From positions 1 through 43,355 of the forward strand of contig JAFWHD010000029.1 in the NCBI GenBank assembly GCA_017512085.1: a stretch of DNA of 43,355 nucleotides. The letters are read 5' to 3'. The notes beneath the pieces were generated by a model that did no database searches, was not told the DNA's origin, and was given only the letters and a program-made list of their open reading frames with translations. Origin of the DNA: Candidatus Saccharimonadota bacterium (GTDB lineage: Bacteria; Patescibacteriota; Saccharimonadia; Saccharimonadales; Saccharimonadaceae). The position numbers and the translations under genes were made by a program. This document shows positions 1 through 43,355 of this stretch, one piece after another (position 1 is the first letter of the stretch; every line of letters begins with the position of its first letter).

Positions 1-151
1 GTCCCTTATATTCTAGCATACATTTTTCATTTCGTAAATGTCAGTATTTCCTAGCGAGGACATATTGTTTCTTTTGGAGTAATTTCAAAGAATAAGATAT
101 TCCTACATACGAAATAGCAGTCAAATAATTTTTTATGCTATAATAATATAT

Positions 152-2389
152 ATGCCAGCAACAAGGAGGAAAACTACTACTAAGAAAAAACCAACCACCC
201 GTAAAAGGGTTGAAAAGGAAGCTCCCATTGAGCACGAGCTCCCAGGCGGTTTTTGGCGACAGATTGTCGCCGTACTCATGATTGCGTTGGCTCTTTTCTT
301 TGTTATTACTTGGTTTGGTCAAGGCGGCTCCGTTCTAAATTCCGTTCATAATTTCTTCATGCAGGGGATTGGTTTTGCTACTTATTCTATTCCAGTTCTC
401 CTTGTCTATCTCGGCGTTCGTATTCTCCGCAGCGATACGAATCGCATCGCTGTTCCCATCTATATTGCTAGTATTCTTATGGTTTTTTGGATTACAGGCA
501 TCGCCGCGATTTCGGGCAATGGTGGCATCATCGGTGAATGGATGAACGGTATCTTTACGAAGGTTCTAAATCAAGGCGTCGTGATATTTATATATATAGT
601 ATTGATTTTTATTACTACTGCCTTTATTTTTCAAATTTCCCCCGTCACCCTCTTTAAGGGCACTAAGAATCTCGCCAAACGCGAAAAGACGGAAGCCGCC
701 GAAAAAACAGATCGTAAAAAGAATAATAAATACGGTTCTCTTGAAATCAAAGTTAATTCAGGTATAGAGGCGAGCGAGGAGTCCACTGGTAAGACTCCCG
801 CCATGAAACGTCTCGGCAAAATGGGTAAAAAATCCGCAGTCCCCGCTCCTGCTCCTGCGAAGGTTGAAGAAAAAGCACTTGTTGCTATCAGTGATCCCGA
901 TTGGAAGATGCCAAGCACTGACCTCCTTACAAAGAAACAATCCCCCGCTGATGCCGGCAATATCCAGCAGAATGCCTTCATTATTAAAAACACTTTTGCC
1001 GAGTTCGGCATTGACGTTGAAATGGAAGGAGCCAATGTTGGTCCGCGTGTCACTCAGTACACCTTAAAGGCTCCTGGCGGTGTCAACTTAGGCAAAATCG
1101 CCGCCCGCGACAAAGAGCTTGCTTATAAGCTATCCGCCCAGACCGTCCGTATTGAGGCTCCTATCCCTGGCACTCAGCTCATCGGTGTAGAGGTACCAAA
1201 TACTCGTGCCGCGTCTGTTTCTCTCCGTAGTATCCTCGAGTCGAATGAATGGAAACAAAATCATCACCCGCTTACTTTCACAGTCGGGAAAGACATTTCT
1301 GGTAAGCCAGTTGTCGCCGACCTCCCCAGTATGCGTCATCTTCTTATCGCTGGTACGACTGGTTCTGGTAAGTCCGTTATGACGAACACCCTCATCATGT
1401 CATTACTTTTCCGTAATTCTCCTAGTGATATGCGCCTTATTATCGTTGATCCGAAACAAGTAGAAATGGTCGCCTATAACGACATCCCCCATTTGCTTAC
1501 CCCAGTCATTACCGACACCACGAAGGCTTTTTCCGCTATGAAATGGGCTGCCGCTGAAATGGATCTCCGCTACAAGCTCATGGCTGAGCACCATGTAAAA
1601 AACATTGCCGATTATAATGCCATGGTTGAGAAATCCTCCGCGAAGGATAAACCAGACGAGAATAGTGTAAGTAAAATGCCATACATCGTCATTGTCATTG
1701 ACGAGATGAGCGACCTCATGATGCAAGCAGGGAAGGAACTTGAGCCGTTAATCGTCCGCATCGCCCAGCTCGGTCGTGCCGCTGGTATGCATCTCGTTCT
1801 CGCCACCCAGAAACCAGTAGTAAAAGTCATTACTGGCCTCATTAAGGGAAATATCCCATCTCGTATCGCCTTCCGTGTTCTTACTAGTATGGAGTCGCGT
1901 ATTATCCTTGACCAATCAGGCGCCGAGAAGCTACTCGGCCAGGGCGATATGCTTCTTTCTACCGAGGAGACTATGAACGGTCCCGAGCGCGTTCAGGGTG
2001 CCTGGACTCCTGATGCTGATATTGAGAAAGTTACGAATTTCCTCCGTGCTCAGCGTCCGCCCGAATACAATGACGAAGTTATCTCACAGGCTGTCGCTCT
2101 AAAAGGTGTCCCTGGCGGTGGTGGTGGCGGCGACATGGATGGTATGGGCCGTAAATTTGATCCCCAGGATCCACTCGTCCGCAAGGCGGTTGAGATTAGC
2201 CTTAGTAATGGCAAATTCTCTACCGGCATGCTCCAGACCAGACTGTCAAAGGGCCACGGTTGGGTGTCCGGCCTCGGCTACTGGCTGGAAGAAATCGGTG
2301 CTGTTGGCCCCACTCAGGGCACGAAACCTCGCGAGCTTCTCATCTCCAGCATGGAAGATTTTGACGCACTGGTAAGCGCCGACGAATAG
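152..2389 (+). CDS. ftsK: DNA translocase FtsK/SpoIIIE
   Basis: N-terminal TM helices; Walker A GTTGSGKS; IVDPKQVE; Walker B IVIDEMSDL; GRAAGMHLVLATQKP; GAEKLLGQGDML; C-terminal gamma-like domain. Confidence 0.97.
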   Translation: MPATRRKTTTKKKPTTRKRVEKEAPIEHELPGGFWRQIVAVLMIALALFFVITWFGQGGSVLNSVHNFFMQGIGFATYSIPVLLVYLGVRILRSDTNRIAVPIYIASILMVFWITGIAAISGNGGIIGEWMNGIFTKVLNQGVVIFIYIVLIFITTAFIFQISPVTLFKGTKNLAKREKTEAAEKTDRKKNNKYGSLEIKVNSGIEASEESTGKTPAMKRLGKMGKKSAVPAPAPAKVEEKALVAISDPDWKMPSTDLLTKKQSPADAGNIQQNAFIIKNTFAEFGIDVEMEGANVGPRVTQYTLKAPGGVNLGKIAARDKELAYKLSAQTVRIEAPIPGTQLIGVEVPNTRAASVSLRSILESNEWKQNHHPLTFTVGKDISGKPVVADLPSMRHLLIAGTTGSGKSVMTNTLIMSLLFRNSPSDMRLIIVDPKQVEMVAYNDIPHLLTPVITDTTKAFSAMKWAAAEMDLRYKLMAEHHVKNIADYNAMVEKSSAKDKPDENSVSKMPYIVIVIDEMSDLMMQAGKELEPLIVRIAQLGRAAGMHLVLATQKPVVKVITGLIKGNIPSRIAFRVLTSMESRIILDQSGAEKLLGQGDMLLSTEETMNGPERVQGAWTPDADIEKVTNFLRAQRPPEYNDEVISQAVALKGVPGGGGGGDMDGMGRKFDPQDPLVRKAVEISLSNGKFSTGMLQTRLSKGHGWVSGLGYWLEEIGAVGPTQGTKPRELLISSMEDFDALVSADE

Positions 2390-2448
2390 TCTCCATCTAC
2401 GATCCCTAAAATCCACTTCACCTACATAATGTATGCTATAATAAACTT

Positions 2449-3168
2449 ATGTATAACGAGGTCAACACTTCTCCCATTAAACTATTTTTCCATCAAAAAT
2501 GGGTTCGTATCGTCCTCGTCCTAGATCTACTCGCCATCATTGCAGTTATTGCTGTCGCGATTTTTAACACCACAAAAACCGCCGTCGTCACTTTTTATGT
2601 CGCTCCCACTGACGCCACCATCACCGTAAATGGCGCTAAATACGAGAACGGCACTTACAAATTCTCCCCCGGCTCTTACGATATTACCATTTCTCACCCC
2701 GAGTTAAACTCCAAAACTTTCCACTACGACCTCGCGAGCGACTCTTCTACACTCGTTACGACTTTTCTCTCCTCTACTGATGACGATGGCGACCCATCAT
2801 TCGATTTTTACGAGCAAAGTTCCAATTATTATTCCTTCCAAGCCCTCGCCTCCATCGCTGGCAAAGACAATAACCAAACCACCGACCACGACACTTCCGC
2901 CGAAGATTTCGTCGCCAGGATGCAAAAAATTCTCAGTATCGAATCGCTATTACCTATCGTAGGCAACATTATGGGGGCGCCAGGCGTGAACACCGCCACC
3001 GCCGGTTATTCCATCCGTAATAATATCGGCAATCAAGAATGTCAGAGAATTGCTTGTTTATTAGCCATGTATTACGGAGAAGGTTATGAGGAAGCTATCG
3101 CCGAAGAAATTAAATCAGTTGGTTATAATCCTGTAGACTACGAAATTATTTATGAAAGGTATAAATAA
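2449..3168 (+). CDS. Membrane-anchored protein with PEGA-like domain
   Basis: N-terminal TM helix then VAPTDATITVNG...FSPGSYDITISHP, the PEGA pattern; stop overlaps the next start (TAATG). Confidence 0.7.
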   Translation: MYNEVNTSPIKLFFHQKWVRIVLVLDLLAIIAVIAVAIFNTTKTAVVTFYVAPTDATITVNGAKYENGTYKFSPGSYDITISHPELNSKTFHYDLASDSSTLVTTFLSSTDDDGDPSFDFYEQSSNYYSFQALASIAGKDNNQTTDHDTSAEDFVARMQKILSIESLLPIVGNIMGAPGVNTATAGYSIRNNIGNQECQRIACLLAMYYGEGYEEAIAEEIKSVGYNPVDYEIIYERYK

Positions 3169-5891
3169 TGTTGAAGAAAATTATCGCAAATCTAACCGTT
3201 GGAATTAGTGGGATTCTCATCGCCATTGGCATCCTCACGCTCATCGGCTCCGCCAGACCTACTAGTCATCAGGCCAGCGCCCTGACCAGCAAAGAACAAA
3301 ACAAATACGCTCAAAACAACATCCTTTTCTACAATGACGAATGCGTTCCTACGGGAAACTCCGTTCTCAATTCCGGCGGTAGTGGCTTCAATATCGCCAA
3401 TAGCGGATTCAAAATTGACGGCAATGTTGACGCTTTGGATTTCTGGTATGCTGAGGGTTGTCTTAATAACGGCGAATGCACGGGCCACATCTATGGGGAT
3501 AGTGGAACTTACTTTGGTGCGAACCCTCTTCTTCCTGGCGCTACAAAGGTAGATAAAGATTTTGGCGATTTGCAATATATCTATGCTGAGAATTATGATA
3601 TCAATTATGATGTTTGGCCGCCTAAATTCACTGAGAAAACCGGACCCAAGAGCGACCGTAAATATTATTGGATTGTCTTGCCTGCTTATGCCTATACGAA
3701 TGGTTTAGGCGAAACTTATGTTGCGAAGTTTGAAAACTTAAGCGAGCCAGTTTACTTTATTACTTTTGATGCCCACGCTTGTGGGGATCAATCTCAAAGC
3801 TACTGTTACGATTGCGGGGCCAACAAAGGATGTAATAATCACCCAGACGACACCCTAATTGGCAAAGAATTCCTCGGTGCTTTCGAGCAGGCCGGCGGTG
3901 ACTATACCAAAGTTGCTAAAATAACCGGCAAACTTACTTATTTTCATCGTATAGCAGGTAGAGGGGAAGTATTAATTCCCGAGAATGCTTCCGGCGGCGG
4001 TTTCGCCCTCGCCGGCGCCGGCTCCTCCGCCGATTCTTCTAGTGGCTCCGACTCGTCAAGCAATTCTGGCTCATCCAGTTCCAGCTCGTCAAGTACGACA
4101 GGATCCAGCGCTTCAGGAGATTTCAGTTCTATTAAAAGTGCTAAAAACGCTAACAAGTCCGTTTTTGATACCGATGAATATGGCGAGTGGGGGGCAAACT
4201 GGAACGACAATGACACTGCGAGTCTGAAGCGCGCTCTAGAAACTTACGGTGACCTTGCTTATCAAACCGGTAAAGCCATCGGCGCCCCATGGAAAGCGAT
4301 TTTCGTTCAAATGCGCTACGAAGACCCCGGCTCCGTTTGTGGTAAAAATAACTTCTGGGGCATGGGTTGCCCTCCAAACACCAGCAAGGGCAACGGTAGC
4401 AATTATGACACTTTGGGCGATGGCTTCGCTGGCTACGCGAAATACGCTACGCAGATTTGTACTGGTGCTCGAAATGTTTCCGACCTCGACGCTTGCCGAG
4501 CTTCGCTGAAAGTCAGTGATCCTCTTCAATACCTCAAAAATCTCGGTCCGCTCTGGGTCCAGGGCGATGCAAACGGAAATGGTTATTGGTTTATCGACGC
4601 TGTAAAAAATTCACTAAATAAGCTTGACGCCTTCCTCGCCACCGACGAAGGTAAGGCCATCGTCGAGAAATTCGGCAACTATTCTGGTGATGATAGCAGT
4701 GGCGGTAGCTGCAGTCTTAGCACCGTGGAAATCCCGTCATATAATCAATGTTCCGGAGATTGGGCGAACTATCCCTATAATTACGCCGCCGGCAAAACCA
4801 TCTGTAGTGGCGGTTGCGGACCTTCCTCCATGGCTATGCTTGTTACGGTCTTGACCGGCCAGACCGTCTACCCTAATGACATTGTAGATCTCACTACGTC
4901 TGCCGGCCAGTATCCAAATTCGGATGTTGGTTACGAACTAACTCAAATTGTCGCCGACAAATACAATCTCGAAACACAGAAAATCACTTATTCTAGCAAA
5001 CAAGACGCTTACGATAAAATCAAAAAATATCTAAACGACGGTTATGTTGTTCACCTTTCTGGCAGCGGTAGTCATCCAGGCTTCTCAAACAGTAATACTT
5101 CCGGCCACTATATCGGTCTAGTTAGTATCGACAGCGACGATAAAGTTCGTGTTGCCAATTCTAATGCGATAGGGAATAATACCACCGACCTTCAAAATAT
5201 CGTTGATGCCATTCACAACGGCTCCTTTGTTATTCTAAAAAACAAAGGCGGCGCTGCTTGCAACGGCGGTAGCGGCGGTGGCAACTCAGGCGGCATCATT
5301 GACCCATGTGATGACGGCTCGGGTGGCATTAGTGGTGGTTCTGGCGATAGCTCTGGCGGAGATTACGGAAGCGATTCTAGTGCTACGACTGAATGTGGCA
5401 AAAAAGCCCTTGCTTCCGCTAAAAAAATCATTGACATCGCCAATCAATACGGCTTTGACTACAATCAAGGCTCACATGATTTAAGTGGCCAATTCGATGA
5501 GATTTTGAAAGGTCGCTATTTCGAGACCGACTGTACTGGCTTCGCTAGCTTCGTCATGTATGACGCATTTGGCGTCAAGGAGGTTTTTTGGACAGGTAGT
5601 ATTGCTGGCAATTCAAATTACAAGGAAGTATCCAAAAGCGAGGTTCAGGTTGGTGACATCTTTAATTATAACTACGGCTGTACTGCTCACGGCGGGATTA
5701 TTACAAAGATTGAAAATGGCAAAATCACCGAAATTGCTCAGACCGGCAGACCTGAATATCTCACAAGTGGCACATCAAGCAAAAATGGCAGGCTAGGTTA
5801 TTCCTATTATCCAAATCTAGACAATGGCAATCTCAACTGCGTTAATAGCGCAAGCGATGTCAAATATTATCGTTACAAGGAGTGCAATTAA
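3168..5891 (+). CDS. Secreted multidomain cell-wall hydrolase (glucosaminidase/lysozyme-like + C39-like peptidase + NlpC/P60-like)
   Basis: Signal/TM segment; Ser/Gly linkers; QMRYE...KNNFWGM...YDTLGDGFAGY; YNQ...W...TICSGGCGPSSMAM...GHYI; DCTGFASFVM...GDIF...HGGI. Confidence 0.75.
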   Translation: MLKKIIANLTVGISGILIAIGILTLIGSARPTSHQASALTSKEQNKYAQNNILFYNDECVPTGNSVLNSGGSGFNIANSGFKIDGNVDALDFWYAEGCLNNGECTGHIYGDSGTYFGANPLLPGATKVDKDFGDLQYIYAENYDINYDVWPPKFTEKTGPKSDRKYYWIVLPAYAYTNGLGETYVAKFENLSEPVYFITFDAHACGDQSQSYCYDCGANKGCNNHPDDTLIGKEFLGAFEQAGGDYTKVAKITGKLTYFHRIAGRGEVLIPENASGGGFALAGAGSSADSSSGSDSSSNSGSSSSSSSSTTGSSASGDFSSIKSAKNANKSVFDTDEYGEWGANWNDNDTASLKRALETYGDLAYQTGKAIGAPWKAIFVQMRYEDPGSVCGKNNFWGMGCPPNTSKGNGSNYDTLGDGFAGYAKYATQICTGARNVSDLDACRASLKVSDPLQYLKNLGPLWVQGDANGNGYWFIDAVKNSLNKLDAFLATDEGKAIVEKFGNYSGDDSSGGSCSLSTVEIPSYNQCSGDWANYPYNYAAGKTICSGGCGPSSMAMLVTVLTGQTVYPNDIVDLTTSAGQYPNSDVGYELTQIVADKYNLETQKITYSSKQDAYDKIKKYLNDGYVVHLSGSGSHPGFSNSNTSGHYIGLVSIDSDDKVRVANSNAIGNNTTDLQNIVDAIHNGSFVILKNKGGAACNGGSGGGNSGGIIDPCDDGSGGISGGSGDSSGGDYGSDSSATTECGKKALASAKKIIDIANQYGFDYNQGSHDLSGQFDEILKGRYFETDCTGFASFVMYDAFGVKEVFWTGSIAGNSNYKEVSKSEVQVGDIFNYNYGCTAHGGIITKIENGKITEIAQTGRPEYLTSGTSSKNGRLGYSYYPNLDNGNLNCVNSASDVKYYRYKECN

Positions 5892-6656
5892 ATGTACAAG
5901 GATAAATCTCAACTTGGCTATCTCCCCATCATTTGTATCAGCATAGAATTTCTTTTTATTATCATCATTATTGCCATCCTCGCAAAACTGTTTAGTGTCA
6001 ATAATATTACTACCGATATTAATAGTCAACCAGCCGTCACTATCAGTAATCTTCGCTCCACCATTCCAGAGCTTTCCCCAGAAATAGCTAGCACTACTGA
6101 ACGTCAATTATATACAGCCCTACTTAGCAATTCGCCACAAAGCTCCATCCTGGACTCAGCTACGAATAGTGTTATTGTGGAAGGTAGCGTCATTAGAAAT
6201 AATTTTGACGATGTCGGCATTAATTTAATTAGTGCAGCGATTGATATTCCGGCGCTAGAACAATCATATAGTTTCTATTATGGTTATCCGCAAGAGGGAA
6301 ATAATGATTTTCAAACATTTTACACTATTCTTTGCCCAGTTAGCAACAAGGTCGGCTCTTATTCCAACTTTAATTGTCGTAACGATTCATTCGTAGGAGA
6401 CGCAACAAAAAACAGCATCCTATCTTCTTTCCTTTCGTATTTTGACTTTGCCTATTTTTCAGCATCTCTAGATGCAACTAATTCTAACCGAGTAATTATT
6501 CGCCCTTCCATTACTTACAATAATGACCAAAAAACCAAAGACGGTTTTATTGAAGAAGTTCAAGATGCTATTGAGTCGCTCGGTATGGATCCAAGCGAAT
6601 ATGAATATTACGTTCGCACTGCGGCTGATATAAATTACGAAAATAATGACCGCTAA
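5892..6656 (+). CDS. Hypothetical membrane-anchored protein
   Basis: 254-aa ORF abutting the hydrolase, one N-terminal TM helix; C-terminus (IESLGMDPSEYEYY) resembles that of 2449-3168 (IKSVGYNPVDYEII). Confidence 0.7.
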   Translation: MYKDKSQLGYLPIICISIEFLFIIIIIAILAKLFSVNNITTDINSQPAVTISNLRSTIPELSPEIASTTERQLYTALLSNSPQSSILDSATNSVIVEGSVIRNNFDDVGINLISAAIDIPALEQSYSFYYGYPQEGNNDFQTFYTILCPVSNKVGSYSNFNCRNDSFVGDATKNSILSSFLSYFDFAYFSASLDATNSNRVIIRPSITYNNDQKTKDGFIEEVQDAIESLGMDPSEYEYYVRTAADINYENNDR

Positions 6657-6804
6657 GCAAATGTCTCTATATTGCCCAACGAGACTTTCATAATCTTGCT
6701 TACACTCCTTGATACTTTACCTCCCTTGTGCTATAATATACATATTATCAGCTCAGCAAACGACTAATGTAGATAAGTGCGTTTGCTTTAACCAAAGGAG
6801 TTTT

Positions 6805-7164
6805 ATGAAAAACTACGAACTCACGGTCGTGTTTCATCCCGATCTCGAGATGAATCTCGCACCAGCCCTCGATAAGGTTCATCAGGCCATCGAGAGCGTA
6901 TCAGGTACCATCACGAAAGAGACCAATGACGGCAAGAAGCGTCTCGCCTATCCTCTTTCTGGTCAGGAGTACGGTATTTATTACTTTATAGATATTGATC
7001 TCCCCGCAGATGGCCCCAAGAAATTATCTAATGCTTTCAATATTAATAGCGAAATTATCCGCTACCTCCTAGTAAAAGTTGACAGCAAAAAGGCCAAATT
7101 GGCCGCCCGTAAAGCGGAAGCCGACGCAAAAAAAGCAAAACATGAATCAGAGGAGGAAAAATAA
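6805..7164 (+). CDS. rpsF: 30S ribosomal protein S6
   Basis: MKNYELTVVFHPDL...GKKRLAYP...IIRYLLVK; AAAGGAG RBS before ATG 6805. Confidence 0.96.
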   Translation: MKNYELTVVFHPDLEMNLAPALDKVHQAIESVSGTITKETNDGKKRLAYPLSGQEYGIYYFIDIDLPADGPKKLSNAFNINSEIIRYLLVKVDSKKAKLAARKAEADAKKAKHESEEEK

Positions 7165-7166
7165 TC

Positions 7167-7628
7167 ATGCGCGGATTTAGCAAAGCTATCATTACTGGCA
7201 ATCTTACTAGAGACCCAGAGCTTCGCACCACCCCAAACGGTTCCAATGTTTGTAGCTTCTCAGTTGCTGTTAATCGCACCTATCGCGATGCGAACGGCGA
7301 ACAAAAAGAAGAAGTCTCTTATCTTGATTGCTCCGCTTGGAATAAGCTCGGCGAGATGATTGCACAGTATGCCAAGAAAGGCAGCGGCGTTCTCGTTTCT
7401 GGTCGTCTCTCTCAGCGTAGTTGGGAAGATAAGACCGATGGAAAGAAACGCTCTCGCGTTGAAATCGTAGTTGAGGACTTTAATTTCACCGGCGGCGGTG
7501 ATCGCTCAGGTGATGGCGGCTACGGCAGTAGATCCTCTAGTGCATCCAGCACTAGCACTTCTTTGAGCACACCAGCACCAGAGCCCGAAGATGGTGGCGA
7601 AATTGATCTCAGCGAGATTCCATTTTAA
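7167..7628 (+). CDS. ssb: Single-stranded DNA-binding protein
   Basis: [14 protein letters not shown] fold; acidic tail EIPF; rpsF-ssb-rpsR synteny. Confidence 0.98.
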
Positions 7629-7660
7629 CAAATAATATAATAAGAAGGATATATAATATA

Positions 7661-7855
7661 ATGAAAAAAATTAAAAGTGATCCGAACCTATACTTCGATT
7701 ATCGCGACGTGAAAACTCTCCAGCGATACCTCGATGTTTACGGGCGCATAGAGCCTATTAGTAAAACTGGTCTTAGCGTAAAGCAACAGCGACAGTTAGC
7801 CGTCGCTGTAAAACGCGCTCGTCATCTAGCACTCTTACCATTTGTGGGGGCATAA
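7661..7855 (+). CDS. rpsR: 30S ribosomal protein S18
   Basis: [13 protein letters not shown]...[26 protein letters not shown]. Confidence 0.97.
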
Positions 7856-7856
7856 G

Positions 7857-8417
7857 ATGTACGGACCGACAGATTTAAAGAAAAACACCCTGATTACCTT
7901 GGATGGCCAGCCATACAAGGTGATTGAGTATTCTCAAAAAGTTATGGGCCGTGGTGGTTCCATCGTTAATGTTAAGGTAAAGAATCTAATCACTGGCGCT
8001 CTCCTCCCCAAGACTTTCAAAGGTCAGGAAAAAATCGAGCCCGCCGAAGTCACCACACGGAAAGTTCAATATCTATACCGAGATGACGAAAAGTTCTACT
8101 TCATGGACCCAGAAAGTTTTGAGCAATTTGAGCTCATGAAAGACCTTGTGGGCGACGCTTCGGGTTTTATGAAGGATGGCGATGAGATGGAAATCCAATT
8201 CTATAATGGTACCCCCATCAATTTGCAACTTCCCAAGAATCTTTGGCTCACCGTCACTTATACTGAAAATGCCGTCAAAGGTGACACCTCTACCTCAGTC
8301 ATGAAGGATGCTACATTGGAGACGGGTATCGTCATTAAAGTCCCTGCTTTCATTAAGGAAGGTGACATCGTCTCAGTTGATACGGAGACCAGCGCTTATC
8401 GTGAACGCAAGAAATAA
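7857..8417 (+). CDS. efp: Elongation factor P
   Basis: MGRGG loop, VQYLYRD, VKGDT, LETG, VPAFIKEGD, YRER; ATG at 7857. Confidence 0.96.
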   Translation: MYGPTDLKKNTLITLDGQPYKVIEYSQKVMGRGGSIVNVKVKNLITGALLPKTFKGQEKIEPAEVTTRKVQYLYRDDEKFYFMDPESFEQFELMKDLVGDASGFMKDGDEMEIQFYNGTPINLQLPKNLWLTVTYTENAVKGDTSTSVMKDATLETGIVIKVPAFIKEGDIVSVDTETSAYRERKK

Positions 8418-8967
8418 TCAACCTATTCGAGGCTATATTAAGCTATCTAGCGCTGCAAAGTCCTTTGATTTTGATTTCCACGATAAAATCGTATTGGATA
8501 TTGGTTCTTCGACTGGTGGTTTCACCGCCTACGCATTAGACGCCGGCGCCAAAAATGTTATCGCGGTAGAGAAGGGAACAAATCAGATGATGCGCCCACT
8601 TCGCTTTGATCCCCGTATTGAGCTCCACGAAAAAACTGATATTTTTGATTTTAAGATGTCAAAAAAGCCAGACGTCATTGTGGCTGACATTTCATTCCTA
8701 AGCCTCAAAAAAGTTCTAGCCTACGCGAAACACCACCTCGCAAAATCAGACACCGATTTCCTCGTCATGCTGAAACCTCAATTTGAAGCCAACCCCGAGG
8801 ATTTGCATAATGGCGTCGTCAAAAACGAAACCATTCGTCGCCAAATCATCAAGAATTTTGAATCATGGCTCAAATTCCATAACTTTGTCATCATCAAAAA
8901 ACACGACAACGACCTAAAAGGCAAAACCGGCAACCGCGAAAGATTCTACTGGCTAAAACTAGTATAA
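8401..8967 (+). CDS. tlyA: TlyA-family RNA methyltransferase lacking the N-terminal S4 domain
   Basis: RGYIKL, LDIGSSTGGFT, DISFLSL, LKPQFEA, GKTGNRE; GTG 8401 overlapping the efp end is the most plausible start. Confidence 0.85.
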   Translation: MNARNNQPIRGYIKLSSAAKSFDFDFHDKIVLDIGSSTGGFTAYALDAGAKNVIAVEKGTNQMMRPLRFDPRIELHEKTDIFDFKMSKKPDVIVADISFLSLKKVLAYAKHHLAKSDTDFLVMLKPQFEANPEDLHNGVVKNETIRRQIIKNFESWLKFHNFVIIKKHDNDLKGKTGNRERFYWLKLV

Positions 8968-8986
8968 GCCCAATAACGGTCTCCAG

Positions 8987-9207
8987 AAAATGGGATGCTT
9001 TCTAAGCGAACCATAAGAAGGCTGAAAAACCGAGAAAATAGTGATGAGGGTGCGGAACTGTTCGCGAGGAGTGATGTTGAAAAAGTTTACTTTTTCATCA
9101 GCACGACGTAGCGACAGTTTTGCGAAGCAAAACTGAATTCCGCGGGACCCCATCAAATTATTATCTCGGTTTTTCACCAAAAGGTTCGCGTGAAAGCATC
9201 CCATTTT
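8987..9207. repeat. Long imperfect palindrome with branched inner hairpins
   Basis: 16-bp perfect outer arms AAAATGGGATGCTTTC/GAAAGCATCCCATTTT; nested GCGAACC/GGTTCGC and TGAAAAACCGAGA/TCTCGGTTTTTCA; inner GAAAAAGT-TT-ACTTTTTC and CAGTTTTGC-GAA-GCAAAACTG. Confidence 0.85.
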
Positions 9208-9250
9208 TACTATAGAGCAAATATTTCTTGTCGCCTACGATTTTTCCCAT

Positions 9251-9279
9251 TTGACTTTTCCCGTCATTCCGCTTATAAT
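9251..9279 (+). promoter_or_regulatory. Sigma70 promoter of the pilM operon (predicted leaderless mRNA)
   Basis: TTGACT-17 nt-TATAAT, with the ATG 6 nt after the -10 box. Confidence 0.8.
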
Positions 9280-9285
9280 TAAACC

Positions 9286-10332
9286 ATGGATTTGTTGCAT
9301 GGTGTGGGTGATTTCTTCTCATTAGACATCGGTACGAACTCGATGCGTCTAGTTCAGCTTTCTGGTAACAACAAGACGGGCTGGACCTTGCAGAAATTCG
9401 CCTACGTCCCCATTGACGCTAAGCTCGCCACGGATAGCAGCGAGTTAGGCAAAAAACACCTCGGTGAAGCCATCATGGGTGCAGTTGAGCAGGCTGGCAT
9501 TAAGACTCGTAATGTTGCCGTGGGTATTCCCGCCACAAAGACCTTTACTAGCGTCGTTGAGACTGATACTATTCCCGACAAAGAACTCAGGAAGGCCTTC
9601 AAATATGAAATTGACAAATACGTCCCAATGGCAATTAGCGATGCTAAAGCTGACTTTATTATTCTCGGTCCCAGCCCCAATAGCCCGACAAAGACCGAAG
9701 TTCTCGTGAGCAGCGTCGCCAAAAAATTCGCCGAAGATGCCCTTGAGACCATAGAAAAAACCGGTCTTGATGTTATTGCCATGGAGCCTGAACCCCTAGC
9801 AATGGCCCGTTCACTAAATGTTCCCGGCGCCATTGATGCTACCCTCATCGTTGATTTTGGTGAGCGCTCATCCGATCTCGTTGTAAATTATCACAACCAA
9901 CCTCGCCTCGTCCGCTCCATTCCTGGTGGCATTACACTCCTTGTTCATGCTGTTGCTACCACTCTCGGTGTTCGCGAAGACCAGGCTCGTCAATTCATAC
10001 TCAAATTCGGCCTTGATAACACTCAAGTTGAAGGTCAAGTTTTCCGCATCCTCAATACTCACCTTGAGACCTTCGCTACTGAGCTCGCCAAATCCGTTCG
10101 TTTCTTCCAGTCCAAGTATCTCAGTGGTAAAATCGGTGGCATCGTACTCTCTGGTTATGCTAGTATTATCCCGCTCTTTACTGAATTCATTGAGGCTAAG
10201 ACTAATATCCCCACAGTCAATGGTAATCCATGGCAATTCGTTCGCATGACTCCCGAGCAACAATCCGCTCTCGCCCCCGTCGCCAGCGAATTCGCCGTCG
10301 TTGTCGGTCTCTCAGAAAGGAGCAATAATTAA
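9286..10332 (+). CDS. pilM: Type IV pilus assembly protein PilM
   Basis: Actin-like SLDIGTNSMRLVQL, LIVDFGERSS, IVLSGYAS, NPW; first gene of the pilus cluster. Confidence 0.93.
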   Translation: MDLLHGVGDFFSLDIGTNSMRLVQLSGNNKTGWTLQKFAYVPIDAKLATDSSELGKKHLGEAIMGAVEQAGIKTRNVAVGIPATKTFTSVVETDTIPDKELRKAFKYEIDKYVPMAISDAKADFIILGPSPNSPTKTEVLVSSVAKKFAEDALETIEKTGLDVIAMEPEPLAMARSLNVPGAIDATLIVDFGERSSDLVVNYHNQPRLVRSIPGGITLLVHAVATTLGVREDQARQFILKFGLDNTQVEGQVFRILNTHLETFATELAKSVRFFQSKYLSGKIGGIVLSGYASIIPLFTEFIEAKTNIPTVNGNPWQFVRMTPEQQSALAPVASEFAVVVGLSERSNN

Positions 10333-11885
10333 TGGAAGATTCTAAGAAACCAAAGATTGATTTGAAAAACCTAAATTTCAACATTGATTTCAAAAAAATC
10401 AAAGCCAAGCTTCTCGCCGCAAGTAAGCAGGCCAATGAAGTCCGCGAAATTAACCTCGTTCCCGACATTAAATATGAGATGATTAAAACCCTAAAACTTC
10501 GCAACTTCATTTTCTTCCTTTGCATTGTTGTCAGCATCGCCAGCATCAGCATCGCTGCTGTTTTCGGCTCTATTATGGGTGGTCAACAACTAGCCCTGGA
10601 TAGCAAAAAATCCACCATCAAAAATCTCTCCGATAAAATTGATTCCTTTGCAGACTTGAGCGAGTATCTCACTATTCGTAATCAAATTGGCGATATTAAC
10701 ACACTTTCCGACAATAAAAAGGTTTTTAGCCGCACATTTGATATTCTCACTGCCCTCATTCCTACCGGCCCAGACACCATCACGATTTCTAGCTTAGATG
10801 TCAATCTCAGCGGCGAGGTTCCAACTCTCGCTTTTGAAGCTCATGCTGATGCAGGCACTGATCCTTATATTGACTACAATGTTCTTGACTCGTTCAAAAA
10901 AAGTATGGCTTACATGCGTTATGATTACGGTCGCTACGTGGATCGCGAGGGGAACGAAATCCCAGCCTATTGTGTCATCGAGAATGGTACTGATGGTGCC
11001 ATCCTGAACGATCCAGAGAAGGGTATTTATGCCTATTGGGACATTACCGCCGAAGGCTGTAATACTACCACCGAAGATACTGACACCACAGATGACACCG
11101 ATTCTGGCAATAATAAAAACAATAACCGCATTATTATCAACCCTACCGACAATGAGAAAGAGGAGCCGACAAATGATAATAGCGAAGAAAATAGCAGTAC
11201 ACCAGAAATCACCGAGGTCTCTGGCTACACACTAGAGCCTTTTAATGGTCACAACTACGTTCGCATTTGGCGCACCCCCCAATTTGCCGACTGGTATAAA
11301 ACTAATCCCAAGGAAGGCGAGCCTTACATGAGTCTTGATGGTGAGATCAAAAATGTTGCTCATTTTGCTAGTAGCTGTATCACTTATACCGGCACTCTCC
11401 CTGACGACACCTTTACGCTTGAAAATGAAGATAAAAATAATAATAAAACGATCACCGTCAAATCTACCACCCCCACCTGGACTAGCACTAATGATGAATG
11501 TAAACTCATCTCTACTGAGGAAAACAGTGATGGTATTTCCATTGAGGAGTCATCCAATGGCCGCAACGAAAACAATCAGCTAGTCCTTCGCTTTGCCGCC
11601 ACGATTTATCTCGCACCCGAGGCATATAAGTTTGACTATAATCATCTCCTGGCTATTCCTCCATCTGGTCATCACAACGTCACCGACTCATACGTCCAAA
11701 TCCAAAACATGTTCGGTCAGCGTGCCACCGATTGCGCCGCCGATGACGCCAGTTGCCAGGCCGACGCCACGAACAACGCGAGGGCCAAAGAAAATACCAA
11801 CAACAGTACAAATAATAACACGAGCAATAATACGACCAACAACACAGGCAACAACACGAACAATACAGGAGGAAACAATGGCTAA
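10332..11885 (+). CDS. PilN-like protein with large insertion
   Basis: EINLVP PilM-binding motif, TM helix, coiled coil, LIPT..ITISSL; position after pilM; Asn/Thr-rich tail. Confidence 0.75.
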   Translation: MEDSKKPKIDLKNLNFNIDFKKIKAKLLAASKQANEVREINLVPDIKYEMIKTLKLRNFIFFLCIVVSIASISIAAVFGSIMGGQQLALDSKKSTIKNLSDKIDSFADLSEYLTIRNQIGDINTLSDNKKVFSRTFDILTALIPTGPDTITISSLDVNLSGEVPTLAFEAHADAGTDPYIDYNVLDSFKKSMAYMRYDYGRYVDREGNEIPAYCVIENGTDGAILNDPEKGIYAYWDITAEGCNTTTEDTDTTDDTDSGNNKNNNRIIINPTDNEKEEPTNDNSEENSSTPEITEVSGYTLEPFNGHNYVRIWRTPQFADWYKTNPKEGEPYMSLDGEIKNVAHFASSCITYTGTLPDDTFTLENEDKNNNKTITVKSTTPTWTSTNDECKLISTEENSDGISIEESSNGRNENNQLVLRFAATIYLAPEAYKFDYNHLLAIPPSGHHNVTDSYVQIQNMFGQRATDCAADDASCQADATNNARAKENTNNSTNNNTSNNTTNNTGNNTNNTGGNNG

Positions 11886-12792
11886 GGAAATCACCCTCAC
11901 CAAAAATCTCAAAATCACCGAAGCTCAACAGTATATGATTCTTGCTGTCCTTGGCGCCTCGCTAGTCCTTGGTGTTTCTATTGCTCTCACCAAACGTTTC
12001 ACTAATCAAATTTCCTTCAACACCAGGGTTATCATGGAAGAAGAAAAGGCTATCGCTGACTATTCTAATGTAATTAGGGAAATTGGTATTTGTAAAAGCC
12101 CGAAAAATAAAACCTATTCGGATACAGAATTGCAAGCATGTGATCCAGCTAGTATTGAAGTATCCGAGATCCCTGGCTCACTCCGTGCTAATATCCTCGA
12201 AAATCTTGCTGCTAATTCCTCACTTAGCTCTGTCCCAAAAATCGCCAGTTCAAATGACACCTCCTGCATTAATCCTGAAACAAATAAAACCTATACTTAC
12301 GAAGAATTAAATAAAATCTACGATGTTGCCGTTGGTTCAGATGAATTAACTGCTGCCAGCAACCTTATCAAGAGTTGTTCCGCTCTCCGTGTTATCCCAG
12401 ATGCTTTGCCAGCCTTTAGTAATAATGAAGCCCTCATGGCCAGCCTTAATAAACTATTCATTCTCTCGAATTGGGAACCCGAAGCCCTCAGTCCTTCCGG
12501 CGAGAGCGAACCTTATGCTGATGATAGCAATATGAATGTTATCCCGGTTGGTCTCACCATTAAAGCAGATAGCGGCACCACAAAACAAGTGCTCTATAAT
12601 ATTGAGCACTCCATTCGTGAATTTGATATTACTAGTGCCACCATTGAATGGAGTGGTGATAATTCCATTGTCGTTGAAGCTAGTGCCAGGGCTTACTATG
12701 TTACACCCACTACATTGCCTAGATACACTACCGTTATTACTGAAAACAACGTCACGAGTCGCAATGGTAATTCGTCAGGAGAAAATGAATAA
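11878..12792 (+). CDS. PilO-like protein
   Basis: AGGAGG RBS then ATG 11878; TM helix; ALP...LYNIEHSIREFDI...ARAYY; position after pilN. Confidence 0.7.
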   Translation: MAKEITLTKNLKITEAQQYMILAVLGASLVLGVSIALTKRFTNQISFNTRVIMEEEKAIADYSNVIREIGICKSPKNKTYSDTELQACDPASIEVSEIPGSLRANILENLAANSSLSSVPKIASSNDTSCINPETNKTYTYEELNKIYDVAVGSDELTAASNLIKSCSALRVIPDALPAFSNNEALMASLNKLFILSNWEPEALSPSGESEPYADDSNMNVIPVGLTIKADSGTTKQVLYNIEHSIREFDITSATIEWSGDNSIVVEASARAYYVTPTTLPRYTTVITENNVTSRNGNSSGENE

Positions 12793-13128
12793 ATGAAAAA
12801 AGAACTATTTCTTGCCATTGTTACAGGTATCATTGGTACTGTTGTTGGTTTTACTATTATCAATATCTTTGCTGGTTCCATAGATCCATTTTCTATCACT
12901 ACGCTAAGTCCTTCTGGCGAATCCACTACCGAAGCGGAAGACTATGGTAGCCTGGAAGAGCCAAATCCCAACATTTTTAATTACAAATCCATTAACCCAA
13001 CCGTTGAAGTCTATGTTGGTGACGGCAGTTCTACTACCATTATTCCGGAAAATGAACCTGATAATAACAATACTGACAATACCGACAATACTGATAATCC
13101 CACAGATACACCAGAAGAGGAGCAGTAA
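12793..13128 (+). CDS. Small membrane-anchored protein in the PilP position
   Basis: TM helix; PNPNIFNYKSINPT; acidic tail; translationally coupled to neighbours. Confidence 0.65.
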   Translation: MKKELFLAIVTGIIGTVVGFTIINIFAGSIDPFSITTLSPSGESTTEAEDYGSLEEPNPNIFNYKSINPTVEVYVGDGSSTTIIPENEPDNNNTDNTDNTDNPTDTPEEEQ

Positions 13129-14891
13129 TGGCACAACTAACTCCCGAGGCAGAACGGAGAATCACCGAGCTACTTTTGGCCGAAGGCCTAGCTGATACGG
13201 AATTAGTTCTTTCCGTCAAAAACGAAGCCGAGGCTGCGGGTCAGCGCCTCCTGGACGAATTAAAAAAACGTAATATCATCACGAGTGAAATGATCGCCAG
13301 AGCCACCGCCGCCATTATTGGCGTCCCCTATGTTGAGCTTAAAAACATCTCTATAGACCAGGACATCTTAACCAAACTCCCTAGCGACGCTTCGACTCGT
13401 GCCATGGCTGTCGCACTCGGCGAAAAAGACGGTATCCTAAATATCGCCATGGTTGATCCCGTCAACGTCCAAATGACGGACTATCTTACAAATCTTGTCA
13501 ATCAACCCATTCGTGTCTGGATGTCCTCTGAGCAGGGAATCAAAGAAATACTTGATCAATATCATGGTGATTTTTCCAGCGTAAAAGAGGCTGTCCGCGA
13601 GACCAACGAAGAGATAGCCACCCAGCAAGCCTCCAATGTCAAAACCATCGTTCAGGACTCGCCCATTTCTAAAGCCCTCACTACGATTCTAAGTTACGCC
13701 GCAAAGACCAAAGCCTCCGATATCCACATCGAGCCACTTGAGAACTCCCTCATTATCCGTTGTCGCATTGACGGCGTTCTACGCAAAATCATGGAGCTCC
13801 CCAAGACCGTTGCCCCCGCTCTCGTTTCTCGTATTAAGATTCTCTCCAGCCTAAAAATTGACGAACACCGCGTTCCACAGGACGGTCAGTTTACTGTTCT
13901 CGTTGACGGTAAAGAGATTGATCTACGTATCGCCATCTCGCCCGTCTATTGGGGCGAGCAAGTTGTTATTCGTTTACTTGATAAGAAAAGCGTCTCTATG
14001 AATATTGAGTCGATGGGTATGACTGGTCATGCTCTCCGCGATGTTCTTCATGCTATCAAACAGCCGAACGGCATGATCTTAACCTCGGGCCCTACCGGTT
14101 CAGGTAAATCCACTACCCTCTATGCCTTGATTCAAAAAATCAAATCTGAGGAAATTAATATTGTCACCCTAGAGGATCCAGTTGAGTACAAGATTGACGG
14201 CATTAATCAGATTCAAGTTAACGTTGACGCTGGCCTCACCTTCGCCTCCGGTCTTCGTTCCATTCTGCGTCAAGATCCCGACGTAGTCATGGTTGGTGAG
14301 ATTCGTGATGACGAGACGGCGAGCCTTGCTGTCCAGGCCGCTCTTACTGGCCACCTCGTTTTTAGTACTCTCCACACAAACTCTGCTGCCGGCATTCTCC
14401 CACGTCTCCTTGATATGGGCATTGAGCCATTCCTTCTTGCTTCCACCTTGAATGTCGTCATCGGTCAGCGCCTAGTCCGTCGCATCACCGAGAAACACGA
14501 AACATACAAATCCAGCGAGCTCGAAACTGGTAGTATTAATGATGTTGTCGGCGACCTCCTCCCCCAGTCTAGTGCCGATGTGGCGAAAGTCAGCGAAGAT
14601 CTCGGTTATCCAAATCTCCAAGTAAAGAACGACGACCATTATAATCTCCAACGTGGCATGGACACAAAAGAAACTCCCGGCGGTTACGAAGGTCGTGCTG
14701 GTCTCTACGAAACAATTATTGTTGATGATGATATCCAGAAAAAAATTATTGAGCATTCCACTGCTGGTGAGATTATGCACCTCGCCCGCGAGAAGGGAAC
14801 GATTACCATGCGTCAGGACGGAGTATTGAAGGCTCTTTCCGGCATTACTAGCCTAGAGGAGGTAAATCGCGTAGCGAGTGATTTGTCATAA
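13128..14891 (+). CDS. pilB: Type IV pilus extension ATPase PilB (GspE/PulE family)
   Basis: ASDIHIEP, RVPQDG, GPTGSGKSTT, LEDPVEY, LRQDPDVVMVGEIRD, TGHLVFSTLHTN. Confidence 0.95.
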   Translation: MAQLTPEAERRITELLLAEGLADTELVLSVKNEAEAAGQRLLDELKKRNIITSEMIARATAAIIGVPYVELKNISIDQDILTKLPSDASTRAMAVALGEKDGILNIAMVDPVNVQMTDYLTNLVNQPIRVWMSSEQGIKEILDQYHGDFSSVKEAVRETNEEIATQQASNVKTIVQDSPISKALTTILSYAAKTKASDIHIEPLENSLIIRCRIDGVLRKIMELPKTVAPALVSRIKILSSLKIDEHRVPQDGQFTVLVDGKEIDLRIAISPVYWGEQVVIRLLDKKSVSMNIESMGMTGHALRDVLHAIKQPNGMILTSGPTGSGKSTTLYALIQKIKSEEINIVTLEDPVEYKIDGINQIQVNVDAGLTFASGLRSILRQDPDVVMVGEIRDDETASLAVQAALTGHLVFSTLHTNSAAGILPRLLDMGIEPFLLASTLNVVIGQRLVRRITEKHETYKSSELETGSINDVVGDLLPQSSADVAKVSEDLGYPNLQVKNDDHYNLQRGMDTKETPGGYEGRAGLYETIIVDDDIQKKIIEHSTAGEIMHLAREKGTITMRQDGVLKALSGITSLEEVNRVASDLS

Positions 14892-14918
14892 TAATAACAT
14901 AAGTGGTATAATAATAAC

Positions 14919-16004
14919 ATGGAATATAATAGCCAGACAGTAGCAAATCCAAAAATTGAAAATCTCCTTGAGGAGTGTATTCGTCGCAATGCCTCTGATC
15001 TTCATTTGCAATATGGCCTCCCCCCCATTCTTCGTGTTGATGGCTCACTTATTCCCATCATTGGCACCCCGGCCCTTAATGAAGACAATCTCCAAAGCCT
15101 AATTTTTGCCACTTTGGATGAGGAACAACAAAATATTCTCATAAAAGACAAAGATTTTGATTATTCTTTCGCCTTCGGTGATGTTGCTCGTTTTCGCGTC
15201 AATGCCTTTCATGAGCGTGGCAAACTCGCTGCCGCCTTCCGTCTCATTCCCGGCAAAATCAAAAGCATTGAGGAACTGGATCTTCCTCCCGTCATTGAGA
15301 CTTTTGCCAATTTTCCGCGTGGGCTTGTTCTTGTTACTGGTCCTACGGGCTCCGGTAAATCTACTACCCTCGCTGCATTAATTGATAAAATAAATCGCGA
15401 GAAATCCGTCCACATTATCACCATTGAGGATCCCATTGAGTTTACTCATAAATCCGAGCGCAGTGTTATTGTTCAGCGTGAAGTCCACTATGATACTTTC
15501 AGTTTTGCAGCCGCTCTTCGTTCTGCTCTTCGCGAGGATCCGGATGTTGTATTGATTGGCGAGATGCGTGATCTTGAGACCATTCAGGCCGCTATTACTA
15601 TTGCCGAGACTGGTCACCTTGTTTTTGCTACCCTCCATACGAATTCCGCCGCTCAGTCCATTGACCGTATGATTGATGTCTTTCCATCACACCAACAGAC
15701 TCAGGTCCGCACTCAGCTTGCCAACATTATCCAGGCTGTCTGTTCTCAGCGTCTTGTCCCCGCCACAAATGGCGGTCGCGTTGCTGTGGCCGAAATCATG
15801 GTAGCAAATCCCGCCATCCGTGCTCTCATTCGTGAAGGTAAGACTTTTCAGCTTGACAATGCCATCCAGACTGGCGCCGAACAAGGTATGCAGACTCTTG
15901 ATCGGACTCTAGCTAGCCTCGTCCAGAGTGGCACCGTGAGTTATGACTCCGCCCTAGAATTTGCTGTTGATCCAAAAGAACTAGAAAAGCTATTGAGAGG
16001 CTAG
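14919..16004 (+). CDS. pilT: Type IV pilus retraction ATPase PilT
   Basis: ASDLHL, GPTGSGKSTT, LREDPDVVLIGEMRD, AETGHLVFATLHT, AIRALIREGK, GMQTLD. Confidence 0.96.
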   Translation: MEYNSQTVANPKIENLLEECIRRNASDLHLQYGLPPILRVDGSLIPIIGTPALNEDNLQSLIFATLDEEQQNILIKDKDFDYSFAFGDVARFRVNAFHERGKLAAAFRLIPGKIKSIEELDLPPVIETFANFPRGLVLVTGPTGSGKSTTLAALIDKINREKSVHIITIEDPIEFTHKSERSVIVQREVHYDTFSFAAALRSALREDPDVVLIGEMRDLETIQAAITIAETGHLVFATLHTNSAAQSIDRMIDVFPSHQQTQVRTQLANIIQAVCSQRLVPATNGGRVAVAEIMVANPAIRALIREGKTFQLDNAIQTGAEQGMQTLDRTLASLVQSGTVSYDSALEFAVDPKELEKLLRG

Positions 16005-16005
16005 T

Positions 16006-17214
16006 ATGAAGCGGTTCAGTTATAAAGCCAAAGACAAAAAAACCGGCAAAGTCGTCAAAGGTAGCATCCAAGCCGACAACGAGCAAACCGCCGGTCATCT
16101 CCTCATTGATCAAGGTTACATTCCCGATTCCATCGCCGAGGAAGGAGCTTCGCTCTTAGGCTCCACCAATGGCCATGCGACAGGGAAGGATCGTATTACT
16201 TTTACTCGTCAGCTCGCCACACTTATCGGCGCTGGCCTTCCCATTAGTAATAGTCTCCGCACCGTTGCCGACCAGACTCAGTCTCGCGCCATGAAGTCTA
16301 TCGTTGAGGAAATTACCACTAACGTTGAGTCTGGCAAAACTCTCTATGATGCCTTCTCCATGCACAAAGACATTTTTAATAATGTTTACCTCTCGCTCAT
16401 AAAAGCGGGCGAATCTTCCGGTACTCTTGATATTGCCTTGAAACGCCTCGCCGACCAAGAGGAAAAAGACGCCGCCCTGCTCGGTAAAATTCGTGGCGCG
16501 CTAGTCTATCCAGCCATTATCTTCGTAGTGATTATTGCTGTGCTTGCCTTCATGATGATTATGGTCGTTCCACAAGTTGAGATGCTCTATAGTGACATGG
16601 GCAAAGAACTCCCCGCCCTCACTCAGTTCCTCGTTGGCATTTCGCAATTCTTCGGTCAGTTTTGGTGGTTTGTTCTTCTCCTTTTTCTTCTCATTGTTGG
16701 TGGTTCCTACGTCGCAGTCAAACATACATCCTTTGGTCGTGAAGTTATGGACAGTATCAAGATTCATACTCCCATCTTTGGTAAACTTTTTCTAAAGCTT
16801 TATGTCTCTCGTTTTGCCCGTACCGCCGAAATGATGTTGGAGACCGGCGTCCCCATGCTTGATTCTATCAAGACCTCTATCGGCGCCGTCAATAATGTTA
16901 TAGTAGAGAAAGAATATACAAAATCACTCGATATTATCAAAGGTGGCAAGCCACTGTCGACTTCTCTTGAGGGCTTAAATTACATGCTACCGCTCATCCC
17001 GCAGATGGTCGCCATCGGCGAGGAATCTGGTAAAATTGACGAGATGCTCGGCAAAGCTGCTCAGACTTACGAGACCGAGCTTGACGAACAAGTAAATAAC
17101 ATCTCCACTATGATTGAGCCGATTCTCATGGTCATCATGGCTGGTCTTATCGGTGTCGTCATTGGCGGCACGCTCCTTCCTATTTACTCTCTCGTCAATT
17201 CCGTCTCCGCCTAA
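16006..17214 (+). CDS. pilC: Type IV pilus platform protein PilC (T2SS F family)
   Basis: FTRQLATLIGAGLPI, AGESSGTL, GALVYP, IGEESGKIDEML, MIEP. Confidence 0.95.
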   Translation: MKRFSYKAKDKKTGKVVKGSIQADNEQTAGHLLIDQGYIPDSIAEEGASLLGSTNGHATGKDRITFTRQLATLIGAGLPISNSLRTVADQTQSRAMKSIVEEITTNVESGKTLYDAFSMHKDIFNNVYLSLIKAGESSGTLDIALKRLADQEEKDAALLGKIRGALVYPAIIFVVIIAVLAFMMIMVVPQVEMLYSDMGKELPALTQFLVGISQFFGQFWWFVLLLFLLIVGGSYVAVKHTSFGREVMDSIKIHTPIFGKLFLKLYVSRFARTAEMMLETGVPMLDSIKTSIGAVNNVIVEKEYTKSLDIIKGGKPLSTSLEGLNYMLPLIPQMVAIGEESGKIDEMLGKAAQTYETELDEQVNNISTMIEPILMVIMAGLIGVVIGGTLLPIYSLVNSVSA

Positions 17215-17283
17215 TAAACCACTTGCATTTTATTTATGATTGATGTATCATAAACTTAATAGTTTACATAGGAAAGGAATACA

Positions 17284-17826
17284 ATGTCTAAAACAGGAAA
17301 ATACAAAAAGGGTTTTACCATCATTGAGGTGGTCTTGGTGCTCGCCGTGGCCGGCCTCATCTTCCTCATGGTCTTCGTCGCCCTCCCCGCTCTCCAGAGG
17401 AATCAGCGTGACACTCAACGCCGCCAGGATTACGGCGATCTCTCATCCGCCATTTCCGGCTATATGGCTAGCAATGGCAAGCTCCCGAGCAAAAGCACGA
17501 CCCTCGCTGCCAACAAATACATCAATGAGAAAGGTGAAGATCCTAATAAGAATGAATATGTTATCACAGTTTGTGAAGCTACTGGAAGCTCAAATGCAAA
17601 ATGTGGTAAAAGCGACACCGATGTGAATTTTGCCGTTAAAGAAGGTGATCCAAAGGTAACAGGGGAGACTGGTAAGGGCAATCAAGTTTATGTAGTGACT
17701 CGCGCAGATTGTTCTGGAACCAACGCAAATAGCTCAGCTGCACCTAAATATGTCAACAGCGGTCGTGCCTTCGCCATCTACGGTTACATGGAATCCACCG
17801 GCACCTACTGCCAAGCCAGCAGCTAA
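17284..17826 (+). CDS. Type IV pilin, probably the major pilin
   Basis: KKG|FTIIEVVLVLAV class III signal; strong GGAAAGGA RBS; own terminator; C-terminal Cys. Confidence 0.9.
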   Translation: MSKTGKYKKGFTIIEVVLVLAVAGLIFLMVFVALPALQRNQRDTQRRQDYGDLSSAISGYMASNGKLPSKSTTLAANKYINEKGEDPNKNEYVITVCEATGSSNAKCGKSDTDVNFAVKEGDPKVTGETGKGNQVYVVTRADCSGTNANSSAAPKYVNSGRAFAIYGYMESTGTYCQASS

Positions 17827-17844
17827 TCCTTCCTAGCATAATAA

Positions 17845-17872
17845 ACACCCCCTCCCCCGAGGGGGTATTTTT
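17845..17872 (+). terminator. Intrinsic terminator after pilin
   Basis: ACCCCCTC-CCC-GAGGGGGT followed by ATTTTT. Confidence 0.8.
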
Positions 17873-17877
17873 GTATC

Positions 17878-17993
17878 CTTTTTAATTCCAACGGAATTAA
17901 AAAGTTATCCATCAAAACTAAAATCAGAATTCACTTCTGTTTTAGTTTTTATCCTGGTTTCTTTGCTGGACTTTCTTTGCCAAAGAAAGTCCA
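17878..17993. repeat. Cluster of three hairpins (GAATTCACTTC-loop / CTTTCTTTG family)
   Basis: TTTTAATTCC-AAC-GGAATTAAAA; AAAACTAAAA..CAGAATTCACTTCTG..TTTTAGTTTT; TGGACTTTCTTTG-C-CAAAGAAAGTCCA. Confidence 0.75.
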
Positions 17994-17997
17994 AAGT

Positions 17998-18519
17998 TTA
18001 GCTATTCTTACAAATCACTCCGCCTATTTCTAAGGTGTATAATAATGCCACCTTTCGCACGTTTGATGATTTTATCGGCTCACTTCCGTTACACGTTGCT
18101 TGTGTCACTACCATTATTCTATAGTTATTAATTTCAAAATCATTATTCATGAAACTTGCAATCTTATCGCCTTGCGACCCTCCCGCGCAGGCCGCCCCAG
18201 TTGCCGAATTGCATACAACCAAACTTGAATCATCAAAATTATCAAAATACCCTTGGCCATTAGGCTCGGTAAGTTTTGGCAAATAATCACTATAAAACTT
18301 TTTCCACGCGGTTACTCCATTGGGCAACGCCCCACGATTATTTGACTGATAACTCTTTATCCCTCTAATTATTTCCGCCAAATCTTCTTGCCTCTCCGCA
18401 TCACGTTCCGTTCTCTGCACGGCAGGTAGCGCAATAAATACCGCCAACATTATCATTCCCGCCACCGCAAGTACTAACGCTACTTCTATTATCGTGAACC
18501 CACGCCGATATTTAACCAT
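17998..18519 (-). CDS. Type IV pilin paralog, convergent with 17284-17826
   Basis: RRG|FTIIEVALVLAVAG...ALPAVQRTERDAERQED; C-terminal Cys. Confidence 0.9.
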   Translation of the reverse strand: MVKYRRGFTIIEVALVLAVAGMIMLAVFIALPAVQRTERDAERQEDLAEIIRGIKSYQSNNRGALPNGVTAWKKFYSDYLPKLTEPNGQGYFDNFDDSSLVVCNSATGAACAGGSQGDKIASFMNNDFEINNYRIMVVTQATCNGSEPIKSSNVRKVALLYTLEIGGVICKNS

Positions 18520-18634
18520 AAACCCATTATACTAAATTATAAAAGATAAAACAATTGCAAACAAATTAGAGTTTTTTTATTTTCTCCAATTATAATGCGG
18601 TATTATTTAGTTGTATCTATGTTATCATATAAAT

Positions 18635-19462
18635 ATGACAATTATCTTCTTAGGTTTATTATTTATCTTGGGTGCATGCTTCGGTTCTTTTCTTTGCTGC
18701 CAAGCCCGTCGTATGCATGCAAGATCCACGAAGAAGGGAAGTAGATTCCCGAGTCACTCTATCTGCCTCCACTGCCATTACCGATTAAAATGGTATGATA
18801 ATATCCCCATTATTTCCTGGCTCCTCCTTCGTGGTCGTTGTCGTAAGTGTCATAAGAAGATTGGCTTCACCGAATTTCTTGCCGAGTTCCTCACTGCCTT
18901 CTCCTGGCTCACTCTCGGTCTTTCTTTTATTTTTTACACTAAATCCTCATTAAATCATTTTTCTGCCTCTCCCCTTGACTGGGCTATCTTTATCGCTACA
19001 CTCTTTCTTACTCTTCCGCTTATTTTTCTTGCCATCTACGATGGCCTTTATGGTGAGCTGCCCACCTCTTTGCTTATTATTTCCATTGTCGTTTCCGCTA
19101 TTATTTTAATTCTCCGCGAAATATCCTGGGCATCGCAATCTCATTCAGGCACATTTTCTCCTGACTATCTCCTTCAACCACTCGGAGCCTTCCTTATCCT
19201 CGGTGGGCTTTATTTTATATTATACTTAGCCTCAAAAGGGAAATGGGTTGGCGACGGTGATTGGTTTTTAGCAACCGCCATCGCTTTAGCTCTTTCTCGC
19301 GTCTGGCCCGCTCTACTGACTTTGACGCTTGCAAATTTTCTAGCCGTCATAATCATGGCCCCCATCCTTCATTCTAGACATCGTCATAATCTCCCACTTG
19401 GTCCATTCCTTGTTGCCGCCTATCTTATTATTTCCGTCGCTTACCCGTACTTATCATTATAA
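18635..19462 (+). CDS. pilD: Prepilin peptidase PilD
   Basis: GACFGSFL, CLHC..LKWYDNIPIISW..GRCRKC, AIYD, VGDGD, LPLGPFL. Confidence 0.93.
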   Translation: MTIIFLGLLFILGACFGSFLCCQARRMHARSTKKGSRFPSHSICLHCHYRLKWYDNIPIISWLLLRGRCRKCHKKIGFTEFLAEFLTAFSWLTLGLSFIFYTKSSLNHFSASPLDWAIFIATLFLTLPLIFLAIYDGLYGELPTSLLIISIVVSAIILILREISWASQSHSGTFSPDYLLQPLGAFLILGGLYFILYLASKGKWVGDGDWFLATAIALALSRVWPALLTLTLANFLAVIIMAPILHSRHRHNLPLGPFLVAAYLIISVAYPYLSL

Positions 19463-19513
19463 TGTAAATCTTTTCCTATTAAGTCTTTTATCCGATTATG
19501 CTATAATAAAAAT

Positions 19514-21208
19514 ATGTTTAAACATCTTGCAAAAAATAAACATGGCGACACTCTAATTGAAGTAACTCTCGCTATTGGGATTTTTTCCATGGTGGCAGTC
19601 GCGGCTGTTTCCGTTCTTAGTGCCAGTACTTCCAGCGCTGAGGATACTCTTGAGGCTAGTATCACCCGCGAACAAATAGACGCTCAAGCTGATGCCCTCC
19701 GGTTTATCCAAAACGCCGCCTTGGTGGACCACGATACTGCTACGCCCAAATTTTCCAATCTCTGGGATGAGATTAAAAAGAATGCCATCACCATCGATAA
19801 CACCTGGAGCGACGAACAAATCAAGAAGGTAATCCAATATACCCCTGACTCATGTGAGGATAATTATAAGGAAGATATTTTTAAAAAAGCTTTCATCATC
19901 GACCCTAACCAACTAGGCAACTATGCCAATGAAAAAGCGGATGCGAAAAGTGTATATATTGATAGCGGAGCCAAAAATAATTCCGCGGGCCCTATTCTTG
20001 CAGCTACTTCTACTTATCCACGACTTGTCTATGGTAATAATAACACTTCTTCCGAAACACTTTTTAGTAGCGATACTAGTGGTGATTTATTGCTAGCCGA
20101 AGGTATCTATGTGATAGCCGTAAAAGATTCACGTAATCAATCCAATGATGCTGCCGAATATTATGATTTCTACATTCGCACTTGCTGGTACAACACCGAC
20201 GACTCCGAGCGTCCCTCTACTATCTCTACCGTCATCCGCCTGAATGATCTCGACGCCACAAAATATGAAATCCCCGAAGGCTCTCTCTCTTATCATACCG
20301 AAAATTCCAGCATTGGTACAGTGACTGGTGATTATCCTAGCGGCACCACGCAACTATACGGTAAAACTGTAACTATTACAGCCACACCGAAGCCTGGCTT
20401 TGACTTCCTAGGCTGGTTCAAGCCGGATGGCACGATTTATTCGAAAGATCCCATCTTGAAATATGTCATCAATGGCAAAGAACTTGATGTCACTGCCAAA
20501 TTTGGCATCGAGATCAACGTCCTAAACGTCTATCCAGATCTTCCAGCCTCTAACTCTCTCAAAACCTGGATGGATAAATGGGGAATAAATGAAGAAGGTG
20601 ATAGCTCTAAACTCCTTACAGTCACGCCAGTAAAAATCACCGATTTCAATGCGGACCCTTACAAGTATCTTGGTAGTAGAGGTAATTGGAATTACGATAT
20701 TGTAGTGTTTGGATTCTGGGATGTAAATAATAGTAAAGACCTCAATGCTAATTCGGCGGCAGCTATAAGGGATTTCCTTAATAATAAAGGTGGAGTTCTC
20801 TTTGGTCATGATACGCTACATTCCGGCGACTGCACTAGCCATCCTTATTTCAAGAGCCTCGAGGACTTGGTAGGGGTAGAATGTGAGAATTTCGGTTGGA
20901 CGGCTACTAATAAAGTAAAAATTGTCAAGAGCGGCATTTTTACGGAGTATCCATATAGAATTGGTGGTGTTGGCACTGTTCTTACTATTCCTCCGGCGCA
21001 TAGGACTCAATTTAGGGCTACTCGTGCCACCGTCTGGTTACGCTTCGATAATCTCCCAGAAAGAGCCGATGCCTCCAATTTCTATCTGGCTAGCTATACT
21101 GACAAACATACTGCCTATATCAATACTGGCCATTCAAATGGTCAAGCCACCGATGATGAACGGAAGATAATTGCTAATATTCTTTTCTACCTTTACCAGT
21201 CGAGATGA
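19514..21208 (+). CDS. Large minor pilin/adhesin with beta-repeat and C-terminal GATase-like domain
   Basis: HG|DTLIEVTLAIGIF; VTITATPKPGFDFLGWF (InlB B-repeat-like); YDIVVFG..D.N..DL..IRDFLNNKGGVLFGHD. Confidence 0.75.
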   Translation: MFKHLAKNKHGDTLIEVTLAIGIFSMVAVAAVSVLSASTSSAEDTLEASITREQIDAQADALRFIQNAALVDHDTATPKFSNLWDEIKKNAITIDNTWSDEQIKKVIQYTPDSCEDNYKEDIFKKAFIIDPNQLGNYANEKADAKSVYIDSGAKNNSAGPILAATSTYPRLVYGNNNTSSETLFSSDTSGDLLLAEGIYVIAVKDSRNQSNDAAEYYDFYIRTCWYNTDDSERPSTISTVIRLNDLDATKYEIPEGSLSYHTENSSIGTVTGDYPSGTTQLYGKTVTITATPKPGFDFLGWFKPDGTIYSKDPILKYVINGKELDVTAKFGIEINVLNVYPDLPASNSLKTWMDKWGINEEGDSSKLLTVTPVKITDFNADPYKYLGSRGNWNYDIVVFGFWDVNNSKDLNANSAAAIRDFLNNKGGVLFGHDTLHSGDCTSHPYFKSLEDLVGVECENFGWTATNKVKIVKSGIFTEYPYRIGGVGTVLTIPPAHRTQFRATRATVWLRFDNLPERADASNFYLASYTDKHTAYINTGHSNGQATDDERKIIANILFYLYQSR

Positions 21209-21263
21209 TCTTTTTACCTAGATCTCGAATATATGTTATAATATATTAAAACAAAGGAGTTAT

Positions 21264-22457
21264 ATGAAAATACTATGTGTCAATGCTGGCTCGTCATCAC
21301 TAAAATTCCAGCTTTATGAAATGCCAGAAGAAATATCCGTCATCAGTGGCTATGTAGAGAAGATTGGTGCTGATGATAGTTTTTACACTATCAAGCAAGG
21401 CAAAGAAAAACAAGAAACCAAAAAACAAATAAAAAATCATACCGAGGCTGTCGCTGTTATGCTAGACGAGTTAGTAAAACACGGTGCCGTAGAAAATCTT
21501 AATGAAATCAAAGCTGTCGGCCATCGCGTCCTTCATGGCGGCGAGAAATACACCGACTCCGTGATTATTACTGACGAAGTAGTGAAGGATATTAAGAACC
21601 TAACAAAACTTGGCCCCCTTCACCATCCAGGCAATCTCGCCGGCATCAAAGCCATGCAGGAGGCTCTCCCTGATGCAGTTCAAGTTGCAGTCTTTGACAC
21701 CGCCTTCCATCACACCATTTCCCCCGTCCAGTACATGTATCCTGTCCCTATGGAATGGTATAAAAAATACGGTGTACGAAAATACGGTTTTCATGGCACT
21801 TCACATAAATACATCACACAGACCATGCAACAGAAACTAGGGAAGGAAAAGGTTAATCTTATCATTTGTCATGTCGGCTCCGGTGCTAGCATTACCGCCG
21901 TGAAAGACAGCGAGAGCTACGACACTACCATGGGCCTCACGCCTCTTGATGGTCTCATGATGGGCACCCGCTCTGGCTCCATTGACCCATCTATTATTAA
22001 ATATGTCATTGACGAGTCAGGCATGACTTACGACGAAGTAGATAACGCGCTAAATAAAAAATCCGGCCTCCTCGGCATTTGCGGACATAATGACAATCGT
22101 GACGTAGAGAGCGCCATTGCAGCTGGCGACGAAGATGCCCGTCTCGCCCTTGATATGTATGTTGATCGTATTGACCGTTATATCGCTGAGTATTACTTGG
22201 AGCTTGACGGTAATGTTGATGCCATTGTCTTTACTGCCGGTGTTTTGGAAAATGGTGCCACCACTCGTGAGGCCATCATTGAAAAGCTCGCACCTCTGGG
22301 TATTAAAATAAATAAAGAAGTCAATGACGCTATTGCCGGCTTCAAGGAAATTACTAGCGGCATTATTACTACCGAAGACTCTACTGTTCCAGTTTACGTT
22401 GAGCCGACCAATGAAGAAGTCATGATTATCCGCGACGCCTACAAATTCTGCCAGTAA
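21264..22457 (+). CDS. ackA: Acetate kinase
   Basis: NAGSSSLKFQL, GHRVLHGG, VFDTAFH, RKYGFHGTSH, MGLTPLDGLMMGTRSGSIDP, TNEE. Confidence 0.97.
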   Translation: MKILCVNAGSSSLKFQLYEMPEEISVISGYVEKIGADDSFYTIKQGKEKQETKKQIKNHTEAVAVMLDELVKHGAVENLNEIKAVGHRVLHGGEKYTDSVIITDEVVKDIKNLTKLGPLHHPGNLAGIKAMQEALPDAVQVAVFDTAFHHTISPVQYMYPVPMEWYKKYGVRKYGFHGTSHKYITQTMQQKLGKEKVNLIICHVGSGASITAVKDSESYDTTMGLTPLDGLMMGTRSGSIDPSIIKYVIDESGMTYDEVDNALNKKSGLLGICGHNDNRDVESAIAAGDEDARLALDMYVDRIDRYIAEYYLELDGNVDAIVFTAGVLENGATTREAIIEKLAPLGIKINKEVNDAIAGFKEITSGIITTEDSTVPVYVEPTNEEVMIIRDAYKFCQ

Positions 22458-22469
22458 ATAAATATAGCC

Positions 22470-22504
22470 AAAAAGAAAACAGGACATACGCCTGTTTTCT
22501 TTTT
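22470..22504. terminator. Terminator hairpin after ackA, probably bidirectional
   Basis: AAAAGAAAACAGG-ACATACG-CCTGTTTTCTTTT. Confidence 0.75.
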
Positions 22505-22548
22505 CATCCTTGCTTTCTTTGTTAGACTTTCTTTCTTGAGTGAGTGGG

Positions 22549-22654
22549 AATTCGAGAATAAAAGCCGCTGAGGTGGTATTTTCTCGTGCCGAAGTGCTAT
22601 TATACATAGAGCGAGGCACGAAAAATGCCGCATCGGCGGCTTTTAACTCGAATT
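22549..22654. repeat. ~106-nt imperfect palindrome abutting the tRNA-Arg(CCT) 3' end
   Basis: AATTCGAG..AAAAGCCGC / GCGGCTTTT..CTCGAATT; TCGTGCC/GGCACGA. Confidence 0.8.
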
Positions 22655-22731
22655 TGGTGACCCAGGCGCGAGTCGAACGCACAACCTTTTCCTTAGGACG
22701 GAACTGCTCTATCCAATTGAGCTACTGGGCC
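22655..22731 (-). tRNA. tRNA-Arg(CCT)
   Basis: GGCCCAGTAGCTCAATTGGATAGAGCAGTTCCGTCCTAAGGAAAAGGTTGTGCGTTCGACTCGCGCCTGGGTCACCA cloverleaf with encoded CCA. Confidence 0.93.
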
Positions 22732-22795
22732 ATATATATTATATATTATAGCACATTATTCCATTCTTGTCTTGAGTCATGATATAATATATACT

Positions 22796-23830
22796 ATGAA
22801 ACTAAAAAAGTCCCCCCAGACCGCCCAGGAAAAAGTTGACGAGCGTCGCGAAGAAGTCTTGTCAAAAGGTCGCAAGTTTAAATATCCCCTCCAGTTCTCG
22901 CGCCATCGTATTGTCGTTAACACCATTCTTATCATTATTGTCGTTCTCACGGCTATCACTATTTCTATGTGGCTTGCACTCTATCGCTTCGGTATGACCG
23001 ATGAATTCCTCTTTCGTATTACCCGGGTGTTTCCTGTTCCGGTCGCCCATGTTGATAATGAGAATGTCCTCTTTTCCGACTATTTGATGTTATATCGTAG
23101 TAGTATGACTTCCATCGAGCGTCAATCCGGTAGTCAGTTTGACGAAGAATCAGTTGCCCACCTCCGCGCTGAGTATAAGAGAAGCGCGCTAGATGACTCG
23201 GAGAAATTTAGCTACGCCATTAAACTCGCCAAAGAGTTAGGTATTGAAATATCAAACGATGAAGTTGAAGCAGAGTTTACTCGCCATCTTAATATTGGCG
23301 GTGTTGAGCGTAGCGAAGAAAGCTTCATTAAAATCATTGAAGACAATTTCGGCCTTAATAAATCCGAATATGAGCGCATGCTTTACCTCTCTATTGCTAA
23401 AGCAAAAGTATCGGAAGCCATAGATGAGAACGCAAAAAACATCGCCAGTGAAGTTGAGCGGATGCTCAGCGAAAACGGCAATAATTATTCCGCTGTCGCC
23501 ACAGCGCTCGGCGACAAAATCATTTATCAGGAAACTGGCGGGCTTGTTGATAGCAAAAACATAGATGGTGGTCGCGCCACCGAAGCCGCCAAGCTAGAAC
23601 CGGGAGGAAGCAGTGGTAAATTCGTTTCCATGAATGGTGACGGTTATTACTTCGTTAAACTAGTTGAAAAAAACGACAGCCAAGTCAATTTTGTTTCCAT
23701 CCGCGTTCCTTTCACTGAGTTTAATTCTCGCTTTGACAAAGTAAAAGCCGAAGGTGGCATTTCCGAGCTCATCACCATTGAAGCTTCCAATACTCCCACC
23801 AATACCGAGACTCCCGCCCCCACCGAATAA
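22796..23830 (+). CDS. SurA/PrsA-like extracytoplasmic foldase
   Basis: N-terminal TM; PVAHVDNENV; AKELGIEISNDEVEAEF (SurA N-domain); degenerate parvulin region ETGG..AAKLEPG..GYYFVKL. Confidence 0.75.
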   Translation: MKLKKSPQTAQEKVDERREEVLSKGRKFKYPLQFSRHRIVVNTILIIIVVLTAITISMWLALYRFGMTDEFLFRITRVFPVPVAHVDNENVLFSDYLMLYRSSMTSIERQSGSQFDEESVAHLRAEYKRSALDDSEKFSYAIKLAKELGIEISNDEVEAEFTRHLNIGGVERSEESFIKIIEDNFGLNKSEYERMLYLSIAKAKVSEAIDENAKNIASEVERMLSENGNNYSAVATALGDKIIYQETGGLVDSKNIDGGRATEAAKLEPGGSSGKFVSMNGDGYYFVKLVEKNDSQVNFVSIRVPFTEFNSRFDKVKAEGGISELITIEASNTPTNTETPAPTE

Positions 23831-23833
23831 ACC

Positions 23834-24013
23834 GTGCGGTATGGAGAGCGAGTTTTTGCTCCGCAAAAACTCTCCTGACTGCCTCACTCGGTATAAGAAA
23901 GTAAACTTTCTTATACTCTCGTTTCGTTGTCAGGGCGGACTTTCGTCCGCCTCTCCATAATTCTCTCAACCTAGAACAATAAAATTAGTCCCTACGGGAC
24001 TATTTTGTTGTTC
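23834..24013 (-). repeat. Structured element downstream of tRNA-Gly containing direct and inverted copies of the tRNA 3' end
   Basis: GTGCGG-TATGGAGAG at 23834 repeats tRNA sequence at 24016; inverted CTCTCCATA at 23951; three inner hairpins; terminator-like hairpin 23974-24014. Confidence 0.8.
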
Positions 24014-24088
24014 TGGTGCGGGTATGGAGAGTCGGACTCCAATCTCATCCTTGGGAAGGATACATAATAGCCGTTATACGATACCCGC
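24014..24088 (-). tRNA. tRNA-Gly(CCC)
   Basis: GCGGGTATCGTATAACGGCTATTATGTATCCTTCCCAAGGATGAGATTGGAGTCCGACTCTCCATACCCGCACCA. Confidence 0.92.
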
Positions 24089-24172
24089 GTAACATCATTA
24101 TAACATATTTCCTAAGATATGGAAGATAGTTTTTATACTGTAATAATTATTTGTGATACAATAATATACAAT

Positions 24173-25711
24173 ATGAGCACAAAAGGGAACAAGAAAGAAT
24201 CTCATCTTTCCATCGGCGACAAATTGGACTACACAGTGTTGTTCATTCTCAATATGACAGGCATGATTTTGGAGTTAGTCGCCTCTCGTTTATTGTCGCC
24301 ATTCTTTGGCAATAGTAATTTTGTCTGGACGGCCATCATTGGCATTATTTTACTAGCTGGTAGCCTAGGAAATATCATCGGCGGCAAATTATCCTCCCAC
24401 AAGCAAAGTCGTTTTATCATGTGCCTACTTCTAGTTTTTACTGCCATCTACCTCGCAATTATTCCTCTTGTAGATGCTCCCATTCTTTCCGGTATTAAGA
24501 CTGGAAATTACGGCACCGAGTTTTCCGCCGTTATCAGTAGTATTCTCTTTTTCCTTGTCCCCTCTACCATCCTCGGCATCATTACGCCTATCATCATGAA
24601 AGAACACATTAAAGGAAGCGAAGATAGTGGCAAAGAATCTGGCCGCATCACAGCTATTATCGCCATTGGTAGCCTATTCGGTACATTTGCCGGCGGTTTT
24701 TGGCTTATCCCAGTTATCGGTACGAAAATGATATTCGTTTTACTTGCCGCAATTATCCTTCTGTGCGCCATCCTTTTTCGTCCCCTCAAAAAACTCACCA
24801 ATACCAAAAAAGTCTGGCTTTTCTTTTCTGCGGCCATTATTTCGCTCGTCGTAGTTACTGCTTCTACCGTCATCATTGGCGGCACTGAAAAAATCGCTTC
24901 CCCCGAGAATGGCATCAGCGTTGATACCGAGTATGGCCGCATCATTATTGAAGATGGCGAGTATGCGGGTGAGCCAGTTCGTTTTTACAAGCAGAGCGGT
25001 GCCTATTCTTCGGCCACATTCCTGGATCCTAATCGCAAAAACGAGTTAGTTTTCAGCTATCTAAAAAAATACGACCGCATGTTTGATTTTCTTGACGTAA
25101 AGAAGACTGCCATGATTGGCGGTGCCGCCTACCAATATCCTAAATATTTCATTTCTACTTATCCAGATAAAACCATGGATGTCATCGAAATTGATCCTGT
25201 CTCTACTGAGATTGCCAAAAAGTATTTTTATCTTGATGACCTCATAAATGATTATGGCACCGAGCGTCTCGGTCTCTACAATGAAGACGGTCGCGTCTTT
25301 ATGTCTAACGGCGAAAAGAAATACGATGCCATTTTAAATGACGCTTTTTCCGGCGAGGTCCCCGTCGGCATCCTCGCAACTGTGGAGGCAGCGAACACTA
25401 TCAAATCCAGGCTTTCCTATGGCGGTGTCTATATGTCAAATGTCCTAGGTGCTGTGGAGGGGGCGCGTAGTAAATTCCTCCGCGCCGAGGTAAAAACCCT
25501 CCAAAAAGTATTTCGTCACGTCTATGTCTTGCCAGTCCATGCCAATATCAATCAAAAACAATTCACCAACTGGATGGTTGTCGCCACCGATAACGACAAT
25601 TATTATCCAGAAGACGCGATTGATCTTGGCTCTCTAGAAGATAATATCATCTTGACCGACGATTATTGCCCGATTGATTCTCTCATTTCTACCGACTATC
25701 AAGATAACTAA
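24173..25711 (+). CDS. Fused membrane (MFS-like)/spermidine synthase-like SAM-dependent protein
   Basis: GMILELVASRLLSPFFGNS..W TM domain; MIGGAAY, VIEIDP, EDGR, ILNDAFSG, ILTDDYCP. Confidence 0.88.
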   Translation: MSTKGNKKESHLSIGDKLDYTVLFILNMTGMILELVASRLLSPFFGNSNFVWTAIIGIILLAGSLGNIIGGKLSSHKQSRFIMCLLLVFTAIYLAIIPLVDAPILSGIKTGNYGTEFSAVISSILFFLVPSTILGIITPIIMKEHIKGSEDSGKESGRITAIIAIGSLFGTFAGGFWLIPVIGTKMIFVLLAAIILLCAILFRPLKKLTNTKKVWLFFSAAIISLVVVTASTVIIGGTEKIASPENGISVDTEYGRIIIEDGEYAGEPVRFYKQSGAYSSATFLDPNRKNELVFSYLKKYDRMFDFLDVKKTAMIGGAAYQYPKYFISTYPDKTMDVIEIDPVSTEIAKKYFYLDDLINDYGTERLGLYNEDGRVFMSNGEKKYDAILNDAFSGEVPVGILATVEAANTIKSRLSYGGVYMSNVLGAVEGARSKFLRAEVKTLQKVFRHVYVLPVHANINQKQFTNWMVVATDNDNYYPEDAIDLGSLEDNIILTDDYCPIDSLISTDYQDN

Positions 25712-25782
25712 CCGTGAACGAATTTGGGGTTTCTATCTTTACCAGTTCGGCACAATCCGTCCAGATATGTTATAATATATAT

Positions 25783-27435
25783 ATGGATGATTTGGAACAA
25801 AATCTAAAGACTATCATTGGTAATCTCTACGACCTCGATTTTGAACCAGAGATTACACCCTCTCCGGCAGGTATTGATGCTGATTATTCCACGAATGCTC
25901 CCCTGAAGCTCGCGAAAACTCTACATAAATCCCCTATGGAAATAGCTAGTGAAATAGAAACCAAGCTTAGCGAACCATCTCATGTTATTATTTCAGCTCC
26001 TGGCTTTCTCAATTTTACTTTGGGAGATAATTCATTGAAAGAGAGCATTAAAAAACTATGTCATAACTTTAATCAAGAAATCGCATTAAATACATTAAAG
26101 AATCAGACGGTCATCTGCGAATTTTCCGATCCAAATCCATTCAAGGTTCTCCACGTCGGTCATCTTTACACTTCCGTAGTTGGCGATGCGATTTCTCGTC
26201 TCTTTGAATATGCCGGCGCAAAAGTTATTCGCGCAAACTTTGGTGGCGACGTTGGTCTCCACGTTGCGAAGACTTTATATTCCTTATCAAGACAGGATGT
26301 AAAGACCGACAATCTCACTATTGACGACATCGCTAATTCCTACATTGAGGGTACTCGTCTCTACGATACAGACGAATCCGCAAAGGAATCCATTGACGTC
26401 CTAAACCAAGAAATCTACGACATCAACGCGAAGAATCTTCACGACACTGAGCTTTCTCAGCTCTATTGGCACGGTCGCGAATTATCCTATGCCTATTTTG
26501 AAGACTTCTATGCTAGTATCGGTTTGAAATTTGACAAATACTATCCCGAGTCCACTGTCGCCGCACTTGGCCTCGCAAAAGTAAAACAAGAATTAAAATC
26601 CGGCATTTACGAGGAGTCCAATGGTGCTGTCATTTTTCCAGGCGAAAAATACGGTCTCCATACTCGCGTCTTTATCAATCGTCACGGTGTCCCCACTTAC
26701 GAGACAAAAGACGTCGGTCTGCTTTTTACTAAATGGCAAGATTATCACTTTGATAAATCCGTGGTTATTACCGGCAATGAGCAGCTTGAGTATATGAAAG
26801 TCGTCCTAAAATCCGTTGAGCTGTATGCCCCCGACCTTGTTGAGAGGACCACTCATCTTACCCATGGCATGGTCCGTCTGCCAGGGAATCAAAAAATGTC
26901 CTCTCGCCATGGCAATTTTCTCCGCGCTGTTGATGTTCTTGATATGGTTCGCACCGAATTAAAGAACGAATACGACTCTACTGATGACAAGATTTCTCTC
27001 GCCGCTACAAAATATGCTTTTCTCAAATATAAAATGGGCCAAGACATCATTTTTGATCCTCACGCCTCCGTCCAAATGACTGGCAATTCTGGTCCCTACC
27101 TCCTCTACTCTGCCGTTCGTGCGAAAAAAATCCTCGAAAAGCCCATCACGGACGAGACATCCAAAGATTATCCACTTCAGCCCGCTGAACGCGACTTATC
27201 AAAAAAACTCTTGGAATATAAAACAGTCCTCCAGGATGCGGTTCGCGACCTTGCTCCATATAAAGTCGCAAATTATCTCTACGAGCTTGCACAATCATTC
27301 TCTCGCTTCTATGAAAACTGTCCTGTCAGTGGCAGCGATAGGGAAGTATCACGTCGTGAGCTCACATTGGCATATTTGAATGTCATAACTCATGGCCTTG
27401 ATATTTTAGGTATTGAAATCCCCGCCGCGATGTAG
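25783..27435 (+). CDS. argS: Arginine--tRNA ligase
   Basis: EFSDPNPFKVLHVGH (HIGH), KMSSRHG, GNSGPYLLY, FSRFYENC, GLDILGIEIPAAM. Confidence 0.96.
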   Translation: MDDLEQNLKTIIGNLYDLDFEPEITPSPAGIDADYSTNAPLKLAKTLHKSPMEIASEIETKLSEPSHVIISAPGFLNFTLGDNSLKESIKKLCHNFNQEIALNTLKNQTVICEFSDPNPFKVLHVGHLYTSVVGDAISRLFEYAGAKVIRANFGGDVGLHVAKTLYSLSRQDVKTDNLTIDDIANSYIEGTRLYDTDESAKESIDVLNQEIYDINAKNLHDTELSQLYWHGRELSYAYFEDFYASIGLKFDKYYPESTVAALGLAKVKQELKSGIYEESNGAVIFPGEKYGLHTRVFINRHGVPTYETKDVGLLFTKWQDYHFDKSVVITGNEQLEYMKVVLKSVELYAPDLVERTTHLTHGMVRLPGNQKMSSRHGNFLRAVDVLDMVRTELKNEYDSTDDKISLAATKYAFLKYKMGQDIIFDPHASVQMTGNSGPYLLYSAVRAKKILEKPITDETSKDYPLQPAERDLSKKLLEYKTVLQDAVRDLAPYKVANYLYELAQSFSRFYENCPVSGSDREVSRRELTLAYLNVITHGLDILGIEIPAAM

Positions 27436-27536
27436 TAATAGCATATATTCACGTCTAAATGTAATCCTGAAGAAAACACTTTTTCATGCCTAAATGCAGT
27501 CTTGAAAACTCATCCGCGATGTAGTATCATATAAAC

Positions 27537-29621
27537 ATGAGCGAAAAAGATAACTTTTCCGACTTGGTGGGCAACCGGTCAGGCCAATCAGCTTCGTCGG
27601 ACTTCACCAATAATAGACCAGGGAGCGATGAGTTAGATTCTCTCGATTCGCTTGATTTTTATGATTCCACAGATTTCTCTAATCATCCTAGTTCTATTTC
27701 CTCTCCCATTAACGACAACGATGACGCCGTTGATGAACTAATAGAAACCGCGGAAATATCTTCTCGCCCACGCCCTACTCATGAAAATTTTTCTATTGCC
27801 GGGCCAGACGATGAATTGGAATTTGTTGCTCGCGCGGAACACGTTGCTCATACAGAGCACGCTCCGCATCACGCTCACGAGTCCCACGAATCTTTTAGTG
27901 ACACCCACGTAAATCACGAAGCTCCCGACGATCGCGAGGATTACGAAACGCATGAAGATTACGAATCTCGCGAAGTTTCTACTCATTCTCGTCCAGGCTC
28001 CGATTTTGTTTCTCGCTCACCACGCTACAGTCACCGCGCCACCGACTCCGCCATTCGTCCTAGTGGCACCACGTCTCGCTCTTTTGGTCACGCCCCTGCT
28101 AATATGATTTCGGATTTTCAGCCCGTAAGTAAGAAAACTATCTCCACTGCTTCCATCCATTCTTCTGGCAGGAAATCCAAGCCTGAATTTGCCGACGATA
28201 TCATTTCAATTTCTGCCTTTGAGACTACGACTACAGAGGAATCCATTCCAGAACACGACTACGACAACCATTCTATTAACGAATCTAAGACCAGTAGTGG
28301 CGACGAACCTAAGATTCTTAGTATGAAGCCCGTCACAGAATCTCACGACAAAAAACCTCGTGATGAAAAATCTAAAACTACCAAACCCCGCAAAAAATCT
28401 CATCATTTCGCCGTTGGCCTCTTTTGTATTATCATCGCTCTCGTTGTTGCCGGCGTTGGTATTGCTGTTGCCATCAAACTTATCAATGAAAATAAATCTC
28501 AACCCAGCCAGGGAAGTACTGACACCCCCAACATTCCCATCGTGACTGATGATAATACCACTCTCAGTTTTCTTCAACTTGAAAACAACAAACAAAATCT
28601 TATCTACAGCCCTCTTTCCATTCGTAGCGGCCTTGCCCTTCTAGATGCTGGCGCCGATGGCACTACGAAGACTCAAATCTCAAAAGTCCTCGGTTCCACA
28701 GAAGTACCCCAGTATCAAGGTATTGATGGCGAGCTCTCTCTTGCGAACGGTGTCTTTATTCGTGACACTTATCGCGATTCCATTCTTGATTCCTATATTG
28801 ATACCGTCACAGACAATCAAAATGCTCAGCTCATTTTTGGCGATTTAACCGCCGATCTTATGAACCAGTGGGCTAAGGATAATACTCTCGGCCTCATAGA
28901 TAATCTCGGCGTCACTCCTACTGATGAAACCAAGGTTGTATTAGCAAATGCTCTCGCCATCAAGATGGATTGGGAATATCAGTTCGATTCTGCCCTTACG
29001 CGAAAGAATGATTTTTATGCTGCAAACAACAAAAAAATAAATGCCACGACCATGTCAAAGACTTTTGCCGCGCAGGATGTTTATTATGCTACCAATGAAG
29101 ACGAGACTATTGTTTCGCTTCCGCTTTCTTCCAAATCTACCGCCAACCTCGAGTTCGCTGCCATCATGCCAAAAGCGGACCTCGCAAGTTATATCAAAGA
29201 CCTCACGCCGGTTGAGTTGCAAAAAACATTAGATAATCTCGCTTCTGCTAGTGACGTATCAGGTGGTGTTGAGGTTAATATTCCAAAATTCAAATTTGAT
29301 TACGAATTAGAATTCAAAAAAGACCTTGAAAACCTCGGCATTGTCAATGCCTTCAGCGTAGGTACTGCTAATTTCTCCAAACTTTCTACTAGTCGTCTCT
29401 ATGTTAATGATGCTGTCCACAAGGCAAATATCGACTTCAGCGAATCAGGCATTGAGGCTGCCGCCGTTACTACTTTCAGCCTAGACAGTAAGGCTATTAT
29501 AACCGAAGACGATTCACTCGTCCGCCTCACCTTCGATCACCCATTCCTCTTTGTCATCCGCGACCGCGCGAACGACGCCGTCTGGTTCACCGGCACCGTC
29601 TATACCCCATCAACGGATTAG
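27537..29621 (+). CDS. Membrane-anchored serpin with long disordered N-terminus
   Basis: NLIYSPLSI, LANALAIKMDW, IPKFKF, HKANIDFSESGIEAAAVT hinge, FDHPFLFVIRD; TM helix near aa 292-315. Confidence 0.92.
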   Translation: MSEKDNFSDLVGNRSGQSASSDFTNNRPGSDELDSLDSLDFYDSTDFSNHPSSISSPINDNDDAVDELIETAEISSRPRPTHENFSIAGPDDELEFVARAEHVAHTEHAPHHAHESHESFSDTHVNHEAPDDREDYETHEDYESREVSTHSRPGSDFVSRSPRYSHRATDSAIRPSGTTSRSFGHAPANMISDFQPVSKKTISTASIHSSGRKSKPEFADDIISISAFETTTTEESIPEHDYDNHSINESKTSSGDEPKILSMKPVTESHDKKPRDEKSKTTKPRKKSHHFAVGLFCIIIALVVAGVGIAVAIKLINENKSQPSQGSTDTPNIPIVTDDNTTLSFLQLENNKQNLIYSPLSIRSGLALLDAGADGTTKTQISKVLGSTEVPQYQGIDGELSLANGVFIRDTYRDSILDSYIDTVTDNQNAQLIFGDLTADLMNQWAKDNTLGLIDNLGVTPTDETKVVLANALAIKMDWEYQFDSALTRKNDFYAANNKKINATTMSKTFAAQDVYYATNEDETIVSLPLSSKSTANLEFAAIMPKADLASYIKDLTPVELQKTLDNLASASDVSGGVEVNIPKFKFDYELEFKKDLENLGIVNAFSVGTANFSKLSTSRLYVNDAVHKANIDFSESGIEAAAVTTFSLDSKAIITEDDSLVRLTFDHPFLFVIRDRANDAVWFTGTVYTPSTD

Positions 29622-29637
29622 AAGGCAAATACTAATT

Positions 29638-29893
29638 GAGCGCTTTAATAAGTGAGTATTTGTTCTTTATTGAAGTAAATAAGAATTGAAAAGATAATTT
29701 TTGTGAGCATTGAATCAAACCCGTGAAAAATATTTGAAATTTAGGAAAATTTCGTAGCGAGACCCCCATCCGGCGTGAGACGCGAAATTTTCCGTTAAGA
29801 ATTTCAAATATTTTTCCCCGGCGAGAGATTCACCGCGAACAAAAATATCTTTCAATTCTTTTTTTGTGAACAATCCCAACGAATTAAGAGCTC
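29638..29893. repeat. ~255-nt imperfect palindrome between serpin and orn
   Basis: AAGAATTGAAA/TTTCAATTCTT; GAAAAATATTTGAAATT/AATTTCAAATATTTTTC; GGAAAATTTCG/CGAAATTTTCC. Confidence 0.85.
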
Positions 29894-29917
29894 CATTTTT
29901 ATGGTATAATATATAGC

Positions 29918-30460
29918 ATGAAGAAGGCTAAATTATTGTGGGTGGATTTGGAGATGACCGGCCTTGATCCCATGAAGGACCGTATCCTTGAGGTCGCCGC
30001 CATCGCGACTGATATGGATTTGAATGAAATTGCGACTTACGAGGCCACGGTTCACGTTGATGATAAGACTATAAAGACTCGTATGGTTGGAGATTTCTGG
30101 GAAAAGAACAAAAAGTCCTACGATGCTCTCGTTGCGAGAAACTCCACCGGCCAGCCCATTCAGGCCGTCGAGGGGGAATTACTTGCTTTTCTGGATAAGT
30201 ATTTTGGTCAGACCATCTATCTAGCGGGCAACTCTATCCATCAAGACCGGCGATTTATTGAGCGCGAAATGCCAGAGTTAAATAAGCGTCTCCACTATCG
30301 TATGCTTGACGTTTCCGCTTGGAAAATCTATTTTGAAAATGCTCTCGGGCGGAAATTCCAAAAACCCGACAATCATCGCGCTCTTGATGACATTCGCGGC
30401 AGTATCGAGGAGTTTCAGTGGTATCTTAAGTTTCTAGATAAAAAGGGAAGTAATAAATGA
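29918..30460 (+). CDS. orn: Oligoribonuclease
   Basis: LLWVDLEMTGLDP, LAGNSIHQDRRF, HYRMLDVS, HRALDDI. Confidence 0.96.
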   Translation: MKKAKLLWVDLEMTGLDPMKDRILEVAAIATDMDLNEIATYEATVHVDDKTIKTRMVGDFWEKNKKSYDALVARNSTGQPIQAVEGELLAFLDKYFGQTIYLAGNSIHQDRRFIEREMPELNKRLHYRMLDVSAWKIYFENALGRKFQKPDNHRALDDIRGSIEEFQWYLKFLDKKGSNK

Positions 30461-30503
30461 AAAACACGGACTTTTCCACAAGTTTTCCACAAGGAGAAAA
30501 ATA

Positions 30504-30833
30504 ATGAATATTGATTTGTCTATCCTTTCCAGCCTCGGCCCCTACACCGAAAAACGTGAAGTTTTATCGCAGGACCATGGACACGAAGCCACTCGTACGC
30601 TTTATTATCACGGCGACCATGTTTTCCTCGTCGTAAATGATGCTACCATGGAGCTTCGCTGTGATTATCGTCTCATGAAGCATCTTGCCGAAAAATACGA
30701 ATCCGTCATGCAGAGTCGCTATTTTGGACGTGGTGGCATTGAGGTAGTTCCCGCTGGTCAACTGAGCGACGAGGAATTAAATGATCTTATTCGTCTCTCC
30801 TATGTTTTAACTGGAGAAAACAATGGCCATTGA
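30504..30833 (+). CDS. MmcQ/YjbR-like protein
   Basis: ELRCD..LAEKYESV..LSDEELNDLIRLSYVLT pattern. Confidence 0.7.
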   Translation: MNIDLSILSSLGPYTEKREVLSQDHGHEATRTLYYHGDHVFLVVNDATMELRCDYRLMKHLAEKYESVMQSRYFGRGGIEVVPAGQLSDEELNDLIRLSYVLTGENNGH

Positions 30834-31842
30834 GAGATTGGTAGAGCCCACCGCGGCAGGGAATGACCTCGATGAAGAAAAAATCGAGATTTCTCTCCGT
30901 CCTTTGACTTTTAGCGAATATATTGGCCAAGAGCACCTAAAAAATAACATTAAGCTTGCCATAGATGCCGTAAAAAAACGCAACGACGGTAGCACTCTTG
31001 ACCACGTATTATTATATGGCCCTCCAGGCCTCGGCAAGACTACCATGGCTGGTGTCATCGCTCATGAATTAGGCGCAAACCTCCGCGTTACTTCTGGCCC
31101 CGCTATCGAGCGTGCTGGCGACCTCGCTAGCATTCTTACGAATTTAGCAGATGGCGACATTCTCTTTATTGACGAGATTCACCGTCTCCGTCGTACCGTT
31201 GAAGAAGTTTTATATTCCGCCATGGAAGATTACAAGTTGGACATCGTTATTGGCAAAGGCCCTGCCGCCCGTAGTGTTAGATTAGATTTACCTCATTTTA
31301 CCGTTATTGGCGCTACTACTCGTACTGGTTCTCTCGCTGGACCGTTGAGAGACCGTTTTGGCATCATTCATCGTCTTGAGTATTACAAAGAACCCGAGAT
31401 TGAGCAGATTATCCATCGCACCGCCAATATTCTAAATACTGATATACGCCCCGATGCGGAGACACTCCTCGCTACCCGTTCGCGTCTTACTCCTCGTATT
31501 GCTAATCGTATTTTTAAGCGCGTTCGCGACTATGCCGACGTGAATGGCGATGGCATTATCGATCGCTCTATTGCCGAAGGCGCCCTGAAACTTATGGAAA
31601 TAGATTATCTCGGTCTTGATCCTGCCGACCGTAATATGCTTCGTCTCATGCTTGAGAATTATGGCGATCGTCCTGTTGGTCTAAATACCATTGCCGCCCT
31701 TACTGGCGACGAAGCCACCACCATCGAAGACTATTATGAACCTTATCTTCTTCAACTCGGCCTCCTTGCCCGTACCCCCCGTGGTCGTCTCGTCACTGAG
31801 AAAGGTCGTAAACATTTACAAAATCCAGAAAATAGGGTATAA
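30823..31842 (+). CDS. ruvB: Holliday junction branch migration helicase RuvB
   Basis: LRPLTFSEYIGQ, GPPGLGKTT, FIDEIHRL, GATTR, EPYLLQLG..RTPRGR. Confidence 0.98.
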   Translation: MAIERLVEPTAAGNDLDEEKIEISLRPLTFSEYIGQEHLKNNIKLAIDAVKKRNDGSTLDHVLLYGPPGLGKTTMAGVIAHELGANLRVTSGPAIERAGDLASILTNLADGDILFIDEIHRLRRTVEEVLYSAMEDYKLDIVIGKGPAARSVRLDLPHFTVIGATTRTGSLAGPLRDRFGIIHRLEYYKEPEIEQIIHRTANILNTDIRPDAETLLATRSRLTPRIANRIFKRVRDYADVNGDGIIDRSIAEGALKLMEIDYLGLDPADRNMLRLMLENYGDRPVGLNTIAALTGDEATTIEDYYEPYLLQLGLLARTPRGRLVTEKGRKHLQNPENRV

Positions 31843-31851
31843 TTAAATCAA

Positions 31852-32424
31852 ATGGATGAGTCATTAGCCAGAATTCGTCATGAGCGTAGCGTCAAAGATT
31901 ATCCCGACCTTAATTTGAAGGATGATGAGTATATTGAGTTCGCTTTTAAGCGTGCTCATATTTGTCTTATGATGATTGTCATAAGCGTCACCATCGCCAT
32001 CATCGCAATTCTATTGGTCTTTCTTACTATTTTGCTCGCTCAGGAAAGACTCGGCGAGAGTGGTCGCAGTTTTGTTTTTATCATTCTTTTCACGTTACTT
32101 GCTTTTACTATTATTAGCGGATGTATCGCTGTCAGAATTTATAATGGTAATCGTCTCTATATTACCAATCAACGTGTTATCCAAAAAATCATGCATACTC
32201 CGTTTGTCCATTCTATTAATGTTATTGATCTTAGCTCAGTTGAGGATGCCAGCTATCATCAAGAAGGGTTTTTCTCTGCTATTTTTCACTTTGGCACCTT
32301 GCGCCTCTCTACTGTCGGCGACGAGACGACCTATACCTTCAAATTCTCCGACATATCTTCAAAGGATCTTGAATCTGTCACCAGACTTATCTCTGACGCA
32401 AAGAAATCAAAGGACGACGATTAG
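31852..32424 (+). CDS. Membrane protein with bacterial PH domain
   Basis: Two TM helices; YITNQRVI..IDLSSVED..IFHFGTL. Confidence 0.75.
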   Translation: MDESLARIRHERSVKDYPDLNLKDDEYIEFAFKRAHICLMMIVISVTIAIIAILLVFLTILLAQERLGESGRSFVFIILFTLLAFTIISGCIAVRIYNGNRLYITNQRVIQKIMHTPFVHSINVIDLSSVEDASYHQEGFFSAIFHFGTLRLSTVGDETTYTFKFSDISSKDLESVTRLISDAKKSKDDD

Positions 32425-32810
32425 TTCCTGTTGGATTTTATATAAGCATCCTCTTTTTCTAGCGTTGCCTTGAGGATGTATTCTTTACACTTGTCATTCT
32501 CGCAATTTGCGGGCATATACGAGTACGAGCTCCCCTCTACTCCCAGATTGATTCCCATCGGGTCCGTCCATAGCGCCGGGTCAATTACTTTTATATTTTC
32601 TTCACTTATTGTCTCAGGATAATAGCCATTCTCTTTATAAAAACTTTCCTCTAGCGCATAATACATCGCATTAATGGCGGTCTTCCTATCCTCGTCTCTT
32701 TCCATCGCGTCAATATTCGCCTTCTGCACGAAAAACAACACAACGAGTAGAGTACAAAACACCCCCACTATACACAATTCTAAGATCGTAAAACCTTTTT
32801 TTGCATTCAT
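32421..32810 (-). CDS. Pilin-like protein (GspG/type IV pilin N-terminus)
   Basis: KKG|FTILEL; RDEDRKTAI..LEE..GYYP; DP.G..Y.Y. Confidence 0.85.
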   Translation of the reverse strand: MNAKKGFTILELCIVGVFCTLLVVLFFVQKANIDAMERDEDRKTAINAMYYALEESFYKENGYYPETISEENIKVIDPALWTDPMGINLGVEGSSYSYMPANCENDKCKEYILKATLEKEDAYIKSNRN

Positions 32811-32852
32811 ATCTTTATTATATCATGAAAATGTGATATAATGAAATTAAGT

Positions 32853-32929
32853 GGTACTGTAGCTCAGTTGGTTAGAGCGTGGGACTCATAAGCCCGAGGT
32901 CGGTGGTTCGAAACCACCCAGTACCACCA
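32853..32929 (+). tRNA. tRNA-CAT (elongator Met or Ile2)
   Basis: GGTACTGTAGCTCAGTTGGTTAGAGCGTGGGACTCATAAGCCCGAGGTCGGTGGTTCGAAACCACCCAGTACCACCA; G1-C72 paired, so not the initiator. Confidence 0.92.
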
Positions 32930-32930
32930 T

Positions 32931-33177
32931 GAGTTAGGGGAAAATGATTAAGGAAAAACAAGCGTCAGCTTGTTTTGTTTTTTAGGGGGAGTTTTTAATA
33001 AAATGAGCTTGCTCATTTTTTGAACAACTCCCCTAAAAAACAAACGAATCCTCGTTTTCCTTAATTATTTTCAAAACTCAGCAGCGGGTATCGTGTGCGC
33101 GCCAGCGCACACCTACCACTATAAAAACAAAACTCAGCAGTGATACCGCAAAGCGCGCAGCGCGAGCTTACCACTAT
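32931..33177. repeat. Long palindrome plus two ~56-bp tandem units directly after tRNA-CAT
   Basis: GAAAATGATTAAGGAAAA/TTTTCCTTAATTATTTTC; TTTTTAGGGG/CCCCTAAAAA; AAAATGAGC-TT-GCTCATTTT; AAAACTCAGCAG...TACCACTAT twice. Confidence 0.8.
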
Positions 33178-33221
33178 TTTAGCCCTCCACTTTCCAAAAT
33201 TATTATGTTAAAATAAAGTAG

Positions 33222-34268
33222 ATGGGACTATTCAAAAAGAAAAAACAAAAGCCAGAAACAATCGCGTGTAGCGAAGATAATTATTTGGTATGGAAATGGA
33301 AACCAAATCATAAGTCCAAGCTAAAAGGAAAGATTCTAGTCGGCGACAAAATCCAAGTCAAAGAAGGCGCATCGGCAGTTTTTGTTTACAAAAACGAAAT
33401 GGGTACCTACCTAGATTTTATCACCGGCCCAACCGACGAAATCCTCAGCCCCGAAACTCTACCGATTATCTCAAACATCATGGGCGAAAGTTTTGCAGAT
33501 GGAGCGATATTTGACGCTGAAATATATTTCATCAATTTAACGAAGGTAATCCAGTCCAGATTTGAAGTATGTTCATTTGAAGTGCACGATCCTAGCGCAC
33601 CAGACATCGGTGTCCCAGTCACCGTGAAAGGTGTCTTGACATATCGCATAGCGGATGCCGCAGAATTTGTCAAACGTCATCGACTAGACGAAATCACTGA
33701 GGACGGCCTTACGAATCAAGTAATTGAAGCGGCAGGGAAATACATCAAAAGTGCCATTATGAATGCGCCAAGTGTCGATAATTTGCCTGTTGTAGAATTC
33801 GAGAGAAGAATCAACGAAATAAACGACCTGGTAGAAATTCCCATCCGCGAGCGACTAGCGGAAGACCTCGGTGTCAAAGTCGCAAGCGTGGATATAGGGA
33901 CAATAGACATAGACAAAAGTAGTGAAGGTTATAAAAAACTCATGGGTGAAATCACTAACAATTCCTCTTCAAGTCCCACTCAGGCTACCACCAATAATCC
34001 CATCCAGGCTCCTATCCCATCATTTGCATCACCATCCACGCAAGCCTCTAATTCAATTACCCCCCAGTCCTCCGCCGAAAATCTAGGGCCAACTCAATCA
34101 TCTTCAGTAAAATTCTACCTAGGGCTAAATGGCAAACCAACCGGCCCCTACGATATAGAAACCATCAAAAATATGTTAGCAGAAGGCACTGCGCAGGGAA
34201 CTACTCTTGCTTGGAAAAGTGGCATGACTGAATGGGTAAAACTAGAAAATCTCAACGAACTAAAATAA
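33222..34268 (+). CDS. SPFH/band-7-like protein with C-terminal GYF_2 (DUF4339) domain
   Basis: LVWKW..VKEG..AVF..FDAEIYFINL; C-terminal FYLGLNGKPTGPY..TLAWKSGMTEW. Confidence 0.8.
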   Translation: MGLFKKKKQKPETIACSEDNYLVWKWKPNHKSKLKGKILVGDKIQVKEGASAVFVYKNEMGTYLDFITGPTDEILSPETLPIISNIMGESFADGAIFDAEIYFINLTKVIQSRFEVCSFEVHDPSAPDIGVPVTVKGVLTYRIADAAEFVKRHRLDEITEDGLTNQVIEAAGKYIKSAIMNAPSVDNLPVVEFERRINEINDLVEIPIRERLAEDLGVKVASVDIGTIDIDKSSEGYKKLMGEITNNSSSSPTQATTNNPIQAPIPSFASPSTQASNSITPQSSAENLGPTQSSSVKFYLGLNGKPTGPYDIETIKNMLAEGTAQGTTLAWKSGMTEWVKLENLNELK

Positions 34269-34328
34269 TTATCTAATCCCCACAATTTTACGCTTTTCCT
34301 CCAATCACTATCGAAGTACGCAGCATAA

Positions 34329-34544
34329 TTATCTAATCTCTACAATTTTATGTTTTGATTTTTCACCACTCACGATTGCCACTCGCGACTTGCTCACATG
34401 GTAGTATTCCGCGAGCATTTTTATTACCGCCGTATTCGCCTCCCCGTCATGTGCTCGCTTCGATGTGTATACTATTATTCCGTCATCTGCTTCCACGACT
34501 TTATTTTGCGAACTCCCCGCTTTTACCGTTACTGACACTTTCAT
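34329..34544 (-). CDS. DUF167/YggU family protein
   Basis: MKVSVTVKAGSS..DGEANTAVIKMLAEYYHV..IVSGEKSKHK. Confidence 0.85.
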   Translation of the reverse strand: MKVSVTVKAGSSQNKVVEADDGIIVYTSKRAHDGEANTAVIKMLAEYYHVSKSRVAIVSGEKSKHKIVEIR

Positions 34545-34585
34545 CTTTTCATTATAACAGAAAAGTGTTATAATATATACAGTAA

Positions 34586-34663
34586 GCACCCGTAGCTCAG
34601 TTGGATTAGAGCGTCTGTCTTCGGAACAGAAGGTCGTAGGTTCGAGCCCTATCGGGTGTACCA
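34586..34663 (+). tRNA. tRNA-Arg(TCG)
   Basis: GCACCCGTAGCTCAGTTGGATTAGAGCGTCTGTCTTCGGAACAGAAGGTCGTAGGTTCGAGCCCTATCGGGTGTACCA. Confidence 0.95.
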
Positions 34664-34860
34664 ATTTAAAATGGCCTTTAGGCCTTTTTTAATTTGGTAA
34701 TATGATAGGGCGAGAACCGTAGTTCGGATTTGCAAGGCAGCGAGTGAAGAAAAAATGCTTGCATTTTTTCTTCCGAGTCGCCGCAGCAAAAGAGTATTCT
34801 CGCCAAAGGCGAAAATACGAAGCCCTATCGGGTGTACCAAATTAAAATGGCCTTTAGGCC
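34645..34860 (+). repeat. 40-bp direct repeat of tRNA 3' end plus terminator, flanking a 136-bp structured insert
   Basis: 34645-34684 and 34821-34860 differ at one position; the insert includes an inverted tRNA-like piece TTGGTA..GATAGGGC..GAACC. Confidence 0.88.
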
Positions 34861-34862
34861 AT

Positions 34863-35576
34863 TTATTTATTGAAATTGAAAAAATTCGTTATATTAAACC
34901 CAGTCGGCATCGGTATCGTCAACATATATATTACGGCCACCGCCAGAACGCATACTGAAAACACCAGTAACATTTTGCGACTATGATATTCATTTAGTAC
35001 GCCAATTATCCCCAGCAAAAACAACACTAGGGAATAAAGCACGGAAGCGAGCTCATACGAATCACTTTTTAGATTATCCTGCTCGCCTTCTTTCATAGCC
35101 TCCTGTGATTCATCTAGCAATTTCTTAGCTTCCTTAAAATAACCATTTACAAATTCTTCATTCTCAAAAGGATTTCCCGTAAAATTTGGATCATTGATGG
35201 CTTGTAATAGCTGAGGCGAGCAACCATCGCTTTTAATCTTTTCTATTTTTGCTTCAATCACTTTTGCCTCGGCTAGGTCTCCCTGCGCGATTGCGACCTG
35301 TCTATCTAGTTGTAGATTTGAAATACTATTCCATGTAAATAAATCCGAAATATATATCTGTGTCGCTACATTGTATTCGGCATTTCCTTCTGCGGCTAGA
35401 TTATTACTCCTAGTATAATTGCCAGCTTGATTACCTTCATGTAAGGCTCCAATCCAACCCGCCCACGCCACGAGCAGCGTCGCAATTCCCAAAAAAACCG
35501 CGGTCATCGCCGATATTGTATTTTCTTTGAAAAATTTTTTGATTTTTTGAAACTTCTCTTTGACGGTAGTTTTCAT
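34863..35576 (-). CDS. Hypothetical membrane protein (three TM helices around a helical loop)
   Basis: TM, ~130-aa helical region, two TM; -10-like TATAGT just upstream of ATG 35576. Confidence 0.7.
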   Translation of the reverse strand: MKTTVKEKFQKIKKFFKENTISAMTAVFLGIATLLVAWAGWIGALHEGNQAGNYTRSNNLAAEGNAEYNVATQIYISDLFTWNSISNLQLDRQVAIAQGDLAEAKVIEAKIEKIKSDGCSPQLLQAINDPNFTGNPFENEEFVNGYFKEAKKLLDESQEAMKEGEQDNLKSDSYELASVLYSLVLFLLGIIGVLNEYHSRKMLLVFSVCVLAVAVIYMLTIPMPTGFNITNFFNFNK

Positions 35577-35662
35577 GCTTACACTATATATAATAGGAAA
35601 AATCACAGGTTTTGTCAAATCATCTTGTGGCAGTGCGAACAAGAATAATAAGTTCGTCCAGA

Positions 35663-37363
35663 CTAGCGTGAGTGGTGGAGCTCATAAATGCCGCGGTGAC
35701 AATGTCGGCAAACTTTCACCCCCGCGCCTTTTAATTTTGGACTAATTTCAAAGACAAAATTAGAAATGTGGTGCCTATTAGAAATGAGGATAGTCCGTTC
35801 GCGGGCACGTGTGATAGCGACATAGAATAGTCGGCGTTCCTCAGCATGGGGGTAAGCATCTGGCGCCGTCATCATAGTCGCCATGAGTGGATTGTCTGGT
35901 CGCGTCGCCGGCATACCGAGAGAGGTATTATTTAAATTAATCACAAAAACAATATCGCGGGTAATCCCTTTGCTTTTATGCATGGTACAAAAGGGAATGA
36001 GAAGCGGAGAGGCCGCACCAGGCAAAGCCCAAATAAAAGTTGACCTTTCCGGATTAAAACTCGCCTGCTTGTACGTATTTGTTTTTACGTCCACCACCCT
36101 GGAAACATCACGATTATAGCGCGAGATGATTTGCAGTTGTTTTTGGAAAAGCGCTTCGCCGTATTTACGATAGAGACTTATTAGTTCACGATTAATCGTC
36201 TCGTAGTCGGGGGGAATCCAACCGCTTGATCGGTCATCTCCATCTCTCATCATAGTATCCTTACCCCGCTCTATTTCAAAGTTTTCATTCAGTCTCACTA
36301 CAATCGGCGTATGCCGACCTCTAGCTGGCCTCACGTGTTTGTGAGTCTGGCGTGGATTTTTCTCAATAAAACGATTACTAATCCGCGCTGTCGGTTGCCC
36401 AAAACGGTAGGTAGATTTAATCATAGTGCGAACGGTTTTGAGATGAAACTTTTCCTCAAAGTTATCCAGAACATCCAGATTACTTCCCGCGAAACGATAG
36501 ATAGATTGCCAATCATCCCCCACCGCGAAAAGTTTCGCCCCCTCACATTTTTGTAGCACTGCATCCAGTAGTTCGCATTTGCTATCACTTAGGTCCTGCG
36601 CTTCATCTACTAAGATATGTTTATATGGGAAACTACCCGGCGGTAGCTTCCGCACGATTTTCGTAGCGAATACCAGCATATCGGCAAAATCATAAAATCG
36701 ATGTTTTGCGAGATAACTAGAGTAGAGACGGTAAATTGGCGCGTAAAGTCGAAAGAGACACTCCGCATTTTTACGCTCTTGCGCGTCATGAATATCACTA
36801 AGCCGAGATTTTAATTCAATCAGTGAAATATTTTTACTCTTTTGTAAATTCAAAATAGCAAGAAATAAAAGTTCAAGATCCGCGTCATCATTTTTATGAT
36901 GCGACCAGATAAAACTCGTCGCCGCGGCGGCGAGACCGCCAGTAGCGAGATAATTATTAAACGCATCTAGGTAATCAGGATTTGTATCCTTCATTTTTTC
37001 CGTCAAGCGATGAACGAGAGTGGCCATATCCGTATCATCTAGGATAGCATTACCTGTAGTGTATGACTTGATAATTTGGTTGCCGAGAGAGTGAAAAGTC
37101 CGGATGGTGACATCCCGATAAGTAATGCGGGCCGACAGCTCGGCAACAACCTTTCGCGTAAAAGCGATGAGGAGAATTTGGGACGGATCTAGATGTTCAT
37201 GCTCAATCAGGTAATTTACTTTTGAAAGCAGTGTTGCAGTTTTGCCGGAGCCAGCTGGTGCGAGCACGAGTACCGCCTCCGCGTCTGTAAGGACAGCTTT
37301 CTGCTGGTATCTATCCAATTTAACATCTTGGGTATAACAAAGTTTTTTGCGACTAAAAAACAT
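35663..37363 (-). CDS. UvrD/helicase IV-like SF1A helicase
   Basis: APAGSGKT, AFTRK, TFHSLG, LVDEAQD, AVGDDWQSIYRFAG, TMHKSKG, EERRLFYVAITRAR; start uncertain. Confidence 0.9.
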   Translation of the reverse strand: MFFSRKKLCYTQDVKLDRYQQKAVLTDAEAVLVLAPAGSGKTATLLSKVNYLIEHEHLDPSQILLIAFTRKVVAELSARITYRDVTIRTFHSLGNQIIKSYTTGNAILDDTDMATLVHRLTEKMKDTNPDYLDAFNNYLATGGLAAAATSFIWSHHKNDDADLELLFLAILNLQKSKNISLIELKSRLSDIHDAQERKNAECLFRLYAPIYRLYSSYLAKHRFYDFADMLVFATKIVRKLPPGSFPYKHILVDEAQDLSDSKCELLDAVLQKCEGAKLFAVGDDWQSIYRFAGSNLDVLDNFEEKFHLKTVRTMIKSTYRFGQPTARISNRFIEKNPRQTHKHVRPARGRHTPIVVRLNENFEIERGKDTMMRDGDDRSSGWIPPDYETINRELISLYRKYGEALFQKQLQIISRYNRDVSRVVDVKTNTYKQASFNPERSTFIWALPGAASPLLIPFCTMHKSKGITRDIVFVINLNNTSLGMPATRPDNPLMATMMTAPDAYPHAEERRLFYVAITRARERTILISNRHHISNFVFEISPKLKGAGVKVCRHCHRGIYELHHSR

Positions 37364-37451
37364 GATAGCATAAAATCATATCTCTAAATAAAATTCAACC
37401 CCCCACCCTCACTATTACACTAAAGCAAAACCAGGCACGACGATAAGTTAA

Positions 37452-38372
37452 TTATTTGTTGCTTTTCACGTCCATTTCGCTCTTATTTTTCGTAACCTTC
37501 TTCGCACCTATTTCACTTTTCTTTTCTATATCTTTCTTCGCTTCAATTTCGGCTCTCTTTTCTACCTCCCCCTTCGCACCCTTCTCAGCGTCAAAAATTA
37601 TTTCCTTATATTTCTTTGCTTTTATTTTTTCTACTAGCCCCATAGTCTTAACACCAATAATCATATTAGAAATCCCCGTGTAGAGAAATATCGCACCCCA
37701 CACCATCATGGAAACACCCGGACAGACCAACAAAATAATGCCGAAAATAACAGAAACCGAATTCGTAATAATATATAGCGCGGAGGACTTCGCGGATTTA
37801 TTCATCATGTTTTCCAACGGATTAATTAGCTTCTTTTTCTGCGCTTCCAATTCCGTATTTATGCTGTCGTCAATTTCTTTAAACTTTTTTCTTTGAACTT
37901 TTTGTTCCTCGCTGACCTTCTTGCGATGTATGAGTTTATTATATTTTTTCGTGATAGCATCAGTATATTTAAATAGTTTATTATTCAAATGTAAAACGCG
38001 GATGATATTTGATGCTCCTTCGTAGATAATAAATAATGCCAACAGTAATTGCAGGTAAGCTGCCACGAGATCTGGATAAATATAGAATATTATTGCTAGT
38101 ATAATAATTCCCGCCGATATGAAGATCGTCTTTTTATCTTTTTTCTTCGCGGCAAGATTTGCGATGAATACCGAGGCCGCCGCAAAGATGATAATGAGCA
38201 TAATATTCTGCGCCATTCCCGCCAGGGTAGTATCGGGATTTAGCAAGAAAGTAATACCATCTACGATTAAGAAAAAAGCGATAATCAATCGGTTCCGCAT
38301 GATAATATCCACTTTATTGGAAATCCCCTCTACTTTTTTTATCGTCTTATCAAAATCTACTTTCTTCGCCAT
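37452..38372 (-). CDS. Membrane protein with two HdeD/DUF308-like modules
   Basis: Repeated LIVDGITFLLNP / IFGIILLVCP TM hairpins; basic repetitive tail. Confidence 0.7.
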   Translation of the reverse strand: MAKKVDFDKTIKKVEGISNKVDIIMRNRLIIAFFLIVDGITFLLNPDTTLAGMAQNIMLIIIFAAASVFIANLAAKKKDKKTIFISAGIIILAIIFYIYPDLVAAYLQLLLALFIIYEGASNIIRVLHLNNKLFKYTDAITKKYNKLIHRKKVSEEQKVQRKKFKEIDDSINTELEAQKKKLINPLENMMNKSAKSSALYIITNSVSVIFGIILLVCPGVSMMVWGAIFLYTGISNMIIGVKTMGLVEKIKAKKYKEIIFDAEKGAKGEVEKRAEIEAKKDIEKKSEIGAKKVTKNKSEMDVKSNK

Positions 38373-38455
38373 TTGCCCCAATTATAACATAGAAAACCAT
38401 CTACGCCTATTGTGTTATTGAATGACACTATTATTATATGTGCTATAATAAACAT

Positions 38456-39256
38456 ATGGATTTTATTGAAAGTTTCATCAAAAACGAGTGGGTTCAGCGT
38501 CTCTTTTGGTCAATCATCGTCGTCGTGATTAGTCTCTTACTTTACCGCATCGCGACAAAAATCCTCAGCCACCGAGAGCAAAAAACTTCCAAAATCATGA
38601 GTACCAAAAAGAACAAGACCATCATCCGGATGGTAAAAAGCATCATCGCGGGTACACTCAGTATCATCACCGTCTTGACCTTGCTAGAAATATACGGTGT
38701 CAATGTTTCATCCATGCTAGCTGGTGTTGGTATTGCCAGTATCGTCATCGGCTTTGCCCTCCAGGATTCCCTAAAAGACATCATTCGTGGTTTCGTCATC
38801 GTTTCCGACAATTATTACGAAATCGGCGACGTGATAAAATTTAACGATAACCTCGGGCCAGTAGTTTCCGTCAGCCTACTCACCACGAAGATTCAGGACA
38901 TTAACACCATGAACATCGTTTCTATCGCCAATCGCAACATTGACAAAGTAGAAGTTGATCCCGGCTACATTTACATCCAAGTTCCATTTTCATACGACAC
39001 GAAAGTTGAGCAAGCCGAGTCTGTCCTCCACGATATCGTAGCAAAGCTTCGTCGTCACACTGGCATTACGAGCGCAGACTATCAGGGCCTGACTGCCATA
39101 GCTAGCTCATCGCTAAATTATCAAATCGTCCTCACTTGCGATCCAGCGAACCGTCTCCAGATTCGTCGCGATGCTCTCCGTGTCGTCGTTTCCACTCTCG
39201 AATCTCTGGGAATCACCATCCCCTACGACCAGCTCGACATCCACACCAAAAAATAG
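38456..39256 (+). CDS. mscS: Small-conductance mechanosensitive channel family protein
   Basis: LAGVGIASIVIGFALQDSLKDIIRG, YEIGDVI, GITIPYDQLDIH. Confidence 0.9.
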   Translation: MDFIESFIKNEWVQRLFWSIIVVVISLLLYRIATKILSHREQKTSKIMSTKKNKTIIRMVKSIIAGTLSIITVLTLLEIYGVNVSSMLAGVGIASIVIGFALQDSLKDIIRGFVIVSDNYYEIGDVIKFNDNLGPVVSVSLLTTKIQDINTMNIVSIANRNIDKVEVDPGYIYIQVPFSYDTKVEQAESVLHDIVAKLRRHTGITSADYQGLTAIASSSLNYQIVLTCDPANRLQIRRDALRVVVSTLESLGITIPYDQLDIHTKK

Positions 39257-39274
39257 ATTACCTATACATAAACT

Positions 39275-39435
39275 AAATTTAAAGTGGAATTAACTCCAAT
39301 GTTTTAACTCATAAACCAAATTTAATGCGGAGTTCACTCTCAATTATAAACAAAATTGGAAGTGGAATTCACTTCCACTTCCAATTTCAAACTTGCTTCT
39401 TTTGCTAAACTTTTCTTCTTGAAGAAAAGTTTAAG
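39275..39435. repeat. Degenerate tandem repeats and hairpins between mscS and the tRNA-Arg(CCG) 3' end
   Basis: Three copies of AAATT....G.GGA.TT.ACT; AATTGGAAGTGGAA-TTCAC-TTCCACTTCCAATT; AAACTTTTCTTC-TT-GAAGAAAAGTTT. Confidence 0.75.
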
Positions 39436-39439
39436 CCTC

Positions 39440-39516
39440 TGGTACACCCAAGAGGACTTGAACCTCCAACCTTCAGCTCCGGAAGCTGACGCTCTATCCA
39501 ATTGCGCTATGGGTGC
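39440..39516 (-). tRNA. tRNA-Arg(CCG)
   Basis: GCACCCATAGCGCAATTGGATAGAGCGTCAGCTTCCGGAGCTGAAGGTTGGAGGTTCAAGTCCTCTTGGGTGTACCA. Confidence 0.95.
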
Positions 39517-39621
39517 ATACCCTATATTCTATCATATTTTACCTAAAATAAAAATCCAGTGACGATTACTCTTTGATTGTTTTTACTCCAGTTCGCGTGA
39601 GAATAGTTTATTATTAATTAT

Positions 39622-39685
39622 AAAAACAGACCTAGGTTTCCTAGGTCCGCCGTTCGCGAGTCCCCCGGCACTACTAATAGTAGAT
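39622..39685 (-). ncRNA. Candidate ~65-nt small RNA
   Basis: TGgTATAAT (39692-39700, minus), two short hairpins, then GACCTAGG-AAA-CCTAGGTC-TGTTTTT terminator; no ORF. Confidence 0.45.
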
Positions 39686-39750
39686 AAAAACATTATACCA
39701 TAAAATTAGTGGGGGTTGAAATTTTTTCTACCCTATGCTACTTTTTTCGC

Positions 39751-41142
39751 ATGAAAAATTTTTTCTCTCGCCCCATCCATCAATCATTTTTCCTCGTCGC
39801 CATGAGCATCGGCATCATCGCAGGGACTATATTAGGCTTAGTTTTTCATATTGCATATTTCGCCTCGCCCATTTGGCTCGCTCTCGTTGTTTTGCTTTTT
39901 ATTTGTACCTATTTCAGGCCTAAATATGTTTTTCTCGTTCTTGCTCTCGTTGCTGGCTTTCTCCTCGCCTTTTTTCGCGTCGCCTCCGTCTTGGAAAATC
40001 AAACCCAGCCAGCAGTTTCGCAACAAACTAAACAAACCCAGCCAGCAAAAACTGCCGAAGAAACAAAAACCCAACTTCAGCCAGCAGGGAATCAAACCAC
40101 CGAAACTCGTGAATCCTGGCTCCTTACTTCTCGCGACTGGTTCGCTAATCGTATCCGCACTGAGCTTAGCTCTCACGAAGCCGAGCCTAGTCCTCACGAA
40201 AATGAAACTAACCTTGCCCCTCACGAAACCAATCCCAGTCCCCATGCAACTAATTCCAGCTCTCGCGAAGCCGGTCTCGCACTTTCTTATCTCCTCGGCG
40301 AAAAATCAGATTTAGATAAATCCACAGCCGAAAACCTGAGAGCTATTGGCCTCGTCCACATCGTTGTCGCCTCAGGCACCCACCTCTCTATTCTCGTCGG
40401 CGCCATCAGCAAAATCTTCAAAAAAATCTCCCGTCGTGTGAGTCTCCTCTTTTCCGTTCTATTCATCATCGTGTTCATGGCGCTCGTCGGCTTCACGCCT
40501 TCCATTCTTCGTGCTGGCCTCATGTCCATCCTCACCCTCATCGCCGCCTATTCTGGCCGAAAAATCGCCCCCTGGCGTCTCATTCTTCTCGTCGCCGCGA
40601 CCACTCTCGTCATTGATCCGACCTTCATCACGAATCTCGGTTGGCTTCTCTCTTTCGCTAGTTACACTGGCATTATGATATTAGGCCCCGCCCTCACGTA
40701 CTTCTTTTACGAGAAGGAAAGACTCCCCTTCCTCGCCTCCCTTCTCCTCACTTCCATCTCCGCCACCTTTCTCACTCTACCTATTACCTTATATTATTTC
40801 GGTCAAATCTCCCTCCTCTCACTTCTCGCCAATCTTCTCATCCTCCCGACTCTCCCGCTCGCCATGGCTCTCATTTTTGCAACCGGTCTCCTCGCTGGTC
40901 TCCCGCTCATTAGTCCGCTCGTCGCTTTCGTTACCGCGAAACTTCTCTCCCTCCACCTCGTCATCGTGGAGTTCTTCGCGGCCCAGACTAATTTCCTCAT
41001 CACCACCGACAGATACCAGCCCCAAGTATTCCTCCTCTATATCCCGATTTTACTCCCCTTCATCATTGGACTTATCCGTCATAAAGTGTTAAAATTAAAC
41101 AAAGTAGATTATATGGGAGAAAAATATGTCAGGACACAGTAA
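39751..41142 (+). CDS. comEC: ComEC/Rec2 competence channel (minimal form)
   Basis: LLGEK, GLVHIVVASGTHL, PSILRAGLM, GWLLSFAS, LANLLILP. Confidence 0.92.
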   Translation: MKNFFSRPIHQSFFLVAMSIGIIAGTILGLVFHIAYFASPIWLALVVLLFICTYFRPKYVFLVLALVAGFLLAFFRVASVLENQTQPAVSQQTKQTQPAKTAEETKTQLQPAGNQTTETRESWLLTSRDWFANRIRTELSSHEAEPSPHENETNLAPHETNPSPHATNSSSREAGLALSYLLGEKSDLDKSTAENLRAIGLVHIVVASGTHLSILVGAISKIFKKISRRVSLLFSVLFIIVFMALVGFTPSILRAGLMSILTLIAAYSGRKIAPWRLILLVAATTLVIDPTFITNLGWLLSFASYTGIMILGPALTYFFYEKERLPFLASLLLTSISATFLTLPITLYYFGQISLLSLLANLLILPTLPLAMALIFATGLLAGLPLISPLVAFVTAKLLSLHLVIVEFFAAQTNFLITTDRYQPQVFLLYIPILLPFIIGLIRHKVLKLNKVDYMGEKYVRTQ

Positions 41143-41827
41143 ATGGGAAACCACCAAACGTCAAAAAGCCGTCGTTGATGCGAAGCGCGGCGCTCTTTTC
41201 ACGAAAATAGGGAATCAAATCGCCATCGCCGCCCGCGCTGGCACGAATCCCGATATGAATCCGTCTCTCGCCATGGTTCTGGATAAAGCTCGCCATGCGA
41301 ATATGCCAAAGGCAAATATTGAGCGCGCCATCGCTCGCGCCGCCGATAAGTCCGCCGCCGCTCTCATTGAGGAAGTCTATGAAGCCTACGGTCCAGGGGG
41401 TGTTGGTATTATTATAGAAGTCGCCACGGATAACAAGAATCGCACCATGCCTCTCGTCCGCCACACTCTGGACAAATCTGGCGGCCGCATGGCCGATCCA
41501 GGCTCCGTCATGTTCCAGTTTAGCCGCCAGGGAGTCATTGAGATTACAGAAAAAGGCGAGGACGCCCTCATGGCCGCTCTTGATGCTGGCGCAAAAGACG
41601 CAGTAGAAGATGAAGCGGGGATTACTATCTATACTGAGCCATCCAGCCTCGCAAAGGTTCGCGATGCTTTGAAAGCCGCAGGCCTTGAGGTTACGTCTGC
41701 CGAGATGCGCTACGTCCCGACCAGTCGCATCCCCGTGGACGACGCTACCGCCGAGAAACTTGATCATCTCCTAGAATCCATTGACGACTTAGACGACGTC
41801 ACAAATATCTATACTAACGCCGAATAG
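41126..41827 (+). CDS. yebC: YebC/PmpR family protein
   Basis: MSGHSKW, NMPKANIERAI, YEAYGPGG, TDNKNRT, DLDDVTNIYTN. Confidence 0.96.
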   Translation: MSGHSKWETTKRQKAVVDAKRGALFTKIGNQIAIAARAGTNPDMNPSLAMVLDKARHANMPKANIERAIARAADKSAAALIEEVYEAYGPGGVGIIIEVATDNKNRTMPLVRHTLDKSGGRMADPGSVMFQFSRQGVIEITEKGEDALMAALDAGAKDAVEDEAGITIYTEPSSLAKVRDALKAAGLEVTSAEMRYVPTSRIPVDDATAEKLDHLLESIDDLDDVTNIYTNAE

Positions 41828-41860
41828 ACTCGTGGAAGAATCGCTTCATTAAAGAATTAC

Positions 41861-41898
41861 CAACCCCCCATCTAGAAACAGGTGGGGGGTTGATTTTT
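41861..41898 (+). terminator. Intrinsic terminator after yebC
   Basis: CAACCCCCCATCT / AGGTGGGGGGTTG followed by ATTTTT. Confidence 0.8.
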
Positions 41899-42070
41899 AG
41901 CTAGGGATGTGATAAGGTCATGGGCGGTGGTAAGTATCTTGCCGATATGGTGCTCGGGGTCGGGGTGGTTTTTCACTTTTGTGTTGACTATGGGCATCAT
42001 CTACCGATGCTAGATAAGTGGCTGAGGGTTCCCCTGTAGTTTAACGGACCAGAAGAAAGGAAAGTAGCCT

Positions 42071-42166
42071 ATGTTTAGAATAATGAGACTTACGATATTT
42101 CATATCGTAATCACAGTTTCTCTTGACTTAGGTAAACTACGCAAGAGAAATAGACATCGCCATTAG
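42071..42166 (+). CDS. 31-aa peptide MFRIMRLTIFHIVITVSLDLGKLRKRNRHRH, candidate type I toxin
   Basis: AGAAAGGA RBS 9 nt upstream; hydrophobic core plus basic tail; stop codon lies in a hairpin; convergent promoter downstream. Confidence 0.6.
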   Translation: MFRIMRLTIFHIVITVSLDLGKLRKRNRHRH

Positions 42167-42225
42167 GCGATGTCCTACCACTATTGACGAACCTAGGGTA
42201 TTCTAGCAAGCCTGGGTTCGTCTAT
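42146..42225 (-). ncRNA. Candidate antisense RNA 1 (overlaps peptide ORF 3' end)
   Basis: TTGCGT(42260-55)-17-TAATAT(42237-32) with extended TG; ends in GACATCGCC-TAAT-GGCGATGTC-TATTTCT. Confidence 0.6.
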
Positions 42226-42261
42226 ATTTTTATATTAGCACTTATGGATATAAAACGCAAG

Positions 42262-42341
42262 AGAAAAAAGCATCACCGCTAGGGTGACGCTTAACCACGG
42301 AGCGAGTCTAGGAAGTTCTAGTGAGCCTGGGCTCGCTTTAC
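42262..42341 (-). ncRNA. Candidate antisense RNA 2 (orphan, diverged)
   Basis: TTGCGT(42376-71)-17-TATCAT(42353-48); ends in AAGCGTCACC-CTAGC-GGTGATGCTT-TTTT. Confidence 0.6.
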
Positions 42342-42377
42342 TTTTTTATGATATCACTTATGGATATAAAACGCAAG

Positions 42378-42455
42378 AGAAATAGACATCGCCATTAGGC
42401 GATGTCACACACCATGACGGGTCCAGGGTATTCTAGCAAGCCTGGGTTCGTCTAT
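42378..42455 (-). ncRNA. Candidate antisense RNA 3 (orphan)
   Basis: TTGCGT(42490-85)-17-TAATAT(42467-62); same terminator hairpin as unit 1. Confidence 0.6.
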
Positions 42456-42563
42456 ATTTTTATATTAGCACTTATGGATATAGAACGCAAGCCCACCCAC
42501 CATCAGCCCAGCAAAATCCATCCCGAATAAAACCATAATTATTTACAAATACCATAAATAATA

Positions 42564-42705
42564 TGCTATAATATACTTGCGACATTTTGATTATTTCGCA
42601 TAGTCAAACATCTCGCCCGAAACATCATTTTATGACAGAGGAACTCGCTCGTGTCCGGATGATGTATCGGTAATGTATAAACATAATTAGAAAGGACACA
42701 TCATA
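42564..42705 (+). promoter_or_regulatory. Promoter and structured 5' leader
   Basis: TGcTATAAT at 42564-72; adjacent hairpins 42579-42616 and 42617-42670; AGAAAGGA RBS. Confidence 0.55.
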
Positions 42706-43355
42706 ATGTCTCGCGTACATAAGCCATCAGGCATTGTGCTACCTGTTTTGCAGGAAGCCAAATTTTGTCAATTCATTAAAAGTACTAGAAGTAAAAAGGC
42801 TAAAATAGGGAGTCCAGAGGTCCTTACTCACTCGCAAAAAAGCCCCCTCTATTCTTCTAGTACTTTTTGTGGGTTGATAGGGAAGAAGAAAAAATACACC
42901 CTCGCGGCCTTGGCCACCATCTTCAATCTCGGCCTCGTTGGTGTCGGCAACGCCTATGCTAGTAGTATAAGTATTTCACTTACTGGAAATGTAAATCTAA
43001 ATATATTAAAAGATAATACTAACCCTACCTTTGGTAAATCTACCACTCAAACAGCCACAGTCACCAGTGATCACTTTACTGGCTATACATTAACCATAGC
43101 TGGCTCTAATGATACTGGAAGATTAGTAGGTAGTAATGACTCTACTAAATATCTATCTTCTATCACTACTCCACTCACAGAATCACAATTTAATACAGAT
43201 GCTCATAATGACCAGTGGGGTTTCCTACCAGGCGCACTATATAATACTAGCACTTCCACTAAGGTCATGAACACTAACTACCAACCATCTCCTATCGCTA
43301 CTACTCCTACCACGATAGATGTAACGAATAGCCCCACTACTGGCGAAAACTACAC
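42706..43355 (+). CDS. Secreted/surface protein, truncated by window end
   Basis: Open from ATG 42706 to window end; signal-like KKKKYTLAALATIFNLGLVGVGNAYA; Thr/Ser-rich beta-type sequence ATVTSDHFTGYTLTI..NDQWGF. Confidence 0.8.
   Translation, partial: MSRVHKPSGIVLPVLQEAKFCQFIKSTRSKKAKIGSPEVLTHSQKSPLYSSSTFCGLIGKKKKYTLAALATIFNLGLVGVGNAYASSISISLTGNVNLNILKDNTNPTFGKSTTQTATVTSDHFTGYTLTIAGSNDTGRLVGSNDSTKYLSSITTPLTESQFNTDAHNDQWGFLPGALYNTSTSTKVMNTNYQPSPIATTPTTIDVTNSPTTGENY

What the first reader, a model, noticed from the sequence alone, without database searches (positions are those of the whole stretch)
42054..42491. Candidate type I toxin-antitoxin-like locus with a tandem array of three self-contained, diversified antisense RNA units
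Seen: an RBS-led 31-aa ORF (42071-42166) ends inside unit 1 of three ~116-bp repeats. Each unit carries a minus-strand TTGCGT-17-TG.TAnnAT promoter, with -10 TAATAT or TATCAT so the variation keeps consensus. Hairpin 1 is followed by a T-rich tract on the minus strand, and its unit-2 variant gives a G-U pair only on minus. Hairpin 2 (12 bp) is fully paired through G-U wobbles only on the plus strand in all three variants (GACGAACCTAGG, AGCGAGTCTAGG, GACGGGTCCAGG) and is followed by a T-rich tract on plus. Established: convergent 3'-overlapping toxin mRNA and antisense RNA, each with its own terminator, is the layout of type I systems such as txpA/RatA and bsrG/SR4. Inference: unit 1 is the cognate antitoxin. 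Units 2 and 3 are orphan antitoxins that keep only the peptide tail (RKRKKHHR*, RKRNRHRH*) and differ in the unpaired linker (CTACCACTATT, AACCACGG, ACACACCAT), like an RNA immunity library. I am not aware of such an array described in Patescibacteria, but could not search.
Basis: partly seen in the sequence, partly recalled or inferred. Interest (0 to 1): 0.9.

Follow-up and report, generated by a model that had tools for sequence, protein, structure and literature searches.

The report
New toxin–antitoxin-like family in gut Saccharibacteria
The three repeats are stacked copies of the tail end of a tiny mobile gene module that is widespread in one genus of gut Saccharibacteria and likely works as a toxic peptide held in check by an antisense RNA, a kind of system not found described for these bacteria, while the extra copies are likely interchangeable strain variants rather than an immunity library.

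Summary
In detail: a 31-aa ORF and three ~116-bp units, each with a convergent promoter and two hairpins. The module is larger than described (sense promoter, ~146-nt leader) and has three more copies in this genome. An RNA model finds it in 79 of 150 genus genomes and 0 of 150 order-wide draws. The peptides are under purifying selection. Of 70 peptide-first loci, 67 carry the antisense unit; 12 of 92 units have lost the ORF. Wobbles put hairpin 1 on the antisense strand and hairpin 2 on the mRNA. Covariation shows two long-range mRNA helices, 5' end with linker and a leader CUAG site with the hairpin-2 loop, which cross as a pseudoknot. Best reading: an undescribed type I toxin-antitoxin-like family. 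Units 2 and 3 are not remnants of foreign toxins. Conspecific contigs carry one to three units, and each type is fused to this same ORF in some strain. The linker varies but is paired in the mRNA. Toxicity and antisense transcripts are untested.

The parts
41820..41826 (+). 7-bp direct repeat (CCGAATA) at the yebC stop; left border of the module-bearing insertion
   Evidence: identical to 42523-42529; a contig in X10 joins yebC-end letters to 42523, an empty site (tables 7 and 8)
41861..41892 (+). terminator hairpin after yebC; its 3' end runs into the module's -35 box
   Evidence: YebC identified by Pfam
41890..41918 (+). predicted sense promoter TTGATT-17-TG.TAAGGT
   Evidence: same geometry in the C14, C40a and C40b copies
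41924..42070 (+). structured leader of about 146 nt (start inferred from promoter spacing)
   Evidence: 75% identical to the C14 and C40 copies; whole mRNA folds with z -4.3; family leader median 128 nt
41926..41932 (+). 5'-end motif GGTGGTA that pairs with the unit-1 linker (42176-42182)
   Evidence: MFE and MEA folds; cognate -9.2 against permuted -7.2 kcal/mol over 38 modules
42008..42014 (+). leader CUAG site (TGCTAGA) complementary to the hairpin-2 loop (42202-42208)
   Evidence: flanks covary in 63 modules, 113 of 126 Watson-Crick against 70 permuted; tree check
42071..42166 (+). 31-aa hydrophobic-then-basic peptide ORF, candidate toxin; SD at 42057-42061
   Evidence: 61-68% identical paralogues; pN/pS about 0.25-0.3; no family match
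42139..42260 (-). unit 1: antisense promoter (42260-42232), predicted ~80-nt antisense RNA (about 42226 to 42145) and terminator hairpin 1 (42153-42174); on plus, linker and mRNA terminal hairpin 2 (42186-42222)
42255..42376 (-). unit 2: complete predicted antisense cassette (promoter 42376-42348); an allelic 3' end, fused to the ORF in other strains
   Evidence: X7 joint 42138>42255 and X10 loose end; 20-nt perfect match to the C14 mRNA
42371..42490 (-). unit 3: complete predicted antisense cassette (promoter 42490-42462), 92% identical to unit 1; an allelic 3' end, fused to the ORF in other strains
   Evidence: X8 joint 42138>42371; X20 contig with unit-3 linker behind hairpin 1
42523..42529 (+). 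7-bp direct repeat, right border of the 703-bp insertion

Best explanation
[quoted passage not shown] Shown: a sense promoter motif, a conserved leader, a 31-aa ORF under purifying selection, a convergent promoter, a hairpin whose wobbles fit the antisense strand (its terminator), a hairpin whose wobbles fit the mRNA (its 3' end), and two covarying long-range helices in the mRNA (5' end with linker; leader CUAG site with the hairpin-2 loop) that cross as a pseudoknot. Inferred: the peptide is a toxic membrane-binding peptide. The finished mRNA folds back on itself, and this sets whether it is translated. The ~80-nt antisense RNA uses its single-stranded linker and CUAG loop to invade the mRNA 3' end, breaks both helices and gives RNase III a long duplex. 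Inferred for the array: the ORF tail and the antisense -35 box share ACGCAAG, so crossing-over there duplicates or swaps exactly one promoter-RNA-terminator cassette. The extra cassettes persist because antitoxin copies are harmless; unit 3 would also repress the resident mRNA.
For: Three more modules in this genome. R2 hits in 79 of 150 genus genomes. 70 of 92 inspected units have an SD-led 21-34 aa ORF ending at hairpin 1. pN 0.14 against pS 0.59 in a 21-member subfamily, pN<pS in 207 of 210 pairs. Peptide-first search: of 70 loci examined, 67 have the unit, 1 ends at a contig end, and the 2 without it also lack the native leader and start; 12 of 92 units lack the ORF start. Over 91 distinct units, hairpin 1 has 32 A.C against 8 G.U on plus, and hairpin 2 has 131 G.U against 6 A.C. 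Leader/loop flanks 113 of 126 Watson-Crick against 70 permuted; 8 of 9 disjoint closest pairs that differ at one position stay paired; the core itself co-changes in L204 and L124. An RNase III-like ORF lies on C17 (signature motif recalled). Strain contigs: X7 and X10 fuse unit-2 type to the ORF, X8 and X20 fuse unit-3 type, X6 skips unit 3, and X10 also shows an empty site. Similar junctions at the -35 box occur in G119 and G324.
Against: No toxicity or repression data and no stranded reads; the single RNA-library contig cannot show strand or transcription. Only 3 of 68 peptides reach an 18-residue hydropathy of 1.6, and 10 of 68 meet the published transmembrane proxy; the window's peptide meets both, barely. 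No match to any toxin family. Holding the CUAG site and loop out of the fold does not open the ribosome site consistently (11 lower, 11 higher, of 34), so what the pseudoknot does is open. An exact-match test of inverted leader/unit complementarity is only marginal (7.03 against 6.77; 1123 of 20000). Family members are related, so the permutation counts overstate. The strain evidence comes from assembled contigs in a repeat; the X8 joint shares 36 letters on both sides.
Confidence: 0.68

Rival explanations
1. RNA immunity library: the extra cassettes are selected and expressed to neutralise incoming allelic or paralogous toxin mRNAs, with the linker as the specificity toehold (anti-addiction).
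For: All three units keep an exact promoter. Differences cluster in the linker and the 5' arm of hairpin 2 (9 of 10 in 21 nt), and strains add further linkers. G316 copies differ mainly in the linker. G119 carries a unit of another peptide subfamily head-to-tail, with no matching full module among its R2 hits. Unit 2 has a 20-nt perfect match to the C14 mRNA.
Against: Each unit type is the resident 3' end in some strain. Hairpin 2 stays paired on plus, as a recent mRNA end would. Unit number is unstable. Only 3 stacked sites were seen among 143 distinct unit cores; the G316 extra unit has no promoter and the G119 one has off-canonical spacing. Unit 2 pairs better with the resident mRNA (-85) than with C14 (-69) or C40a (-59). 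No phage-borne cognate was found.
Confidence: 0.17
2. Antisense-regulated small-protein module that is not a toxin (a regulatory or surface-associated peptide), spread as a passenger of variable cassettes.
For: Most family peptides are too short in their hydrophobic part to span a membrane. Very diverse peptides share one RNA scaffold. Copies lie beside Fib_succ_major surface genes, tRNAs and housekeeping genes. About half the genus lacks a detectable copy.
Against: The loss asymmetry (units without ORF are common; no intact ORF without a unit among 70 loci) is what toxicity predicts.
Confidence: 0.11
3. The units are DNA-level repeats (recombination or integration sites, or bidirectional terminators) and the antisense promoter is incidental.
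For: The promoter pattern is this genus's ordinary promoter and gave mostly unrelated hits. Units flank cargo in G316 (CRISPR array, Fic gene).
Against: Strand-specific wobbles, covarying long-range RNA helices, purifying selection on the ORF, and a promoter at a fixed place behind hairpin 2 in 63 of 91 units by a strict pattern.
Confidence: 0.04

Closest known systems
txpA/RatA, bsrG/SR4 and bsrE/SR5 of Bacillus subtilis (PMC8464778, passages read)
   Same: Convergent antisense RNA overlapping the 3' end of a small-peptide mRNA, with an RNase III-type long duplex.
   Different: No sequence or family match; overlap about 80 nt rather than 114-123; peptides of 21-34 aa, mostly without a full transmembrane stretch; conserved CUAG leader-to-terminal-loop helix; stacked antisense cassettes.
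Type I modules beside CRISPR arrays in Clostridioides difficile (PMC5961336, passages read)
   Same: Hydrophobic N-terminus with a lysine-rich C-terminus, convergent overlapping RNAs, many paralogues; one genus member also flanks a CRISPR array (L113).
   Different: Those toxins are 50-53 aa with a predicted transmembrane domain; no homology detected here; the CRISPR link was seen in one genome only.
Fst/Ldr (par) family, e.g. Fst-Sm/srSm (PMC3543317 and PMC2887945, passages read)
   Same: About 30-aa peptide and a ~70-nt convergent RNA with its own promoter.
   Different: Fst antitoxins reach the start region through direct repeats; here direct repeats between leader and unit are at chance level, and the window's peptide has no tryptophan.
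timP/TimR and tisB/IstR pseudoknots (PMC11295053, main text read without the reference list)
   Same: A pseudoknot in a type I toxin mRNA, which an antitoxin could undo; as for timP, no simple freeing of the SD is predicted.
   Different: Those lie within the 5' UTR; here the helix joins the leader to the loop of the 3'-terminal hairpin across the whole ORF.
zor/orz antitoxin-only loci of E. coli (PMC11264685, section 9 and passages read)
   Same: Orphan type I antitoxins and loci with an extra antitoxin exist; an orphan was shown to be expressed.
   Different: Orz is divergent and targets the 5' UTR; no head-to-tail array of promoter-bearing allelic cassettes was described in what I read.

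Membership tests
Type I toxin-antitoxin system (class) | Small ORF under 60 aa that is really coding | tested here: met
   31 aa; conserved paralogues; pN/pS about 0.25; the X20 contig has 4 silent changes and 1 conservative change in the ORF
Type I toxin-antitoxin system (class) | Cis-encoded antisense RNA gene with its own promoter and terminator | tested here: met
   At sequence level only: promoter geometry, strand-specific wobbles, A-rich run before hairpin 1
Type I toxin-antitoxin system (class) | Antisense RNA is transcribed and represses the mRNA | not testable with these tools
   No stranded raw reads were offered for this stretch
Type I toxin-antitoxin system (class) | Peptide is toxic | not testable with these tools
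   Indirect only: loss asymmetry
Type I toxin-antitoxin system (class) | Transmembrane segment followed by charged residues | tested here: inconclusive
   The window's peptide meets the 10-of-15 proxy and folds as one helix in a low-information model (pTM 0.35); only 10 of 68 family peptides meet the proxy; median net charge +6
Type I toxin-antitoxin system (class) | Structured mRNA with 5'-3' long-distance pairing (PMC8594479 passages) | tested here: met
TxpA/RatA, BsrG/SR4 | Convergent 3' overlap | tested here: met
TxpA/RatA, BsrG/SR4 | Homology of peptide or RNA to the family | tested here: not met
   No Pfam hit above cut-off for 5 peptides; none in NCBIfam or PHROGs for 26 of 68 peptides; Rfam gives no hit on the array and only a sub-threshold hit in 20 loci
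Fst/Ldr (par) | Direct repeats shared by the antisense RNA and the translation start region | tested here: not met
   Longest direct repeat 6.58 against 6.57 permuted over 38 modules; CUAG flanks fit inverted, not direct, pairing
Fst/Ldr (par) | Conserved tryptophan after the transmembrane helix | tested here: not met
   No tryptophan in the three paralogues
Type III toxin-antitoxin (ToxIN-like; features recalled) | Repeat array transcribed with, and upstream of, a ribonuclease toxin gene | tested here: not met
   The array lies downstream and antisense, each unit has its own promoter, and the ORF is 31 aa
   No other cognate in the genome or in phages; both types are fused to the resident ORF in other strains

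The most novel reading that the evidence does not exclude
A genus-wide type I system of Patescibacteria whose mRNA is switched by a pseudoknot that ties the leader to the terminal hairpin loop, and whose antisense cassettes are collected head-to-tail at a shared -35/peptide-tail junction, giving cells a heritable set of linker-specific antitoxins against incoming alleles: an acquired RNA immunity built from antitoxins.
Probability: 0.17. Interest if true: 0.9.

Novelty: new variant of a known kind. Interest (0 to 1): 0.66.

Why it matters
A 2025 paper lists type I systems only from Proteobacteria, Firmicutes, Tenericutes and, newly, Cyanobacteria (PMC12390103, passages read). My searches found no paper joining Saccharibacteria with type I systems or small RNAs (0 papers; 2 unrelated; none on this group among those listed); subscription journals are not covered. 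This family would put many such modules (up to eight peptide copies per genome) into 0.7-Mb host-dependent genomes, where non-essential DNA is scarce. It also offers a covariation-backed helix between the leader and the 3'-terminal loop, a concrete, testable form of the unprocessed-mRNA switch proposed for txpA- and fst-like mRNAs. The window gives three natural antitoxin alleles on one mRNA for a direct specificity test.

Tried and rejected
BLAST-type DNA searches of relatives found only promoter-sized pieces. The TTCTAG-plus-promoter pattern hit 35 of 368 genomes, but most hits were ordinary promoters. The tblastn hit in a Treponema genome (L018) is chance, with no module anatomy. Metagenome and viral pattern scans, peptide scans and blastn of phages found no module. 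The search of protein representatives gave one 907-aa repeat protein, rejected. PDB gave one hit at E 0.38. The Atlas search could not be run. The Fst-like direct-repeat route was rejected. The idea that the pseudoknot frees the SD was not supported. My first impression that the peptides are beta-strand-like was not borne out by the one model made, which is all helix at low confidence. The RNA run X20 gives one 253-nt contig over the leader, ORF and hairpin 1 and no cover on either side within 41840-42600; lack of cover proves nothing and no silent control stretch was laid. X2 and X4 match the window without a difference and may be its source or one data set, so they are not counted as support. 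Weak R2 hits include plain terminator-plus-promoter sites (L064, L231, L236, L238), so the 79 of 150 count may be inflated at its weak end; the genome search also missed the second unit in G119, so stacked units may be undercounted.

Full report
Observation. The array scores 352 in Tandem Repeats Finder against 53-56 for the window's other five arrays. Rfam has no match on it. The neighbouring YebC is 82% identical to proteins named Candidatus Saccharibacteria. The genome is 0.70 Mb and 92% complete, and the laid runs are animal gut or feces metagenomes by their record.

The module is larger than the finding. BLAST of the region against the own genome finds two more copies, on C14 and C40, at 75% identity from a sense promoter (TTGATT-17-extended -10) through a ~146-nt leader, the ORF and one unit. 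A fourth, more distant module lies on C40. The peptides are 61-68% identical, with silent changes far above replacements (pS 0.55, pN 0.14-0.17 over codons 2-22). The 703 bp from 41827 to 42529 are bounded by the repeat CCGAATA, and a contig in run X10 joins yebC-end letters straight to 42523. The module therefore behaves as an insertion that some strains or close relatives lack.

A genus-wide family. A covariance model from the five own units hit 15 of 150 genus genomes. Rebuilt from 25 matches, it hit 79 of 150 genus genomes drawn at high completeness and 0 of 150 genomes drawn across the order, 149 of them from other genera. I inspected 92 units, chosen from the best hits. 70 have an SD-led ORF ending at hairpin 1; the 68 distinct peptides are 21-34 aa, with a short hydrophobic start and a median net charge of +6. 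Of the other 22, two are units 2 and 3, six have an ORF that my SD rule missed or lie at a contig edge, two look disrupted, and twelve keep only the peptide tail or nothing. No family library names these peptides (5 in Pfam; 26 of 68 in NCBIfam and PHROGs; PDB; representatives). Neighbouring genes are varied housekeeping and accessory genes (52 scanned), as expected of a small mobile module.

Which strand each part works on. Over 91 distinct units, with G.U and A.C scored alike, hairpin 1 has 32 A.C and 8 G.U pairs on plus, and hairpin 2 has 131 G.U and 6 A.C. Hairpin 1 follows an A-rich run (mean 6.0 of 8) and hairpin 2 precedes a T-rich run (6.1 of 10). The members are related, so the nominal p-value overstates.

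Two long-range helices in the mRNA. The linker pairs with the mRNA 5' end in the folds of C13, C40a and G201. Across 38 modules with a usable promoter and linker call, cognate duplexes average -9.2 kcal/mol against -7.2 +/- 0.3 permuted (0 of 20000). A CUAG site 30-75 nt before the start covaries with the CUAG in the hairpin-2 loop. In 63 modules (7 of 70 dropped for a missing motif or short flank), the two flanking positions are Watson-Crick in 113 of 126 cells against 70 permuted, with four and three pair types. The next pair is U.G in 47 of 63, which works only on the sense strand. The direct-repeat reading (antisense loop pairing the leader) is below chance. On a tree built without these columns, one position needs 8 and 10 changes on its two sides and only 10 jointly, and 8 of 9 closest differing pairs stay paired. 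The core co-changes too (L204, L124). The two helices cross, so they form a pseudoknot. Against over-reading: a crude exact-match test of inverted complementarity is marginal, and holding the helix out does not open the ribosome site consistently (11 lower, 11 higher, of 34).

Indirect evidence for toxicity. A peptide-only profile of one subfamily hit 59 of 330 genomes, with 105 matches. I examined 70 of them: the 30 returned loci and 40 fetched, including many weak ones. 67 have the antisense unit directly behind, 63 of these with SD and start. One ends at a contig end. The two without a unit have also lost the native leader and start, though L209 is a fused open frame with another SD. Units without ORF are common and intact ORFs without a unit were not seen, the loss order expected if the peptide harms the cell. 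The profile was built from unit-bearing modules, which may bias it. An RNase III-like ORF is present (motif recalled). Against: most peptides are too short in their hydrophobic part for a transmembrane helix.

What units 2 and 3 are. Unit 3 is 92% identical to unit 1, with 9 of 10 differences in 21 nt of the linker and the 5' arm of hairpin 2. Unit 2 has the C14-type peptide tail and a 20-nt perfect match to the C14 mRNA, but pairs best with the resident mRNA. Contigs from independent studies decide the point. In X7 the ORF runs into a unit-2 end (joint 42138>42255, 12 shared letters), followed by a new unit. In X10 it runs into a unit-2 tail, and a chimeric unit has a new linker. In X8 one 1037-nt contig joins the ORF to a single unit-3 end (36 shared letters, so collapse cannot be excluded). 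In the RNA run X20 a 253-nt contig has the unit-3 linker behind hairpin 1. X6 skips unit 3. Each unit type is thus the resident 3' end somewhere, which also explains why hairpin 2 stays paired on plus in the 'orphans'. ACGCAAG is both the ORF tail and the antisense -35 box, so crossing-over there moves exactly one complete cassette (inference); similar junctions occur in G119 and G324. Among 143 distinct unit cores, stacking was seen at three sites: here, in G119 (a unit of another peptide subfamily, promoter spacing off) and in G316 (no promoter). No cognate was found in phages.

Mechanism and odds. Most likely (0.68) this is a type I toxin-antitoxin-like module: a self-folding mRNA, an ~80-nt antisense RNA that invades its 3' end and triggers RNase III decay, and allelic antisense cassettes stacked by recombination and tolerated. 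A selected, linker-specific antitoxin library gets 0.17; a non-toxic regulated peptide 0.11; DNA-level repeats 0.04. Anatomy, conservation, covariation and strain variation are shown; transcription, toxicity, repression and the role of the pseudoknot are inferred.

Comparison with what is known. It works like txpA/RatA and bsrG/SR4 and resembles the C. difficile modules in peptide charge pattern, but no homology was found, so it is not filed as a member. It fails the Fst direct-repeat and tryptophan tests. Orphan and extra type I antitoxins have a precedent in zor/orz, and toxin-mRNA pseudoknots in timP and tisB, though within the 5' UTR. Papers seen: passages of PMC11264685 (plus section 9), PMC8309996, PMC8594479, PMC5961336, PMC10305079, PMC12390103, PMC8464778, PMC3543317 and PMC2887945; main text of PMC11295053; no supplements, so unseen tables (for example the T1TAdb genome lists) could hold members. 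Searches listed nothing on such a system in Saccharibacteria or on such an array. Earlier scan notes had no look-alike stretch.

Verdict. A real, undescribed family and a new variant of a known kind; interest 0.66. The family, its phylum and the leader-to-terminal-loop pseudoknot are the main result.

Noticed in passing
G000:C4:1280(+), C10:259(+), C29:1435(+), C35:26266(-), C35:8377(-): A second small-ORF family (27-31 aa, five copies) with a sense promoter, a short leader whose 5' end is complementary to a site ~75 nt past the stop, and a convergent promoter right behind the stop. It looks like a second type I-like system whose antisense RNA covers the ORF. A loose likeness to Helicobacter AapA peptides is recalled, not tested.
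   Followed up: partly
G000:C31:5821(-), C40:22231(+); L010:1601-1678 (G324, upstream of recA): A third small-ORF type (22-25 aa) with a strong SD and a convergent promoter behind the stop.
   Followed up: no
G000:C14:554-684 and C40:39704-39575; related pieces before the C4, C10, C29 and C35 ORFs; perhaps window 42768-42877: A ~130-bp palindromic element lies between Fib_succ_major surface-protein genes and several of these modules, possibly a cassette recombination site.
   Followed up: no
L113 (G316:C1:164500-168600): A full module, a CRISPR array next to csn2, an orphan unit, a Fic gene, a second full module and a promoterless partial unit follow one another, recalling the type I modules beside CRISPR arrays of C. 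difficile.
   Followed up: partly
G000:C40:2634-2800: The C40 module abuts tRNA-Val(GAC) and a duplicate of the tRNA's 3' end, an integration-scar pattern.
   Followed up: no
L112 (G195:C4:6553-7031): Two complete modules in tandem, 370 bp apart; deleting the second leader and ORF would give an array like the window's.
   Followed up: no
L087:230-1219 (G123): A reverse transcriptase (RVT_1) gene lies just upstream of a module.
   Followed up: no
L056:1400-1615 (G324): A unit with its own sense promoter and a short leader but no ORF: possibly a pair of overlapping non-coding RNAs.
   Followed up: no
window 39443-39516 (-) and 39709-41142 (+): A tRNA gene and a ComEC-like competence gene precede yebC; ComEC fits DNA uptake as a route for allele mixing (inference).
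   Followed up: no
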